Origin: a virus
Reading direction: 5' to 3' (one strand)
Length of the DNA: 64,000 nt
Virus record (IMG/VR): IMGVR_UViG_3300030102_004647
Coordinates: 14,954-78,953 of that record
Position numbers and translations under genes: made by a program. How positions within the stretch are numbered: the stretch's first letter is position 1; the number at the start of each line of letters is the position of its first letter. The notes below the pieces were generated by a model, which saw only the letters and a program-made list of their open reading frames with translations, did no database searches and was not told the DNA's origin. This document shows positions 1 to 64,000 of this stretch, in pieces.

Positions 1-938
1 ATCTGCAAGTGGCGAACGATCTCGACTTGCTGTTCCCACGAACCTTTTTTTCCGACAACTTCAAATCGGTAGCCGCCGTCGATGAAGAGGATGTCGGGCC
101 GGTGTTCGAGTACAAAGTTTGTTGCGTCATCCACCGATTTAATGAGCATCTTGTCGGCAAGTAAGATGTCTCCAGATCCTTTAGTATCTCGTCTAACTTT
201 CGACTTCCAATCTGCTTCGGCTGCAACATCTAAATCTCCATCTCGAAGTTTACGGAATGGTATCTGATATTGTACCGCATCGAGTCGTCTGGCGATACGT
301 TCTGCTGACATCTCCAAAGTTATGAATCCGACACGCTTCCCCAAACTTAGTGCGTTGTTTGCACACTTAGCTAACCACCAAGTCTTGCCTGTGTTCTGCA
401 TTGCCGTGACTACATTGAACGTACCATTCACCCACCCCTGGATGCAGTTGTCTAATCCTTCCCACGGAGTCGGGACGCCTCGATATCCTCCAAAGGATTT
501 CAAAGAGTCGTAGGTGTCGATCCGGCGTTCACCGTCCTCTCGATAACTAACCACCGAACTTCTGCGGACTTGCTTTCGCTTGATCTGCATCGTGGCTTCC
601 GACACGATCTTCAAAGCTTCGTCGGGATCTCGATCTTCTAACTTCTCTGCGGCCCGCCTTAGCTGGGCCTGCATCATCTTGCCCATCGACCGCTTGCGAA
701 CCACATCACAAATGTACTTGGGATTGTCTACCTCGTCGGGCAGATCCACCATGCAGTTCTCCTCAACCGACTTCCTAGAGGGCCAGTCGCCGGTATCCTT
801 GATGTACTGCTTGATCCACTCAAAGGCTTTGCCTGCCTCCTCGAACAGATCGTCCCTGGTCAGGTGGTAGTCGGCCAGGATCCCCATGTCCTGGGCCTCG
901 ATCAGGGTGTTGATTAGTCGCAGACCTACGCTATCCAT
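1..938 (-). CDS. dnaB: Replicative DNA helicase, DnaB-like (3' end runs off the window)
   Basis: Hand-translated from the ATG at 938 (TGATG overlap with the upstream stop): MDSVGLRLIN...GVPTPWEGLD...AMQNTGKT (Walker A)...FITLEM...ILFIDG (SF4 helicase motifs). Absent from the ORF track because it is open at the edge. Confidence 0.9.
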   Translation of the reverse strand, partial: MDSVGLRLINTLIEAQDMGILADYHLTRDDLFEEAGKAFEWIKQYIKDTGDWPSRKSVEENCMVDLPDEVDNPKYICDVVRKRSMGKMMQAQLRRAAEKLEDRDPDEALKIVSEATMQIKRKQVRRSSVVSYREDGERRIDTYDSLKSFGGYRGVPTPWEGLDNCIQGWVNGTFNVVTAMQNTGKTWWLAKCANNALSLGKRVGFITLEMSAERIARRLDAVQYQIPFRKLRDGDLDVAAEADWKSKVRRDTKGSGDILLADKMLIKSVDDATNFVLEHRPDILFIDGGYRFEVVGKKGSWEQQVEIVRHLQ

Positions 939-1516
939 CAGATATTCATGTCCTTTCCGATATCCTTGCGGAAGTCGTGTCCCAGTACTTTGATCGGATA
1001 AGTGGCCTGATGTAACGCTGCTCCCATCGCGGGCCGGTTCCTCTCGATGTCCTGGGGGGTGTGGTTTGTTGTGATGATCGTACATTTCTCCTCGTCGATC
1101 CTGGCACGGACCAAGGCATCAACGGCATCCTCTGTCCACTTCATCTCTGCCCGCATGTAGTACTCGTCGATGACCAACAGGGGAGATGTCCTGGCTCGCT
1201 CGTAGCAAGTTAGCTCGTCGTCAAACATCTCCTTCTCGATCTGATACCTGGGAAGATCTCCGGCTGATATCCAGTACCCGATGACCCCCTGGGCTGCTGC
1301 CGCTTTCAGGCAAATGGATCCGATGGCAGACTTGCCGCTGCTGTACTCTCCGAACAGGAGGAGACCTGTCGGCTCCCAGACCTTGTTCACGATGTCGTCG
1401 CAGTACCGGACAATAGTGGACTTGTGACGGCAGGACTCTGGGATCCTGTCCAGTTCGGCCCGCCAGTGGCACTTTGGAATCCTGATACGCCTCAGATGTT
1501 CTTCAGTTAGTTGCAT
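938..1516 (-). CDS. DnaC/IstB-like AAA+ helicase loader
   Basis: GLLLFGEYSSGKS Walker A, LLVIDE Walker B, TIITTN; lies between initiator and helicase. Start 1516 or 1531 is more likely than 1615. Confidence 0.85.
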   Translation of the reverse strand: MQLTEEHLRRIRIPKCHWRAELDRIPESCRHKSTIVRYCDDIVNKVWEPTGLLLFGEYSSGKSAIGSICLKAAAAQGVIGYWISAGDLPRYQIEKEMFDDELTCYERARTSPLLVIDEYYMRAEMKWTEDAVDALVRARIDEEKCTIITTNHTPQDIERNRPAMGAALHQATYPIKVLGHDFRKDIGKDMNI

Positions 1517-2357
1517 CTCCCCAACCTTCATCGGGTGCCTCCTCAATGCTTTGCGAGTCGGCTCTGGTAGCCAGTCCGCTTCGGTCAACTTTTTCTGTGG
1601 GAATCCCCTTGGCAATGTAGTTGCTTAGTCGATCACAAATCGATTTTGTAGCAAACAGTTGCAGCTGGGGATAGTCCATGTCTAACTTCAAGGGTTTCTT
1701 AATGCTGTCCCAGTTCTCGAACGTCCAGGTGACAACTTCTTTAGCAGAGTCCAGATCTCCGCAGTACTTTATAAATCTATTCGCGTATACAAACTTTATC
1801 CTGCGGTCGTCAAAGGTGGGACGAGTCTTATACAATCGCTGAGTTTCATTGACTATGTGATTGACAATAGTCGTGCTGGCTTTTTCATCTGAGACCAAAC
1901 CACCTATGGTGTCATCGACTAATTTTCTTTTTGCTTTCGACGAAATCCGTACACGCTTGACCTTGCTTTGTTCCGACTTTTCCTGTGCCAATGCACGGAT
2001 CTGATCTAAGGTGCCCTGTGGTTTTTCTTTAACAGGAGGAGGCTCGGGGATGTCAGAGTACCAAGTTATCTCGATGCCGTCTTTTGTGCCCAACTGTAGT
2101 GTGTCATCCGAGGATCGAATCCACTTGAGATCGGACAGCTTCCGTAAATGGGAAGCAACAGTTAGCTCGGGGATGTTGAGCCGTTCCGCAATCGTTGCGC
2201 AAGATAGCCCGCTGCACAACGCACCGGATGCTTTAGCCATGCGAGCGGTCACTGTCTCGTTTCGGACAATGTCGCTACGCATGCAAAGGTATACACAAAT
2301 TTGCTCGGCTGTCAGAGGCAAAGGTTGAGCAAACAACTCAGCGGTGAATTTATCCAT
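1503..2357 (-). CDS. Putative replication initiator (N-terminal winged HTH)
   Basis: SCATIAERLNIPELTVASHLRKLSDLKWI wHTH; immediately upstream of the DnaC-like and DnaB genes. Confidence 0.65.
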   Translation of the reverse strand: MDKFTAELFAQPLPLTAEQICVYLCMRSDIVRNETVTARMAKASGALCSGLSCATIAERLNIPELTVASHLRKLSDLKWIRSSDDTLQLGTKDGIEITWYSDIPEPPPVKEKPQGTLDQIRALAQEKSEQSKVKRVRISSKAKRKLVDDTIGGLVSDEKASTTIVNHIVNETQRLYKTRPTFDDRRIKFVYANRFIKYCGDLDSAKEVVTWTFENWDSIKKPLKLDMDYPQLQLFATKSICDRLSNYIAKGIPTEKVDRSGLATRADSQSIEEAPDEGWGDATN

Positions 2358-2360
2358 GTG

Positions 2361-5300
2361 TTAAATCGTGGTCTCGGTGAATAGCCTTACGTTAGAGATC
2401 TGTATTCTGTTTCCGACTCCTGTAGAGATGCCGCCCGTTCTCGAAGTTTTAAATCTAATCTTGTATTTCTTTGCTTCTGCAATTACAAATGTTGAACTGA
2501 TGTTACTTCGCTGCTTCATTGTTGAAGGGGCACGGGTATCACTGTTCAAATCATTGTGCGTCCAGGTATCTACCAATCCGATGGTTAGCCCTCCAGTAGA
2601 CGAATCGACATGGAGTTCTAGGTTGTCGAAGCCGCCGGAAATCATATCGTCCCGTGCATTAAATAGCAAGCGATAAAATCCAGCTTGCAGTTTTATCTCT
2701 TGCCAAATCTCTGCGGTCCCCCCAGGATAATCACCTCGCGGACGATTGTAGCCGTAGTCGGCCTGACCATCGTCTCCTGCAAGTCTGTCTAGAACATGAC
2801 CTCGATAAGTAGAGTCAAAAGTTTGTAGGGTAATGTATCCGTCATCTATACGTGCCTCTTGCTTCTTTTGATACGGAATGTTGACACTGTATATGTTGAT
2901 TCCGTCGATAGCGTCATTGGTATCGTGATCATTGGCTGAAGTAAGTTCTCCCGTATCGTTCAGCCTCCAGGTAATGTTGTTAGCTGTCACCGTGTGAATA
3001 CACTTGTCACTATTGTTGTATCGACTAGTCGATCCCTCAACAGATACCCATTGCTTTGGTATGAATCCAGCGGCCAGGAAATCCGTAGATGTTGAATTGA
3101 TTCCATTCTCTAAGAACGTGAGATCTGTAGCGGACAGAACTCTTGCTTGTGCGGCTTCGGTAGCTTCGCTCTTCCAATTCTTGCCATCTAGCTGACGAAG
3201 TGCAGGGTTGCCAAGAATGTTAGACGAAGCCGATGTCTTGCCTAGATCTTCAAACGATTCGACGGTAATCGACATCGTTGCAGCCGGACTCTTGTCGTAG
3301 GCAATTGATATAGAGACAACACGGCCCGTCACTTCTTCGGCACTGTAGGGAGTGTTGAACCTCACAACCCTGTTCAGTCCGACCTTCGGTGAGTACATCA
3401 TGTCGATAGAATATCGACGCCTGTTCATTTTGGCTTCTTGTAATACTCGGGCCGCGATCTTCGTAGCTTGGTAACGGTGTGCAATGAACTCGTTTGTGAA
3501 CTCCTGACCTACATACCCAAACTGGTCCCGAAGGAAACTGTCATGGGCTGTTCCTTGGATCTTGGTAGGATGTTCTTGTGTTTGTAGACCCACATCTTTT
3601 TCATGACCTCCTCGTTGCCCGCTGCCGCTTCCTGGTTGAATGATGCCACCGGACTCTCGTAAAGCTTGACGGGTCTTCTGGAGTGCTTCCTCCGCAGTCA
3701 CCTGTGGCACCGCAGATTGACCTGTACCCCCGCCGCCTTTGCTGCCTCCTGCCTTTTCTGATTCTGCCGCTTTTTTCTCTTCCTCGACTTTATCTTCAAG
3801 AGCTTTCAGCTGCTCGGCCAGTTCATTCTGCTTGGACAAGATCTCGCTCATGTTCCGAATCGTCCAAGCATCTCGCCCTGTGATTACTTTTTGACGGGGA
3901 GCGGTTTCTTCCATTCTTACTCTACTGGAATCAAACCCTCCTGGTACTTTTATGTCGAACTTAATCTTGCGGATCTCGTCTTCTGCGACTTCTTCGGGAT
4001 CGTCGCAAAAGAACTTGGGAGAAGAAAAAGCAGTCGGACTGAAGTAGTTATTCGGGAACCCTGCCCCGTCTCCTTCCATTCCGTCACCTCTTGCAACTCG
4101 CGGAGAGTTAGCCTGACGACACATCGCCTTGACACGCACAGGGTCAAACTCCAAGCCTCCCTCCCGTGTGGGCAGGAATCCCGATCCGTCTGATACATAG
4201 TCAGCGTTCTCCACGCTGGGGTAGTCTGAAGCCCGCCCTCCATGGGCTTCGTTGCACAGCCATTCACTACTGTCGTATTCTCGACCATGCTCAACTTCGA
4301 TCAGCTTCTGAGCTTTCCAATGGGCATTGATAGCGTCCACGACCTCGATGACTTGGCACCATCCCGTATAGTAAACGTCCACTTGCTGTCCGATTACATC
4401 CACAAAGCATCCAGTGGTCTGGTTGTTTACATTTGCGTAGTGATTGAGAAACTCTGTTCCTCCCGATCCAGTCACCGGATCGAATGGTAAGTAGTGCAAC
4501 TGTACGCAGTTCTTCATTCCATTTGCATATCGATTGTTGCCGCCGAATCCTTCAAATCTTTCGTTGGCTTTTATTACTATGGTGCCGTTAAGCCTCCATG
4601 GTTGGTTGTACGGCTGGATCGCCATACCAGGATGAATATCATCTCGACCCTTGTACTTATGACCGACCGGCAAGTGAACAGTGTTCGCAGTATTATCTAG
4701 AACAAGTCTGTTCCCCCCAGAAGGAAACGGTAAATTATCATCATTGCATTCGACGACACTCCCATGCCCTGGGTGATCTTCCTCATCCCCAGGTTCCGCT
4801 GACACAAACTTGCTGGGATCATTCTGGTTCATGAGTTCCAACATGCAGTGATCCCAAACTCTGAGAAACGCACCAGGATCTCCTGCCGCAGCACCTTGAG
4901 AATTTCCTACCGTGCCGCAGTTTGGTGTGCAACCGTACTGATATGCATACAAAAGATTTTCATACTCAATGACTTTCCTGTCCGCGATTGCAACAGTTTT
5001 TTGAGGTATTTCTCGGACAGGGATGATCATTTTTTTGTGACCACCTCCAGCACCTGCACCTCGACCTACCGCCTCAAACGGATTGGTGTGCATGACCGGA
5101 ACACCGACAGCCTCGTCCAGATACGGACCATTTTGTAGCGTACTCATGTAAGAGAGTAAGCTGTCTCGGTCGCTGATCGTAAACTGTTCGACAGCAGAGT
5201 TACCTTTTAGGGTCACCTCTCCCACGCCTGAATCGTTTGCGTCACCCTGATCTGTGTTAGAGTCGTCTCCACTACCGCCGCAATTTTGTTCCTGCTCCGA

Positions 5301-6161
5301 GTCGGAGTTTGCACTTTGATCCGTGGCGTCTGTACTTTCTGCGGGTCCGTCTGCCTCTTCTCTATCTTTGCCCGATACCGTCACAACAGAAGGAGCGTCA
5401 CCAATAGGAATCTCTTTGCTAACTGTGCGAATCAAAGCATCAGGGATGACATAATCAACAGAACTGGTGTGATCTTTCCACGGTTCTACAACCAAGATCC
5501 CAAACTCATTTGTGAATACGTCTGCACCTGCCACCTGGGCAAGCTTCCGCACGCACTCGATGATATTATCGCCATCGATAAAGCCGACAAATTCTTCGGT
5601 AGGACATGCAGAAGTGTCCCACAAAGAAGTGTGCAATGTAGCGATGTCATCGAGAACTTGCTCGATAGCAACTTTTACTGTAGACCCTGTGGTAACAAAA
5701 TCCGTAAGATCTTTCTTTCTTAGACGAGATGTGAAGGACACGATGTCCAGTGATAGCTCGTTGCTTCTATCGTTCTCGGCCCGCCCGTGAGACTCGACCA
5801 AACCAAAGACATGTCGCCGTGCCCCACCTGCCTGAAGTTTAGCGTCTGGAATTGTAGATGGGGGAGCATTGGTGCTTGCAGTTTGCAAATCTGTACTGAC
5901 TAACGAAGTGATGCCGCCCGCATTACTAACATCAATAAGTTTGACATCAAGAAAAGCTTCGACCGGAGACCAATTGATCGCACACGCTCGTTGAAGCAAG
6001 TGGTTGTCGCTGCTAAAAATCGCAGGGATTAGAGAAGCGTCATACTGCCCCTCTTCATTAGATAAAGAAAAACTTGCAGAGTAGTCACCATCAATGGAGG
6101 CAGACACCTCCCAACTGATGATGTTGTTGTGCAAACTACTAGCGAACAACCCGTCCGACAT
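2361..6161 (-). CDS. Large tail tip / baseplate hub protein with C-terminal carbohydrate-binding-like beta-sandwich
   Basis: Downstream of the tape measure gene; hub-like N-terminus, coiled coil, C-terminal SNILGNP...IWQEIKLQAGFYRLLF...ISNVRL CBM-like pattern. Start 6161 from a TAATG overlap. Confidence 0.65.
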   Translation of the reverse strand: MSDGLFASSLHNNIISWEVSASIDGDYSASFSLSNEEGQYDASLIPAIFSSDNHLLQRACAINWSPVEAFLDVKLIDVSNAGGITSLVSTDLQTASTNAPPSTIPDAKLQAGGARRHVFGLVESHGRAENDRSNELSLDIVSFTSRLRKKDLTDFVTTGSTVKVAIEQVLDDIATLHTSLWDTSACPTEEFVGFIDGDNIIECVRKLAQVAGADVFTNEFGILVVEPWKDHTSSVDYVIPDALIRTVSKEIPIGDAPSVVTVSGKDREEADGPAESTDATDQSANSDSEQEQNCGGSGDDSNTDQGDANDSGVGEVTLKGNSAVEQFTISDRDSLLSYMSTLQNGPYLDEAVGVPVMHTNPFEAVGRGAGAGGGHKKMIIPVREIPQKTVAIADRKVIEYENLLYAYQYGCTPNCGTVGNSQGAAAGDPGAFLRVWDHCMLELMNQNDPSKFVSAEPGDEEDHPGHGSVVECNDDNLPFPSGGNRLVLDNTANTVHLPVGHKYKGRDDIHPGMAIQPYNQPWRLNGTIVIKANERFEGFGGNNRYANGMKNCVQLHYLPFDPVTGSGGTEFLNHYANVNNQTTGCFVDVIGQQVDVYYTGWCQVIEVVDAINAHWKAQKLIEVEHGREYDSSEWLCNEAHGGRASDYPSVENADYVSDGSGFLPTREGGLEFDPVRVKAMCRQANSPRVARGDGMEGDGAGFPNNYFSPTAFSSPKFFCDDPEEVAEDEIRKIKFDIKVPGGFDSSRVRMEETAPRQKVITGRDAWTIRNMSEILSKQNELAEQLKALEDKVEEEKKAAESEKAGGSKGGGGTGQSAVPQVTAEEALQKTRQALRESGGIIQPGSGSGQRGGHEKDVGLQTQEHPTKIQGTAHDSFLRDQFGYVGQEFTNEFIAHRYQATKIAARVLQEAKMNRRRYSIDMMYSPKVGLNRVVRFNTPYSAEEVTGRVVSISIAYDKSPAATMSITVESFEDLGKTSASSNILGNPALRQLDGKNWKSEATEAAQARVLSATDLTFLENGINSTSTDFLAAGFIPKQWVSVEGSTSRYNNSDKCIHTVTANNITWRLNDTGELTSANDHDTNDAIDGINIYSVNIPYQKKQEARIDDGYITLQTFDSTYRGHVLDRLAGDDGQADYGYNRPRGDYPGGTAEIWQEIKLQAGFYRLLFNARDDMISGGFDNLELHVDSSTGGLTIGLVDTWTHNDLNSDTRAPSTMKQRSNISSTFVIAEAKKYKIRFKTSRTGGISTGVGNRIQISNVRLFTETTI

Positions 6162-7921
6162 TATTGGAATCCTTCCGGTAGCGTGGTCTCGGCATTCTCT
6201 CCAAAGTTCCAAATCTCATGGGACATGTCTTTGGAAACAAGTTTCTCCTTGGCAATGTACTCAAGGTCGTGCCGTCGAACTCCCCCCAAATCCTTCAAGA
6301 GGGTCTCTATATCTCCAGGCTCATTATACTGGGTTTCTCGCTTGTACACAGTCTTATTTCGGATGATCAGCCATTCGTGATTCTGGATCTTGGTAGCCGC
6401 CGTGACTACGTCATCCCAATCCCAATATGTGAATGTGTCATTGACCACGATGATGTCCGCTTTCGGCCATGATTTGTCCACCGGCTGCTGAAGAATTAGC
6501 TGCCTAGCCTGTTCGTGGCTTCGAGCGTGAGCTTCAAGATCCGGCTCCAAGCCTTTGATATTGATGCCCCTCACCTGACAATCATTCACGAATCTGCCGT
6601 CTTGTGACCCCACCTCGAAGACGAGAGGCTGACTCTTGTCGTCAACCAGTTCCTTCAGCATCGTGATCAAGTGGTGACTTTGATAGTCGATCCAGAGTTG
6701 ATGATTGTACCCTCGCCAGTGCTTGTACCATCTATCTTTGTACGAAAGGATCCGATTCCGACCGAACAGGTCACACCATTTGTCGATGATCAGCGATGAC
6801 GAGTATCTCCCTCGGGCATGCTCCTCGTTTACATCTAGAATGCCATCCCGCTGCTCGTCGGTCAGAGTAAACAGAAAATGACAGACTCGGTTCGCCATCT
6901 CCTTCACATCAGGAACGTGATACAGCACATGTCGAGGTGCCTCGGTCATCGCGGGGGTAACCCTGCACGGACTGTCCTCGGGAAACAACTCCGGCATTGT
7001 GGTCGTATCGTTGACGACCTGGAGACACCCACTGAATGCAGCCTCGACAGTCGGGATGCCAAACCCTTCGCCCTGAGAACAAGAGACACGAATATCACAT
7101 CCTTTGTACAACTCACACAACTCTTCTCGGGTCATCGGGTTGATCCAATCAAAGTCGGTAAACACAATGGTCCCCGGCTTTAGCCCGTACACCACCTCTA
7201 GCTCGGGAATGTTGTAGCCATTGATAGGAGCGGGGGCGTCTTCTTTCTTTCGACAGTGAGCCAGTAGCTTGACTCTTTTTGTAGTTTTTTCCTGAACTCT
7301 GCGAACTAAGTCGATAGTAGCATCCCACCGCTTGTGCCAAATGTTTCGATCTACGCTCAAGATGACAATGTCGTCTTCGTAGATAACCCCTGAAAACTTC
7401 TCGGACCATCTCTTTCTGACAGCGGCCCGATCAATTGGTTCTCGATTAAAGATCTCGGGATCTACACCGTGAGGTATGACCACCGTAGTGTCTGTGTAAT
7501 TACGCCATAGATCATTCGCGTACTCGGACAGGTGAACTATTCGATTAGTTTCAACCTTAGCAAAACAATCCTTCAAATCGTTGGGAATGCTGCTGCCCTC
7601 CCACGGTAGCCAGTAGTAAGACTGTGCATTTGCAGGAGACCACTGAGAGGCTGCGGCCCGCTGCACGCCTGCGGTATGCCAGAAGTTGATCACAATGTCC
7701 GGCTGAAGTTGATGCAGAGTTCTGTCGACGACATCGACATCCATGATGTCTGGAACTCGCCACTCTGCTATTTCGTGCTGCAAGTTGTTCAACGGGTGGT
7801 TGACCGATATGCAGTTGACCTCATGCCCTCTTTTCTGGAATCCTTCCGCAAGCATCCGCACCTGCTGCCCGAACCCAGACGGGTTGTTCGGACTTTCCCC
7901 TACGATAACAATCTTGTACAT
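6161..7921 (-). CDS. GT4 (GT-B) glycosyltransferase fused to a SAM-methyltransferase-like domain
   Basis: SGFGQQ, VIPHGVD, SQGEGFGIPTVEA (GT4 signature); C-terminal VFEVGSQDG...KGLEP Rossmann-like MTase. Confidence 0.85.
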   Translation of the reverse strand: MYKIVIVGESPNNPSGFGQQVRMLAEGFQKRGHEVNCISVNHPLNNLQHEIAEWRVPDIMDVDVVDRTLHQLQPDIVINFWHTAGVQRAAASQWSPANAQSYYWLPWEGSSIPNDLKDCFAKVETNRIVHLSEYANDLWRNYTDTTVVIPHGVDPEIFNREPIDRAAVRKRWSEKFSGVIYEDDIVILSVDRNIWHKRWDATIDLVRRVQEKTTKRVKLLAHCRKKEDAPAPINGYNIPELEVVYGLKPGTIVFTDFDWINPMTREELCELYKGCDIRVSCSQGEGFGIPTVEAAFSGCLQVVNDTTTMPELFPEDSPCRVTPAMTEAPRHVLYHVPDVKEMANRVCHFLFTLTDEQRDGILDVNEEHARGRYSSSLIIDKWCDLFGRNRILSYKDRWYKHWRGYNHQLWIDYQSHHLITMLKELVDDKSQPLVFEVGSQDGRFVNDCQVRGINIKGLEPDLEAHARSHEQARQLILQQPVDKSWPKADIIVVNDTFTYWDWDDVVTAATKIQNHEWLIIRNKTVYKRETQYNEPGDIETLLKDLGGVRRHDLEYIAKEKLVSKDMSHEIWNFGENAETTLPEGFQ

Positions 7922-7922
7922 C

Positions 7923-8207
7923 TCACACTCCGTTTGCTTTCCATCTACTTCCGTCCGGGTGCTTACATCCGTACCCGGCTGTCTCCTCGTACCTTGCTAG
8001 GTTTTGGAGACCTTTTTCTTTTATCTTGCATCCACATATCCCGCACACCATCTGCTCGCCTTCCATCTCGACAAGCTCGCAAGTTGCACATATCTCCAGT
8101 CGTTTAGCCAGTCGATCCTTCGATACGTCCTCTCCCGTCAGCAGTGCGGAGGCGAAGCTCATGGTCGCCTTCATGACTGCTTTGGGATTCGTCCAATCTA
8201 TCCCCAT
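7923..8207 (-). CDS. Small Cys-rich protein (DUF6171-like)
   Basis: RLEICATCE...CGICGC...CKHP..RW pattern. Confidence 0.55.
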   Translation of the reverse strand: MGIDWTNPKAVMKATMSFASALLTGEDVSKDRLAKRLEICATCELVEMEGEQMVCGICGCKIKEKGLQNLARYEETAGYGCKHPDGSRWKANGV

Positions 8208-8216
8208 GACAGTCTC

Positions 8217-9257
8217 CTATGTTTTTATAGATCGCATTCCTTCAAACTCTTCATCCTCCTCTTCGGGAGGAGGCAAGTGATTCGTAGAAAACGAGGTCAA
8301 AGATTTATCCTCTTCAAACTGGTGAAGCAGAATCTCGTCAAATCTATCATTGATGAACCAGCTTGGGTTCATGTGTATCCCCATTCGTCCAATGTACTGC
8401 CCTCGGTTGACTACCGGGGCCAGTCGCAACCATCCTCCATTGTGCATTCCCAACATAGTGGCTGCGTCCTGTCCGGTCGCGGGAGCATTCCAAAACTTCT
8501 CCTGTGCTTCTTCCCATGCCTCACCTGGGGCAAGTGCATTCAATCTCAGAGGAAAGTCGAAAAGTTCTTTTTTTAGCCAGTCCGCAATCGGCTGATGTGG
8601 TCGAGCATTGTACTCCCATCCCAACCATTTTCGTTCGTATCTGTACAAACCTTCTCGCATGGACGCCCAACAAGATCTGTGCATCAGGTAGCCCCACCAG
8701 TTCGTCATAGTCGGCAAAACTTCGGACAGCCTTTCTTTTTTTTGGGCTTCGGTCAGGAAGCATTTGTTCCAGCCTTGCACAACTCCGATGTTCGACCATT
8801 TAGACTGTGCCCACTCCATCATGTTCATACACAGTTGCAGATAGTTGTCACTGAGAAGCATGTCGTCTTCAATGATGAAAACTTTCTCATACTCCAGGTG
8901 ATCGAACAGCTGCCTCCGTGCATCGATTATGTTCCGACCACATCCAAAGTTTACCTTGCGACATATCACATGGGCATCAGGGAAGTGCGTCAGTGTTTCC
9001 GCAACCATCGCCTCCTGATCCTCGTCCGGCGTGGTGGAATAAGGGGGGTAGTCTAAAAACGCATAGACAGGCAGCTGATGGGCTAGCTTATTTTTTGCAA
9101 GAGTTCTCAGGGTTCTCTTGTAGTAGGTTAGCCTGTCAGCCCCGATGACAGCGATGGCAGTGCATACGTCTGCACGCTTCTCACAGAAATGACTGATGTC
9201 TATTTCGTATTGTGACCAATCGCATTGTGGGGGAGTGAGATCATCATATCCGTACAT
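8217..9257 (-). CDS. GT-A glycosyltransferase (GnT-I/GT13-like)
   Basis: NFGCGRNII, VFIIEDDML (DxD-like), WWGY..W, R..YIGRMG.H. Confidence 0.75.
   Translation of the reverse strand: MYGYDDLTPPQCDWSQYEIDISHFCEKRADVCTAIAVIGADRLTYYKRTLRTLAKNKLAHQLPVYAFLDYPPYSTTPDEDQEAMVAETLTHFPDAHVICRKVNFGCGRNIIDARRQLFDHLEYEKVFIIEDDMLLSDNYLQLCMNMMEWAQSKWSNIGVVQGWNKCFLTEAQKKERLSEVLPTMTNWWGYLMHRSCWASMREGLYRYERKWLGWEYNARPHQPIADWLKKELFDFPLRLNALAPGEAWEEAQEKFWNAPATGQDAATMLGMHNGGWLRLAPVVNRGQYIGRMGIHMNPSWFINDRFDEILLHQFEEDKSLTSFSTNHLPPPEEEDEEFEGMRSIKT
9160..9175. repeat. 16-bp palindrome (inside a CDS)
   Basis: GTGCATACGTCTGCAC. Confidence 0.75.
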
Positions 9258-9266
9258 ATCCGTTTC

Positions 9267-11423
9267 CTAATAGTTTACGCTTGATATCGGCTCCAAAGTT
9301 ATGAAGGTGTTCGTTCCTTTGATCGTCGGACTCATCCATTGATCATTGAAAGATCCACCCGTACCGGAGAGTGCATACGTTCCTGTCCGTTTTCTTACAA
9401 CAAGTCCCAACACATCTCCTCTTTCCAAGTGCATAAGTATCTTCTTGGACGAAGTAATCCGCTGAGTCTCTCTTGTTGTTCCTGTAAATGCTTTCGTCAA
9501 AACTTGTGACTCAAGCTGTGCAATTCCATTCTTCGTAATGTGTGCCTCGTATCCGATCTTACAATCTTGTCCAGACATCGGGCCGGTAAAATTACCAATG
9601 GTATGCTGCCCTTCAGCCTCGATGTTTGCGGTGACCCAGTATCGCCCTGGCTGCTTGATTGTCAATGCACCTGCGTGCATTCCAACATCGCCAAGGTTTA
9701 ACGTGTAACTGAAATAACTACCATCAAGAAATTGATTGACTCCCGTCTCCCAACCTCCTGAAGTATTTACTTGATCCAGATACAAGTCATTCGTCAAAAA
9801 TGACTTCAACGCTCGAACGGGTGGCCCCCAAGTTACTCCGTAAGTAGATTCCCACTGTGTCTCTGTAGGCTTCATTACAATTGCAGACCGCATACCGCGA
9901 AGTCTCTGAACTGTATCTGGCCCTAAAAATTCACCGGCTATTCCTAAAGTTCGGATATTCGCCGGACCCTCTCCAGATGCCGCTGGAGATGAAGGTCGAG
10001 AAGATCCATCAACAGCTTGAGGGACTGGGTCGTGCTGGAAGTCCAACATAAACGCACCGCCAAACTTAGTCACTTGGTAGTTAGCCCAGTAATTACTAAA
10101 GTATCCATATCCAGAGTATCCATAGAAGTTAGTACCTGCCCACGGATCATATCGATAACCTGTGTAAATACTAGGAGCAGATCCAAACCTGTTCAGGGGG
10201 CTGGTAAATCCAAAAGATTTGCCGCCTGGACCCATGCTGCTGTAGCTCTCTTCACCTAGCTGTAAGTCTCCCCGCATCAACTGGGCACACAAAGATTTCC
10301 AGATCGTCAAACAACTTGGATGTAGCTGACGAAGTTGATGCAGCTGAGAGTTCTGACCCAGCCAAGGCTTCTTCTCGATGTTTGAAGATTTACAGTCCAG
10401 CGTAATCTCTTTCATGGCACCACAGCTGAACTCTTCATTTGTGGTTGTATTTTTTATTTTAGTGCTGAATGAAAGAAAAAACTTTTTAGGCTTCCCACCA
10501 TCTTCTGGTTCGTATCCTGTGTCTTCCCCAGGACGCATCGGTGACGGTCGGCCCGCTTTACCGATACCAACAATGCTACAAGACTCGCCTTTATTTGCCC
10601 CCCCGCCCCGCCGAACTTGAGCAGCCTCCCTGACAGGATCCAGACCACTGTCAAATTTGGCCTTACCTTCGTTAAGATTTAGATACCACCGAGTGCTGTC
10701 TGCTACTAATTCAAACTTATCTTGTCCGTCACCGCCGCCACCGCCGCCTCCCTTCATAGAAATCTTAGCCTGATACGTCTCAGGGTTGCAGCAGCAATCA
10801 ATAGTGTCTGGTCCCTCAAGCTGTGCCTCCACGCCTGCCGCTTCGCAACACTTTGCGTCGAGGTCAGCCTCTTGTTCAAAGTTGTCAACTTGAACAGGGC
10901 ACACGCCCAAACACTTGCATTCTCCGCTGGAGGTCTGCCCCTCCTGACCAATGGCAGTGACTCGATAACAAATCTGTTCGCCAGGAACAACGTCAACACC
11001 AATCTTCAGGGCGTAGCTCGTCTGACCTGGGCCGACTGAAGTAGCACGAGTACCTCGCCCACGACAACTCGGAGATCGAGACCACTGAACAATGTATCTC
11101 TTTACATCTGGAACTGCGTTCCAATTAAGTTGAACAGTACCTTCACCGTGTCGAACTTTTTGACCACAAGGAGGACATTTTGTCGGACCTCTTCCGTCAC
11201 CCCCGCCGCCTCCTCCTTCGCCGCCGCCTCCAGAAGGCTCCTCTTTACCGCACTTCTGACTGTCACCTGGACTACCTGTGGGCTCGTAGACATTAAAGTC
11301 TGCAAGATGAAAATCATAGTTTGTAAAGAGAGTGTCTTTTCGCCACTCAAGAACTGGGAACTGCATGTATGTATACAGAACCTGACTAACAAACGAACCG
11401 CCTAGTCCACTCGGCACACTCAT
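9267..11423 (-). CDS. Tail fibre / receptor-binding protein (FN3 domain plus C-terminal C1q/TNF-like domain)
   Basis: VQLNWNAV...YIVQWS...YRVTA (FN3); TIKQPGRYWVTANI...LERGDVLGL (C1q-like); Gly/Cys-rich linkers; post-TMP position. Confidence 0.65.
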   Translation of the reverse strand: MSVPSGLGGSFVSQVLYTYMQFPVLEWRKDTLFTNYDFHLADFNVYEPTGSPGDSQKCGKEEPSGGGGEGGGGGGDGRGPTKCPPCGQKVRHGEGTVQLNWNAVPDVKRYIVQWSRSPSCRGRGTRATSVGPGQTSYALKIGVDVVPGEQICYRVTAIGQEGQTSSGECKCLGVCPVQVDNFEQEADLDAKCCEAAGVEAQLEGPDTIDCCCNPETYQAKISMKGGGGGGGDGQDKFELVADSTRWYLNLNEGKAKFDSGLDPVREAAQVRRGGGANKGESCSIVGIGKAGRPSPMRPGEDTGYEPEDGGKPKKFFLSFSTKIKNTTTNEEFSCGAMKEITLDCKSSNIEKKPWLGQNSQLHQLRQLHPSCLTIWKSLCAQLMRGDLQLGEESYSSMGPGGKSFGFTSPLNRFGSAPSIYTGYRYDPWAGTNFYGYSGYGYFSNYWANYQVTKFGGAFMLDFQHDPVPQAVDGSSRPSSPAASGEGPANIRTLGIAGEFLGPDTVQRLRGMRSAIVMKPTETQWESTYGVTWGPPVRALKSFLTNDLYLDQVNTSGGWETGVNQFLDGSYFSYTLNLGDVGMHAGALTIKQPGRYWVTANIEAEGQHTIGNFTGPMSGQDCKIGYEAHITKNGIAQLESQVLTKAFTGTTRETQRITSSKKILMHLERGDVLGLVVRKRTGTYALSGTGGSFNDQWMSPTIKGTNTFITLEPISSVNY

Positions 11424-11426
11424 AGT

Positions 11427-11840
11427 TTAACAAGTCAGTCCCGAAGGTAACGAATTCACTTTCATGATCCGAAAAGTACCTTGGAAATCAAACGACCTGC
11501 CTCTCACAGTTGGGGGAGATAAGCTCGTAAAATAAACACTGTAGTCATCGTTCCAGTACCCCACAAACCTATACAAAACAGGAGTGGTTGTAAAGAACCG
11601 ATCACTGAAACTCTGATACTCGGAAGGAAATGCGGCTTCAATAGTGAACTGAATCACATCGTCGCCTGCAATGTATTGCGGGTTGGAAGACTGTACGAAC
11701 ACAGCGTTTGCTGTAGGGGTCACAGTCATTCGTTTCCCAGGGACATAGGGATTGTATGACAACTGAGGTGGGCAGGTAATCAAAGTACTCGATCCACCCG
11801 AATCTTTTAGCAACGCTCTTTGTTCATGTATTGTAGACAT
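11427..11840 (-). CDS. Putative distal tail protein
   Basis: Small beta-rich gene directly after the tape measure gene (synteny only). Confidence 0.45.
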   Translation of the reverse strand: MSTIHEQRALLKDSGGSSTLITCPPQLSYNPYVPGKRMTVTPTANAVFVQSSNPQYIAGDDVIQFTIEAAFPSEYQSFSDRFFTTTPVLYRFVGYWNDDYSVYFTSLSPPTVRGRSFDFQGTFRIMKVNSLPSGLTC

Positions 11841-11851
11841 ATCAAATTGGC

Positions 11852-14800
11852 CTATGGTCGGGCCGGTCCTCCCCCACCTGCTCCGGCACCTCCTCCGAAG
11901 TTGTTAGATATAAATGTGGTGTTACTATACCCGCCCGATGAACTCGTCGCAGCATTTGCTTGATTCACAGCGGCCACTATTCTCTGAAGATCTTGCTCTA
12001 TGGCAGTAGCTAAGTTTTCAAAAATCAATGCGAATCCGTCTGCCCAGTTCTGCACACTTGGAGTCCATGCGTTCAGGGCTGCGTTGATCTGCTCCCTACT
12101 CCCGACAAACTTGGCAGCAAAGCCACTATCTCCTCCCCCTCCGTCATAGATAGCGGTTGCCATACGACCACCCGCATCTCCGAACACCGCAACAAACTCG
12201 TCGAGTCTTGTTTGAAGTCCTGCTTTCAGTGCGAGGATGTCGTCGAGAGTTTGTTGGATCTTTGCTTTTTGTGATTCTAGCTGATCGAGCTTCTCCTGTT
12301 GAATCTCAACACCCGCATCCGCTGCAAGTCTGTCGGCCCGCCCTCGCTCGAAAGCAAGATCGGACTCTCGCTCGTTCAACAGTTTCTGTAGACGCTGTCT
12401 TTCTTTTGGATCTGTTTCTTTCTCTAGTTTTTCGCGGATTGCGGCCACGCTGTTCTCGGCCTGCACTGCCTTGTCTTGGGCGTCCTTCAATCGTTGGAAT
12501 CGCTTGTCCTCGATTGCCATCCGTGCCTGCTCAAGCTGAAGCAGGGTCTGCACCGTTCGGGCTTGCTTGGCTTTTTCTCCGAAGATCGCCTGTTCGTGTT
12601 TAATCTGCTCGCGGGCTTTGTCTGCTCGGTTGTCTTGCTGTTGAGCCTGATCCTGCACATTAGCTTCGTTACCGGCTTGCTTCGCTGCTTCAATCTTAGC
12701 GTCCCGCTCTGCTCGAAGATTTGCCATCGCCGTGGCATGTGCAGCTGCTTGCTCGGCATCCTCAAGATCGTACAACTCGTCGATCTTCTTTTTCTTCTCA
12801 TCAAACTCGGCCTGTGCTTGGAGTCTAGCGGCTTCAACTTTATCGCCTCGTCGGTTCGCTGCGTCAATCTTCTGCTGATTTTCAAATGCTTTTTGATCTG
12901 CGGCTCGGGCGTCATTTACCCCGTCAATCTGAGATTGTGCGTACTCGTCGTTCTTTTCAATCGCTGCGTCTGTTCGTTCTATAACTTTGTTAAGACGGTC
13001 AATTTCTTTTTGATTGATAGTTTCTTTAGCTTTAGCATGCTCCAGTTCAATTACAAACTGCTCCCGCATTTTCTCCAGCAACACGCGACGAGCTTCTTGT
13101 TCTTCTTCAATTACGCGAATTCTCTCGTCGTATTTGTTTGCAAGGGTTTGATCTCCCGCCATTTCTTTTTCGAGTTCGGCAAGCTTTGACAAGTTGTCCT
13201 GATGTGCAGATAGAGCGGCTTTTGTTTTTTCTAACTGCTCGGCTTCCTTTGCTCTTTTGTCAGTAACCGCTTGAATCGAAGTAGCACTTGCGGTCAGCAT
13301 GTTGTTTTCGTTTTTCAACGATTCGTTATATTGATCCTCCGTTGCTTTCAAAGTTCTAAGTTGATCATTAAGGGTTTTCAACTGCCTCTCATATTGTTGC
13401 CGCTGGGCTGCTGTAAGATTTCCGTTTGCAAGCATTGCCTCATGAGCTTGAATCTGCCCTTCAATTGCTTGTTTGTTCTCTTGAATTGCATTATTGATGT
13501 CGCCATACTTCTCTGCCAACCTTGATGCCTGTTGCATCTCGGCACTTGACGCTTCTGTGGTATCGGACAGAGTATCGACAAGAATTCCTAACTCGGTTCC
13601 TTGCTCTTTAACTTTGTCCTGCATTTTATCGAAGCCGTCAATTTGTTTTTGAATCTCCGGCTCCAAAGCTTTGAACTCATCTTTCAGTCGTTTCTGCTGT
13701 TCTGCAAAAGTTTCCGTGTCTTCGCTAACAAGTCCGAGCTTTTTACCGTAAAAGATGAAAGTGTCTACTACACTCGTAATCATTTCGGCAACTGCGGTCG
13801 CCCCTTGTCGAACTAATTCAAAGGTTCCGACAAGAATGTCGAGGCCAATGTCAGCAATAGTCTTGCCTAGATTCTTGAACGAGTCTCCAAGCATGTCCGA
13901 CACAACGCCCGCAACGTATTCAATAGCCTGTCCTATTTGTTCAAATGCCGCTCCGGCTGCATCCATGACCGGGCCAAGCTCTTGCCCCAGCCTACTGAAC
14001 CCTTCAATAAACCCTTCGATAAATTTTCCAATAGTTGCGTCATACAATGTTCCGATTGCACGGGCTACATTGTCGAACATCGTTCGGGCAGATATCAGAG
14101 TGGCAATCAATACGCCTGCGATTACTGCAACAAGTGCAGCGATCAAAGCCTTGACAGCGGTCAGGCCCGCTAAAAACGTGGTTATGGCTATGCCTACCGG
14201 CTTCAGCACCACGCCAATCTTTGCAATAGTTCCTACTAAAGTCCCAAAGATCGAAGACGCTGCCCCTATTGCCATCGACATAGCACCAGCGATAAGTAGA
14301 AACGAACCTAACCCACCCACCATCTTGGTGATGCTGGCTGTCAACCCTTGATTCCGTTGAGTCCAGGCTTCGGCAGATCCGGCAAGTTCTCTGAAGAACT
14401 TGACCATATTTGCAAGATCGTCGGCTACGGATTCAAACACACTCAGAGATAGTCCTTGGACTGCCGACACGAACAGTTTGAACTCTCCTCCAAGAGTTGC
14501 CAACTTGTCGGCTTGGACACTTGCTGCCTTTCCAAATCCGTTCATCACTTCATCGGAAATCTCGCCAAACTTGTCCATGTTGTCCATGAGCAGGCTCATA
14601 CTAGTTCCTGCCCTAGCTCCAAACATGGCAAAGATATCTTGTGTAGTGACTCCTGCCCTTGCTAATGCTTCAAGAGATCCCTGTAATCCAACAATACTAG
14701 GATCAATCTGCGCATAGGTTAGTCCGTAAGATTGAAGGATCGCCGTCCCTTTGTCGGTTACCTCATTAAGTTTGATCAAAGACATCCGCAAGCTAGTACC

Positions 14801-16213
14801 CGCTTGACTGCCTTTGATGCCCGCACTTCCAAGAGTACCCAACGCCGCAGATATTTCCTCCAGCGGGATTCCAAATCCTTTAGCAACACCTGCTACATAT
14901 TTGAGCGACTCTCCCATCTGCTCCAGAGTCATGTTTGACGCTAACGAGGCAGCGGTCATGGTGTCTACAATGCGACCCATGTCTCCGGCTTCAAGTCCGA
15001 ACGCTGTCATCATGTCTGTGGCAAGATCAGAAGCACGGGCTAGATCCATACTTCCTGCTGTAGCTAACGCAAGGACTGAAGGTGTAGCTTTTATAATCTC
15101 ATTGGTGTTCATGCCCGCCTGACCCATGAACTTGAAGGCTTGGCCTACTTGGGTGGCAGTGAACTCTGTAGTCTTTCCTAAGTTCTTGGCGGTGTCCTCC
15201 AGACGAGTCATGTTAGACACGCCCTTGTCTATATCTTTGGAGTCTCCAATCACAGCAAAAGAGTCAGCCATCGACTGCTGAAATTTTGCCCCTGTCGCAA
15301 TAATTGGAGATAGGGCTGCAAGAATAACACCGCCCGCCATCATTGCAGCCATGCCGCCCGCTTTCATAGCGGCACCCGCTGCTTTGGCTTTAGCTCCCAA
15401 AGATACAAAAGCGGCTCCTGCGCCTTTCAAGCTAGTAATCAGCTTGAGATACATCGGGTTGGTCTTGATCGCATTCATGCCTGCCTTCAGGATCGCGCCT
15501 CCCGAAGACTTTGCTTTCGCGGCCAGAGATATGAAACCATTGCCAAACTTTGACAAGTTAGCTCGGGTGATGCCCACCTTGGCACCCATTGCCGAAATCT
15601 TAGCTCCAAATTCTGTGAACGATGCCTTCGCCCTGTTCAACGCTCCTGTGAGTTTAGTACTCACTGCATTGAATCCTTTGATAGACATCTGTGCGGCTTT
15701 TGTTTTAGCCGCCGACTGCACGGCAGAGGTTGCCATAGATTTAAGTTGTGTACCCGCTGCAACCGCAGATGCACCGGCTCGCTTCATAGATGCAGACAGC
15801 TTCTTGAGTGCGGCCTCTCCTTGTTTTACTTTGGCACTCAGTGCGGCAGCGGTTACGCCATACGCTTGAATTGCTTCTCTACCGAATGAGGTGTCCGCAG
15901 CAAACTTTTTGAAACGATTTCCAAACTGATTGACTGCGGCACTAACTGGCTTCAGTGCGCTGGCGACACGAGTAGATGCCGCTGCCATTTTGTTGAGAGA
16001 GTTTTGAGCAACTTGAGATGAAGTTGTAATCTTAGAAACAGAAGTAGCTGACTTGCCTGTCGATGCAATCGCAGCACTAGCTTGTGTAGCTGCTGCTCCT
16101 GCCGCAGTCGTCTGCCCAGAAAACCGCTTGACCGCCGCACCCGCTTTTTGAAGGTTCGCAATCAAGCGACCTACATTCGCGGACACTCTTAGTACAAGAT
16201 CGTTCGCTGCCAT
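11852..16213 (-). CDS. Tail tape measure protein (TP901-type core)
   Basis: 1453 aa, Ala-rich helical; LGKTTEFTATQV...MGQAG...LKYVAGVA...AGIKGSQAGTSLR core. Confidence 0.95.
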   Translation of the reverse strand: MAANDLVLRVSANVGRLIANLQKAGAAVKRFSGQTTAAGAAATQASAAIASTGKSATSVSKITTSSQVAQNSLNKMAAASTRVASALKPVSAAVNQFGNRFKKFAADTSFGREAIQAYGVTAAALSAKVKQGEAALKKLSASMKRAGASAVAAGTQLKSMATSAVQSAAKTKAAQMSIKGFNAVSTKLTGALNRAKASFTEFGAKISAMGAKVGITRANLSKFGNGFISLAAKAKSSGGAILKAGMNAIKTNPMYLKLITSLKGAGAAFVSLGAKAKAAGAAMKAGGMAAMMAGGVILAALSPIIATGAKFQQSMADSFAVIGDSKDIDKGVSNMTRLEDTAKNLGKTTEFTATQVGQAFKFMGQAGMNTNEIIKATPSVLALATAGSMDLARASDLATDMMTAFGLEAGDMGRIVDTMTAASLASNMTLEQMGESLKYVAGVAKGFGIPLEEISAALGTLGSAGIKGSQAGTSLRMSLIKLNEVTDKGTAILQSYGLTYAQIDPSIVGLQGSLEALARAGVTTQDIFAMFGARAGTSMSLLMDNMDKFGEISDEVMNGFGKAASVQADKLATLGGEFKLFVSAVQGLSLSVFESVADDLANMVKFFRELAGSAEAWTQRNQGLTASITKMVGGLGSFLLIAGAMSMAIGAASSIFGTLVGTIAKIGVVLKPVGIAITTFLAGLTAVKALIAALVAVIAGVLIATLISARTMFDNVARAIGTLYDATIGKFIEGFIEGFSRLGQELGPVMDAAGAAFEQIGQAIEYVAGVVSDMLGDSFKNLGKTIADIGLDILVGTFELVRQGATAVAEMITSVVDTFIFYGKKLGLVSEDTETFAEQQKRLKDEFKALEPEIQKQIDGFDKMQDKVKEQGTELGILVDTLSDTTEASSAEMQQASRLAEKYGDINNAIQENKQAIEGQIQAHEAMLANGNLTAAQRQQYERQLKTLNDQLRTLKATEDQYNESLKNENNMLTASATSIQAVTDKRAKEAEQLEKTKAALSAHQDNLSKLAELEKEMAGDQTLANKYDERIRVIEEEQEARRVLLEKMREQFVIELEHAKAKETINQKEIDRLNKVIERTDAAIEKNDEYAQSQIDGVNDARAADQKAFENQQKIDAANRRGDKVEAARLQAQAEFDEKKKKIDELYDLEDAEQAAAHATAMANLRAERDAKIEAAKQAGNEANVQDQAQQQDNRADKAREQIKHEQAIFGEKAKQARTVQTLLQLEQARMAIEDKRFQRLKDAQDKAVQAENSVAAIREKLEKETDPKERQRLQKLLNERESDLAFERGRADRLAADAGVEIQQEKLDQLESQKAKIQQTLDDILALKAGLQTRLDEFVAVFGDAGGRMATAIYDGGGGDSGFAAKFVGSREQINAALNAWTPSVQNWADGFALIFENLATAIEQDLQRIVAAVNQANAATSSSGGYSNTTFISNNFGGGAGAGGGGPARP

Positions 16214-16222
16214 CCTTGACCT

Positions 16223-16591
16223 TTATTTCGGTTTTTCGACATGAACAAATCCATCGGGTGTTCCTAGTGATGGACTTGATCTTCCTTGTCTTTGATTATC
16301 TTCTCTCGGTCGCAAGTTAGACAGAAAAGACTTGATATCTTTTTGCTGTCCGTGATTTGCAACTCGGTGCATTCCCAACTCTAAATTTATAGTGGTGTAT
16401 AGTCTTTCGTGTTGCTCCTTTACTAATTCCTGAATCTGATACAACGTGAGCTTCAAGACCTTTTCGGGGGTCCATCCGTACTCGCTTCCAAACTTGTCGA
16501 AGATTCTAATGACGAAGTTTCTCCCCCCATCAAGCTGTCCATTGCTCCTTTCGGAACCAGTTGAAAAAAAAGCTGGCGAAGTTCCTCCCAA
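16223..16591 (-). CDS. Tail assembly chaperone, frameshifted (gpT-like) segment
   Basis: In the -1 frame relative to 16453..16947; FGSEYGWTPEKVLKLTLYQI pattern; directly upstream of the TMP gene. Confidence 0.75.
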   Translation of the reverse strand: MGGTSPAFFSTGSERSNGQLDGGRNFVIRIFDKFGSEYGWTPEKVLKLTLYQIQELVKEQHERLYTTINLELGMHRVANHGQQKDIKSFLSNLRPREDNQRQGRSSPSLGTPDGFVHVEKPK

Positions 16592-16947
16592 TCATTGACT
16601 GCCTTGAAGGCAACTGCCCACTTTAGCCAGTCCGTAGCACCCATTCCTGTAAAGTCGTCGGGTTTCTTGCGAGTGCTGCCCGCCGCTACTGTCTTCAGGG
16701 CATGCATCGTGATGGGATTTGACAAAAGAATAACCAACGCCCCCAGACCGTCTTCTTCTGTGAGGGTGGCACTTTGTTCCTGAAAAACGATAAGAAGATC
16801 CTTGAGTTCTTTACTAAGTCCAAGAATGTCTTCCAGGCTTAACTCGTAAACTTTTACTTCGTCGGGGTGAAACTTTTTGAGAGCGAGCGATATTCCAATG
16901 TTTGCCGCCCGTGAGGTGTCGTCGATCATTTCTTCAGTTTCGGTCAC
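16453..16947 (-). CDS. Tail assembly chaperone (gpG-like)
   Basis: Position before TMP; contains in-frame slippery heptamers T TTT TTT (16564-16570) and G GGG GGA (16522-16528). Confidence 0.75.
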   Translation of the reverse strand: MTETEEMIDDTSRAANIGISLALKKFHPDEVKVYELSLEDILGLSKELKDLLIVFQEQSATLTEEDGLGALVILLSNPITMHALKTVAAGSTRKKPDDFTGMGATDWLKWAVAFKAVNDWEELRQLFFQLVPKGAMDSLMGGETSSLESSTSLEASTDGPPKRS

Positions 16948-17276
16948 TTTTTCTTTCCTTTAGCTCGAAGGCTGTCGTGTAACATGTCACGCAGAGTTTC
17001 CTGCTGCTGACAATACTTCTTAGGCTCCACGGAAGTGTCGCCGTTTGCGTAATCGATAATTAACTTGGCGAGATCCCTCTCGTCCAGAGGAAGAACGAAC
17101 ACAAAGAAGATAGTCGTGCCACGCCCTGTCTTGCCTTCCAGGCGATCCAGCTTGGCACCTTCCTGGCACCATATGAATGCGGCTTGATCTATATCTTTAG
17201 TTCTAAACTGAGAAGATCCCTCAGTTACTTCGTCCACCAAATTAGTAGGGTCTGCGATTTCTTGCGTCTTGTCCAT
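16944..17276 (-). CDS. Small phage protein (DUF5659-like)
   Basis: FRTKDIDQAAFI...FFVF...VEPKKY pattern. Confidence 0.5.
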   Translation of the reverse strand: MDKTQEIADPTNLVDEVTEGSSQFRTKDIDQAAFIWCQEGAKLDRLEGKTGRGTTIFFVFVLPLDERDLAKLIIDYANGDTSVEPKKYCQQQETLRDMLHDSLRAKGKKK

Positions 17277-17302
17277 ACTCTCTCAACCTTCCATGGATAG
17301 GA

Positions 17303-17695
17303 TTACGTCACATCTGCATACGGGATGTCAATCGCCGTGCCGCTCGTGTACGTTCCACTGGTCGAAACACCAGAGGTGCTGTTCAAGGTCACTTCGGCTT
17401 TCTTGCCGGAGTAAGTGAACGTGAACTTGCTGAATCCACCACCTACGGGAGCGGCTCCACCAGCACTGTACTCGTCCGAACCTTTGACATCGGCGTCAGC
17501 AACTTTGCCAGCGACCGAATCAAGAGCGGTACGATTTGCGGCAATCCACGTATCAATGGCTTTGCCCAGCACCGAACGAAGAAGCTTGGTAGTTGAGAGA
17601 TGATTGCTGTCATCGGTGACAACGAATCGAATCACAGTCGTACCAGGATTTGAGTAAGTTACAGTGAACTTACCAATGGGATATGTGTTACCCAT
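17303..17695 (-). CDS. Hypothetical virion protein
   Basis: Clean ORF with AGGAG RBS in the tail region; Thr/Gly/Ser-rich. Confidence 0.6.
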   Translation of the reverse strand: MGNTYPIGKFTVTYSNPGTTVIRFVVTDDSNHLSTTKLLRSVLGKAIDTWIAANRTALDSVAGKVADADVKGSDEYSAGGAAPVGGGFSKFTFTYSGKKAEVTLNSTSGVSTSGTYTSGTAIDIPYADVT

Positions 17696-17723
17696 AATGT
17701 AAATCTCCTAAAAAAAAATTTAC

Positions 17724-17739
17724 GTGCAGACATCTGCAC
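17724..17739. repeat. 16-bp palindrome (intergenic)
   Basis: GTGCAGACATCTGCAC. Confidence 0.8.
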
Positions 17740-17743
17740 TTGT

Positions 17744-18007
17744 TTACAACTGCCCCTCGCGGAGCAACCTTAACGTGTCGTGACGAATTCGCTTCCTCGA
17801 TACCCACACAGGCACCTTGGGAGCAGCACTGCTAAATGCAGCCGCCACATTATCGTGGACCGTTTGAAAGTTGTTTGCAGTTGTACCCGACTTGTTACTG
17901 GCCTGACGACGAGGCAACGCACGAAACGTCTTAACCTTCGCGTCAGTGTCAATACTAAGCGAGTTCAACTGTGCATCGATCTTAGATCCATAGTAGGAAC
18001 TAGCCAT
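17744..18007 (-). CDS. Hypothetical protein
   Basis: ORF with RBS between the tail tube gene and the next gene. Confidence 0.55.
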   Translation of the reverse strand: MASSYYGSKIDAQLNSLSIDTDAKVKTFRALPRRQASNKSGTTANNFQTVHDNVAAAFSSAAPKVPVWVSRKRIRHDTLRLLREGQL

Positions 18008-18023
18008 CGACCACCCACCTTTC

Positions 18024-18533
18024 TTACGAGTCTACGATAGTACCAAAACGACCATTCTGTCCGGCGACCTGGGTCTTCAGACACTCGAACTCTACCTCGA
18101 AGGCAGTCTCTTCTTCACGGGTCATGTTGTACTCTTTTTCGTTAAGAGTCGTGACTCGCTCAAAAGTAAATGTTCGCGTACCGCAACCAGGGCCAACACC
18201 TACCAGAACCATCTTAAACTCTTCGGTCCAACACGCATTGTTGTACCCAAGATACAGAGTGCTTGTGCCACTGCTATAGTTAGCAGCGGGCAACATAAAC
18301 GCACGACGAAGTTGAACAAGTGTGACTTCGAGCATTGTCGTAGTTACAAACATCCGCTCGGATGTTCTTGCTTTACGAACAACACCAACAGCTTGATCGG
18401 CATACACTTCTCGAACTTCCGGCTCGTATCGAACCGTAGTTCCACCGATTGTGTACCCGATGTCCACTGCACCACCACCGCCATCGAGAGAGATCGCTGC
18501 CGATCCCACGATGATATTTGATGCATTTGGCAT
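18024..18533 (-). CDS. Major tail tube protein
   Basis: NIIVG...DIGYTIGG..VRYEP...DQ...EETAFEVEFECL typical siphovirus tube pattern; synteny. Confidence 0.8.
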   Translation of the reverse strand: MPNASNIIVGSAAISLDGGGGAVDIGYTIGGTTVRYEPEVREVYADQAVGVVRKARTSERMFVTTTMLEVTLVQLRRAFMLPAANYSSGTSTLYLGYNNACWTEEFKMVLVGVGPGCGTRTFTFERVTTLNEKEYNMTREEETAFEVEFECLKTQVAGQNGRFGTIVDS

Positions 18534-18560
18534 TATCAGGGTCTCCTAGAACTTTGGAAA

Positions 18561-19040
18561 TTACAACGCACAAGGTTGAGTTGACCAGATACAGTCTGCC
18601 TCAACCACGATCTTCCATACTTCTGTTTTTCCGTCAAAATCCGGTGCATTCCGTTCTCGGAGTCTATGATCTAAGACTCTCACTTCTCCATAACTCGACC
18701 CTGAAAAATCGTAATAAGTATGGTTTGCACCATCCTCATTATCCAACAATTGCTCGATTCTATCTGCTATGTCAAAAGCGGTCAATTCATTTCTGCTAAT
18801 GGCACAGTAATGTATCCTTGCCTTTTGCAGTTGAGTAACCACGTTGTTCAGTGGAATCGAGTTTGTAATCTCTACCCCTAGATACGGAGTATGATCCTTT
18901 CGGGGTTGCATATACCTCCCAATTCGGATCCTATCATTTCGATGACTGGTCAGAGTGATCAAACTGTCGGATGATCCGCTGTCTGTTCTTAACTTGTCGA
19001 TCAGCTGCTTCAACAGCTGCTTGTTCTTGGGCATTGCCAT
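18561..19040 (-). CDS. Tail terminator / completion protein
   Basis: Synteny; AFDIADRIEQLL helix pattern. Confidence 0.6.
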   Translation of the reverse strand: MAMPKNKQLLKQLIDKLRTDSGSSDSLITLTSHRNDRIRIGRYMQPRKDHTPYLGVEITNSIPLNNVVTQLQKARIHYCAISRNELTAFDIADRIEQLLDNEDGANHTYYDFSGSSYGEVRVLDHRLRERNAPDFDGKTEVWKIVVEADCIWSTQPCAL

Positions 19041-19585
19041 TACAGACCACCCCCTAACATTTTGCGGTAGTGAAAAAATAAATGCCGCATGATTCGGCCC
19101 CGTGAACGCACCAAAAACTCGGGTCCGGCTGCGGCCAACGCAGGCTTCAAGAACGGGTGAGCTTTTACGCCTTCCGTTTCAATTGTTTTGATTATGGCAT
19201 GAGCAACTCGAACAGCGTCTGAACCACTCAGTCCGTTCTTCTTTGATGCGTAGTCGATGATCTGCCTTTTCTCCGCATCGCCTACTTTGCGAGGCTTGCC
19301 GCCATTCTCAACTTCCTGGGCGTAGGCTACACCCATCGCACCAACGACAACGCCGGGAACCGGCCCGGTCAAGTCTTCTGTTTTTATGCGTTGAAACAAC
19401 GCTCCTCTAAAAATTGATTTGTTCTCTCGCAACTTTGTTCGGATTGCAGGAACTAGCACCTGGATGGCAGTTGTATGCAAAGACGCTCGGACAATGAGGT
19501 TTGCCTCTCGCCCTAGCTGTGTGTACACCTCACCGGATCTCAGCTTCGCCGGTCCAGTCAATTTAAAAAGTAAAGTCTGCATCAC
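19040..19585 (-). CDS. HK97 gp10-like neck protein
   Basis: YAQEVENG...G.KAHPFLKPA motifs. Confidence 0.75.
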   Translation of the reverse strand: MMQTLLFKLTGPAKLRSGEVYTQLGREANLIVRASLHTTAIQVLVPAIRTKLRENKSIFRGALFQRIKTEDLTGPVPGVVVGAMGVAYAQEVENGGKPRKVGDAEKRQIIDYASKKNGLSGSDAVRVAHAIIKTIETEGVKAHPFLKPALAAAGPEFLVRSRGRIMRHLFFHYRKMLGGGL

Positions 19586-20313
19586 ATCTCCAAGTCGTCA
19601 TCGGTTTCTTCCTCTTCCATCATCAGTGCTGTATGGTGCATTGCTCCATGGATATCCACTGTATGGCGAACATGCTGAATCCGATACTCTTTGGTTGCCC
19701 CTGATTGACCAACAACTGAATACGGGTACGTTGTTCCCCCTCCGGTGTGAAACGGAATCGTCGCCCAATCCAGATTGAAAATGTTCCAGTGCTGCTCGTA
19801 CCCTTCAAAGGTATAATTAACTGGAGCGACAGTATCCTTAAATTGCCAAGCGGAACCCGTCCACATAACGTGATAGTTTTTTGCTGGGTCGCCAGAGACC
19901 GAGTTTTTATTGGAGTAGTACCCTGTCCCTCCGAAGTCGTCGGTGTCCGCAGGAAACCAAAACATAGTTTTGTTTCCGAACGGTGTGGTAATTTCGACTT
20001 GTGGCGGTAGCACCCCATCAATACCTCCGGCAACTTCTACGTTTGGATATGTTCCCCAAGGCACAGATACAAAATCATTTTTTTGAACTGCCCTGGATAG
20101 CTCAAGAACTACCTTCCAGTGGGTGCCGCTAGCTACACCATACACATCCTGTTCGTCCTTGTCGTTCATGACTGTGATACGACATCGACGATTTGAATAA
20201 ATAGGCACAGTAGTAGTCAGGGTGACACCACCAAATCCGTCAACCTTTTCAATCTTGCGGATGATGTTTACTTCTTGACCTAATCCATACAGTGGAAGTG
20301 TGGAATTTTTCAT
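19582..20313 (-). CDS. Head closure (stopper) protein with an internal aromatic-rich insertion
   Basis: DGFGG N-terminus and YRIQHV...HH C-terminus typical of head-tail stoppers, separated by roughly 120 extra residues. Confidence 0.55.
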   Translation of the reverse strand: MKNSTLPLYGLGQEVNIIRKIEKVDGFGGVTLTTTVPIYSNRRCRITVMNDKDEQDVYGVASGTHWKVVLELSRAVQKNDFVSVPWGTYPNVEVAGGIDGVLPPQVEITTPFGNKTMFWFPADTDDFGGTGYYSNKNSVSGDPAKNYHVMWTGSAWQFKDTVAPVNYTFEGYEQHWNIFNLDWATIPFHTGGGTTYPYSVVGQSGATKEYRIQHVRHTVDIHGAMHHTALMMEEEETDDDLEM

Positions 20314-21017
20314 CCTTCGTACTTGTCCTCGTAATCTTCACGTTCCGTCGATGAAGTAAGAAACAGATCGACATCGTTATAGTGTCGCATCAACATCCGA
20401 TCTATCTCTACAAAACCAGTGTTGTGTCCTCCGACTACGCTGCCGCCCGTCTTGAAGGTGATCTGAAAATCATTCCAACCCGTTTGCATTATGTTGCTCG
20501 GGGTTTGTTGAGTAGACCCTGGCTTCAAGCTTTCCAAGGTCAGAAGAATCGTGGCTCTCTTAATATCTGCGGGAGTCGTGGTGTGCCCCCAGCTGGCAGC
20601 TACTTGAATGTTGTTTTGACCTTTCGGCCACACTCCCCCTGACCCAAACCTACGCCGAGGCGAGTCACCCGAGAACGCTCTCGAAGTTTCAAGATAAAAC
20701 GGATACGCTTTGTAGTCGTCGTTCGCTACAAAAGTATCCAGAACAGTACTGCCATCAAGATCCAATTCTTTGAGTGACGTGACTGATATGAGTCGGTTTT
20801 TTGTTTTTGGAAAAAAGAATAGCTTTGTTCTTCCGTTCCCGTTGAAATACAGCGTCTCTGTTTTGGCATAAAAAATATCCTCGCAGATTCCTTCAATTAT
20901 TTCTTCAACAATTGCAATCTCGGCTGTAATCTCTGAACTGGTAAACTGCGAAAGATCTATTGTCTTCCCGTTTATCTTGTGACCTGTAACATCGGCATTC
21001 GCAGCGTAGTTCCCCAT
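20310..21017 (-). CDS. Head-tail connector (adaptor) protein
   Basis: WPKGQNNIQV...WG..TTPADIKRATILL motif. Confidence 0.8.
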   Translation of the reverse strand: MGNYAANADVTGHKINGKTIDLSQFTSSEITAEIAIVEEIIEGICEDIFYAKTETLYFNGNGRTKLFFFPKTKNRLISVTSLKELDLDGSTVLDTFVANDDYKAYPFYLETSRAFSGDSPRRRFGSGGVWPKGQNNIQVAASWGHTTTPADIKRATILLTLESLKPGSTQQTPSNIMQTGWNDFQITFKTGGSVVGGHNTGFVEIDRMLMRHYNDVDLFLTSSTEREDYEDKYEG

Positions 21018-21703
21018 TATCTCTCTCCTCGATAAGCTTCAGCAATGTGGCCGGTGGACTTTGGAGATACATCCGCAGTAACTCCCTCGATAGCTGCTAA
21101 CAAAGTAAGTATCGACTGATCGAAGCAATGCGCTTTGATCTCTGGGCATGGACCGACTGGCAAAAGTGCGTCTGGATTACAGCACCATTCTAACCACTTA
21201 GTAACAAAATCTATGGATTGATCTCCGGCTCTCCATAAGTGATACCCCGCTAACAACATGGTAAGTCTATAAAAAGACTCATGCTCTACTCCCATCGCCT
21301 TAAACGTACACGGATACGTGCAATTCCAAGCTTGATCTCCCCATTCGTGAAATAAAAATATGTCTCTATCTTTACCTTCGCGAGCGTCAAACCTCTCGAA
21401 AATTCTTGTGGGAGACTTATCGAATCGATGGTCTGCATCAACATAGAAAACTACGTCACCCTCAGACGCAACATTTTCTAGAACGTGCTTAACTAGATAC
21501 GGCTTCCATATCCACAACCCTGCACCATTCTGGTATTCAAGAATGTCGGAGTTCGCGGCCCGAAACTCGCTGCTCAGAATGGTCTCGTCAAACGTCAAGA
21601 TGTGGTCGAATCCTCCGACCTCTTGAGCAGTTTCTACTTGAATCTGCTGCCGCTGAATATACTTCTCGGCACCCGATGCGTAGTTGATTAAATAGGTTGA
21701 CAT
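21017..21703 (-). CDS. Glycosyltransferase-like protein (GT-A)
   Basis: GAGLWIWKPYLV, VVFYVDAD, H..DQSILTLL. Confidence 0.7.
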   Translation of the reverse strand: MSTYLINYASGAEKYIQRQQIQVETAQEVGGFDHILTFDETILSSEFRAANSDILEYQNGAGLWIWKPYLVKHVLENVASEGDVVFYVDADHRFDKSPTRIFERFDAREGKDRDIFLFHEWGDQAWNCTYPCTFKAMGVEHESFYRLTMLLAGYHLWRAGDQSIDFVTKWLEWCCNPDALLPVGPCPEIKAHCFDQSILTLLAAIEGVTADVSPKSTGHIAEAYRGER

Positions 21704-22329
21704 CTGCCTTTTACCCTCTCAAACCATTCGTGTTTGTCAAACTGGACCCCGCCCGCACAATGTGCAATCACCGTGTGATCGGGAGAAGGGGCAGGTCGAA
21801 GTGTTTCATAACCTATGTAGTTGTATTTGTCGGGTAGGAGTGCAACTGGAACATCTAAGTTATGCACCGCCTGATTAAAATAAGATTGCTCATACACAAA
21901 ACTAGACAAATAAGGTGCCTCGGACACCAGTCGTTTAGCTTCTTTGAATACCTTTTCATGATGTGTACGATTAAGAATCATCACCCCGGTGTTAAAATAT
22001 CGCCCTGGTTTAATTTCGGGGCAGTTGACTAAGTGTTCCGCAAAATACACCTCTGATAAAATATCAGACACTGCAATGATCGAAGGAAGGTTCTTATAAA
22101 CTGACACGTCCCACTTCCGAAACATCACAATGTCCGCATCAAAAAAGAAGACATTCTCTGCGTCCGTGTGATCCCAAATATCCAACTTCAAAAAAGGTGC
22201 GGATGCCGGAACCACTGTGTTGTTCTTAATGCATATCGAATCGAGTCCTGTATATTTTTTAACATTGTCCATTGCTCTCCGTGCGAATTCTTCATACTTA
22301 CTTCCTGCGCCAACTGTTACTCCTATCAT
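21688..22329 (-). CDS. GT8-family glycosyltransferase
   Basis: FFFDADI, YFNTGVMIL, EQSYFN, LPDKYN, IAHCAG. Confidence 0.85.
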   Translation of the reverse strand: MIGVTVGAGSKYEEFARRAMDNVKKYTGLDSICIKNNTVVPASAPFLKLDIWDHTDAENVFFFDADIVMFRKWDVSVYKNLPSIIAVSDILSEVYFAEHLVNCPEIKPGRYFNTGVMILNRTHHEKVFKEAKRLVSEAPYLSSFVYEQSYFNQAVHNLDVPVALLPDKYNYIGYETLRPAPSPDHTVIAHCAGGVQFDKHEWFERVKGRCQPI

Positions 22330-23412
22330 TTAGTCTCCCATTAAAGCACTTCCGTCAGATAACCGCTGTGACGCTTTGTTTACATGTGTTGAATCACCCT
22401 GCGGAAGATATTCAAACGCTCCGCAATCAAATGCGGCTTTTCGTTTTCTACCAAGTATGTCGGTGTCAAATCCAAACGCCAGCTGACCAGACACAAAATT
22501 CCCTGTGTCAATGGCTGCGGAACCTACCTTCAACGTAAGGTCGTTCGTCCCTGAATTAGTGAACAAACTGCTGGCAGTTTTACTGTCTTGTGCGCCGCTT
22601 GTAGATGCCCCTGGACCCGCTGAGCTTGCAGTCGCATCACTTGCAATGTTGTTGTGATGGCCTTCACTAGTTACAGTGTGTGCTGCCCTAGACGATGCAG
22701 AGCTTATTTCGTTATAGTCGCTACCGCCAGACCCCACCACAATGTTATTGTTTATGTGCAAGTTGATAGTAGGGGTCGATGCAGTACCTGTGAAGCTCCA
22801 TGCAATACCATTCCCCGAACTATCTTTGACAGTGTTGTGATATATTTCCCACTTCCTCAAGGTTACGCTTCCAGCAGTAGTCCCGCATACCGCACCAATA
22901 CCTTCTCCGCAGTTGACAATGATATTGTTGAAAACTTTACACGCTATGTTTTGAGCCAAATTGAAGTTTGTATACAGACCCATTCCGCTAAGAGCCTGGG
23001 TGCCTGCCGAGGGACCAACTATCAAACACTTGCTAAATGAAGATGCAACTAACCCGGCCCCTACGATTCCAAAAGTTTGCGCCCCCGCACTACAAGCTAG
23101 ACCCTCGACCTCGACATAGTGGATTCCCGCGCTAATTACGATCCCCGCCTGGAACGAGCCAGTTGCAGTGATATATGCACCCGTATTCGGAGTGACGCCG
23201 TCATGCATATTGCCTTGAGCGACTGAAATTCTTAGCGGCTCGGAAGCACTAGTGGTGAACGAAGGGGCTGAAGTAATTGCAAGCATGCCTAAATCAGATC
23301 CCGAATAGCAGACAGCTTGTGCAACATCGGTGCCGCCGCTTTTGGCTGACCACCATGCTGCTAGAGTTGAATAATCTTTTCCTGGTCCGACAGTACTTAC
23401 AGTGATAGCCAT
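22330..23412 (-). CDS. Right-handed beta-helix protein (possible virion decoration or polysaccharide binding)
   Basis: DYSTLAAW N-terminus, repeated NNII/HNTV rungs, LKVGSAAIDTG...DILG..R...DCGAFEY tail. Confidence 0.65.
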   Translation of the reverse strand: MAITVSTVGPGKDYSTLAAWWSAKSGGTDVAQAVCYSGSDLGMLAITSAPSFTTSASEPLRISVAQGNMHDGVTPNTGAYITATGSFQAGIVISAGIHYVEVEGLACSAGAQTFGIVGAGLVASSFSKCLIVGPSAGTQALSGMGLYTNFNLAQNIACKVFNNIIVNCGEGIGAVCGTTAGSVTLRKWEIYHNTVKDSSGNGIAWSFTGTASTPTINLHINNNIVVGSGGSDYNEISSASSRAAHTVTSEGHHNNIASDATASSAGPGASTSGAQDSKTASSLFTNSGTNDLTLKVGSAAIDTGNFVSGQLAFGFDTDILGRKRKAAFDCGAFEYLPQGDSTHVNKASQRLSDGSALMGD

Positions 23413-23793
23413 TTATCGATCCTTGAGAGTGCATTCACTTTCAGTGAGTTTGTTGACGGGAGTTGTTCGGTCTCTAACTAAAATCTGTCGGTTGTCATCC
23501 AACAATGAAATATCAACGTGCTTGGTAGAAACCGCTCGTACAATTGGTGCAGCGTTTCCTTCTTCTATCTCATAATCTGCGTATGGATAGCTCAGGACAG
23601 GGTAAGCGTCCCCGTTTGCCTGCTTCGTCAACAGTAGACTTTCCATTTCTGGATCTTCTACTTCACACACCGCATGCACACGTTTGTCTTCGGTGCCCCA
23701 CGGATGATTGGGTAAGGCAACAACAATGACATCGCCGTCACGGTATAAACCTTCGGATTCGTTTAAAGTACAGAATCGTAGTGCCTCAATCAT
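23413..23793 (-). CDS. Hypothetical protein
   Basis: Abuts both neighbours with 0-bp gaps in the structural operon. Confidence 0.6.
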   Translation of the reverse strand: MIEALRFCTLNESEGLYRDGDVIVVALPNHPWGTEDKRVHAVCEVEDPEMESLLLTKQANGDAYPVLSYPYADYEIEEGNAAPIVRAVSTKHVDISLLDDNRQILVRDRTTPVNKLTESECTLKDR

Positions 23794-24081
23794 TTAACCC
23801 TCCGACCAAGTAATGCCAACAACTCCGTAAATTACATCGGCGTCACCCGAATCGCCTTTGACAAATACTTCTTTGATTCCCATGTGATTTAACCGGAACA
23901 CATACTCGGTTCCTGGCTGCACGGTAAAGAACTCAGCAGAGTCGTGAAGTCCTGGGATATTCACCAGAGCATTGTACGATGAGCTTGACTTGCAGATAAC
24001 TATGAAAGAAGTGCAACCGTTTGCATCCTCATAGACATTCTTGCCCGTAGAGTTGATTGTTTCGTTGCCAGCGGTCGCCAT
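23794..24081 (-). CDS. Hypothetical small beta-sandwich virion protein
   Basis: Tightly packed ORF, beta-strand pattern. Confidence 0.55.
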   Translation of the reverse strand: MATAGNETINSTGKNVYEDANGCTSFIVICKSSSSYNALVNIPGLHDSAEFFTVQPGTEYVFRLNHMGIKEVFVKGDSGDADVIYGVVGITWSEG

Positions 24082-24082
24082 G

Positions 24083-24346
24083 TTATTTGTCTCCGTCTGA
24101 TTTTTTTAGTTGATTGACAATCCATTTCACATCGTTCGAGATCTTTATCAGGAGATTCTCGTTATCGTTCACATCCGTCTCTACCTCTTTGACTGTTGTA
24201 TTCAAGTCTTGGAGGTCGTCTTCGTGTTTATCGAGTCGATGTTGACTTATCCCATACGTTGCACTGATCGACGCCAGAACAATTAGCACTGTAAAAATAA
24301 ACGCACATAGCTCGGGGGTAAAAAATTTCCATTCTTTAGAAGCCAT
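24083..24346 (-). CDS. Small membrane protein (1 TM plus coiled coil; holin/XhlA-like)
   Basis: Hydrophobic N-terminal helix followed by heptad repeats. Confidence 0.5.
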   Translation of the reverse strand: MASKEWKFFTPELCAFIFTVLIVLASISATYGISQHRLDKHEDDLQDLNTTVKEVETDVNDNENLLIKISNDVKWIVNQLKKSDGDK

Positions 24347-24349
24347 GTC

Positions 24350-25531
24350 TCAATCCTTGTTCAAAACTTCCCGTATGGCCCTGCGAACATTCTCAGGGTG
24401 AACAATTGCTACCTGCACGGTAACACCTGATCGGGCGGTGATCTTCGCCACCCAATCCTCGTCGTCTACCTGTATACCTACGTCAAAGGCCCGTCCATTG
24501 CTCGGCAACTCTTCGACAATCTCTACGTCATAGTGTTGAGCTAGAAAACTAGCCAATTCGTCTGTGGCTAGCGTCTGTCCGACTATGCCTATGGTCAAAC
24601 GAGTCGCTGGCTTTATATCTCTTTCCATAACTTCTTTCTCGATTATATCCAGTCCACACGCAGAAAGAACATCATTCGTTGTCAGGAGATTGGAACTATG
24701 CTGTGCAACTGTGTCGTGCGAATCCAGAGAACGAGTGGGAGACACACCTAACTTGTCAAAGCAATCCACACCCTTGAGATCTGGATACCTTCCGATGACA
24801 TCTTTTTCATGCGTAGCAAAAAATAAGATGCAGCCTGGGATGTTCAAAATACCTGCAATATGTGCGAACCCTGAATCATTACCAATTAAAAAAGAACCGT
24901 GTTCGGCAAGGTGCTTGACCTGCCAGACAAAGTCTTCATTCTCATCGCTTAACTTAGTGATGCCCGTGTCATTGAATCCGAACTCGTCTTTTGTTCCCAA
25001 CCAAAAAACATGCAGTTTGCGATCCCTAATCTCGTAGGCTAGTTCTTTCCAGCTGCTATCTTTCCATCGACGATTCGGATTACTCGCACCAGGATGAAGA
25101 TAGATTGCTGACCGACCTTCATATCTTGGAATAGGGTTTCGATATATGTTTGCAAAATTACCAAGTCCAATAGGAAAACCGAACCACTTCTCAACAAGAG
25201 AGTAGTAAGATCCCTCCCGTATGTGGGCTTGGGTTGCAACCACTCCTTCAAAATCTAGAAGGACATCGAAGTTTTTTCTGTACAGGTCTGCATCCCTGCA
25301 CGCAATGACATGATCCACCCCTTCAAGCTCTTTGACCAACGAGATTTGATGTGGCTTGACAGCAATAGTGACTTCGCAATTTACAGATTTCAAAGTCTTC
25401 AGTCCGGCTGAAACAATGATAACATCGCCCAGTCCGGTATCACACAACAAGCATATCTTCATCCCTTCCCAGTTACTCGGAAGTGAGTACATAGGCTCTT
25501 GTCGATCATTGATGTTTTCAAATCCATCCAT
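24350..25531 (-). CDS. GT9 (heptosyltransferase-like) glycosyltransferase
   Basis: GLGDVI, LHPGAS..RRW, IGNDSGFAHIAG. Start placed after the capsid terminator. Confidence 0.85.
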   Translation of the reverse strand: MDGFENINDRQEPMYSLPSNWEGMKICLLCDTGLGDVIIVSAGLKTLKSVNCEVTIAVKPHQISLVKELEGVDHVIACRDADLYRKNFDVLLDFEGVVATQAHIREGSYYSLVEKWFGFPIGLGNFANIYRNPIPRYEGRSAIYLHPGASNPNRRWKDSSWKELAYEIRDRKLHVFWLGTKDEFGFNDTGITKLSDENEDFVWQVKHLAEHGSFLIGNDSGFAHIAGILNIPGCILFFATHEKDVIGRYPDLKGVDCFDKLGVSPTRSLDSHDTVAQHSSNLLTTNDVLSACGLDIIEKEVMERDIKPATRLTIGIVGQTLATDELASFLAQHYDVEIVEELPSNGRAFDVGIQVDDEDWVAKITARSGVTVQVAIVHPENVRRAIREVLNKD

Positions 25532-25534
25532 AAT

Positions 25535-25571
25535 AAAAAAGGACCGGACGGGCAAAACGCCCGCCCGATCC
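25535..25571 (-). terminator. Intrinsic terminator after the major capsid gene
   Basis: GGAUCGGGCGGGC-GUUUU-GCCCGUCCGGUCC followed by U6. Confidence 0.85.
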
Positions 25572-25602
25572 ATATCTTTAGCGGACTGGGTACACGTAAA
25601 AA

Positions 25603-26598
25603 CTAACCAGTGTAATCGTTTCCGCTCATTGAAACGTCATTGGCAATCACGACGAGATCGCTATTCTCGACCTCGAAGTCCACTCGGAAGTGGATCGTGA
25701 TTTCCCACACGTCTTGTCGGGGCTGACGGTCGAACTCAATCGTGATGTCACGCTGGACAAAGTAGATCAAGTTGTTCAGTGGGGTACACCAGATCTGGGA
25801 TCGGTCGCCCGAACCACCAGCACCGTCTTCCGGCATCAGCGGAACTTCCAACAGCGGAATTCCCCAAGGTCCGGGGGCCAACCCGCTGCTGAGTGCAGCA
25901 TCACCACCGGCAGTCTCGCGGTCACTCCAATCAAGCTTCCACTTATCCGCAGGACCGGACGGAACAATCCAGACGTAGTCTGGCTTGGCGGCACGGTAAC
26001 GGGAAGGAATCGCACGCTTCATCTGGTAGTACAGGATCTTGGAAGGAGCCTTGTCGCCAGCATCAATCTGCTGTGCGGCAGGTACACGATCCTTGAGGAT
26101 CTGTGCCCATCCATCGTTCACACCAAGAAGATTATTCTCGGCAGTCTGTCCGTCACCGACTGCTTTGCTGTCGTCACCTTCGATGGCGGCAAGCTCGGTG
26201 TCGATGGCGATACGCTTCGAGAACATGCTCAGGAGCGTGTCACGAATTCCGGCCCGCTCAAGGTTGTCTTCCATGAAGTCAGTCTTGAGATCGAAAGCAC
26301 TGCGATACTTCTCGCAGTCGTAAGTTACGACCGACTCGGTCGGAACGCGAGTCGAGGCTTTACTAGTCGTGTGGGCACCTTCGGTGACAATCGTTCCAAG
26401 ATCCAACTTGTTGATTTCACCTTTGTTGCGGTTGACTCGCACCGTGCGAGTACGTTGGAGAAGCACCGACTCGTTTACAACGAGATCGATGAAACGATTC
26501 GCCTGCTCTCGGTTCAATACCGAATTCGGCAGGCTGGAGGAATCGATGGCACTCTTGCTCATCAACTCCTTCAACGGCAGCTTGATATTCGCTTCCAT
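25603..26598 (-). CDS. Major capsid protein (HK97 fold)
   Basis: LNREQANRFIDLV...EDNLE...IEGD...NDGW...IPSRYR; follows the protease/scaffold gene and is followed by a terminator. Confidence 0.92.
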   Translation of the reverse strand: MEANIKLPLKELMSKSAIDSSSLPNSVLNREQANRFIDLVVNESVLLQRTRTVRVNRNKGEINKLDLGTIVTEGAHTTSKASTRVPTESVVTYDCEKYRSAFDLKTDFMEDNLERAGIRDTLLSMFSKRIAIDTELAAIEGDDSKAVGDGQTAENNLLGVNDGWAQILKDRVPAAQQIDAGDKAPSKILYYQMKRAIPSRYRAAKPDYVWIVPSGPADKWKLDWSDRETAGGDAALSSGLAPGPWGIPLLEVPLMPEDGAGGSGDRSQIWCTPLNNLIYFVQRDITIEFDRQPRQDVWEITIHFRVDFEVENSDLVVIANDVSMSGNDYTG

Positions 26599-26633
26599 GA
26601 AAAAAATCCTTATTCAAACGGAAATTGAAAAAA

Positions 26634-28241
26634 TTACTCGACGTTGCCAAGGAACGGGAAAGTCGAATCGAACACGGAGTTCAGATCACCTTCTGCACCT
26701 TTTTCGACATCAATCTTCTCGTCGCGGTTTACTCCTTCGGGCATGGCTTTGCCAATACCTTCGGCGGTTTTCGCAACTTCTACTACCTGCTCCTGGGTCT
26801 GCTTGAGGTTCGAGGCAAGTGCGTTCAGTACGCCCATCACCTGATCAAAGTCTCCAGCGGACTTGGCAACTTCAGCTTCTTCGTTTTCCGTTTCCGTTTC
26901 TTCGGCGTTTTTCTTCTTCGCCTTTTTCATCTTGTCACCATAACCGGCACCCTGACGAGCTTCCTCTTTCTCTTCGTCCTCGTCTTTGGCACCTGCGGCA
27001 CCACCGCCGCCACCGCCGCCACCGTATGCTCCGGTGTTCTTCTTGTAGGCAGCTTTTTCGGCCAACTCAGTGATTCCGTTCGTAAACGATTGAGTCATCG
27101 TCTCAAACATGGGGCCAAGTGCAGCAGCAACACCAGCGGCTGTCTTTTCGGCAACCGTACCGGCAAACGCTTCCATCTGCTCAAGGCTTTGATTCTCCAC
27201 CTCTTGATCCTCAACGATCTCTTCGGTGGCTGTTGCAGTGGTCTCGTCCTGAGACTCTACAACTTCATCGTCAACTTTCTTCGCATCGTCAGACATTTCA
27301 GTCTCCTCTGAAGTGTGGTCTAAGGTAGCGAGCTTTTCAGCTTCTTCACTACCAAGTGATTGAGTAACCCAAGTGAATGATCCATCCTCGGACTCCGGCT
27401 TCAGCGGGCCTGCAATAATATGGACACCGTCTGCCATTTTTACTGTGACAAGTTGGTTGGCATCGAAGTCACTCTGCTTCCGTTGAAATCCATAGAAAGA
27501 ATCATTTTCGTCTTTCACAGCATCGCACTGCAAATTGTGAGTCTTGAAGTATGCTTCCGCTAACTCTTTTGACTCATACTTACTTTTCTCCAACCGCACA
27601 GCGTACACGCTAAGTGGCAGTCTGCGATCTACTCCATCTGCTGATTTTACGACGACAGCTTGGGCCGATGTCTGATCCGGTATGTGGGTCAGACTTACTT
27701 CGTAGAGATCAATGTCTCTCAAAACTCGTTCGGTTGTTCCTCTGTCGTTCACTCGATAATCCACAGAGACAAGTCCTCGCCATGAGAAGGTCGAGAGTTC
27801 TCCCGACTTCACCATCTTGGCAACGTCATCTACTGTGACATCAGCAACCACAAACAACCCTCGATCTCCAGGCCGCAGTCGAGGGATTTGTGCTTTGGGA
27901 AAAGTGTTGACTTGCTCTTTAGTCGTTAAGTCAATCACTCCCCACTCTTTGTCATCTCCAATGTCAGCGATCTTCACCGCATGCATCTCTGTCGGTCGTC
28001 CGACTGCGATCCCATTACCGTTGTGGTCAAGCCAGAATTTGTGATTGACCAACAAAGTTGGTGCAACCATAAACTTCTCGATGTCAAACTCATCGGGTGG
28101 GACTACGTCACCGCTTCGATCCGATTCGGAGTTTTCTACAGAAGCAAAACCCTTCACAACCGTAGTGGTATCGTCGCTGTCTTGCGGGGCAAGAGCGACT
28201 GGAGCAGTAAGATGTAACAGTTCCCGTCCTGGGCGAGGCAT
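26634..28241 (-). CDS. Prohead protease (HK97-type) fused to a C-terminal scaffold
   Basis: VKGFAS..DRSGDVV, LLVNH, FS, LYEVSL..IP; acidic helical C-terminal half. Confidence 0.88.
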   Translation of the reverse strand: MPRPGRELLHLTAPVALAPQDSDDTTTVVKGFASVENSESDRSGDVVPPDEFDIEKFMVAPTLLVNHKFWLDHNGNGIAVGRPTEMHAVKIADIGDDKEWGVIDLTTKEQVNTFPKAQIPRLRPGDRGLFVVADVTVDDVAKMVKSGELSTFSWRGLVSVDYRVNDRGTTERVLRDIDLYEVSLTHIPDQTSAQAVVVKSADGVDRRLPLSVYAVRLEKSKYESKELAEAYFKTHNLQCDAVKDENDSFYGFQRKQSDFDANQLVTVKMADGVHIIAGPLKPESEDGSFTWVTQSLGSEEAEKLATLDHTSEETEMSDDAKKVDDEVVESQDETTATATEEIVEDQEVENQSLEQMEAFAGTVAEKTAAGVAAALGPMFETMTQSFTNGITELAEKAAYKKNTGAYGGGGGGGGAAGAKDEDEEKEEARQGAGYGDKMKKAKKKNAEETETENEEAEVAKSAGDFDQVMGVLNALASNLKQTQEQVVEVAKTAEGIGKAMPEGVNRDEKIDVEKGAEGDLNSVFDSTFPFLGNVE

Positions 28242-28274
28242 GTAAGTATCTCCTGATATGGAAATTTTGAGCTA

Positions 28275-28303
28275 ATTCTAAGGCGTTTCTTGATTTGCGT
28301 CAA
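28275..28303 (-). promoter_or_regulatory. Sigma70-like promoter for the protease-capsid operon
   Basis: TTGACG-17 bp-TAGAAT about 35 bp upstream of the ATG at 28241; no CCGATA. Confidence 0.6.
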
Positions 28304-28369
28304 TTGGATCCTAAATGTCTCCGTAAACGGGTCAGGTGTATCTGTTTAGATGCACACGTCTGCACCCGC

Positions 28370-28639
28370 TTAGTTCTTTTGTCCTGGTATTGCAGAGGGT
28401 TCTGTGTCTTCAATCACGTCAAATTCAAACTGTTTGGCATGCTCATCTAAAAAACTCAAGGCTCTCTGATTGAGAGTGTAAAAGTTCAGTTCGCTGATAT
28501 TTCGTCCTTTCAAATATCCCTTGGCTGCTATCCATGCGTTCCAAGTGTCAACTAACGGTTGATAGGCTTCGGACTCGGTAGAGATCTTACCTTCGTCAAT
28601 GACGTACACGTTATCTGTTTTATCTTTTAATTTTATCAT
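28370..28639 (-). CDS. Small hypothetical protein (possible immunity partner of the MuF effector)
   Basis: ATGA overlap with the MuF stop. Confidence 0.55.
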   Translation of the reverse strand: MIKLKDKTDNVYVIDEGKISTESEAYQPLVDTWNAWIAAKGYLKGRNISELNFYTLNQRALSFLDEHAKQFEFDVIEDTEPSAIPGQKN

Positions 28640-31014
28640 AGTCCTGGTATCCCTGGAGCAGTTGCAAAATCATCATGAGCTAACAACCAGTTTTGCCGCT
28701 CTTTTGGTAATAATTTGAACCACGTTTGTTGTTCTAACGGAACTCCGTTCATGCTTTCCATAATATAAACGAATCCCTCGGGATCTCTCTGCATCAATAG
28801 CAGGGGGTCGCTGTACAATTTCTCTAGATACATACTGTGTATCTCGGTGCCTCTAACAGTCCCATCTCCTGCAAGAAATTGACCTCGCACCCGTCTCGAT
28901 GGGTCTAAATAAATGCGACCTTGATAGTAATGTATAAACTCATCGGGGTGATAAATTTCTCCGTTCTTAAATAGGACATCCACGTATTTGTTTGCATTAG
29001 GGGCTGCACGATGCTTGAAGTACGCCCTGGCTGATCGAGAGTGATAGGCATCTTCCAAAGCGTGACCTATCTCATGAATTACAGTGTCCACAGGACTGCT
29101 CTTGTGCAGCAAGATGTAGTCAATCTCGTATTTACCCGACCCACCTGCAACCTTCAAACTACTTTGGTGCGCCCTTACTGTTTTGTTTAACTGCAAGACA
29201 TTAACGTGCGTACCTACCTCCCCATCTATAATCTTCATGAGTTGCAGTTGCTCATCTCTAAGCATCTTTAAATACGCTGTGAAATCTCGTCTTTGTGCCG
29301 CGCTCCCCCCGCCACTACTAAGCGCGCCATCTACCTTTTGAATTGCGTCATTTACATCATCAAGTTTGGAGAAGGCTTTCCTTTTCATCTCTTCGGTTAG
29401 TAACCCCTCACCAGAAGAAATGTCGTCAATAAAAGCGACCGCATCATCTACCTTACTTTGTGTTGCTTTGGTCACATTTACCGAAGTAGTCTTTCCGTAC
29501 TCGGCTGTGCGAATGTCTGACCCGCCTGTCTGGCTATTAGTAGTGACCCTGATACCTTTTCCCGAAGTCTTCAGTCGCGGTCTTATTTTTTTAGAGAGTT
29601 GTTGTGCGAGTCTTGTAGCTTCAGCACCTGCTTCTTCTACTTGGCTCAGTAGCTTTATGACTTCGTTACGAATCGGTGCAAGCTCTTTTCGTAAAGCGAT
29701 AGACTCTGCCGTATCTCGGAGCGAACCGTTAGGTCTTCTAAACTTGGCAAGCTTCTCGGCTATCTCGTTAGCTTTTTTGTAGGCTGCACTGTTCTCCAGC
29801 GTAGCATTTGCTGCGGCAACTTTTTCTTGAGCTTTAACATATGCTAGATACGTTGGATCTTTTTCAAGGTCTGCGAGGATCTCGGTCCTTAACTTTTCAA
29901 AATCTTGTGCTTCTTTGGCAGCGGCTGCTTCTTGAGGTGCTGCCTTGGGCTTCTTCTTTGGTTTTCTTTTGGGACGAGGTTTGGGTTTGTGTGTTCCTCG
30001 AAGTGCCCGCCGCTCGGCTGGGGTAATCGTTCGAGGTACAAATCCAGTCGCGTCAGGCAACGCCGTAGGTGTCGATCCCGGCCCGCCTCTCCACGGATCC
30101 AGTTGTATATTTTTGTCGGACAGGTCTGGGGTCACGGTGCATCGACAATTGATTGCTTGCGCACCGTCCCCTGGATGTAGCTGACCGGATGGAAAAACTT
30201 CTCCAATCTTAACGGTCACCCCGTCATTCAAAGCATGTGCGGGCCGTGTCCGGCGATCTCCGACAGCCCACCACTGATGTGTCTTGACTCCACTTCTGAC
30301 ATACTGATCGTGTGTCGCGGTAGAGTGTGCGACCTGGGCCTCGGTTCGTGCAATCTTCAAGCTTCTGGCTGGGGTTACCCCGTTCATCTTAGCGATGCGA
30401 TCCGCTGCAACTTGATAAGAGTTGCCCTTGATGTAGACCTCTTCTCGAATAATCGCCCTGGCATCTCGGATGGTCTGCTCGGTGATTCCCTGCCCGAACT
30501 GGATCCCCCGGTTGTCGAGCATCCAGATGACCTCTTCGTCGGTTAGCTCGAACACCAGATCGGTGGGGGCTTTGCTAGCGGTGTACCTACGAGAAAAATC
30601 CTCCAGCCGCAAAGACTTCGACTTGACGCCAAAACTTCTTAGGGCTGTCACCGCTCCCATGTCGTACATGAGGGGTGCGTATTTTCTGTAGATAGTCGCA
30701 AGTCTGCGAACCTCCTCACTGTACTTGAGATCTCGAAATGTGCCTGGGTTCAAGACAGAGTTCAACGTGTCAGAGATGGCGGGCCGTCTTTGTTTGTACG
30801 GAAGGCGAGCGATCAGGCTAGATTGTCGCTGCATCGTCCGAAGAATCCCTGTGGACAGCAGGCGAGCCGACACCGCTTGATCTAAACGAACAAGACCACG
30901 TTGCAGTTCCCTAGAAAACTGCCTCTCTATTTTTATGCGGAGAGAATCGGATGCGACACGATTGACAAAGATTCTCTTCGATAGATCACTGATCTTGTTC
31001 AGTAGGTTCGGCAT
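28636..31014 (-). CDS. MuF / SPP1 gp7-like head morphogenesis protein with C-terminal HExxH metallopeptidase-like extension
   Basis: IARTE...W..VGDRRTRPAH...INCRC (MuF), then a Lys/Pro linker, coiled coil and HEIGHALE...TEIHSM. Confidence 0.88.
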   Translation of the reverse strand: MPNLLNKISDLSKRIFVNRVASDSLRIKIERQFSRELQRGLVRLDQAVSARLLSTGILRTMQRQSSLIARLPYKQRRPAISDTLNSVLNPGTFRDLKYSEEVRRLATIYRKYAPLMYDMGAVTALRSFGVKSKSLRLEDFSRRYTASKAPTDLVFELTDEEVIWMLDNRGIQFGQGITEQTIRDARAIIREEVYIKGNSYQVAADRIAKMNGVTPARSLKIARTEAQVAHSTATHDQYVRSGVKTHQWWAVGDRRTRPAHALNDGVTVKIGEVFPSGQLHPGDGAQAINCRCTVTPDLSDKNIQLDPWRGGPGSTPTALPDATGFVPRTITPAERRALRGTHKPKPRPKRKPKKKPKAAPQEAAAAKEAQDFEKLRTEILADLEKDPTYLAYVKAQEKVAAANATLENSAAYKKANEIAEKLAKFRRPNGSLRDTAESIALRKELAPIRNEVIKLLSQVEEAGAEATRLAQQLSKKIRPRLKTSGKGIRVTTNSQTGGSDIRTAEYGKTTSVNVTKATQSKVDDAVAFIDDISSGEGLLTEEMKRKAFSKLDDVNDAIQKVDGALSSGGGSAAQRRDFTAYLKMLRDEQLQLMKIIDGEVGTHVNVLQLNKTVRAHQSSLKVAGGSGKYEIDYILLHKSSPVDTVIHEIGHALEDAYHSRSARAYFKHRAAPNANKYVDVLFKNGEIYHPDEFIHYYQGRIYLDPSRRVRGQFLAGDGTVRGTEIHSMYLEKLYSDPLLLMQRDPEGFVYIMESMNGVPLEQQTWFKLLPKERQNWLLAHDDFATAPGIPGL

Positions 31015-32827
31015 CTTCACCACTATTTTGTTCAGGCTCTGACGCTTCCTGCGTTTCTTCCTCGGCCTGAGAACGTGCAGACATCTGCATCTTCATGTTC
31101 TCGACCTCGTCTTCAAGTTTCTGCTTCTCGGCACCGGATTGTTCCGTCAACTCGTCAACAAAGATCGGACCTTGTGGTGTGTTGATAAAGTTGCGATCTC
31201 CACCGACAACTGGTGCAAGGCCAAGACGCTTGGCGACTTGATTGATTGTCATGACGCCCTTCTCAAGATAACTGATGTACACGTTTTTCTCGGCTTCTCG
31301 ATCCCGAATGTCCAGCGGGTTGAACTTCATTGCAACAAGAGTTGTGCCCAGTCCCAACTTGAGCAGTCGGTTCAGGTGATGCTCCCACACTCTCTGTGAC
31401 GGAGTCACGATTCGATCCTTGTAGATCTCGGCCTGGGATAGTCCCTTGCCGGATCCAAGCTCGGAATGTTCCGCAATTCCGATGATCGCGGGGGACACAC
31501 CGTGGGCCGTCATGATTCCCTGCGAGTTGTTCTTCCTGGTCTCTTGGAACGATCCTTCTTGGGCGTCTGCTGCAAGCTTCTCGAATCTGAGCTTCACTTC
31601 GCCCCGCATCGCCGGAACAGGAATGATCAAAGTTTTGTGAGCTTTGCCCTTCACATGCTGCCCGAAGTACTGCATGATCGCGTCCTTCACATCCTTGGCG
31701 AGCTTCGCACCTTCGATCACCACAGCGTATCGAGGGACCGTGTTATGCTCGAAGAATTGCAGCATGAAGTCGCGGATGTGAACATTGCCCAGGACATCCC
31801 CCAGGGCGGGAACAACATCGGCATATCCGTAGTAGATCGTGCTGGCGTGATGCTTCGGAATCCAAATCACCTCGTTCGCGGATCGGTTGAAGTTGCTTGT
31901 GGGGAGTCCAGTGTCTCGATCACACATGTTCCAGCTAAGAGACCCAGGCTTCAACTCCCCGTGTTTTTTTGGATCGTAAGGTAGTGGCTCCCCAGTCACA
32001 GGGCTTTTTTCATTACTAACAATCTTGGAACCGAAAGGTTGATAATAGATGTATTTGGAATCGGACAGCACCTCGACGAATCCCTTCCATCCGCGAAGCG
32101 GACGAATGCGGGTCGCCGGAATGTGAGCCAACTTGCGGATCTTCATGTCAGCGGATCGAATCACTTCGATAGCTGCCCATCCAATCGCTTCGTAATCCAT
32201 GCAAGCACGGAACAGCACGCCTTCAAAACCAATCAGTTCGTTGGAGTCTGTGATGAACTCCTTGATCGCATCCACTTCCTGCTCAACTTGGGACTGCGAA
32301 ACTTTCGGAGGGAAATGAGCAGAAGACTTGCGATTCCCTTCCTGGCGAGCAAACGCCACAGACTGATCTGCTTCTTCGTCAGACACCACGTTGACAATCG
32401 GATCGAGCGAGTACTCTCGACCAACCGCATCCACGGTCTTTGTCTTTACACAACGGAAGTGAGTAGAGTCTACCTCAAGAAATGCGGACAGCAGTTCCGG
32501 CGGGTAAGGAGGCTCGACGACCTTGGTGGCAGAGAGTGAGGACATGCCCCCCTCACGCAAGCCTAGCTCCTCGTCGGTCTGGGTAGACCCCTCAACAGTT
32601 TTCATAACATCCAAGAGTGCGGAGTTCTGGGCTTCCTTATGAATTCTGTCCGAATCAAAACAAGCCATGCTTCCTCGGATCAACTCCTTCTGTAAATCCA
32701 TAGAAGAAGCAATCCGGTCATCGCCTGTAATGAAAGCCTCCTCGATAATGTTTTCGCCGTCCTCAGATGGCGGGATCGCGTGCTTTTCGAGGATCTCCGC
32801 AAGCTGGTCGTCTGTTATGTCCGGCAT
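30986..32827 (-). CDS. Portal protein
   Basis: PPYPP...AAIEVIR...HIPA..IR...YYG..D...FF...P...HGVSPAIIG...GVMTINQV. Confidence 0.92.
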   Translation of the reverse strand: MPDITDDQLAEILEKHAIPPSEDGENIIEEAFITGDDRIASSMDLQKELIRGSMACFDSDRIHKEAQNSALLDVMKTVEGSTQTDEELGLREGGMSSLSATKVVEPPYPPELLSAFLEVDSTHFRCVKTKTVDAVGREYSLDPIVNVVSDEEADQSVAFARQEGNRKSSAHFPPKVSQSQVEQEVDAIKEFITDSNELIGFEGVLFRACMDYEAIGWAAIEVIRSADMKIRKLAHIPATRIRPLRGWKGFVEVLSDSKYIYYQPFGSKIVSNEKSPVTGEPLPYDPKKHGELKPGSLSWNMCDRDTGLPTSNFNRSANEVIWIPKHHASTIYYGYADVVPALGDVLGNVHIRDFMLQFFEHNTVPRYAVVIEGAKLAKDVKDAIMQYFGQHVKGKAHKTLIIPVPAMRGEVKLRFEKLAADAQEGSFQETRKNNSQGIMTAHGVSPAIIGIAEHSELGSGKGLSQAEIYKDRIVTPSQRVWEHHLNRLLKLGLGTTLVAMKFNPLDIRDREAEKNVYISYLEKGVMTINQVAKRLGLAPVVGGDRNFINTPQGPIFVDELTEQSGAEKQKLEDEVENMKMQMSARSQAEEETQEASEPEQNSGEDAEPTEQDQ

Positions 32828-32837
32828 AAGGTTCTTT

Positions 32838-33452
32838 CTATTTTTTTGATTTTTTTGGATGACCTGCGGGAAGCAGATCATTGTCGGTCGTGTACTTGGA
32901 GTTCTTAGGACTGCCTGTTCTCAACAAATGAAGAAACGCATTGACTCTGGCGTTTGCCCACTGCCCTCGGGCCATGCCTGGACGGTGTGAAGTTGAAAAC
33001 GCTCCCGCACCTCGTCGATACACTGCTTTGAGTTTTCCAAGAGTGGCTCGACTCCACGAAGGCTTGCCTGCTTTTTTCATCGACTCGTTGTGAGTCTTGA
33101 CCTTGTTGCGAAGAGTCTTCTCGGTTGCCGCCGATACAGAGATGCCGCCCGACTGATTCTTGGCAGATCCCGGCTTGTTCTTTTTAGAACCTCGGACCTG
33201 ATCTTTTTTTGGTGCAGGAGTAGACGCACCACCTGGGGCTTTAGACACAGCACCTTGTTCTCGGTTCGCCGTTGAGTTCGGCAAAGAAGACGAATCAATC
33301 GCGGACTTGAGAATCTCAAAGCCTTTGGTAGCGGCTTCTTTGTATCGTGCTTGAAGAGATCCACAAATTTTCTGAGCAGCCTCGGCAGACCGCCCTCTAT
33401 TTTTTTGCTCGGAGACGCACTCTCCAAAATTCTCGTATCCTGCAAATGGCAT
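32838..33452 (-). CDS. Basic head-region protein carrying a copy of the capsid N-terminal peptide
   Basis: MPFAGYENFGECV N-domain; KSAIDSSSLPNS..NREQ; LKAVYRRGAGAF..SHRP...QWA.ARVNAFL domain. Confidence 0.7.
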   Translation of the reverse strand: MPFAGYENFGECVSEQKNRGRSAEAAQKICGSLQARYKEAATKGFEILKSAIDSSSLPNSTANREQGAVSKAPGGASTPAPKKDQVRGSKKNKPGSAKNQSGGISVSAATEKTLRNKVKTHNESMKKAGKPSWSRATLGKLKAVYRRGAGAFSTSHRPGMARGQWANARVNAFLHLLRTGSPKNSKYTTDNDLLPAGHPKKSKK

Positions 33453-33453
33453 C

Positions 33454-33750
33454 TTACTTACCTTTAAGTATCTGATCGAGAATCATCTCAAAACCTTCCG
33501 CAGATTTTTGAGTATCGATCTCAGGGTGGAAGTTAAACTTCACAACTTTAGCGTCTTTCGTTATGGACTTCCCGTCGATAATTATCTCAATCGGGTAGGG
33601 CACTTTGTCATTTATCCAGTACGCTACCTCGTAACTTCCATCTTTGTTGTTAGCCACCAGAAGACCTCGGTTGCCTTCCTGTCGTACTAACACATGCGTG
33701 GAATCGGGTCGGAGTTTCAAATCGACTTGGTCTTTTTTTGGGGCGTCCAT
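33454..33750 (-). CDS. Hypothetical protein
   Basis: TAATG-coupled ORF between the terminase and portal genes. Confidence 0.6.
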   Translation of the reverse strand: MDAPKKDQVDLKLRPDSTHVLVRQEGNRGLLVANNKDGSYEVAYWINDKVPYPIEIIIDGKSITKDAKVVKFNFHPEIDTQKSAEGFEMILDQILKGK

Positions 33751-34070
33751 TACCACTTCACCTTGTCGGCCCAGTATGCAGCACTGAGTCGTCCTCTTTT
33801 AATGTTTTTCTTGTGACGGGCTTTGAACGATCTTCGTCTTGCTCTCTCCGCTGCGGTCCTTGGCTTCTTACCCGCACCTCGAACACCCTGCTGTCCGAAT
33901 CGAATAAGTTTGATAGTCCCCCCTTCTCTTGCGAGAACAGCGTGAGATTTGCTGGGATGCTTTGGAGTTCGCTTCGGCTTGTTATAACCAGCAAAAGTCT
34001 CGCCACGATAAGTGACAGACTTTGTGACTATATCTTTGAACTTTTCGTACCCGTCAGCCGCCTTGCTCAT
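33750..34070 (-). CDS. Small basic phage protein (RRSFKARH...SAAYWA family)
   Basis: KLIRFGQQG, RRRSFKARH, LSAAYWADKVKW motifs. Confidence 0.7.
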   Translation of the reverse strand: MSKAADGYEKFKDIVTKSVTYRGETFAGYNKPKRTPKHPSKSHAVLAREGGTIKLIRFGQQGVRGAGKKPRTAAERARRRSFKARHKKNIKRGRLSAAYWADKVKW

Positions 34071-34072
34071 CT

Positions 34073-35755
34073 CTATCCTATAGCGAAGTCGTCGATGGTC
34101 GTTTCGGTCATAATAAAACTAGCGAGCATGTCATAAGTGTCGGTGTGTCGCTGGTGATCCTTCCCCTTGCTCCACTCATACCGCTGATTCCCGCCCGAAT
34201 CTTCAACTAAAGATCGAATGGGCATGCACATCTCGTCAGTATACGAACCTCCAAGTATAGCAGCATAGTTGGTAGGCAGTAAATTCTTTTTGAGACGGAT
34301 CTGAGCAAAAGACCTGTCAAGGACTTCGGTCCTGTCCGCATTTATCATCCGATTGACCAGATCGTAAGTTCTTCGCTTATCTGAACCTTCCTTGGCATAC
34401 CGGCAAAGCCAGACCTCACAGCCGTACTGCATAGCTCCTTCTTGAAAGTCGGCTGCTAGAGTTATCTCGGGCATCGAGTCCATGACGCACTTCTCGACAT
34501 TGTAGAGTTGGATCAGGTCGTACAGATCCTCAACGGATCGAACCTTACCGATGAAGACTGCCTGACGCTCCCCTCTGGACCGAAGGTAGCTGATACGAAC
34601 ATCGAGAGTCGCCCCAACATCTACGCCCATACTACACGGGCCAGGATGTGAATGCGTTTTGATGTGAGCAATGTCTGAGTGAATTGTGAACGAATACGCA
34701 TCGTCTCCCTCCCCGATGCAATTGTCCAGCATCGTAGGAGTGACCTTGTTTCCGATAGCGTCAAACGGAAGACCCAGGTCAGAGTTGAAGAATCTCTGCA
34801 TCAGGCCAGGGTCGTTGATCGCCCTGGTGAACCTTTCCCACATCCCAGCGATGGGATTGATCATGTTGCACAGCATAGAAAGGTGGTAGCCCTCAATCTG
34901 AGAGTCGGGATTTTGGGCTATCCACTTTCCATCCGTACTAGTTCTATCTAAAGCTCCTCCGCAGTCGGGACAGATCATGTTCACATCCCGTCTGCATCCC
35001 GGCTCCCATTCATCGTCCCGAAGTTTCCAATCGATCACATTGCCTTCGTGATCAACGATCTCTTTTACGACTGTCTTGAACCAGTCAGTCTCTTGGAACT
35101 CTCCACACTGGGTGCAGGGAACAAACCATTCTCTTTGATCACTACGAAGGAAGTATTCATGTATGCCGCGATTTTTTATCCTGGGGTTTGCAAGATATCT
35201 TTTAAACTGGTACTTGGATGCTCGAAGACGGTCAATGGCGTATTCGATATTGTCCAAGTTGCATTCATCGACTTCTTCAACGACAATTACGTCAGCGGGA
35301 AACTCCTTGAAGTCGCTTACTACGTTACTCCCAACGTACTTGATCACCCCCTTTCCAAATGACTTGATTGCCATCGAGTCAAAAAACCCCGCTCCCATGA
35401 TTCTTTTATACTCGTTCACGTTTTGCACGCAACGATCAACACGGTTCTGGACGTAAGTGTTTCGCATTTCATACTTAGGAACTACAAAAAACACAGACAA
35501 TCCTACATACGCACAAGCTAAGTGATCAATCACGATGAACTCACTCTTGAAACTTTGTACGCTTCCCATTAGCACCATTTCTCGGGCCGTCGAGTTGTAC
35601 AAAGAACGAACATGAGGAAAGTGATCGAAGTCCATCGGCTCATCGTGAGTATTCCGATGGTAGTTCAGTGCAAAGTTTAGCCGTGCCTGCTTTAGCTCCA
35701 GCAATTTCTGAAGCACTAACAAGTCACGGTCTTTGATCGCGTCAAGTTGTTTCAA
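34073..35755 (-). CDS. terL: Terminase large subunit (lambda gpA-like)
   Basis: GSVQSFKSE Walker A variant, VVEEVDE, SDQREW..CTQC...CPDC, GYHLS, MGVDVG, VMD, KDH..H; TTG start. Confidence 0.9.
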   Translation of the reverse strand: MKQLDAIKDRDLLVLQKLLELKQARLNFALNYHRNTHDEPMDFDHFPHVRSLYNSTAREMVLMGSVQSFKSEFIVIDHLACAYVGLSVFFVVPKYEMRNTYVQNRVDRCVQNVNEYKRIMGAGFFDSMAIKSFGKGVIKYVGSNVVSDFKEFPADVIVVEEVDECNLDNIEYAIDRLRASKYQFKRYLANPRIKNRGIHEYFLRSDQREWFVPCTQCGEFQETDWFKTVVKEIVDHEGNVIDWKLRDDEWEPGCRRDVNMICPDCGGALDRTSTDGKWIAQNPDSQIEGYHLSMLCNMINPIAGMWERFTRAINDPGLMQRFFNSDLGLPFDAIGNKVTPTMLDNCIGEGDDAYSFTIHSDIAHIKTHSHPGPCSMGVDVGATLDVRISYLRSRGERQAVFIGKVRSVEDLYDLIQLYNVEKCVMDSMPEITLAADFQEGAMQYGCEVWLCRYAKEGSDKRRTYDLVNRMINADRTEVLDRSFAQIRLKKNLLPTNYAAILGGSYTDEMCMPIRSLVEDSGGNQRYEWSKGKDHQRHTDTYDMLASFIMTETTIDDFAIG

Positions 35756-36399
35756 AGTGACAAACCTTTTTTGATTAGCTTTTCGATTGCGTCTTCAATC
35801 TCTTCTCTTGTCTTGGTCTTGCCTGGATCCTCCTTCTCAGTTTTTGGCATCTCGTCCTGCATCTTGTGATAGATGCGGTCTGGCTCGACAGGGAGAACAT
35901 TAGCTTTCTGAAGGATGTCGATCTTTAACTTTCTGGCACTAAGTGCGGCCTGAAGCCACTTCACCCTCTCGGACTGTGACCTGGGGTTCTGGTTTTGAGT
36001 TACCACGCCGGTCGCGGGGTCAATCGATGTGTCGTCGTTCTGGCTGTTGTGTATCTCGTACAGACACACCCGTTCCAGTTCGGACAGCCAGACCAGCTGC
36101 TCGGCTATGTTGTCGGCACCCGACCGTTGCTCCATCTCTGTGCGGAACTCGGCGTACACATCGTGAAACCATCGACGAATGGTCTTCTCGCTAACATCGA
36201 AGATCTTAGCTATGCCGGACACAGGATGTCCTGCCATAGACCACTGGAAAGCCTGGGCTTTTTTTTCGTCGGGAGTTAGAGAGTTAGCCCTGAACTTCGG
36301 GTCGTTCTCGTCAACGTCTTCGCAGATCTCCTCCGCATCTACGGGAGTGGAATCCAGATCTTCGAGTGCTTCGACGATTGATTTGTGCTTCTTAGCCAT
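35752..36399 (-). CDS. terS: Terminase small subunit (HTH)
   Basis: IAKIFDVSEKTIRRW HTH; directly upstream of and overlapping TerL. Confidence 0.7.
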   Translation of the reverse strand: MAKKHKSIVEALEDLDSTPVDAEEICEDVDENDPKFRANSLTPDEKKAQAFQWSMAGHPVSGIAKIFDVSEKTIRRWFHDVYAEFRTEMEQRSGADNIAEQLVWLSELERVCLYEIHNSQNDDTSIDPATGVVTQNQNPRSQSERVKWLQAALSARKLKIDILQKANVLPVEPDRIYHKMQDEMPKTEKEDPGKTKTREEIEDAIEKLIKKGLSL

Positions 36400-36441
36400 A
36401 AAATACCTCCGCACCACTATAGAACCATTGGGGGAGGGCGG

Positions 36442-37167
36442 TCAAGTTAATTTCTCCGCAATCGCCTCTTTTATAAAGGTAGCCGCATCCTGTCCGCTGT
36501 CTTTCAGGTGTGCGACCATCCTCTCGACAGTTTCCCAGGTGTCGTCCTCGCACATAATAGCCATCTGCGTTTTACCTTTAACCGTAAAAAATAAATAACT
36601 TTGATCGACAGTAACTGCTCCGTTTGCATCTTTGAAGATACTGGCGACTATGCTCATCAACGACTCCGTGCCTTTGACCTCGGCCTTCGGCTCTTTCATG
36701 TCATCAACAAACTTGTCACCTTTTGCCGACTCCTTGATCAGGTGCTTTTGCATTTCCTTCTTGTCCTCGAAACCCATCATGACTGGCATGTCATCCATCT
36801 CCATGCCTGTCTGGGTCAAGTCGTTGACAAGATCGGTAAACTTTCGAGCGTTTAAATTACCGGACAGTAAGTTCCTTCTGACCGTCTTCAACTTCTGCGT
36901 CTCCATGTCCCAATCGTCATGGATCACACACGGAACTTCTTCCATGCCCAGAAGCATAGCTGCCCGCCAACGATGCTCTCCTCCAATGATCGTGTAATCA
37001 CCCTCGACCTCGGAGTGCGGCACGACAACAAGAGGATGCTCAAACCCATCTTCTTCGATCTCCTTCAGTAATTGATTGAAGACTTCTTCGCTTTGTTCGT
37101 TTGGATTCCATTCGTTAGGAACGAGTCGGTCAATCCCAACGAGAGTTGGTTCTTTGATATCCGGCAT
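36442..37167 (-). CDS. ParB/Srx N-terminal domain protein
   Basis: PNEWNPN, IEEDGF..PLVV, IIGGEHRWRAA (GxxR motif). Confidence 0.88.
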   Translation of the reverse strand: MPDIKEPTLVGIDRLVPNEWNPNEQSEEVFNQLLKEIEEDGFEHPLVVVPHSEVEGDYTIIGGEHRWRAAMLLGMEEVPCVIHDDWDMETQKLKTVRRNLLSGNLNARKFTDLVNDLTQTGMEMDDMPVMMGFEDKKEMQKHLIKESAKGDKFVDDMKEPKAEVKGTESLMSIVASIFKDANGAVTVDQSYLFFTVKGKTQMAIMCEDDTWETVERMVAHLKDSGQDAATFIKEAIAEKLT

Positions 37168-37176
37168 GGGTACTCC

Positions 37177-37818
37177 CTACAAAATTATTAAATTCTTTTT
37201 TGGACTCTCGGAGTCAGTTAGTATTCTGACAGCCTCCGCTTCGGCAGTATCTGAATCCGCATTTTTTTTGTCGGGCATCGCAACGTACAAAATTTCCAAG
37301 TCGGGCATGATACGCTTGTATGCCTCAACTGTGGGAAGGGTTGCAGCTTTAGCTGTGCAGTACGCAATCTCTTCTTCTGGAAGCTTGCTGGTTCGCTGAT
37401 CAAGAAGGAAGATGCACCTTGCTCCTTTGTTGAAACGATATGCCTGATACAAGTACATCGTGAGAATAAGCGGCCCGATCAAATTTACCTGGAACGCTTC
37501 CCGCATCTCATGAACACTGATTAGCAGAGGATCTTGCGGGTCGTGGTGTGCAGCTGCATGCACAATCCCGTCAAGTTTGACTTCGTTACTGACCATCCAG
37601 TTTGCAACTTGAACAATGGGCTTTCCTTCTAAAAAATCACAGGCCACCCAGTGATCCGTTTCAATAACCGGACTAAACGTCTCGGACAAGAACGCTTTTG
37701 CATGTCGTTGGATGTCGTACACAGTGTGTCGAGCATTTCGTAGCTCGGCCACAATCCCAGCACCGTACGATTTACTGGCACCCGTAACTGCATAAGTTCG
37801 TCGAATGGATTGGATCAT
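37177..37818 (-). CDS. Short-chain dehydrogenase/reductase-like protein
   Basis: VTGASKSYG, ACDF, IVHAAA, VNL.GP, AYCTAK (YxxxK). Confidence 0.7.
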   Translation of the reverse strand: MIQSIRRTYAVTGASKSYGAGIVAELRNARHTVYDIQRHAKAFLSETFSPVIETDHWVACDFLEGKPIVQVANWMVSNEVKLDGIVHAAAHHDPQDPLLISVHEMREAFQVNLIGPLILTMYLYQAYRFNKGARCIFLLDQRTSKLPEEEIAYCTAKAATLPTVEAYKRIMPDLEILYVAMPDKKNADSDTAEAEAVRILTDSESPKKNLIIL

Positions 37819-38183
37819 GCACCGGCTCCTCCTTTAGGTACAACAATCTTTGGCTGTCGATCCTGTTCGACACGCTTATCTGCAATCTCTTTCAAGTGTT
37901 CAACCTTCGCATCGATATCAACAGAAAAGATATCGAGCATCTGATCGACCTGCTCGTCCGGCAAAAATGCAACGAGTGCCTTGATCAATGAAGTGGTGAC
38001 CCCTAGCTGCTGCTGTAGTTGCAGCTGAGACTCCTTCATGCCCATCAACACGTTGATCAGGCTCTGGGGATGGACACTGCCCTCTACCGTCATGCCCAAC
38101 TTGACGCTGCCCTCTACCTTTTTGATCGCCTCCATCAAACGGTTTTGACCGTCGATGAACTTCTCTTGATCGAACAATTCCAT
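37815..38183 (-). CDS. Hypothetical protein
   Basis: Coupled ORF with GGAG RBS. Confidence 0.6.
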   Translation of the reverse strand: MELFDQEKFIDGQNRLMEAIKKVEGSVKLGMTVEGSVHPQSLINVLMGMKESQLQLQQQLGVTTSLIKALVAFLPDEQVDQMLDIFSVDIDAKVEHLKEIADKRVEQDRQPKIVVPKGGAGA

Positions 38184-38455
38184 TGAGTGGCTCCTTCCAG
38201 TGCATATGTATGCACTTTCTTGACATGTATTTGTTTGTGTATACCTGCGTCAGCGAGTGCTGACATTAGCTGCCTATGAGTTGCAATGTCGTACCCGCTG
38301 ACATTGAACAACTCGGTGGAGGTCTTGCTTAAAACTGCTCCGATAGTATCCAAGCCTGCACGCTCCAGTGCGTTTTGGGCGCGTGTCCCCAGGCCGGACT
38401 TCTCAAGATATGAGACGGGCTGCTGAATTAGAACTTCTAGCCGTCGAGTTATCAT
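38135..38455 (-). CDS. Stand-alone RNA polymerase alpha-subunit CTD-like protein
   Basis: LGTRAQNALERAGLDTIGAVL..T..EL..V.GY matches the alpha-CTD LSVRxxNcL...I.TI..L pattern. Confidence 0.7.
   Translation of the reverse strand: MITRRLEVLIQQPVSYLEKSGLGTRAQNALERAGLDTIGAVLSKTSTELFNVSGYDIATHRQLMSALADAGIHKQIHVKKVHTYALEGATQWNCSIKRSSSTVKTV
38200..38215. repeat. 16-bp palindrome
   Basis: GTGCATATGTATGCAC. Confidence 0.75.
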
Positions 38456-38501
38456 GCGGCATCTCCATACGCTCACAATGTATCGGGTCAGCGGAGTTGT
38501 G

Positions 38502-38795
38502 CTAGGAGGGTTGCGTTTCCGCAATCCTGGGGAACTCTTCGTTTAGCCTCTCCCACAACTCGCTTCGATGAATTTTGATCAGTTCATGAGCTTGAAACGC
38601 CAACCGACCTCGGTCTTTTGTTTCGCCCAAGTAAGTGACCTCAATAGTGCCTCCCAAAACTCCTTGGAGTTCTGAGCAGATATCCTCGATGCCCTGACCG
38701 CAATGTGCTTTTTCATAAGCGAATGCAATCACCTCTTTAAGAAAGGACAAAGATATCACCACTTTTTCTTCTGGCTTCCGTGACAGTACTAGCAT
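38502..38795 (-). CDS. csrA: Carbon storage regulator CsrA homolog with internal insertion
   Basis: MLVLSRKPEEKVVI...IEVT.L...RGRLAFQA...IKIHRSEL. Confidence 0.8.
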   Translation of the reverse strand: MLVLSRKPEEKVVISLSFLKEVIAFAYEKAHCGQGIEDICSELQGVLGGTIEVTYLGETKDRGRLAFQAHELIKIHRSELWERLNEEFPRIAETQPS

Positions 38796-38806
38796 CCTGC
38801 TACTCC

Positions 38807-39067
38807 TTAATATAAAGATTTGGCCTTCAACGCTCTTCGTTTAGGTAAAGGGTTTCCAAACACATGGGTGTAATCGTCGGGTCCGGCATTTGCTTTGCAA
38901 TACTTTATGATCTCTCTCTTGACACTAAGTATATCACCATCAAATCTAAACCCTCCGGTGGGCAGATTGACCTCCCACAGTTCTCCTGGGCCTGACTTAG
39001 TTGCTTCGCCTTCGCCCAAGTTAGTGTCGATGTAAAAGTGCCAAGTCGTGTTTTTAAAAACTCCCAT
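38807..39067 (-). CDS. Hypothetical protein
   Basis: ORF with GGAGG RBS. Confidence 0.55.
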   Translation of the reverse strand: MGVFKNTTWHFYIDTNLGEGEATKSGPGELWEVNLPTGGFRFDGDILSVKREIIKYCKANAGPDDYTHVFGNPLPKRRALKAKSLY

Positions 39068-39212
39068 CTCTTCCTCCAAACCACTTCTCAACTTCTCGAA
39101 GCAGCATCATAGTTCCAAAAATTAGTCCAGCCTCTAATGGGCATGCGAGCATCATACCAAACCAAATACAAAAAGGTAGGGCGATGATTGCAAATAAAAG
39201 ATCTACTTTCAT
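39054..39212 (-). CDS. Small membrane protein (52 aa; below the ORF-track cutoff)
   Basis: MKVDLLFAIIALPFCIWFGMMLACPLEAGLIFG..., AGGAGG RBS. Confidence 0.6.
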   Translation of the reverse strand: MKVDLLFAIIALPFCIWFGMMLACPLEAGLIFGTMMLLREVEKWFGGRDGSF

Positions 39213-39223
39213 AGCTGCCTCCT

Positions 39224-39279
39224 AAAAAAACTCACGAGGGGTTCGTGGCGGGGTTATTTACCACTCCCCCCTCGCAAGC
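39224..39279 (-). terminator. Intrinsic terminator
   Basis: GCUUGCGAGGGG...CCCCUCGUGAGU followed by a U-run. Confidence 0.65.
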
Positions 39280-39295
39280 CTTCAACAAGGATATT

Positions 39296-39676
39296 TCATT
39301 GTGCGGTTTGCGGCTCGACGTTTGCTTTGTAAATATCGCGGGCCATCCAATAACGATCTTCACGTTTGGTCTGCTCCCACTCCCACGCTTGTCGCATCGT
39401 CATCTTAGCAAATCCCATCGGACACACAATCCACAGCGTGTCGTCCTGCCCTTCGACGGAAACCCAAACGGTGTCGCCAACGCTCAGGGAGTAAAACTCA
39501 TCTCCCCAGTACTTGCTGCCTTCAAGGTTGTTGCCCTGAAGACCAAACGTCACCTCCAAGACATCTTCAATATTCTCCCCCACAACTGTCTTCGCAACGG
39601 TGTGGTTAGAGGTGTTGTCCAGTCCGCTCTTAGGATAGCAGGTCGCGAACACGATTTGTACTTTTGCGGAAATCAT
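39296..39676 (-). CDS. Early hypothetical protein
   Basis: Has its own promoter and ACAAGGA leader; SLSVGD motif. Confidence 0.7.
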   Translation of the reverse strand: MISAKVQIVFATCYPKSGLDNTSNHTVAKTVVGENIEDVLEVTFGLQGNNLEGSKYWGDEFYSLSVGDTVWVSVEGQDDTLWIVCPMGFAKMTMRQAWEWEQTKREDRYWMARDIYKANVEPQTAQ

Positions 39677-39718
39677 AGGTTTGTTCCTTGTTGAAAGGTT
39701 GTTGTTTTGTATGTCTTA

Positions 39719-39746
39719 ATTATACATCCGTTATCGGCCACGTCAA
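39719..39746 (-). promoter_or_regulatory. Early promoter, CCGATA class
   Basis: TTGACG-TGGCCGATAACGGATG-TATAAT. Confidence 0.85.
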
Positions 39747-39757
39747 GAATAATCTTT

Positions 39758-39793
39758 AAAAAAAACCCCTCGCCCTTAGCGGGCGAGTAGGTT
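39758..39793 (-). terminator. Intrinsic terminator overlapping a stop codon; its T-tract may double as UP element of the next promoter
   Basis: CUCGCCC-GCUAA-GGGCGAG GGG followed by U8. Confidence 0.7.
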
Positions 39794-39913
39794 CTTGAGG
39801 TCAGCGATGCTTCCCTCTGCCTCTTTCTCGACAGCGTCGAGAACCAAGGGGTCCACCCAGGATTGGGTGCCTTCGCACCAAACCATCCCAGCGGAATTAG
39901 TTTCCTTTTCCAT
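39776..39913 (-). CDS. Early small protein (45 aa; below the ORF-track cutoff)
   Basis: MEKETNSAGMVWCEGTQSWVDPLV..., AGGAGG RBS, own promoter and terminator. Confidence 0.7.
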   Translation of the reverse strand: MEKETNSAGMVWCEGTQSWVDPLVLDAVEKEAEGSIADLKNLLAR

Positions 39914-39960
39914 TTTTTACCTCCTTTCCTTGTTGAAGTATCGTTGTTTGTTATGTCCTC

Positions 39961-39988
39961 ATTCTACTAACTTATATCGGCAATGCAA
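39961..39988 (-). promoter_or_regulatory. Early promoter, CCGATA class
   Basis: TTGCAT-TGCCGATATAAGTTAG-TAGAAT. Confidence 0.8.
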
Positions 39989-40064
39989 CCGCAATCGGCC
40001 AACAAAATCAAATTATTTCACCCTATAAAAATAGGGGTTTCCGAACAAATCGTGTTTTTTATTT

Positions 40065-40871
40065 TTACGGGACTAGTTTCAGACACCCTTCGGGGGCCGA
40101 TCCCATCGATTGAAATATCTCACACCGAAGATCCTGTCGGATCCTACCGAAGTGTTTCTTGTAGACATGAGTGAGGTGACCTTGTTCTCCGAAGTCATCG
40201 TCCCAGAGTTTGGTCATGATCAGATCGTCGGTAATCTCGCGGAGAAAATCGGTGCGGGCAATCCACAAACCTGAGTTCAAAAATCTCCAAGGGACACTTC
40301 CTTGCTGTGCAACTTCGATCAGCATCTCCCAGTGTTCTTGCCAATCATCATAGAACTTTTTTAGAGAGAACGGGTGGACCGTTGCACTGGCGTTGAACAA
40401 CCAATCACATTCCATGTACTCGAACCGCCGGACAACTTCGTTCGGATGTTCGGTGAAGAAAGTATCAACATCCCACCCGATCACGTATTTCGTTGTGATC
40501 GAGTGGAGATGTTGAATCAACAGGTGAGGTTTCATCGCCACCGGCTTCTCGTACTGGGTCCAGTCCCACCCTTCACAAAGATTCACTCCTTCGATTCCCC
40601 AAGATACGAGATTCGATAGAAGCAACTCTTTTGTTAGAACTCTGTCGCACATGATTTGATCTTGCATGACATACGTGTCAGGTACGTCTTTGGAATCAAA
40701 CCACATGTACAGGATCGTTACATCATTAAGCGGTTGGGGGTTGTGGCTAGAATATAAGTCACGAAAAAACTCTGGCGTGAATACGCTCGTTGCATCCTTG
40801 CAAGATTCCCAAGTACCATTCAAGTGGAACCCGATAGGATACCCACCTGTCCAAGTGTTCAGTACACGCAT
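40065..40871 (-). CDS. Glycosyltransferase, PLOD GT-domain-like
   Basis: YVIGWDVDTFF, LFNA, RFLNSGLWI, EQ, D.RCEIFQ. Confidence 0.7.
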   Translation of the reverse strand: MRVLNTWTGGYPIGFHLNGTWESCKDATSVFTPEFFRDLYSSHNPQPLNDVTILYMWFDSKDVPDTYVMQDQIMCDRVLTKELLLSNLVSWGIEGVNLCEGWDWTQYEKPVAMKPHLLIQHLHSITTKYVIGWDVDTFFTEHPNEVVRRFEYMECDWLFNASATVHPFSLKKFYDDWQEHWEMLIEVAQQGSVPWRFLNSGLWIARTDFLREITDDLIMTKLWDDDFGEQGHLTHVYKKHFGRIRQDLRCEIFQSMGSAPEGCLKLVP

Positions 40872-40893
40872 CCGTTCGATTCTTTTCAGGTTT

Positions 40894-40909
40894 GTGCAGA
40901 CATCTGCAC
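40894..40909. repeat. 16-bp palindrome (intergenic)
   Basis: GTGCAGACATCTGCAC. Confidence 0.8.
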
Positions 40910-40997
40910 TGTCTCATAGATTAGTTTTGTGTTTCTTGGTTGGTGTATATCAACGACCCAAAGGGGTCTTCGATTATCCAAACCAACTAGCAAGTCG

Positions 40998-41465
40998 TCA
41001 AGGTAGTGCGGAGAAAATATCTACAAGTTGAGGGAACATTTTTTGAATGTCGATCTTTTTGTCGGTAAATACATCACTATGATGCTCCACAATTTTTTCG
41101 ACCTCTCCTTCGCACTGCTTAACTTTGTCATTCAACTTCTGCCATCGAGTCATTAGTCCCTGATCTCTTTTGAACAGTTCGTCGATCTTCTCTTGAATAG
41201 CCGCAACCTTTCGCTCGTGGATCTCCAGCTGAGTCCGAAGTGCTTTCAGTTCGACCGTGACATCCTTGCCTGGGCGGGCCGCACTCTTGAGCAATGCCTG
41301 TGCTTTACTTAGCTCAAACAAGGTCAGACAGACCTGGGAGACTTCCATCTCAGCGTCTGGGAACTCATGAATTGCAAGATCTCCTTCGAGCCGGAGTTCC
41401 TTGTTCTTCATCTTTTCCATGCGGCTGCGGATCTCTTCGATATCTTCTGGTAGTTTTCTAATCAT
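40998..41465 (-). CDS. Coiled-coil hypothetical protein
   Basis: Heptad-rich ORF, ATGA-coupled. Confidence 0.6.
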   Translation of the reverse strand: MIRKLPEDIEEIRSRMEKMKNKELRLEGDLAIHEFPDAEMEVSQVCLTLFELSKAQALLKSAARPGKDVTVELKALRTQLEIHERKVAAIQEKIDELFKRDQGLMTRWQKLNDKVKQCEGEVEKIVEHHSDVFTDKKIDIQKMFPQLVDIFSALP

Positions 41466-41896
41466 GTCAGGGTTACTGTCTCAGGGGTTACTTGTACACA
41501 GTTTCGTTCCTCGGCCCACTTAACCCACACCCTGCCGTCTGGGTGCTTTTCGAGATACTCTTGCGTGGGATCCTCCCAGGGCAACGGGGTTAGGTTGTTA
41601 TAATCCAGCTGGGTGATGTATCCGTAGCTCATGAAGTTGTGACGCTGCAACAGCGGGGTGTCATCCTCTTCCTTTGGCTGGATTAACACGCCCTTGATGT
41701 GCAGCTCGTCCCGATAAAAGAACACGCCCAGGTCGTACAAGTACCCTCGACCCCTGGCAGCAATCTCCTCGTTGCGATCATACGGATCTCCAGGTAGCTC
41801 AAAGTCTCGCCGTAGTACTTCGTCCAGCGGTCGGACAGAATAAAACCCTGCGGTTAGTACGCCCCTCAAAGTTGTCTTGGTTCTTGCATACGCCAT
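41462..41896 (-). CDS. Hypothetical protein
   Basis: AGGAG RBS, coupled ORF. Confidence 0.6.
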   Translation of the reverse strand: MAYARTKTTLRGVLTAGFYSVRPLDEVLRRDFELPGDPYDRNEEIAARGRGYLYDLGVFFYRDELHIKGVLIQPKEEDDTPLLQRHNFMSYGYITQLDYNNLTPLPWEDPTQEYLEKHPDGRVWVKWAEERNCVQVTPETVTLT

Positions 41897-41906
41897 TGTT
41901 TGTCTC

Positions 41907-42272
41907 CTAGAACATGTTTGGGAGTTCAGTAATTAGAGCGGTGCCACGTTCGTTGTGACGTACCACCCGCAATGCCGCGACCGACAGATTGTCGATTCGG
42001 CCATCGTTTGAGTCGATCAAAATGTCTTGCGAATCCGGCATGATCAAAACCTTCAACGCTTTCTGAGTATCTATGCCGGTCAGATACCATCCCGTGCATT
42101 CCGAATCGATGAGTGCGTTCACATACATCAGCATCTTCGGACAGGGATCCTGATCTTTCCATTTTCTTTCTACGCACACAGGAACAGGGTTTCCGTCTTT
42201 TGAAGACAGTAACTCATTTGCTTGTGGTTTATTTTTTACAAGCCACTGAAACTTTTCAGTTCGGTCAGACAT
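41907..42272 (-). CDS. Hypothetical protein
   Basis: Tightly packed ORF. Confidence 0.6.
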   Translation of the reverse strand: MSDRTEKFQWLVKNKPQANELLSSKDGNPVPVCVERKWKDQDPCPKMLMYVNALIDSECTGWYLTGIDTQKALKVLIMPDSQDILIDSNDGRIDNLSVAALRVVRHNERGTALITELPNMF

Positions 42273-42765
42273 GGGATTTTACTTCGATAGGTTCTTGGTG
42301 AAAATCGTTGTTAAACTTACTCTTCAGCATGTAACGGGTATCGTTTAAAAAATACACAGATCGGGCACACTGCATCCATTGGAAGTCGGGTGCAAACGCA
42401 TCTCCGACAGTGTCTCCTCCTTCTTTGCCAGAAGAGAACTTCTCGGCACACATAATCAAACCTTGTCGAATATTAGCAAGAGAATTATCGCCCTGGAAAA
42501 TCTCCTTGTCTAGCTCTCGGATTTTATCTTCGATCTCCCAGAGTCGCTCGTTTACTTGTTTCAATTCTTTGTATGTATCACTTTGAGTAATTGGCAAGCT
42601 GTCACCAAGGTGGCCTTCCAACGACTTGATAAGCCTATTGTACTCCTCGTTGACCTGCTGCTGCTTGTCGGGATCGATAAGTCGCTCCTTCTTGATTGAC
42701 AGAATGCTTAGTCTGTCCAGGGCTTCGCCAACACTGATCTCGATCTTCACTCCATTAAACGGCAT
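42265..42765 (-). CDS. DUF6165-like protein
   Basis: IEISVGEALDRLSILSIKKE...LKQVNERLWEIED...ARSVY.LND.R. Confidence 0.75.
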   Translation of the reverse strand: MPFNGVKIEISVGEALDRLSILSIKKERLIDPDKQQQVNEEYNRLIKSLEGHLGDSLPITQSDTYKELKQVNERLWEIEDKIRELDKEIFQGDNSLANIRQGLIMCAEKFSSGKEGGDTVGDAFAPDFQWMQCARSVYFLNDTRYMLKSKFNNDFHQEPIEVKSHV

Positions 42766-43339
42766 AAATCTGTACCTCCTCATGTTCTTCTTCTGAATTA
42801 AAGATGTGCTTGAGGACTTGCAACGCAAGGTGTGCGTCAGCCATCGCTCGATGGTGTCCCTGGACGGTAATACCTAGCTCTTTGCATACAGATGCCAATC
42901 CTAAGCCCTTGGGCTTCCATCCTCTAGTGGATCCCCACATGTATACCATACTAGCAATGTCAATCGGCATGTCATTGTGAGGGTAGCCTAGCCGGATCGA
43001 CGAATACGCATGTCTCAACTGGTGAATGTCGGTGCCGCCCCAGGAGAACAATCGAAAAGATTTGTACTTTGTAAACTCTGCCCAAGACTTCCACATCTCG
43101 TCAAAAGTCGGAGACTCCTCTAGCATCTCGGGCCGCAGGCCGCTGAGTTGACTAGTGAACTCCGTGACAAAGTCCATGCGTTTGGGACGAATCAGCTGGC
43201 TGTATTCATTTAGAACTTGCCAAGATCTGTTCACTAGAATAGCCCCGATCTCGATTATCTCGGGGGTGCCTCCCAGTACAGCACCGGCATGCGGATCGGT
43301 GGTTTCTACGTCAAAGATTACAAAGTTCGCATCTATCAT
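42755..43339 (-). CDS. DEDDh 3'-5' exonuclease (KapD/ERI-like)
   Basis: IFDVETT, EIIEIGA, SWG..D, HHRAMADA. Confidence 0.88.
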   Translation of the reverse strand: MIDANFVIFDVETTDPHAGAVLGGTPEIIEIGAILVNRSWQVLNEYSQLIRPKRMDFVTEFTSQLSGLRPEMLEESPTFDEMWKSWAEFTKYKSFRLFSWGGTDIHQLRHAYSSIRLGYPHNDMPIDIASMVYMWGSTRGWKPKGLGLASVCKELGITVQGHHRAMADAHLALQVLKHIFNSEEEHEEVQIYAV

Positions 43340-43417
43340 AATAAAATGCGGGGGGCCGGTTCTCTTATAAGGGGACAATAAGAAAACCCGCCTCCCCGCT
43401 GCTGCGTTAAGCTTTCC

Positions 43418-43789
43418 CTAGCTAAACAGTCCGCTGTCAGTAAGACCCTTCAACTGCTTCCAGTTGATCAGGCATTTACCTAGCTTCAATCCCTCGGACG
43501 AAAAAGTCGCATCACATCCCATCTGTGGGACATAACAACTTACCGAAAATGATCGAGCAGCGGTTGGCTTCTTAGCTCGCTTCACTGCGGGCTTCACTGC
43601 GGGCTTCCGTGTTTGTGTTGTCGCATCCTTCGCGTCAGTGCCGTTTAGTTTTTTTCGGATGTTGTAAAAAGTAGCATCCGAAACCTCGAACTTCTCCATG
43701 ACTTCCTTCTTGGTTGCCTTCGGATTTTGTTTGAGGTAATCAGTTACAAGGCGAGTTCGCTCGCCTCGTTTCAGAGTTGTGGCAGACAT
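43418..43789 (-). CDS. HTH DNA-binding protein
   Basis: ATKKEVMEKFEVSDATFYNIRK helix-turn-helix. Confidence 0.65.
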   Translation of the reverse strand: MSATTLKRGERTRLVTDYLKQNPKATKKEVMEKFEVSDATFYNIRKKLNGTDAKDATTQTRKPAVKPAVKRAKKPTAARSFSVSCYVPQMGCDATFSSEGLKLGKCLINWKQLKGLTDSGLFS

Positions 43790-43888
43790 ACCACCTCCAT
43801 ACAAAAGGTTTCACAAAAGTGACAGCTAGCACTGCCGTACATATCTATACTATTTTTATATTAAGCAACTAGTCAAGGGGTTAGTAAT

Positions 43889-43923
43889 AAAAAACCCGAC
43901 CCGTGGAGGCGACACGGATCGGG
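43889..43923 (-). terminator. Intrinsic terminator after the putative lysis cassette
   Basis: CCCGAUCCGUG-UCGCCUC-CACGGGUCGGG followed by U6. Confidence 0.75.
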
Positions 43924-44015
43924 CAGGAGGATAGGAACCCGTGGCAAGGTTCCAGAAGAGCAATCGCTCATCAGATGTTTGTCTATTCTCCTAGAGTGCA
44001 GATCCTCAGTCAACT

Positions 44016-44195
44016 CTATTTGTCGCCGTCTTTCGCAAACAACAAACCGATTGCTGCTGTGACAGCTGCCACCGTGGTTGTCCAATCCGGCTGGTCGCCG
44101 TTTACCAATGCAAGGGCAGCATGTGCTACAGCAATCCCCGCAGTGATAAGACCAGCAACCGTAGTCTTGACGTTACTTCTTATATCTTTACCCAT
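44016..44195 (-). CDS. Small 2-TM holin-like protein
   Basis: KTTVAGLI...AAIGLLFAKD pattern; AAGGAG RBS. Confidence 0.6.
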   Translation of the reverse strand: MGKDIRSNVKTTVAGLITAGIAVAHAALALVNGDQPDWTTTVAAVTAAIGLLFAKDGDK

Positions 44196-44254
44196 ATTAG
44201 AATCTCCTTCGTGGAAAAAACCACCGTCCAGCCCTGGACGGAACTTGTTTACTT

Positions 44255-44587
44255 TCAGCAGAATGCTCGACATTGAAAGTTGCCCGCTGACTTGTCAGCG
44301 GACTCCTTTTCTTTTTGAGCTTTCAACTTCTTACCTGTGCCATCGCATGTCTGGCACTTAACCATCACACGACCGTCACCGACTTTACCAGTCCCATCGC
44401 AGTCCTGGCACACATCTCCCGTATCAGGTTTAACAGGATTCTGTCGGCCCGATACTGCGCCAGCGGTGGCCTCGATAATTCCTTGCCATTCATTCGCTGT
44501 CCATGCCTCCGCATAGCCAGATAGCAACGCAAATACAAGAAGCAACGACAACACCGAAGAACGCAATGCAATCAATCGGTTCCACAT
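44255..44587 (-). CDS. Exported protein with DnaJ-type CxxCxGxG zinc finger
   Basis: Signal peptide; CQDCDGTG...CQTCDGTG. Confidence 0.65.
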   Translation of the reverse strand: MWNRLIALRSSVLSLLLVFALLSGYAEAWTANEWQGIIEATAGAVSGRQNPVKPDTGDVCQDCDGTGKVGDGRVMVKCQTCDGTGKKLKAQKEKESADKSAGNFQCRAFC

Positions 44588-44596
44588 ACAGGTCTC

Positions 44597-44764
44597 CTAT
44601 TTGCAAGCTTTGCAATGACGAATCGGAATAATTTTTACAACAGCGTGGCAGCTTCCTTCACAACCGCAACAACCATGACGACGATTGTGAATCCTCCAGG
44701 CAAGACCACCAAAAAGAAAACAAGCGATCAACATGGTACACACCGAACTCTTCATAAAATTCAT
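44597..44764 (-). CDS. Small Cys-rich membrane protein (55 aa; below the ORF-track cutoff)
   Basis: ATGA overlap with the peptidase stop; TM helix then CCGC..C...CKAC. Confidence 0.5.
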   Translation of the reverse strand: MNFMKSSVCTMLIACFLFGGLAWRIHNRRHGCCGCEGSCHAVVKIIPIRHCKACK

Positions 44765-45786
44765 AATCTGCTCCAGTAATTAGAACCCCAGTCGGGGAGT
44801 TTTTGTGGGGGCCAACCTTCGGCACCCGACAACGCAATAAAGGACCGCCTCTTCGCATCTGACCAACGAGACCAGAAGGCACCCTTCGGAATTTCAATGT
44901 TTGTTCCTATTATTTTTCTACCGCCGGAGTTCCATCCAGATCCCCAAGAGTTCAGGATACAAACAACCGGCTCGCCCCAGGTATCGTGTGCAATTTGCCG
45001 GTCGTCAACGGCAATGATAGCCATCGCATGGCTCCAACTGCCGGACCTCTTAGAGAATCCATACACATCTTTTTTACTGCTCCACCCTTCACCTCCGCAG
45101 GTCGATATGCCGTATCCATTTGCAATCATGTCGCGAACTTCTTCAAAAGATCCGCAACTGGTTGCTTGTTTGATGGCGTGCTTCATCCCTTCCTGTTTGA
45201 CTGTGTCGGGGGGAGATGTTCGTCCCCACTTCCCTGCAAGAGATGCACTGTACTTTGTGAGGTCGAATCCGAAGTCGGGCCGGTAATCTTTACGAACCCA
45301 CATTCCAGACTCGTTGACAGCCACTCGACTTGCATGATGACAGCCCCATCCATCACCACCATGATCCCGCCACCAGTAGATTGCTTCCGTGGAGAGAACG
45401 CCATTCCGCTCCCCTACTTCTGAAACAGCGGGCGGGCCTTCGATGATGCCGGTGTCTTCGTCCGGCTTACCAGCTACAATCTCGCATGCCAGGGTTAGCA
45501 GCTGGGCATTCTTAGTGGAGTGACTGACACAGTCGCCTCGCCTCTGTGCGGGTCCAGGCATTGCCTCCGGCCAGAGCATCTCGATGCACTTAAAAGGAAT
45601 CGACAGCTTGCCTTTGGCAGAGTCGGCCAGTCCGAATGCATGAGCAGCGTCAGATGCGGATGCCCACTGCATCTCATCGTTGAATTTCTCTTCTTGTTCT
45701 GGATCTGCAAACACACCTTCAAAGCCACTCTCATAAGCTTTGACCAGACTGTTGACAGTCCTCACGTTCCTGAGTCGTCTTCTCAT
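44761..45786 (-). CDS. Papain-like (clan CA, C1-like) cysteine peptidase
   Basis: QRRGDCV (Gln...Cys), WSHAM (His), LNSWG (Asn) catalytic motifs. Confidence 0.85.
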   Translation of the reverse strand: MRRRLRNVRTVNSLVKAYESGFEGVFADPEQEEKFNDEMQWASASDAAHAFGLADSAKGKLSIPFKCIEMLWPEAMPGPAQRRGDCVSHSTKNAQLLTLACEIVAGKPDEDTGIIEGPPAVSEVGERNGVLSTEAIYWWRDHGGDGWGCHHASRVAVNESGMWVRKDYRPDFGFDLTKYSASLAGKWGRTSPPDTVKQEGMKHAIKQATSCGSFEEVRDMIANGYGISTCGGEGWSSKKDVYGFSKRSGSWSHAMAIIAVDDRQIAHDTWGEPVVCILNSWGSGWNSGGRKIIGTNIEIPKGAFWSRWSDAKRRSFIALSGAEGWPPQKLPDWGSNYWSRL

Positions 45787-46253
45787 TGTCGTGTAGCCCA
45801 TCCTAGAGATTTAAATACATCGACAACCTGGGCACGATTCTCGTCGTTCAGCGGAACAACCTCGTCTCCAATTTGCAGAGTGATGTACCTGTCCACCGCT
45901 GTGTTGTAGCCAGGGATGAAAGGGATCTGTCCGGCCTGAACTGCTAAAGCACCCGCCTGCTGATGAGTGTTGCGAACGTCTTGAGTGTTTGTCAGGATTT
46001 TTCGATCCGACCCGATGACAGTCTCCAGTCCGAAAAACAACTTTCCAAGCTCGGGCTTGGCTTCGGGATGTTTAGACAACACCTCGATCACGGGGCCAAG
46101 CTCTTGCTGTTGTGCAGACGTAGGCACATAGGCTGGATCTGTGTCGGATCCGTCTGGCAGGTTCGACAACAGCGGAACCAGCTTGAATATTAAATACATC
46201 ACCAACGCAATTACTGGCGAGTAGCGGACTGCTTTCTTACCGTCCAAACTCAT
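45783..46253 (-). CDS. Membrane-anchored hypothetical protein
   Basis: N-terminal TM; coupled to the peptidase gene. Confidence 0.6.
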   Translation of the reverse strand: MSLDGKKAVRYSPVIALVMYLIFKLVPLLSNLPDGSDTDPAYVPTSAQQQELGPVIEVLSKHPEAKPELGKLFFGLETVIGSDRKILTNTQDVRNTHQQAGALAVQAGQIPFIPGYNTAVDRYITLQIGDEVVPLNDENRAQVVDVFKSLGWATRQ

Positions 46254-46552
46254 TTGGATCTCCTTGTGGATCTTGTTTTTGATTCGGGCTGCGACTTATG
46301 CGAAGACGGTTGTCGCCAATGATCCGCAATCACATCACCAGCGGCAACAACTGCCGCATACTCCTCGGGGCATCCTTCACAGGCTCGCATCAACTCGTTG
46401 ATCAAATCCATGCGAAGTTGGAAGTCTCGGGGCGTGTGTATTTTTTTAGTCTCGGGGCCAAGTAAGTACTTGATGATGGGCGTCCAAAATATCGAGATGA
46501 TCGACATTATGACTAAACCCACGACAACCCATACCTCAATGCCTATGTTCAC
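46250..46552 (-). CDS. Membrane-anchored hypothetical protein
   Basis: N-terminal TM; GGAGG RBS, GTG start. Confidence 0.6.
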   Translation of the reverse strand: MNIGIEVWVVVGLVIMSIISIFWTPIIKYLLGPETKKIHTPRDFQLRMDLINELMRACEGCPEEYAAVVAAGDVIADHWRQPSSHKSQPESKTRSTRRSK

Positions 46553-46788
46553 AATTCGTCCTCCATGCTCGGAAAAGTGGGAGTCTCGTGTTTTGGAGAC
46601 TTAAACTTTTTCAGGTTCCTAAAATTTTCTTGCTGTTCCTTCAAACAAGTAGAACACAAATCTAGTTTGTCATCTTCTCGGATCGCCTCGGTTGAACGCT
46701 TAGACATGTCGGTCCATTGCCAGTAAACCGTCAGGGCCGATGTCCTCGTCCCGCATGCACAGCAAAAGGTCGTGGTAATTTTCCCCAT
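46549..46788 (-). CDS. Small zinc-finger protein
   Basis: CCAC...DLCSTC. Confidence 0.5.
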   Translation of the reverse strand: MGKITTTFCCACGTRTSALTVYWQWTDMSKRSTEAIREDDKLDLCSTCLKEQQENFRNLKKFKSPKHETPTFPSMEDEL

Positions 46789-47122
46789 GCTCTTTCGTCG
46801 TATCGACGACCTCCAAATAAATGCCTGCCCGCTGACAAATGATTACACTCCGAAGGTAGTAAATTCTATCGAGAGGCTCATCCTTAGCCAACAGAATTAT
46901 CCCAGGCTTTTTTTGGAGCAATGCAGAATAGAGTAAAGCCTGACCTGGGGCTTCTTTGTATTTCTTTAGCCATTCGACCTCGAAGGCATAGTCATCGGTG
47001 ACCACGTCTGCACGCGCACCGCAAAACGATTTGACTTCGGCCAGACCGCTTTTTTGTTGAGCAATCCATTTGCTCCAAGTGGTCTCTCTATCCGTCGATT
47101 TCGGGCGGGGGATCTGGGGCAT
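46700..47122 (-). CDS. PD-(D/E)xK nuclease-fold protein
   Basis: GARADVV...FEVEW...EAPGQALLY. Confidence 0.65.
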   Translation of the reverse strand: MPQIPRPKSTDRETTWSKWIAQQKSGLAEVKSFCGARADVVTDDYAFEVEWLKKYKEAPGQALLYSALLQKKPGIILLAKDEPLDRIYYLRSVIICQRAGIYLEVVDTTKEHGENYHDLLLCMRDEDIGPDGLLAMDRHV

Positions 47123-47510
47123 TCCAATCCTTTGGTAGCGGACCATTCCACTTCTCAAACATCTTGATCGCTAGCTCTTCCTCAAGCTTGGCGTAGTGTG
47201 CAATCTTTTGAAGGTCTTGAACCTTTTTCTTTAACGCACTGAGTTGGGCAAGTCCTCGGGTCTCTGATCGAGAAGCATACTTGATGATGTTGCCCATATT
47301 GTATCCGATGCCGTTCAGCGTGATGTAAACCACCGGCTCGATTTCATAAGTCTTATAATGATCACCACCTACTTGGTATGTAAGGCTTTCCATATCTTTC
47401 GTAACACTTCCATAAGACGATACGCCAGATTCTTGACATGTATCCATGTTAAAGTTTTCCTTTTTTGCTTTCTTTTTTTTATACGCATGAGTACGGCCTG
47501 ATTTTTTCAT
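47088..47510 (-). CDS. DUF3310 (T7 gp1.7-like) protein
   Basis: QVGGDHY, GNIIKYASR, DLQKI.HY. Confidence 0.8.
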   Translation of the reverse strand: MKKSGRTHAYKKKKAKKENFNMDTCQESGVSSYGSVTKDMESLTYQVGGDHYKTYEIEPVVYITLNGIGYNMGNIIKYASRSETRGLAQLSALKKKVQDLQKIAHYAKLEEELAIKMFEKWNGPLPKDWNAPDPPPEIDG

Positions 47511-48096
47511 TGGTTAAGTATCGCAACCTCTCGTTGCTTACATCCCAAATATCGGGCCGATCATAGTCGTCTAACGCTATGATCTTACCTTGTAAAATAT
47601 CACTAGGTATTTTTTCTGTGTCGTGATAGTCAAACACATAGAAGATTTCACAATCTTCACATGGAGAATAGCCCCCCGATTTTCGATGGGTCAGCAGATC
47701 TTTGACTAAGTTATGAACTGCGATGTCAAAGGCATGATGAAAATCATTGCTGTCGTTGTGCGTGATTACAGAAGAGAATCCGTCTGCCTCTTGCAGCATA
47801 TTGTGCAATCGTAAGTATGCCGGAGATAGTTCGTCCTGGCAGTACGCAAGGTGTTCGTCAATAACCTTGGACCCTTGCGGAAACGATCTTGGATCGTGAT
47901 AGGTGTAGTTCCAAATATGAAAGTTCTCGATCTCCCAGTAGTTCATCGAGCGACGAAAAGATCGACGAAGCTCCACATCCTGCCCGCCGGTCAAGCAGAC
48001 CACAGTGATGTTTGAGTCGGTGGCAAACAGTGAACCTCCATACAGCACTTCGTCTCCAGGTCGAGCAACGATCATCAAATGTGTAGCTTCACTCAT
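47479..48096 (-). CDS. PIG-L/LmbE deacetylase-like protein (degenerate motif)
   Basis: IVARPGDE (cf. AHPDDE), VVCLT.G, VITHN. Confidence 0.6.
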   Translation of the reverse strand: MSEATHLMIVARPGDEVLYGGSLFATDSNITVVCLTGGQDVELRRSFRRSMNYWEIENFHIWNYTYHDPRSFPQGSKVIDEHLAYCQDELSPAYLRLHNMLQEADGFSSVITHNDSNDFHHAFDIAVHNLVKDLLTHRKSGGYSPCEDCEIFYVFDYHDTEKIPSDILQGKIIALDDYDRPDIWDVSNERLRYLTNEKIRPYSCV

Positions 48097-48970
48097 CAGG
48101 TTGGTTCCTAAATCTTTCGGGATCCCAAGCTCCTTTGACGGCACCTTGGGGATACATCATTCTGCGAAGGTATGTCAGGATGTCGGAGTGTACGGGATCG
48201 GCATCGCTTTCGGCTGCTGGTTTATTTACCCACTCAATAATCTGTTGAATATCCAATTCGTTTTGTTCGTTGTCCAGTCCGAAGATATCCGACAACGCTG
48301 TCTGAGTCGTTGCCCAGTTCCCAGCGGTTCCATAGTCTACATCTTTGCCAAGCAGATCTGAATAGGATGCCCGCTGTGCGACTAGCATCGGCTCGAAAGA
48401 ATAGAACGGCATTTGACATTGTGCATGCCATAGACCAAGGATTTCGTCTTGAACATAGTAGTCGATGTTGTTCAGGCATTCTCCGATCATCCACGCACCG
48501 ACCTTCGGACGGAACATGTAGCAATGCATGCCAGTCGCCCCCAAGCATTTGCCGATCTTTTCGTTGATCATGATCGGGCCGACCCTGTGAAAACATCCGG
48601 CATACGCCAGTCCGTAATCGCGGGGGAGCATTTGATAATACTTCACAAAGTCATCGAGGAACGTGTCGGGGTTCAACGGGAACGCATCGTCCTCGAAGAT
48701 TAGCACTTCGTCGTGTCCTGAGTTCAACGCTTCACGCATTACGGCAATATGTGAAAGCGAACAGGCAACTGATCCCGCACTGTGCGTCTCGTCTTCTCGA
48801 TACTGACCAGCTTCAAGCGGGATCCCATCTTCGGCATCCCATGCTTGAAAGCGGTCAACGTCTGTGTTTAGTAATTCAACCCACACCTCCTCAAACTGCG
48901 ACCAGCGATCAGGACGCCGGTCTAGGTTGATGCAATACACTGCATCGAATAGTTCGTTTAATACGTTCAT
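48089..48970 (-). CDS. GT25-family glycosyltransferase
   Basis: YCINLDRRPDRW, ACSLSH, LIFEDDA. Confidence 0.88.
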   Translation of the reverse strand: MNVLNELFDAVYCINLDRRPDRWSQFEEVWVELLNTDVDRFQAWDAEDGIPLEAGQYREDETHSAGSVACSLSHIAVMREALNSGHDEVLIFEDDAFPLNPDTFLDDFVKYYQMLPRDYGLAYAGCFHRVGPIMINEKIGKCLGATGMHCYMFRPKVGAWMIGECLNNIDYYVQDEILGLWHAQCQMPFYSFEPMLVAQRASYSDLLGKDVDYGTAGNWATTQTALSDIFGLDNEQNELDIQQIIEWVNKPAAESDADPVHSDILTYLRRMMYPQGAVKGAWDPERFRNQPDE

Positions 48971-49042
48971 TTGGTTAACATACTATAGTTTGGTCGAAAA
49001 ACAACCGCTCCTCTACGGGCGAATATAAAGCCCCTGGTTGGG

Positions 49043-49288
49043 TCAAAACCCCCTTTCAAAACGGGCTTGAAAATCTTTGTTAGCTTCGATACGAGAATCG
49101 AAGTAGTTACCGCCCGCCCAGTTGGTGTCTCCCACCCCAACCCAACCCGTTACAAATCGAGCTTGAGTGGGGTCGGCGGGATGCAGGTCAACGAGAACGA
49201 TATGTCCGGCTCGCGTTCCTTCTTTAGCGGGGATCAGGCTTGAGGCGACGATCATTCCGTCGATCCTTGGTAGGCAGTCTTGTGACAT
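49043..49288 (-). CDS. Early hypothetical protein
   Basis: Carries the conserved TACTTCAACAA leader; FVTGW...W..GNYF. Confidence 0.6.
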   Translation of the reverse strand: MSQDCLPRIDGMIVASSLIPAKEGTRAGHIVLVDLHPADPTQARFVTGWVGVGDTNWAGGNYFDSRIEANKDFQARFERGF

Positions 49289-49314
49289 TGTCTTTCCCTT
49301 TGTTGAAGTATCGT

Positions 49315-49349
49315 AAAAAAAGGTTGGGGGTGTTTCCACCCCCGCACCT
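49315..49349 (-). terminator. Intrinsic terminator
   Basis: GGGGGUG-GAAA-CACCCCC stem followed by ACC and a U-run. Confidence 0.7.
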
Positions 49350-49350
49350 C

Positions 49351-49548
49351 TTAGCAAACTCTCTCTGGCGAATTGGGTCGATGACCAACGAATTTCCCCC
49401 GCCGTCGAGCGGCACGATTGCCACGGCCAGGGATAAAGCTCGACTTCATCTTCTTTCGCTTTAACGCTCCCCAGCACATGCGGAACGAGTCAGACGAAAA
49501 ACCATACTGTCGGCCAATCCGCACAACAAACTGATAATCCTCTAACAT
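49351..49548 (-). CDS. Early small protein
   Basis: AAGGAG RBS, own promoter and terminator. Confidence 0.6.
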   Translation of the reverse strand: MLEDYQFVVRIGRQYGFSSDSFRMCWGALKRKKMKSSFIPGRGNRAARRRGKFVGHRPNSPERVC

Positions 49549-49589
49549 TGTCTCATCTCCTTGTTGAAGTATTGTTGACTGATGCCCTG

Positions 49590-49617
49590 ATTATACTACC
49601 GTTATCGGCAATGTAAA
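49590..49617 (-). promoter_or_regulatory. Early promoter, CCGATA class
   Basis: TTTACA-TTGCCGATAACGGTAG-TATAAT with a long upstream T-tract. Confidence 0.8.
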
Positions 49618-49639
49618 TCCCTAATCTTAAAAAAAAATA

Positions 49640-50665
49640 AAAAAAAAGTGGGTTCCTACTTCTGAGCAGGGTGTGAGTGAATATGCCCAGAGATTGCGGC
49701 GGCTTGTGCTTTAGGGGCTACGTTCCACTCAGGATCAATGTCCACTTTTGTGCTGCATCAGGTGGGACCGTATTAAGTTCCCAGCTGAGAGGTCTTATTT
49801 CAACCCTTCCCCATGTTCGCTCTGCATACCCCCTTCCGAACCTCTTACGAACTTAGGATCAACTCCCACGTTTGGACACTGCATAGTTTCGCTCCTCCCC
49901 ACAACTGGATTGCACTCTTAGTGCGTGATGCCGAAGCACTCCCGTCACAGTTTGGCCCACTAATTAGCTCCGCACGGCCTGCCAGATTCGCACTGGAGGT
50001 CAGCTTCAAAGATCCGTACTGGTTTATAGCATGAACCCACTCGATTGAATGACTAAGATCTTGAACCGAAACGGGGAGATTTTTGCTGATCAGGCTTATC
50101 AGGAGGCGTGTTCCGCTTTGTCTATCGCTTTCAACCCTCCTGCGAGATTGTCACACGTTCGCGATGTGCGAGTCCCGTCTGGCCGAATTACACGGCTCAA
50201 GATCTTAGCCACTCGGAGTGTATTGGATGGCTGACTCGTAGGGGAGTTCAACCCCCCGACACTGCATCCGAAAGTGAAACGCTGTAATACGTTTCAGGAT
50301 GCGGTTGTTCAACATCGTCATGTCGAACCCCGATTGTCCATTTACTTTCAGAAGTTACATCAGTGCCGCTTGCACAAGCGAGCCATTCAATACACTCCAT
50401 CGAGTGTGAGAGTAGCAGACTCAACGCTTCACTTCTCCGGTGCTTGACTGTAAGAGCTACTCCGGTCGAGGATTTTTAATCTTGCGAATCATGCCTCATG
50501 TTTTCACACTTTGCAGAAGCGTTGAGCTTGCTACTCTCGAAGTTTTGTCGTACTGGAAACCAGCCGGTGGGTACTTCTCCTCGACTCAATCGTCGTGACC
50601 CGTGAGTGATGTCGCTTGTTTCATTCCATGTAAGTGAGTCACTCAACTCACACTCAACTCTCATG
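49640..50665 (-). ncRNA. Giant (~1 kb) multi-domain structured non-coding RNA; GOLLD/ROOL-scale, class unassigned
   Basis: No credible ORF in an otherwise gene-dense genome. Own promoter at 50672-50699. Consecutive domains closed by long helices (50408-50430/50516-50538, 50215-50232/50381-50398, 50051-50068/50193-50210, 49647-49655/50033-50041). GNRA and cUUCGg loops on the - strand; ends in a U-tract. Confidence 0.85.
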
Positions 50666-50671
50666 TTCTTA

Positions 50672-50699
50672 ATATTACCATTATCGGAAGCATTGTCAA
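50672..50699 (-). promoter_or_regulatory. Promoter, CCGATA class, driving the ncRNA
   Basis: TTGACA-ATGCTTCCGATAATGG-TAATAT. Confidence 0.8.
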
Positions 50700-50790
50700 G
50701 AGAAATCCAGACAATCTGAGAAAATAGTTTGCCGATAGCGGTTTAACCCTATAAAACAAGGGAAAACTATTTTCAACTATTTTTAGAAAA

Positions 50791-50806
50791 GTGCAGATGT
50801 CTGCAC
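50791..50806. repeat. 16-bp palindrome (upstream of the ncRNA promoter)
   Basis: GTGCAGATGTCTGCAC. Confidence 0.8.
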
Positions 50807-50845
50807 ATCCGTACAGGTAATTTTTCCGTTTTCGGATGATTGAAA

Positions 50846-51700
50846 TTAGGTTGACACTGTTTCCAAATGATTTAAAAGATCTTGAAGACCTTGTGATCTT
50901 TGCGAACCTCTCAACAAATTATGTCGATCACCTTCGGGATTGCCGGAGGGTAATCTGCAAATGTATCCGATGAGTTTTACTTCACCATAAAACTTTGAAG
51001 GATCTTGAACTGCTTTCTTTCTCATCTCTGGTGCCCAGTGATCCCACAGCCCTAACAAACCAAGTCGGTACAACAACTCTACTTTGTCGGCGTTGCCATA
51101 CATGCAATCTTCGTTGAACTCTTTGTCGTGATGCTTTGTGAATGCAAGTTGTAACTCTGTCATGCCAATGCTTCGGTGTGTTCCGAAATCATATTCTGAT
51201 TTTAGAATCGGCGGGTCGGTCAAAAAAGTATCGATGTTGGCAACTCTCCATGTTGGGAAAGCAAAGTACCCGTCTTCAGGATTGTCTTCTGCTAACATGC
51301 GAAACTGCATCCAACCGTCTTCTCTAAAAAACATCCCGCCGTCTTCGGGGCAACACACATCTGCACCATGATCGAAACTAATATCGAGGCAATGATTGCG
51401 TGCCCGATTTACGTTAGTGATATATTTTAATTTCGCACTGGCAGATGGAAGGCTATCGAACTCCTCACGGAAAAAAGGAATGTGATAAATACATTCTTTG
51501 GGAACTCCGTGTTCATGCAACAAGTTGACGATGTTTATACATTTTCGATTGTCAACGATTCGGTTCAGCAACCACATCTTGCGGGTCATGCCAAACTCTT
51601 TTTCATTCTCAAGGATGTACTTCAAATTCTGAAGCGTCTGCCCCTTCGGATGTCTGGGGGGAAGATCGTTTCCAAGTATTCGCCACAGGTCAAACTTCAT
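50846..51700 (-). CDS. Putative glycosyltransferase-like protein (RILGNDLPPRH family)
   Basis: RILGNDLPPRH..GQTL.NL, WLLNRIVD, N.NRARN, PEDG; last gene of the glyco cluster. Confidence 0.5.
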   Translation of the reverse strand: MKFDLWRILGNDLPPRHPKGQTLQNLKYILENEKEFGMTRKMWLLNRIVDNRKCINIVNLLHEHGVPKECIYHIPFFREEFDSLPSASAKLKYITNVNRARNHCLDISFDHGADVCCPEDGGMFFREDGWMQFRMLAEDNPEDGYFAFPTWRVANIDTFLTDPPILKSEYDFGTHRSIGMTELQLAFTKHHDKEFNEDCMYGNADKVELLYRLGLLGLWDHWAPEMRKKAVQDPSKFYGEVKLIGYICRLPSGNPEGDRHNLLRGSQRSQGLQDLLNHLETVST

Positions 51701-52305
51701 TAGAGTGCCTCATGCATTAAAGGAATGTCGGACAGGACAGATTTGTTCCAAGGCAAAAATACTGACGAGGTTTTACAATCTGCCACAATGTCTGTTTTAT
51801 TTTTTGTATATTTGCCCGCCGATGAAAGTATCCACTTCGTATCAAAATAGTTGTCGGTCAAATCCCACTCATAGTCTCGTGCCTCTAGAGCAACCGGACA
51901 GATGTGCGTTCTATAAATAGCAATGTCGGCGTCTCTCATTCTTAGGCACATATCCCAAGCAGCGTCTGATTTACGAACAATCTGTTCGTCAAACTTCCCG
52001 ATTCTACACTCTACATCTCGACGCAGTCCGATCAACCTGTGATCCCCCATGTCCACAAAGCCATATCCAAAATCCAGCAAAGTCACTAGCTCCACCATGT
52101 GCTGCCTGCTAGGACGTGCCCACTGGTCACAGATTATCACATGCTGCCCACTGCTCTTAGAAATGCACTCATTCCACATTGCGGCCTGGGAATCCCACGG
52201 ACCAAATAATCGCGTCCTGGGCCATTGTGCGAGCTTGAGACAGGTGACAGCCCTGTCATCGTCTGGCATTATTTTGGTAATGATTGCCGGAGTCGCCTGA
52301 GACAT
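51700..52305 (-). CDS. Degenerate GT2-like protein
   Basis: WNECI...VIICD, IGKFDE...DMCLR. Confidence 0.5.
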   Translation of the reverse strand: MSQATPAIITKIMPDDDRAVTCLKLAQWPRTRLFGPWDSQAAMWNECISKSSGQHVIICDQWARPSRQHMVELVTLLDFGYGFVDMGDHRLIGLRRDVECRIGKFDEQIVRKSDAAWDMCLRMRDADIAIYRTHICPVALEARDYEWDLTDNYFDTKWILSSAGKYTKNKTDIVADCKTSSVFLPWNKSVLSDIPLMHEAL

Positions 52306-52930
52306 CTAGTACAGCCTTCCGTAGCTTGTTCTCTATGGATCTGAACTCTGATCGAGTTGCGGATCCTATGGGGTCAAAATAATAGTGATAGAGGACTTTT
52401 TCAATTTTATAGAACCTCTCTACTTTGTCGGCCATCTTCTCGGCCCAGGCTGAGTCTTCCCCGAAGTCCTGGTCAGGGAACGGACAGCCCTCGGTCAATT
52501 TACGTCTCCAAACATTAGTATGTGATCCCTTCGCAATATGAACATCCTCGGTGATATATCCGGCAGTTACTAGTCGAGGATCGTATGTGCAAAGTATATC
52601 ACGTTGCAAACCTCCATGATGAAGCATCAGATCGTACTGTATTACGTCCACCCCTGGATTTGAACCTATAGCTTTCAAAATGGAATCGACGTAGTCGGTC
52701 GATATTTGATCATCGTCGTCTACGAAAGTAATATATTCGCCCGTTGCCATTCCCATCAACAGGTTCCGCTTTGTGCCGACAGTATGCACTCGATTGTCCA
52801 TCAGTGCGAGGATCTCCACATCTTCGCGGCCCGTGGTCTGATCCTGCAATTCTGCGACCATCTCGGGAAAGTGTTTTCCCAGTCGGTCGGGAATGGTCGT
52901 GATTAAGATCGAGAGTTTTCGGGTTCCCAT
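52256..52930 (-). CDS. GT2-family glycosyltransferase
   Basis: LSILITT, GTKRN, GEYITFVDDDD, FPD..FGED. Confidence 0.88.
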   Translation of the reverse strand: MGTRKLSILITTIPDRLGKHFPEMVAELQDQTTGREDVEILALMDNRVHTVGTKRNLLMGMATGEYITFVDDDDQISTDYVDSILKAIGSNPGVDVIQYDLMLHHGGLQRDILCTYDPRLVTAGYITEDVHIAKGSHTNVWRRKLTEGCPFPDQDFGEDSAWAEKMADKVERFYKIEKVLYHYYFDPIGSATRSEFRSIENKLRKAVLDVSGDSGNHYQNNARR

Positions 52931-53808
52931 ATTCCTGGGATCTTGCTTCGCTCCTGCAAGTGTCTGGTGAAGGTGCATGGGTGTTCTTTCCAATTTTTAG
53001 GTGTAAGCCAATTGTTGTATTTCTGAGAGATAGGAGATCCGGCAAACCAGTGGATCCCCACCTGACTCGGAGGAAGTTCATGACTCCACTCCCATATTTG
53101 CTCGATGCCTCTCCAGTTCCAAGGGTAAACATCTTCCCCAGGAGAAGGTGTAAAAAGACGATGGTTGTACCTCTCCATGATCCGTTGAGCCATGAAGTGT
53201 CCAGGGGAATGAGGTCGTATCTTTAAAATCTGACAGATTCGGTTGGTGCCAAAATCTTGATATTGAGAAGGCTCACCCCCGTCTTTACAACTGTTATACA
53301 TAAGCTCAAAAAACTTTAGTCCTGGCTTGCATCCCAAGAATCCAATAGTAAAGTCTCCGCAAGGCAAAGGTGCAACAAGATCAGAGGACGCACACTTGTG
53401 AAGTAGGTCGTCCATAGGATGCATGTACAGGATATCCATGTCGCTGTACCAGCCACCGTGTTCGTGTAACACTTTCCACTGGTACATATCGCACTGATGC
53501 ACAGGATCCAAGTTTTCTGGAAGATCAACTGCTTTGACTGTTATAGGAAGATTGTATGCATCATGCATCCAGTCCGGCCCGTCATATCCGCAGAAGTCTT
53601 GTTGCTCTTCCGATGTCCACGACTTCTTGGACTTTGAATTTCTCGACACATACAAAGTTGTTTCCCAGCTTGGATTGTGAAGACAAAAAGTTTGCAGTGT
53701 CAGATACCGTAGCCACGACATCTTCCCGCCCGCCCAAAAAAAACACATTCTCTTGGGTATAGTTGTAACCTTATTTGACACTACCACGGTCCTCCTGACG
53801 CCTCCCAC
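52903..53808 (-). CDS. GT32-like (DxD) glycosyltransferase
   Basis: IPKRMCFFW, VLHEHGGWYSDMDI, IHWFAG. Confidence 0.8.
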   Translation of the reverse strand: MGGVRRTVVVSNKVTTIPKRMCFFWAGGKMSWLRYLTLQTFCLHNPSWETTLYVSRNSKSKKSWTSEEQQDFCGYDGPDWMHDAYNLPITVKAVDLPENLDPVHQCDMYQWKVLHEHGGWYSDMDILYMHPMDDLLHKCASSDLVAPLPCGDFTIGFLGCKPGLKFFELMYNSCKDGGEPSQYQDFGTNRICQILKIRPHSPGHFMAQRIMERYNHRLFTPSPGEDVYPWNWRGIEQIWEWSHELPPSQVGIHWFAGSPISQKYNNWLTPKNWKEHPCTFTRHLQERSKIPGIWEPENSRS

Positions 53809-54521
53809 TTAATCTCTCCCGCCTCGGCCTGAGCTTTCTTTCGTTCATACAACTCTTTCGAGGGTATTACTAAACTACTCAGACCTTGAGGTCGATGATG
53901 ATTCTGGTGGTAGCCGACAATTTGAGATGTAAAGACTGGTTTTAATCCCAGCCCATGGATTAAACAATCACCGAACCAATCGTCATCGTATCCCGGTTCG
54001 GTGAACTCTTCGTCATTGCCCCCAACAGCATACAGATCTTTCTTCCACAACGCTCCCAAAAAAAAGAAAGGTCGTCTGTAGCTAGGGCTAGTGTATTCCA
54101 TCAAAATATTAAACTCTGGAGGAACCCCTTCGATGTTGAACACAGTTGCAATAACAAATTCTTTCGGGTTCAAAGCGTAGCACAAATCTTGAATAGCATT
54201 CCCTCGGTGTATTACGTCATCGGACTGGGCGATAATTATTTCGCCCTTCGCGTAACGATACGCATGATTTCGAGCAACCGAAGGATTTCGATATCGAGAG
54301 TTTTCTAATCGGTGAAGTTTAAAATTTGCATATCGTTCCCACTGCTTACACATCCACCACGTCTCGTCGTCGGATCCATCATCTACGACAATCACCTCAA
54401 ACTGTGGCGAATCATTTATCTGAGCATAGATAGATTCAAGAACTCGTTTAAGATACTCCTCTTTGTTTTTAGTTGCAATGCATATCGATGCAGTCACACT
54501 TCCACATGTTCGGCAACTCAT
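53781..54521 (-). CDS. GT2-family glycosyltransferase
   Basis: SICIAT.N, EVIVVDDGSDD, ARN, VGGNDEEF...GYDDD. Confidence 0.9.
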   Translation of the reverse strand: MSCRTCGSVTASICIATKNKEEYLKRVLESIYAQINDSPQFEVIVVDDGSDDETWWMCKQWERYANFKLHRLENSRYRNPSVARNHAYRYAKGEIIIAQSDDVIHRGNAIQDLCYALNPKEFVIATVFNIEGVPPEFNILMEYTSPSYRRPFFFLGALWKKDLYAVGGNDEEFTEPGYDDDWFGDCLIHGLGLKPVFTSQIVGYHQNHHRPQGLSSLVIPSKELYERKKAQAEAGEIKWEASGGPW

Positions 54522-55075
54522 TGATCCTCCTTCGGCTCGTCAGAAAAGCCTCCACCGTAAAAGTAAGCACCTACTATGTGCTTGGCAAACAAATGCACAG
54601 GAGTGTCGTCGCCCGTGTCCTTCTGCAATCTAGTCACCTCAAACTCTTGCTGTAGAAGTTCCCATTCTTGAAACCCACATCTATGTTTTTGAAGAGGATT
54701 GATGCCGTGACCCAGGTCATCGTTTTCAGACTGCTCCACAAACCCTTCGGGTGTGTTTATAAAAACATACTTTCTTGCAATTGACTTTGATTTGTTAATT
54801 ACCTCCAAAGCCTCTTCTTTTTCTAAATGCTCAAGAACATCGAGAAGTAGTACATGGTCCCACGACTTGTCGGGAAACATATGCACTACCCCTGGCAAAG
54901 TTCCAATCATTGTGATCATTCGATCCGATAAGTTGTCGAGGTACTTGGTATAAGCATCGATACCTAGATGCCTCGCTCCTATGACTCCAGTCGCGGATAC
55001 CATACCGCATCCAAAGTCCAAAACAGAATCACATGGATCTAAATAGTTGAGGATCTCTTTCCCTAGCCAGTTCAT
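54518..55075 (-). CDS. Class I SAM-dependent methyltransferase
   Basis: SVLDFGCG, LGIDA, DVLEHL, INTP. Confidence 0.88.
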   Translation of the reverse strand: MNWLGKEILNYLDPCDSVLDFGCGMVSATGVIGARHLGIDAYTKYLDNLSDRMITMIGTLPGVVHMFPDKSWDHVLLLDVLEHLEKEEALEVINKSKSIARKYVFINTPEGFVEQSENDDLGHGINPLQKHRCGFQEWELLQQEFEVTRLQKDTGDDTPVHLFAKHIVGAYFYGGGFSDEPKEDQ

Positions 55076-56178
55076 ACAAAGTCAACGTGTCTTGGTTTAG
55101 GTTCTAACGCATACAAAATAGTTCGATTCTTATTATTAAACATACACCTCGGACAGCCTCGGGCATCAAACTTATTGAAGTTGTGCTTCTTCATGTCCGA
55201 CTCCCACAGTTCTTTGAATCTTTGATCTTTGATAGATCCGATCAGTCCTTTCTCGTTGTAAGCTAACACACAGCACCTGTACACATTCAAGTCCCCACCG
55301 ATGTACGTGTTGAACTCTTGATATCCACAATAAGAGTAGTCTGGATTCTTTAGCTCTAGATCCTCTGTCCGATCACCAAAGTTGTTGAACACTTTGAAAT
55401 TCTTATCGGACAGCTTCGAGGCTTCTCGAATCAACTCTTTCGCTTCATCATAGAATCCATCAAAGTAGCTGAGACCATCGTCCTGAAATATCGCAGAGAT
55501 CCTGACGTTGTCCACACCTGCTTCCTTAGCTCGGGCCGTACAATCAACAACTTCTTTCCAGTTTTCTTTGGTAACTACAAAACCAATCCCGATGATCAGA
55601 TCGCAGTCCTCTTTCTCTTTTTTAGCAGCACACAGGTCGTCGATGTTTCTCCATGTTCGATGGAAATGTTGCTTTCCAATTCGCCGGATATCTGCGTAGG
55701 TGTTCTCGTTCCCTGCATCGATAGAGAATCGAACCCACTGCCCTCGAAGATACGCTTCGATCAGTCCCTTCCGAAAGACCGCTCCGTTGCTAACAACTCC
55801 CAGACCCATACCTCTGTCCGATATTCCGTTGAATATTTCGATGTGGTCTGGATGTACAGTCGGCTCCCCTCCCCCTGTTACTTGTATCGCTCCGACTCCC
55901 ATCTCCTGACAGTCGTCAAGGATCTCGAACACTTTCGGGCCTTCGATCATTCTGTTTGGATTGTTAGTCCCAACCTTGGCAAGTTCGGAGTCGCCAGCAA
56001 ATAATTGGTTGGATGTGTAGCCAGACATCCGATACGCACAGAACGAACAATCGTGATTGCACAAGTCGGAAATAATTAGCTGGACTTGGGTTGGGACTAT
56101 CTGCACACCCGACTTGATACTATCTATCCGCTCTCGGTGATGTATCACTTTTAGGGGGCTGTATGGAGATCCTTCCAT
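55072..56178 (-). CDS. Radical SAM enzyme with SPASM/twitch domain
   Basis: CNHDCSFC, TGGGEPT, C-terminal C...CC...CPRC. Confidence 0.92.
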   Translation of the reverse strand: MEGSPYSPLKVIHHRERIDSIKSGVQIVPTQVQLIISDLCNHDCSFCAYRMSGYTSNQLFAGDSELAKVGTNNPNRMIEGPKVFEILDDCQEMGVGAIQVTGGGEPTVHPDHIEIFNGISDRGMGLGVVSNGAVFRKGLIEAYLRGQWVRFSIDAGNENTYADIRRIGKQHFHRTWRNIDDLCAAKKEKEDCDLIIGIGFVVTKENWKEVVDCTARAKEAGVDNVRISAIFQDDGLSYFDGFYDEAKELIREASKLSDKNFKVFNNFGDRTEDLELKNPDYSYCGYQEFNTYIGGDLNVYRCCVLAYNEKGLIGSIKDQRFKELWESDMKKHNFNKFDARGCPRCMFNNKNRTILYALEPKPRHVDFV

Positions 56179-56253
56179 AATCGACTTCCATTTCGGCTAA
56201 GGTTTTGAGATAATTCCTTCATCGTTATATACCCAGGTCACGGAGGCACCGCA

Positions 56254-56592
56254 GTGGGGAACAAAGAACGGATTATACAGGTTGCATGGAAAAAGTGGAG
56301 GCTTATTTTTGACAAGGCTCTACCTCGCGACACTGACGGAAGCACCGACCCTCCTACAAAAAAACGTAAATCTATACGGATCAAGGATAATCTAGTAGGC
56401 CAGGAATTTCTGGAAACCTACCTGCATGAAACCCATCACGCTGGGAATGACTCGATTTGTGAAGATTATGTTGAGCAAATAGCCCACGATCAAGCCGCTT
56501 CGTTTTGCTATCGAGATTGTATCGAACGATTTTTGGGGTGTCCTCGCATTGTTGCGATGGTTGAGGAAATTCTAGACTCTCGAAAAAAATAA
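56254..56592 (+). CDS. Small HExxH metallopeptidase-like protein
   Basis: GGAGG RBS with GTG start; ETYLHETHHA. Confidence 0.65.
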   Translation: MGNKERIIQVAWKKWRLIFDKALPRDTDGSTDPPTKKRKSIRIKDNLVGQEFLETYLHETHHAGNDSICEDYVEQIAHDQAASFCYRDCIERFLGCPRIVAMVEEILDSRKK

Positions 56593-56643
56593 CAAGCTAA
56601 CAAGGTGGAACCTTGTAGCTTCAGTGTAAGGAGACACAAACAA

Positions 56644-57687
56644 ATGGCTAACCATACGCCAGGATTTAGGTGGTCCGAGGAAAAAGAGAAATACATCAAA
56701 GAGCTTCTGAGAAAACATCCAGACACCTCTTTGCGAGAACTCGCTGACTACTTTGGCATCTCTTCCAATGCAGTCCGCAAAAAAATCAAGAAGATGGGAT
56801 TCACACTTCGGGGACTTCGGGCCGGTGAGTTTTTTATCGAGCCGGAGTCCGAACCGCAAGAGGTCGAGATGTCGGAAGTGTGGTCTGCTTACGAAAAGCA
56901 AAACGAGATCAAGATTGCCAAGCATAAGAACGATGGCAGATACATCGCAGAGTTTCCCGAAGAGGTTATCGCGGTGTCTTTTATTAGTGACCAGCACATA
57001 GCTGGAAATAACATCGTAGCTCTCAAACGAATGAGAGAGGATGCGGAGTTGATTGCAAACACTCCCGGCCTGTACGCATGCCTGGGAGGTGATTCTATCG
57101 ACAACCATATCAAACATCGTGCTGCTGTTCTCGCGGCCCGAACTACTCCAGGCGATCAGTACGAACTATTCGATTACTACTTGAGTCTGTTCTCCGACAA
57201 GATCCTTGGAGTGATCACAGGCAACCATGACGACTGGACTCCCCAGGTCTCCGGTACGGATGTGATCGCATCCATTTGTGCGAAGCACGGGATCTCTTTC
57301 AGCAGTGACGAAGCTCGGATCGCAGCGTATGTCGGTGATCAAGAATATCGACTTGCATGGCGTCACAAGTATCGCTTCGGTAGTCAGATGAACCAAACAC
57401 ACAGCCCGAAACAGTGGTATAGATTCGGGCCGGAACCATTTGATGTCGGCGTAGTATGCCACCATCATGAAACGGCCATCGAGGCTTGCATAATGCACGG
57501 CAAGCAAACCTGGGTCTGTCGGCCAGGATCCTACCAGATCAATTCATCCTATGGTCGCCAGGGAGGCTTCAACGATTCTCTGCCCGCCTGCCCGACATTC
57601 TTACTGTATCCGCACCACAGACGAATCATCGGATTCCCAGACGTTCGTGATGCAGTGATTACTCTGAACGCTGAGAGGAATCAGTGA
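56644..57687 (+). CDS. HTH plus calcineurin-like metallophosphoesterase
   Basis: N-terminal HTH (LRELADYFGISSNAVRKK); SDQH, GGDSIDN, GNHD, H, CHHH. Confidence 0.85.
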   Translation: MANHTPGFRWSEEKEKYIKELLRKHPDTSLRELADYFGISSNAVRKKIKKMGFTLRGLRAGEFFIEPESEPQEVEMSEVWSAYEKQNEIKIAKHKNDGRYIAEFPEEVIAVSFISDQHIAGNNIVALKRMREDAELIANTPGLYACLGGDSIDNHIKHRAAVLAARTTPGDQYELFDYYLSLFSDKILGVITGNHDDWTPQVSGTDVIASICAKHGISFSSDEARIAAYVGDQEYRLAWRHKYRFGSQMNQTHSPKQWYRFGPEPFDVGVVCHHHETAIEACIMHGKQTWVCRPGSYQINSSYGRQGGFNDSLPACPTFLLYPHHRRIIGFPDVRDAVITLNAERNQ

Positions 57688-57910
57688 TCACTTGGTGCTG
57701 AGTTTCGATCCAGCATCGTGCGCCACATGAAAGCGGATCGTCGGGCCGGTACACGACCCGTGCGATCTCGTTGCCTTCTTTGTCCACGATCACTGCTTGA
57801 TGTGCGTATCGATTCTCTTTGTAATCTTTCACCGTCAACACAGGCTCGGCCTTCCCATTTTTCTGGTTGGACTTAACCTTGTGTTGATTAACATGAATGA
57901 TCGTTTTCAT
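57659..57910 (-). CDS. Conserved small phage protein
   Basis: IHVNQH...PVLTVK...PLSCGARCWIET family pattern. Confidence 0.7.
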   Translation of the reverse strand: MKTIIHVNQHKVKSNQKNGKAEPVLTVKDYKENRYAHQAVIVDKEGNEIARVVYRPDDPLSCGARCWIETQHQVITDSSQRSE

Positions 57911-57937
57911 CTTGTCCCAAGATGGAAAGGGAATCTG

Positions 57938-57953
57938 GTGCATACGTCTGCAC
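57938..57953. repeat. 16-bp palindrome (intergenic)
   Basis: GTGCATACGTCTGCAC. Confidence 0.8.
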
Positions 57954-58312
57954 TACTTTGCGAAGACTTCTGTCATCCAAGTTGTTGTCACTTTGATAAC
58001 TGAAAAGTCTCCCTCCGCATGTAAATGGTTAGCCACCGCACACGCATCCTGATAAGTGTCTCGAAAGATTGTTCCAATAATCTCTTGAGTAACCAAGTGC
58101 AGATGTCCACGGATCTCCGTAAGTAGAACACCCTTATTTCTCAAATCTTCAACGTCCTTTGGATCGACAGGCCAATAAGTGTTTTCACCTTCGGTCCATG
58201 TAACATCTTGGTACATGTCAAAGATCTTGTCTTTGACCTCTAGGAGTTGATAACCTTCCGTAGTTTTGTTGAGAACCCTATACACGAATCGTACTTCATA
58301 CTCTTCTGCCAT
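57953..58312 (-). CDS. Hypothetical protein
   Basis: Packed ORF. Confidence 0.55.
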   Translation of the reverse strand: MAEEYEVRFVYRVLNKTTEGYQLLEVKDKIFDMYQDVTWTEGENTYWPVDPKDVEDLRNKGVLLTEIRGHLHLVTQEIIGTIFRDTYQDACAVANHLHAEGDFSVIKVTTTWMTEVFAK

Positions 58313-58319
58313 AATGTTC

Positions 58320-58589
58320 TCACTTCTTTTTTGATCCATAAGGGCGACCAAGCTTTGGCTTGTTCGGTTTGAACTCGATGATTTCGTCCCGTCTAATCAA
58401 CCAAGTTCTGACACCGTACTTCTCACCATAGAATCCTTTGGATGCAAGATTCCTAGCTTGCCGTACCGAAACATTCAAGTAACGAGCAACCACTTCCATC
58501 GGGATATGATCAGTGGTCGGGAAACCTAGTTCCTTGCACAGCCGATCAATGTGGTTGCTTTCCTTCTTTTTGTCTATCGCTGTCGTCAT
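58320..58589 (-). CDS. Excisionase-like HTH DNA-binding protein
   Basis: EVVARYLNVSVRQARNL...G.K.G..WLI; GRP AT-hook. Confidence 0.7.
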   Translation of the reverse strand: MTTAIDKKKESNHIDRLCKELGFPTTDHIPMEVVARYLNVSVRQARNLASKGFYGEKYGVRTWLIRRDEIIEFKPNKPKLGRPYGSKKK

Positions 58590-58639
58590 CTAAATACCTC
58601 ACAAAAGGGTTAAGTAAAAAAAACATAACTGATATCGGA

Positions 58640-59287
58640 TCATCCTGTCAAGTCTCTCATAGGAAATTCTTGATCAAGATTATTTGTCGTCACTCCCCAC
58701 TGAAAACCACAACTCGGACACTGATGTGCTAGTCGTGCGGAATAGACATGCAAGTTTGAACCGTATATCTCAAAATGTGTGCGAGTCCTCAATCCTCCTG
58801 GGATTGGAATGTTGAACACCAACTCGGTGAAAGTTGTGTTCGATTCGTCCATCGAATTGTACTTCTCTGCACACGGGGGCCAGAGGCAGCGGGCCGGATT
58901 CCTGAATCGTTCCTCGCACCCTTTGAATATCCTGTCAAACATCCAGATCCACTTCTTTTCTTTAGGATCATAGGGATCGTTGAAGAACTCCCAAAGCGTA
59001 TGGTTTCGTAACTGAGGAGCTACATCTTGCCACCATTCGTATGCCTCTTGTCGGATCGGGCCGCGAACTCCAACGTGAAGAAATGGCTTAGTAGCAACAT
59101 CCTCAATCGTCAGGAACCATCGTTGGCTTAGTTTAAGCCCATCCTCTGGATCAAGTCCGACACTGCCAGCGATATACTGATCCCACAACCACTTGTAATC
59201 ACAGTGTGCCCAGTAAAACTTCGAGGGTTTTTTTTGAACGCTGTACGCTAACTGTATGCGTTCCTCTGCTTCAGCAAACGGAATCAT
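58640..59287 (-). CDS. Hypothetical protein
   Basis: 215-aa ORF with C-terminal CPSC. Confidence 0.6.
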   Translation of the reverse strand: MIPFAEAEERIQLAYSVQKKPSKFYWAHCDYKWLWDQYIAGSVGLDPEDGLKLSQRWFLTIEDVATKPFLHVGVRGPIRQEAYEWWQDVAPQLRNHTLWEFFNDPYDPKEKKWIWMFDRIFKGCEERFRNPARCLWPPCAEKYNSMDESNTTFTELVFNIPIPGGLRTRTHFEIYGSNLHVYSARLAHQCPSCGFQWGVTTNNLDQEFPMRDLTG

Positions 59288-59303
59288 TCGTACCCCCTAT
59301 GGT

Positions 59304-59498
59304 TTAAATCCACGAATAGCTAGTCTCTGTGTCGATTCGCGTACAATGCTTTGGCATTGTTACCGCTATCTTTTGTCCCTTCCGATACTTCCAGTCATGC
59401 CCCAAGAATTCAGCAACTCGCGTTTGCAATTCGTCCCAGTTATCATGCGCCCCTATGGAATCAATCAATTCTTCAGTTGTGTAGGTGTCTGCCTTCAT
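59304..59498 (-). CDS. Early small protein
   Basis: ATGA-coupled chain behind the promoter at 59945. Confidence 0.6.
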   Translation of the reverse strand: MKADTYTTEELIDSIGAHDNWDELQTRVAEFLGHDWKYRKGQKIAVTMPKHCTRIDTETSYSWI

Positions 59499-59728
59499 TT
59501 GTACATACTCCAGTATCGGTTTGATGACTCTGCCAATTTGCGACGATGCTCCTCAATCATCTTCACAGCGTAGTGGATCTGATCGAGGTAATGCGTCTCG
59601 TTCGGATGATTCGGATAATCTTTCAGCGTCTGCCGACAATCGTCTCGGATGTAAAAAAGATCGAGGATGTTAGCGTCAGCGTAGATCTCTCGGAACTTCT
59701 CTTCTGTGATTGGTTTGGATGTAATCAT
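59495..59728 (-). CDS. Early small protein
   Basis: ATGA-coupled; YLDQIHY motif. Confidence 0.6.
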   Translation of the reverse strand: MITSKPITEEKFREIYADANILDLFYIRDDCRQTLKDYPNHPNETHYLDQIHYAVKMIEEHRRKLAESSNRYWSMYK

Positions 59729-59910
59729 TTCCCCAGGAATTCCTTTCGTGCTGCTGTTTCTTCTCGGATGACCTTCTTGATGATTGCGATGCGATGCACA
59801 TCGCCTTCCTCTTCAGCGTTCGCCAAGAACTGTGCCATCTCTCGTTCCGTTGCACCGTGCAACAGGTTTTGAATGTTTCGTGTCAAAGTTTTCCAAATTC
59901 CGTGATGCAT
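59725..59910 (-). CDS. Early small protein
   Basis: First gene after the promoter; GAGGA RBS. Confidence 0.65.
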   Translation of the reverse strand: MHHGIWKTLTRNIQNLLHGATEREMAQFLANAEEEGDVHRIAIIKKVIREETAARKEFLGK

Positions 59911-59944
59911 TGTTTTGTTCCTCGTTGTTGTTTGTTATGTCTTG

Positions 59945-59972
59945 ATTATACTATCCTATATCGGCATGTCAA
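59945..59972 (-). promoter_or_regulatory. Early promoter, CCGATA class
   Basis: TTGACA-TGCCGATATAGGATAG-TATAAT (consensus hexamers). Confidence 0.9.
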
Positions 59973-59995
59973 CCGTAAAAGGATAATTTTTTTAT

Positions 59996-60295
59996 TTATT
60001 TTTCGACGACCACCAACTCGTAAAACAGTTGGTTCCCACTCTTAGTCTTTTGATGGCACCCCGTCTTTAAAATCGTCTTGCCCATGAACTCTGTGATCCA
60101 GAGTTGCGGGATGTTCTTGAACTTACCGCTGACGACCACGCTCGTACCCTTCCAACCGTAATTGGTAACACTCTCCACCGTTATCTCGGTGTGATACTTC
60201 GGCAGACTTGCAACTGCCTCATTGGAAAGGTTGCCAGTTTTGTATACTCGGTAAACCGTCAACTTGCTGCCTGCTTTGATCTCGTTCTTGGTCAT
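59996..60295 (-). CDS. Early hypothetical protein flanked by near-identical promoter repeats
   Basis: ACAAGGA leader. Confidence 0.65.
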   Translation of the reverse strand: MTKNEIKAGSKLTVYRVYKTGNLSNEAVASLPKYHTEITVESVTNYGWKGTSVVVSGKFKNIPQLWITEFMGKTILKTGCHQKTKSGNQLFYELVVVEK

Positions 60296-60332
60296 GTCTT
60301 GGTTTCCTTGTTGCGTTGTTTGTTATGTCCTA

Positions 60333-60360
60333 AGTATACCATCCTATATCGGCATTGCAA
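60333..60360 (-). promoter_or_regulatory. Early promoter, CCGATA class
   Basis: TTGCAA-TGCCGATATAGGATGG-TATACT. Confidence 0.85.
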
Positions 60361-60414
60361 CCCTAAAAGGATACTTTTTTTAAAAATTTTTTTACCCCTA
60401 TTTTTATAGGGGTT

Positions 60415-60852
60415 TTAGTTCATCTCGGGATCGCCTGGGGGATGGACTTGATCATTGTCTGAATCGAGATTGTTCAGATCTTCCCAATTGAAATTCCCAG
60501 ACTTAGCAGCAACAGAGAACGCTGCTTCAAGTTTAAAAAGATAGCTGGCCGCATCGGTCAGAAGGATGCTCCACTTTTCATCACACTCATCTTGAAACTC
60601 GCGGGCCGACATCAAGGCAGCTTCGACAGAACACGCTCGACTAATAACTTCGGAAACAGTTTCCTCTTCGTCATCATCTTCTTCGTCGACATCGTACTCG
60701 TCGGTTGCAACCTCTGCGATCACTGCCCAAGGCAGATCCATTCCGCACTCGCACTCTTCATGTTCGCAGACAGGTTCGTCACCTAAAAAATCGATAACGA
60801 GAAGTTGAATGTTTTCGATGTTACCGCTGAACTCTTCTACTTGTCTTTCCAT
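60415..60852 (-). CDS. Very acidic protein (DNA-mimic candidate)
   Basis: About 40 D/E versus 6 K/R in 145 aa (hand count). Confidence 0.6.
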   Translation of the reverse strand: MERQVEEFSGNIENIQLLVIDFLGDEPVCEHEECECGMDLPWAVIAEVATDEYDVDEEDDDEEETVSEVISRACSVEAALMSAREFQDECDEKWSILLTDAASYLFKLEAAFSVAAKSGNFNWEDLNNLDSDNDQVHPPGDPEMN

Positions 60853-61697
60853 TCCACAGCCTCCATGATCTGTTCGCGTCTATCGTGTTGAATTTGTTTG
60901 TAGTCTTCATTCAACTCGATACCAATCCATTTGCGATCAAGTAACTCGGCAACAACTCCAGTCGTGCCGCTTCCATAAAACGGATCCAATACTGTACCAC
61001 CTTTCGGACAGCCAGCAAGGATGCACAATTTTACCAGATCGGGTGGGTACGTTGCAAAGTGCGATCCAGTGAATGCCTTAGTCGTGATCTCCCAAACAGA
61101 TCGACGATTCTTTTTTTCACCGACTGTGTATTCAAAGTCGCGTCTGGTTTGAAAATCTCCGGTTCGTCCCTGGCCGGATTTGCTGTCAGCATACTTTCCA
61201 CGTTTGACTTTTATCTTCATCCCTGGATGCAACGAGTCTTCAGCAATCGCGGCCTGATCGTAGTAGTATTTTTTTTGTTTCGAGAACATGAATATATATT
61301 CGTGGGATCGAGTGCATCTGTCTGCACAATTTTCAGGTGATGGATTCGGCTTGCTCCAAATGATGTCCTGGCGAAGTATCCATCCATCGGCCTGCAATGC
61401 GAAGGCTAGCTTCCACGGAATGCCTGCGAGGTTCTTGCTAGTGCGTCCAGGTCGCTCCATGATGTACGAATCCCCGATCACTATCCACAGAGTCCCTGTG
61501 TCTTCGAGGGCTTTGCGGGCCGACCTGAAGACTCTCACAAGCTCTACCAAGTATTGCCCCGTAGTCTTCTCTAGGCCGATCTGCGCAGCATCCCCGTAAT
61601 CCCGTAGCTGAAAGTATGGAGGAGATGTCACGATAGAACTTACCGATCCGGCGGGTATCTTTGGAAGTTCTTTCCGTGCGTCACCAAATATGATCAT
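60837..61697 (-). CDS. Site-specific DNA methyltransferase, beta class (N4-C/N6-A)
   Basis: TSPPY, HEYIF, HFATYP, VLDPFYGSGTT, IGIELN. Confidence 0.93.
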   Translation of the reverse strand: MIIFGDARKELPKIPAGSVSSIVTSPPYFQLRDYGDAAQIGLEKTTGQYLVELVRVFRSARKALEDTGTLWIVIGDSYIMERPGRTSKNLAGIPWKLAFALQADGWILRQDIIWSKPNPSPENCADRCTRSHEYIFMFSKQKKYYYDQAAIAEDSLHPGMKIKVKRGKYADSKSGQGRTGDFQTRRDFEYTVGEKKNRRSVWEITTKAFTGSHFATYPPDLVKLCILAGCPKGGTVLDPFYGSGTTGVVAELLDRKWIGIELNEDYKQIQHDRREQIMEAVEWKDK

Positions 61698-61765
61698 ATT
61701 TCAAAAATTTTAAAAAAATTTTCAACGAAAAATGTAGACGATTACGGCTGCATTTAACGAATTTT

Positions 61766-62227
61766 TCAGCGGATGGAGTCGGGTGGATCATTCGCGTTGA
61801 CGAAGCCGAAGCGGTTAGTGTGCGGCATCATTCGAGTGACTATCGTCTTCACAGTTCCAGGGGCATTCGGGCATTGCTCAATCGGGCATCCAGGTGCCAG
61901 TAGTTCATGAGTAATAGGAGGAAAATCTTTGTATGCACGTCTTGTCAAATTATCAAACAGAACGGGCATCTTCCACAGTGCGATCCAGGCTTCAAAGTTG
62001 CACAACTTGCAGTGTTCCTCGATGCTACGTCCTTCAAGTATTGCATCGCGGTCCTCGTCAGAGAGTCGTGCAATATGCGTCTCGATGCAGAGTTGATAAA
62101 CGAGTTCAGGGAAGTGCAGCACACCTTGCCCCATGTAGATCGAGGAGGCATAGATCATCTTAGCGGACAGGGATTCAAAGCCAACACCGGCTTCACCTCT
62201 TTGTTGAGCTAGTAAATCTGGAAACAT
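61766..62227 (-). CDS. Hypothetical protein
   Basis: GGAGG RBS; Cys pairs. Confidence 0.6.
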   Translation of the reverse strand: MFPDLLAQQRGEAGVGFESLSAKMIYASSIYMGQGVLHFPELVYQLCIETHIARLSDEDRDAILEGRSIEEHCKLCNFEAWIALWKMPVLFDNLTRRAYKDFPPITHELLAPGCPIEQCPNAPGTVKTIVTRMMPHTNRFGFVNANDPPDSIR

Positions 62228-62269
62228 GAGATTACCTCCACAGGATTATCAGGAATGCGTCTCTTAGAG

Positions 62270-62590
62270 TTAGCTTGCAAGGAGGCGATCCTTGGCTATA
62301 CGGATCTTCAAGATAGCATCGATGCCCCCCTGCCTCCACAGTTTTTCTTGTGCAGCATTGTCAGGAACAGTACCTGGAATCAAGACAAGTTCGTCCCCGT
62401 TAGTCTCATAGACCCAACCGTTCATCACAGACCAAATAGTCTTGTCGTCACAATGCCAACTGTGCCCCCGATATCTCACAAACTGATACTTTGAAAACAA
62501 AGCATCTTCAAACTCAGTGATCTCTGTCGATGGTCTCCACTTCTCGTTCGGTAGCATGATTGCCATCCTCGTTCTCCATAACATAGTCAA
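62270..62590 (-). CDS. Hypothetical protein
   Basis: AAGGA RBS; first ORF left of the non-coding block. Confidence 0.55.
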   Translation of the reverse strand: MTMLWRTRMAIMLPNEKWRPSTEITEFEDALFSKYQFVRYRGHSWHCDDKTIWSVMNGWVYETNGDELVLIPGTVPDNAAQEKLWRQGGIDAILKIRIAKDRLLAS

Positions 62591-62788
62591 GGTTCCTTAT
62601 CCCCCAATTGTGCAAACCTCGCCCCGCCTTGCAACCCCGCCCATGTCATCCCCCAGAGGCAACAATACCCCGCCCGCTAAACTAAAAAATAAAATTAAAA
62701 ATCATACACACTCGTAGTTTTTGCGACATGCACTGAGAACCGGACACACCACTTTCAAATCGATGTCATTGCAGAAATCGAGACACCA

Positions 62789-63140
62789 TATGTTGTATGT
62801 GTATGTATGCTGTATGTGTTTGTGTGTAATGTGATGTGATTGTTTGCTTCATGCTACGCTGTATGTACTGTGTGATGTGTGTGTCACCCCCCTCCCCCCT
62901 ATGTGTAAACTTATTTATCGCTTTGATGTGTCACCCCCATGTGTTATGTGTGTAAATTATTTCTTTGATGATCATCATGTATATGTGTGTACGTGTGTAC
63001 TACCTATGTACTATGTATGTGTGCCCTATGTGTGTATGTGTGTGTGCTATGTGTTAGCTATGTGTATGTACCATGTATGTGTAACGTATTAGCTATGTAT
63101 GTTCCCCATGCGTTATTGTTATTCATTGTGTATGTGTATG
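62789..63140. repeat. Degenerate (TATGTG)n low-complexity array
   Basis: Dozens of TATGT/ATGTG/TGTG units, strongly strand-biased, interrupted by C-tracts. Confidence 0.85.
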
Positions 63141-63538
63141 CCCCCTCTCTCAGCCCCTCACTCCCTCCCGGCCCCTGACCATCCCCCCCGGTATTAAAAT
63201 TGGGATGTGCTGTCCCCCCCGGAATGTCAGCCCGGTTGTGCAGCTGTATGCACCCTCCCCTACCCCCCTCGGGATGCCCTCGGGATATTTAAAAGAGATC
63301 TTCTGTAGGCTCGGATTGTTCGCAGGAAGATGTTAGCCGCTAAGAGATAACTAGCTAGTTCGTTAGAAATCGATAATAATAAGAGGCACCCCTACCCCCA
63401 CCCCCCTACGCGCGATGTACTACGTGCGCGCGCAGATACTATAGTATCTAGGCTGGTATTGGTGCCGTTAGAGGTTAAATAAGAGCCTCTCAGACCTACC
63501 CAGGGAGGAGTAAAATCTGAGAGACTCGATCAGGATGT

Positions 63539-63847
63539 TTATGCGTTCTGTGCGATGCAGTCCTCCAGGGGTTTTGGGTCGAAATGTAGGTCTCTCTCGA
63601 CCTTCTGGCCGAAGCCGAAGGTCAGGCTCTCCAGTTCGCTCTTGCTCACGTAGCCCAGTTCAGCCATCCCAGGGCCATGTCCCAGGTCGCACCATCCGAA
63701 GAAGGTGTCCTTGCCATCGAACTCGGTGATGTACCAAGTTGCCGCACCTGCGAAGAACTTGACGTGAACGATGGCTTGCATGCCTTTGCCGTCTTGGGCG
63801 TAGATGGCGGGGATCTTGTTTTCGATGGCTTTGGTGAGAAGTTTCAT
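63539..63847 (-). CDS. DUF2958-family protein
   Basis: VKFF...ATWYITE.D..DTFFGWCDLG.G..ELGYVS..EL...VERD.HF. Confidence 0.85.
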   Translation of the reverse strand: MKLLTKAIENKIPAIYAQDGKGMQAIVHVKFFAGAATWYITEFDGKDTFFGWCDLGHGPGMAELGYVSKSELESLTFGFGQKVERDLHFDPKPLEDCIAQNA

Positions 63848-63892
63848 GATCGTGATTCCTTGTTGTTGATTGTTTCTCTCTTGTATGCCCTT

Positions 63893-63920
63893 ATTATAAC
63901 CCTTATCGGCTAGGTTGCAA
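63893..63920 (-). promoter_or_regulatory. Early promoter, CCGATA class
   Basis: TTGCAA-CCTAGCCGATAAGGGT-TATAAT with upstream A-tract. Confidence 0.85.
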
Positions 63921-64000
63921 GCCTAATTTTAGCTTTTTTTTCCTTTTTTTTGGTTTTTTTTCTAGCAGTTGATCGTAGCGAATCGGTAGAGGTCGAGATC

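Follow-up and report, generated by a model that had tools for sequence, protein, structure and literature searches.

Few large structured RNAs are known from bacteria and phages, and to our knowledge no function has been settled for GOLLD, ROOL or OLE. In T4-like phages, promoter-flanked moron cassettes undergo PeSL-type shuffling. GOLLD is phage-borne, has a length of at least 800 nt with a conserved 3' region of ~400 nt and a less conserved 5' part, and is also found in marine samples (PMC12286853). ROOL, with ~580 nt, is usually located near tRNA islands, and both GOLLD and ROOL form RNA-only assemblies, namely homo-oligomeric nanocages (PMC12286853).

The locus described here lies in the last 64 kb (the window, i.e. 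the whole stretch of DNA analysed) of a linear IMG/VR record of 78,953 nt, estimated to be 63% complete. A preliminary description had proposed a structured non-coding RNA of ~1 kb on the - strand with an early-type promoter, either a divergent GOLLD-like RNA or a new class. The RNA itself is borne out by fold statistics, by structure-preserving variation and by the absence of a conserved ORF. As to its class, the data fit a new one, while the GOLLD and ROOL models find nothing at E<=10. The locus is very probably a gene for a structured non-coding RNA, and this RNA is likely to represent a new family.

Comparison with Rfam by cmscan, suggested earlier as a check (GOLLD, ROOL and other families), was carried out and matched no family. 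At the gathering thresholds of Rfam 15, neither the complete record, window included, nor the loci of L002, the one full-length relative, gave a match; permissive Rfam 15 cmscans of the window RNA and the L002 RNA gave nothing credible. A dedicated search with the GOLLD model (RF02032, gathering threshold 150 bits) revealed no match at E<=10 in either record, and neither did the ROOL model (RF03087, 99.1 bits), for which the control genomes were also without a match. Because this dedicated RF03087 search had no positive control, the exclusion of ROOL rests on the cmscans. With ARAGORN, which was run on the window, the remaining 15 kb of the record and the loci L002 and L008, no tRNA was detected, in agreement with the earlier remark that neighbouring tRNAs are absent; GOLLD, in contrast, frequently adjoins tRNA genes or tRNA islands. 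No Intron_gpII or group-II-D1D4 match was found in the RNA region (one chance match of 6.9 bits lies elsewhere) and, in contrast to a group II intron, the RNA locus has its own promoter and U-tract.

The window RNA resembles GOLLD in being a large phage RNA with a conserved 3' region of ~400 nt: the core of its 3' domain (D4) is 97.3% identical to that of L002, compared with 36-92% for the segments of the 5' part, apart from a 9-nt junction strand. This pattern of a conserved 3' and a variable 5' part is a resemblance to GOLLD, not homology. The window RNA family is larger (1,020-1,621 nt compared with at least 800 nt), no covariance model matches it, and the window RNA has no tRNA neighbours. 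With ROOL it shares the character of a large ornate RNA of phages or prophages with no known protein partner; however, the ROOL model does not match, and the long closing helices and the module turnover described below have no ROOL counterpart. The descriptions of GOLLD and ROOL consulted mention no helices of 18-24 bp that close swappable modules. The window RNA is in the same general category as GOLLD and ROOL, not a member of either.

The transcription unit and its surroundings

Almost all genes of the window are on the - strand. The record encodes portal, large terminase, Mu-F-like and tape-measure genes, and further about 12 glycosyltransferase-like genes, a radical-SAM/SPASM gene and methyltransferases. 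Host inference gave no host, the large terminase having ~22% identity to the nearest isolate phages and the CsrA homologs coming from metagenome contigs. The RNA region is also contained in public sequencing runs; these are marine metagenomes and belong to several studies.

On both strands, ORFs of at least 75 aa are absent from 49478-50845; with 1,368 nt this is the largest such stretch in the window, the runner-up having 446 nt. This confirms the initial impression that one of the largest stretches without a credible gene is found here. The longest - strand ORF in the RNA region comprises 62 aa, and an ATG-initiated ORF of this length is located in the leader (50664-50476, -). Its start differs between the window and L002, and three 1-nt indels cross it. 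Reassignment of TGA, TAG or TAA opened no long ORF in the RNA region. The region has no conserved ORF and no coding capacity.

The transcription unit extends over 49629-50699 on the - strand and yields an RNA of ~1,020 nt. A consensus scan places its promoter at 50672..50699 (-), with TTGACA, a 16-nt spacer containing CCGATAATGG and a TG-extended -10 box TAATAT, so that the RNA begins just downstream of TTGACA-16-TAATAT as described before. Transcription probably starts at the 'CAT' at 50665-50663. The promoter is kept in L002. It is one of seven sigma-70-like promoters in the non-structural half of the window (-35 starts at 63920, 60360, 59972, 50699, 49617, 39988 and 39746, all -), in each of which CCGATA lies within the 16-nt spacer and a CAT follows 5-6 nt past the -10 box; CCGATARYGG occurs four times with 0.29 occurrences expected. 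The six other promoters of this family drive A/C-rich leaders, at the end of which an ACAAGGA-type ribosome-binding site, (C)AACAAGGA, precedes an ATG, whereas the RNA-gene promoter drives GAGAGUUGAGUG... and no gene. An antisense action of the RNA on the six family leaders was considered and rejected, as the pairing was overall no better than with shuffled leaders.

The probable 3' end of the RNA, judged from its sequence, is a U9-A-U9 tract (49629..49647, -) directly after the helix which closes D4; the previously proposed end in a helix followed by a long U-tract was thus found again. A compact terminator hairpin is missing: the U-tract is preceded by a helix that closes a domain of 400 nt. 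L002 has the same U-tract, located there behind the 24-bp stem of an extra domain, D6. Immediately past the U-tract, the next promoter of the family (49590..49617, -; TTTACA-16-TATAAT with CCGATAACGG) forms the 3' border of the cassette. The 5' border is a 16-bp palindrome (50791..50806), which a scan for terminator-like sequences placed between the RNA promoter and the gene upstream of it; the palindrome possibly functions as a terminator. The RNA gene is a self-contained cassette, because it has its own promoter and U-tract, is followed at once by the next promoter and is bordered by the palindrome.

The bordering sequence is one of ~9 dispersed copies of the 16-bp near-palindrome GTGCAGACATCTGCAC (50791-50806, 9160, 17724, 31075, 38200, 40894, 57938, 61312 and 63238), which gives 14 strand-matches at two or fewer mismatches, 0.06 being expected. 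Upstream of the RNA gene, a 284-aa protein without Pfam match is encoded at 50846-51700 (-). Its N-terminal RILGNDxPPRH motif is invariant, and its gene is the last of a glycosyltransferase/radical-SAM cluster. The 74 homologs of this protein are from phages and MAGs.

On the downstream side, the window contains an extra gene for 65 aa (49315-49548, -) beside the RNA cassette, which is absent from L002 (compared region L002 5456-5560). It is accompanied by a GC-rich terminator (49343-49326) and is inserted between the promoter at 49617 and the homolog of an 81-aa gene of L002 (start at 49287). The leader GATACTTCAACAA is duplicated, with one copy on each side of the insert, which looks like cassette shuffling at repeated leaders. 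Since the extra gene, the terminator and the duplicated leader adjoin the RNA gene and are missing in L002, the RNA gene is located in a zone of cassette shuffling. As in the moron cassettes of T4-like phages, it is bounded by repeated promoter and leader sequences and stands among small genes which are present or absent; the cargo, however, is a structured RNA of kilobase size and not a small protein gene.

Predicted fold and selection on base pairing

For the window RNA, the calculated MFE is -371 kcal/mol on the - strand and -338 kcal/mol on the + strand, and the z-score against shuffled sequences (49644-50538) is -7.5 compared with -4.2. Both values, together with the G-U cells considered below, uphold the - strand as the sense strand.

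All elements of the predicted fold are given for the - strand. The 5' leader (50539..50665) contains a nested hairpin, GAAGU...ACUUC (50577-50539) around GCUGG-UUU-CCAGU. An outer long-range helix pairs 50653-50646 (GUGUGAGU) with 49678-49671 in the full-length MFE structure of the window RNA and, independently, in that of the L002 RNA; as it is invariant in both RNAs, it permits no covariation test. Domain D1 (50408..50538) has a hypervariable interior and a closing helix of 23 bp with one A-C mismatch (50538-50516 / 50430-50408, 22/23 paired). It is followed by a junction helix, predicted in both RNAs, in which 50406-50399 (CACUCGAU) pairs with 50045-50038 (AUCGAGUG) and which encloses D2 and D3. 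D2 (50215..50398) has an 18-bp closing helix (50398-50381 / 50232-50215) and a multi-branch interior; D3 (50047..50214) is closed by 22 bp including two G-U pairs (50214-50193 / 50068-50047). The 3' domain of ~400 nt, D4 (49644..50046), is closed in the RNAalifold prediction by GAGUGGGUUC (50042-50033) with GAACCCACUU (49655-49646). Both long-range helices have their 3' strands in this domain, the junction helix at 50045-50038 and the outer helix at 49678-49671, and the core of D4 (49693..49874) is the most conserved part of the RNA.

The three long helices of the preliminary description are those closing D1, D2 and D3; all are present, and the third, then given as 50210-50193 / 50068-50051, extends to 22 bp. 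Among the inverted repeats of at least 16 nt in the 64-kb window, they are the longest with more than 80% complementarity. The fourth helix (50041-50033 / 49655-49647), which had been assigned to a 3' domain, has nine Watson-Crick pairs and is predicted by RNAalifold, but it has competitors: the D4 closing helix competes with the junction helix (50406-50399 / 50045-50038), and the full-length MFE structure prefers the outer helix. As the outer helix crosses the D4 closing helix, the two would form a pseudoknot or represent alternatives.

GAGUG is five-fold enriched in the window RNA, with eight sites (50655, 50644, 50397, 50214, 50042, 49941, 49917 and 49730) where 1.6 are expected; none of 500 shuffled sequences reaches eight. 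It opens the closing helices of D2, D3 and D4, and CACUC stands at several 3' ends. D1 of both RNAs and the extra junction domain of L002 instead start with GAGAGUA and end with UACUCUC. Both word pairs may be shared recombination or processing signals. Less remained of the small motifs noted earlier. The T-loop-like word thought to recur was found five times in the window as GGGTTGAA, with 2.4 occurrences expected and 12 of 100 shuffled sequences reaching five; GGGUUGAA is not significant, and two of its three copies (in D2 and D3) are altered in L002. Nor are the tetraloops supported as conserved, the cUUCGg loop being UUUU in L002.

The base pairs were compared between two full-length sequences, which are 85-97% alike in most shared segments and thus below the grade required for R-scape. 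Window and L002 RNA differ by 121 substitutions at shared positions. When both were folded independently, the MFE structures had 188 pairs in common on the - strand compared with 106 on the + strand, with 34 compared with 12 G-U cells. Both bases were changed in eight pairs and one base in seven, and all of these still pair. Introduction of the 121 natural substitutions into the window RNA gave an MFE of -376.6, compared with -370.8 for the window RNA itself, and preserved 182 of 336 pairs, eight of them double-changed. As a control, each substitution was moved to a randomly chosen position that has the same base and belongs to the same segment (n=40). The MFE then was -316.7 +/- 7.8 (best -341.2), a loss of ~55 kcal/mol, with 79 +/- 28 shared and 0.8 +/- 0.9 double-changed pairs; none of the 40 randomised sequences reached the observed values. 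The base pairing of the RNA is under selection.

The changes are spread over the structure. In the inner hairpin of the leader, G-C is replaced by C-G at 50560/50556 while the loop changes from UUU to GAA. The D1 arms contain four double-changed pairs (50530/50416, 50526/50420, 50521/50425 and 50519/50427) and one change from G-U to G-C (50527/50419). D2 shows double changes at 50385/50228, 50337/50299 and 50322/50313, and single compatible changes at 50338/50298 and 50292/50279. G-U is converted to A-U at three sites in D3 (50209/50052, 50196/50065 and 50169/50153) and A-U to C-G at 50180/50077. For D4, there are single compatible changes in the closing helix and a change from U-A to C-G at 49997/49980.

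Module turnover and distribution

L002 (IMG/VR contig 3300029787_000068, marine) was found via the downstream GT25 gene and has a twin, the metagenome contig L016. Its RNA has 1,621 nt compared with ~1,020 nt for the window RNA. Exactly at the D2/D3 boundary it carries an extra domain of 237 nt with its own closing helix of 18 bp (z -5.4), and between D4 and the U-tract it has another two domains, with closing stems of 16+5 bp and 24 bp (z -8.9). The junction helix encloses the extra domain too, spanning 600 nt compared with 369 nt in the window. In a third variant, from the metagenome run X7, the insert at the D2/D3 junction comprises 187 nt, and 14 nt of the D1 interior are replaced by 63. 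The 5' boundary of D3 is thus preceded by 0, 187 or 237 extra nt across the variants, and the D1 interior is replaced in L002. The modules have no second copy in the related loci compared and do not resemble each other beyond the boundary words.

Identity to L002 varies along the RNA. It is 91% in the leader (with the three 1-nt indels), 78-83% in the D1 arms, 36% in the D1 interior, 100% in the 5' strand of the junction (50407-50399), 92% in D2, 84.5% in D3, 87% in the 5' part of D4 and 97.3% (177/182) in the D4 core (49874-49693). The flanking genes are 84% (upstream) and 89-91% (downstream) identical. Between these close relatives, stem-closed modules have been gained, lost or replaced at fixed junctions.

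Among 87 related loci (nhmmer; synteny via the 74 homologs of the 284-aa protein), the RNA is present only in L002 and L016; a 93% relative (P0001) is contained in a 38-kb ENA contig. In relatives whose 284-aa protein is 59% or less identical, the cassette is absent and a protein gene directly follows the 284-aa gene. The cassette is therefore dispensable for the wider group. Two relatives of ~100 kb have no ORF-free gap above 600 nt. A covariance model of the D4 core (R1) found its two source sequences only, in 610 kb of loci and five related phage records. Distant-mode blastn against GenBank phages gave no match. An IMG/VR scan with a 20-mer from D4 and a 19-mer from the junction found the L002 contig only, and one with a doubled 12-mer from D4 added only chance matches in protein tandem repeats; the D4 20-mer does not occur in 185,579 prokaryote genomes. 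We found no description of the RNA in the literature. From these sequence searches, the RNA family appears so far confined to one lineage of uncultured marine tailed phages.

The metatranscriptome library X19 contains one contig of 264 nt over 49657-49915, a ~92% variant, which shows neither strand nor ends. It is a hint of expression only, and could be carried-over DNA. The RNA library X20, whose sample contained the identical phage, gave a contig only over 49321-49475, in the downstream gene; contigs of this kind cannot show absence.

Interpretation of the RNA and alternatives

On balance we favour an independent gene for a modular non-coding RNA of ~1.02 kb which belongs to a new family, is folded and acts in trans. 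On the single point that the folded RNA acts in trans, rather than as a precursor or cis element, we consider the chances to be about even. Host RNA polymerase would transcribe the RNA from the sigma-70 promoter with the CCGATA spacer, together with the genes of the non-structural (early) region. The transcript would form a frame of leader, outer helix, junction helix and the conserved ~400-nt D4, on which self-contained modules would sit, each closed by a helix of 18-24 bp. Acting in trans, it might serve as a scaffold or decoy for a host or phage macromolecule, or build an RNA-only assembly as GOLLD and ROOL do. D4 would be the working core and the stem-closed modules exchangeable accessories. 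A role in host takeover, as put forward previously, is suggested by the placement of the gene only. A rather unlikely elaboration is a modular platform, in which leader, junction helices and D4 would form a conserved core that assembles alone or, in the manner of GOLLD and ROOL, as a multimer and displays swappable modules binding different host factors or defence sensors. If this were true, module swapping at the GAGUG/CACUC junctions would be an arms race carried out on RNA and not on protein.

The locus adds an RNA family of different architecture, with modules closed by long helices and a conserved 3' core. Entire modules distinguish near-identical phages at fixed junctions, and the fold withstands 121 substitutions. 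These natural experiments make the RNA well suited for cryo-EM and chemical probing, and an example on which the evolution of large RNAs by domain insertion can be examined. The weight of the finding is limited by its narrow distribution, in one marine phage lineage with an uncultured host.

After the trans-acting folded RNA, a precursor ranks next, and the remaining explanations are unlikely. In a precursor, the closing helices would be cleaved, by host RNase III for instance, so that every module yields a small structured RNA of its own and the locus represents an array of independent RNAs. Closing helices of 18-24 bp, near-perfect and about two helical turns long, would suit such a cut, the modules come and go independently at the helix bases, and a processing signal common to the modules could lie in the enriched GAGUG and in the CACUC found at several 3' ends. 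Yet one integrated fold is suggested by the long-range helices, of which one connects leader and D4 and another surrounds D2 together with D3, and the modules share no sequence past their boundary words. We regard the precursor as possible, if doubtful.

It is improbable that the RNA is a highly divergent GOLLD or ROOL outside the reach of narrow Rfam models. Its size, its phage origin and the conserved ~400-nt 3' region beside a variable 5' part would agree with GOLLD, which is known from marine samples (PMC12286853), but neither RF02032 nor RF03087 matched at E<=10 in the two records, the permissive cmscans were empty, the 79-kb record and the L002 loci have no tRNA genes, and module-closing helices of 18-24 bp are absent from the descriptions of both families.

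The locus might also be a feature of the DNA, such as an inverted-repeat-rich replication or recombination site, or small inverted-repeat elements piled up at a hot spot for cassettes, its transcription being incidental. This would be in line with the shuffling of cassettes around it, where promoter and leader sequences are duplicated and small genes come and go, and modules flanked by inverted repeats resemble MITEs. However, the G-U pairs favour an RNA of the - strand (34 compared with 12 cells; an advantage of 33-50 kcal/mol), promoter and U-tract frame the structured part exactly, no module has a second copy in the related loci compared, and compensatory changes reach beyond the terminal repeats into internal hairpins. 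We consider this explanation very unlikely.

We attach just as little probability to a cis-acting leader or attenuator of the downstream small genes and the GT25 gene. Here, AUCGAGUGGGUUC would have two alternative partners, CACUCGAU (anti-terminator) and GAACCCACUU, the latter followed by the U-tract (terminator); these two pairings of 50045-50033 are indeed mutually exclusive, and the U-tract directly follows one of them. Against this, a separate promoter of the family, at 49617, serves the downstream genes, and a sensor of 1-1.6 kb would be without precedent. Moreover, in L002 the helix in question is separated from the U-tract by two additional domains.

A CsrB/RsmZ-type sponge for the CsrA of the phage (38502-38795) or of the host would likewise be a chain of hairpin modules of varying number, and the phage encodes a CsrA homolog and has ACAAGGA at the ribosome-binding site of its family-promoter leaders. 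The modules of the window RNA, in contrast, are multi-branch domains of 110-240 nt and not short GGA hairpins. GGA is not enriched (22 compared with 20.9 expected) and lies mostly in predicted stems; AGGA (four in the window RNA, 5.9 expected) and ANGGA are below expectation in both RNAs. We reject the sponge as most improbable.

The least credible reading is a leader-encoded peptide of 50-62 aa, with the remainder as structured 3' UTR: the ATG ORF (50664-50476) has a partly similar counterpart in L002 (46% identity over 50 aa), but the start codons differ, the window ATG lies at the predicted transcript start without a ribosome-binding site, the N-termini are unrelated because the three 1-nt indels shift the frame, and the changes in the shared part follow the RNA pairing (G-C to C-G, loop swap), with three adjacent amino-acid changes.

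The CsrA homolog is encoded on the - strand and matches PF02599 with 42.7 bits. The ACAAGGA motif in the leaders of the CCGATA-family promoters resembles a CsrA site. Adjoining the csrA-like gene, a small protein is encoded at 38135-38524 (-), which has an RNA polymerase alpha-CTD-like match of 23.5 bits, the Pfam cut-off being 23.8.
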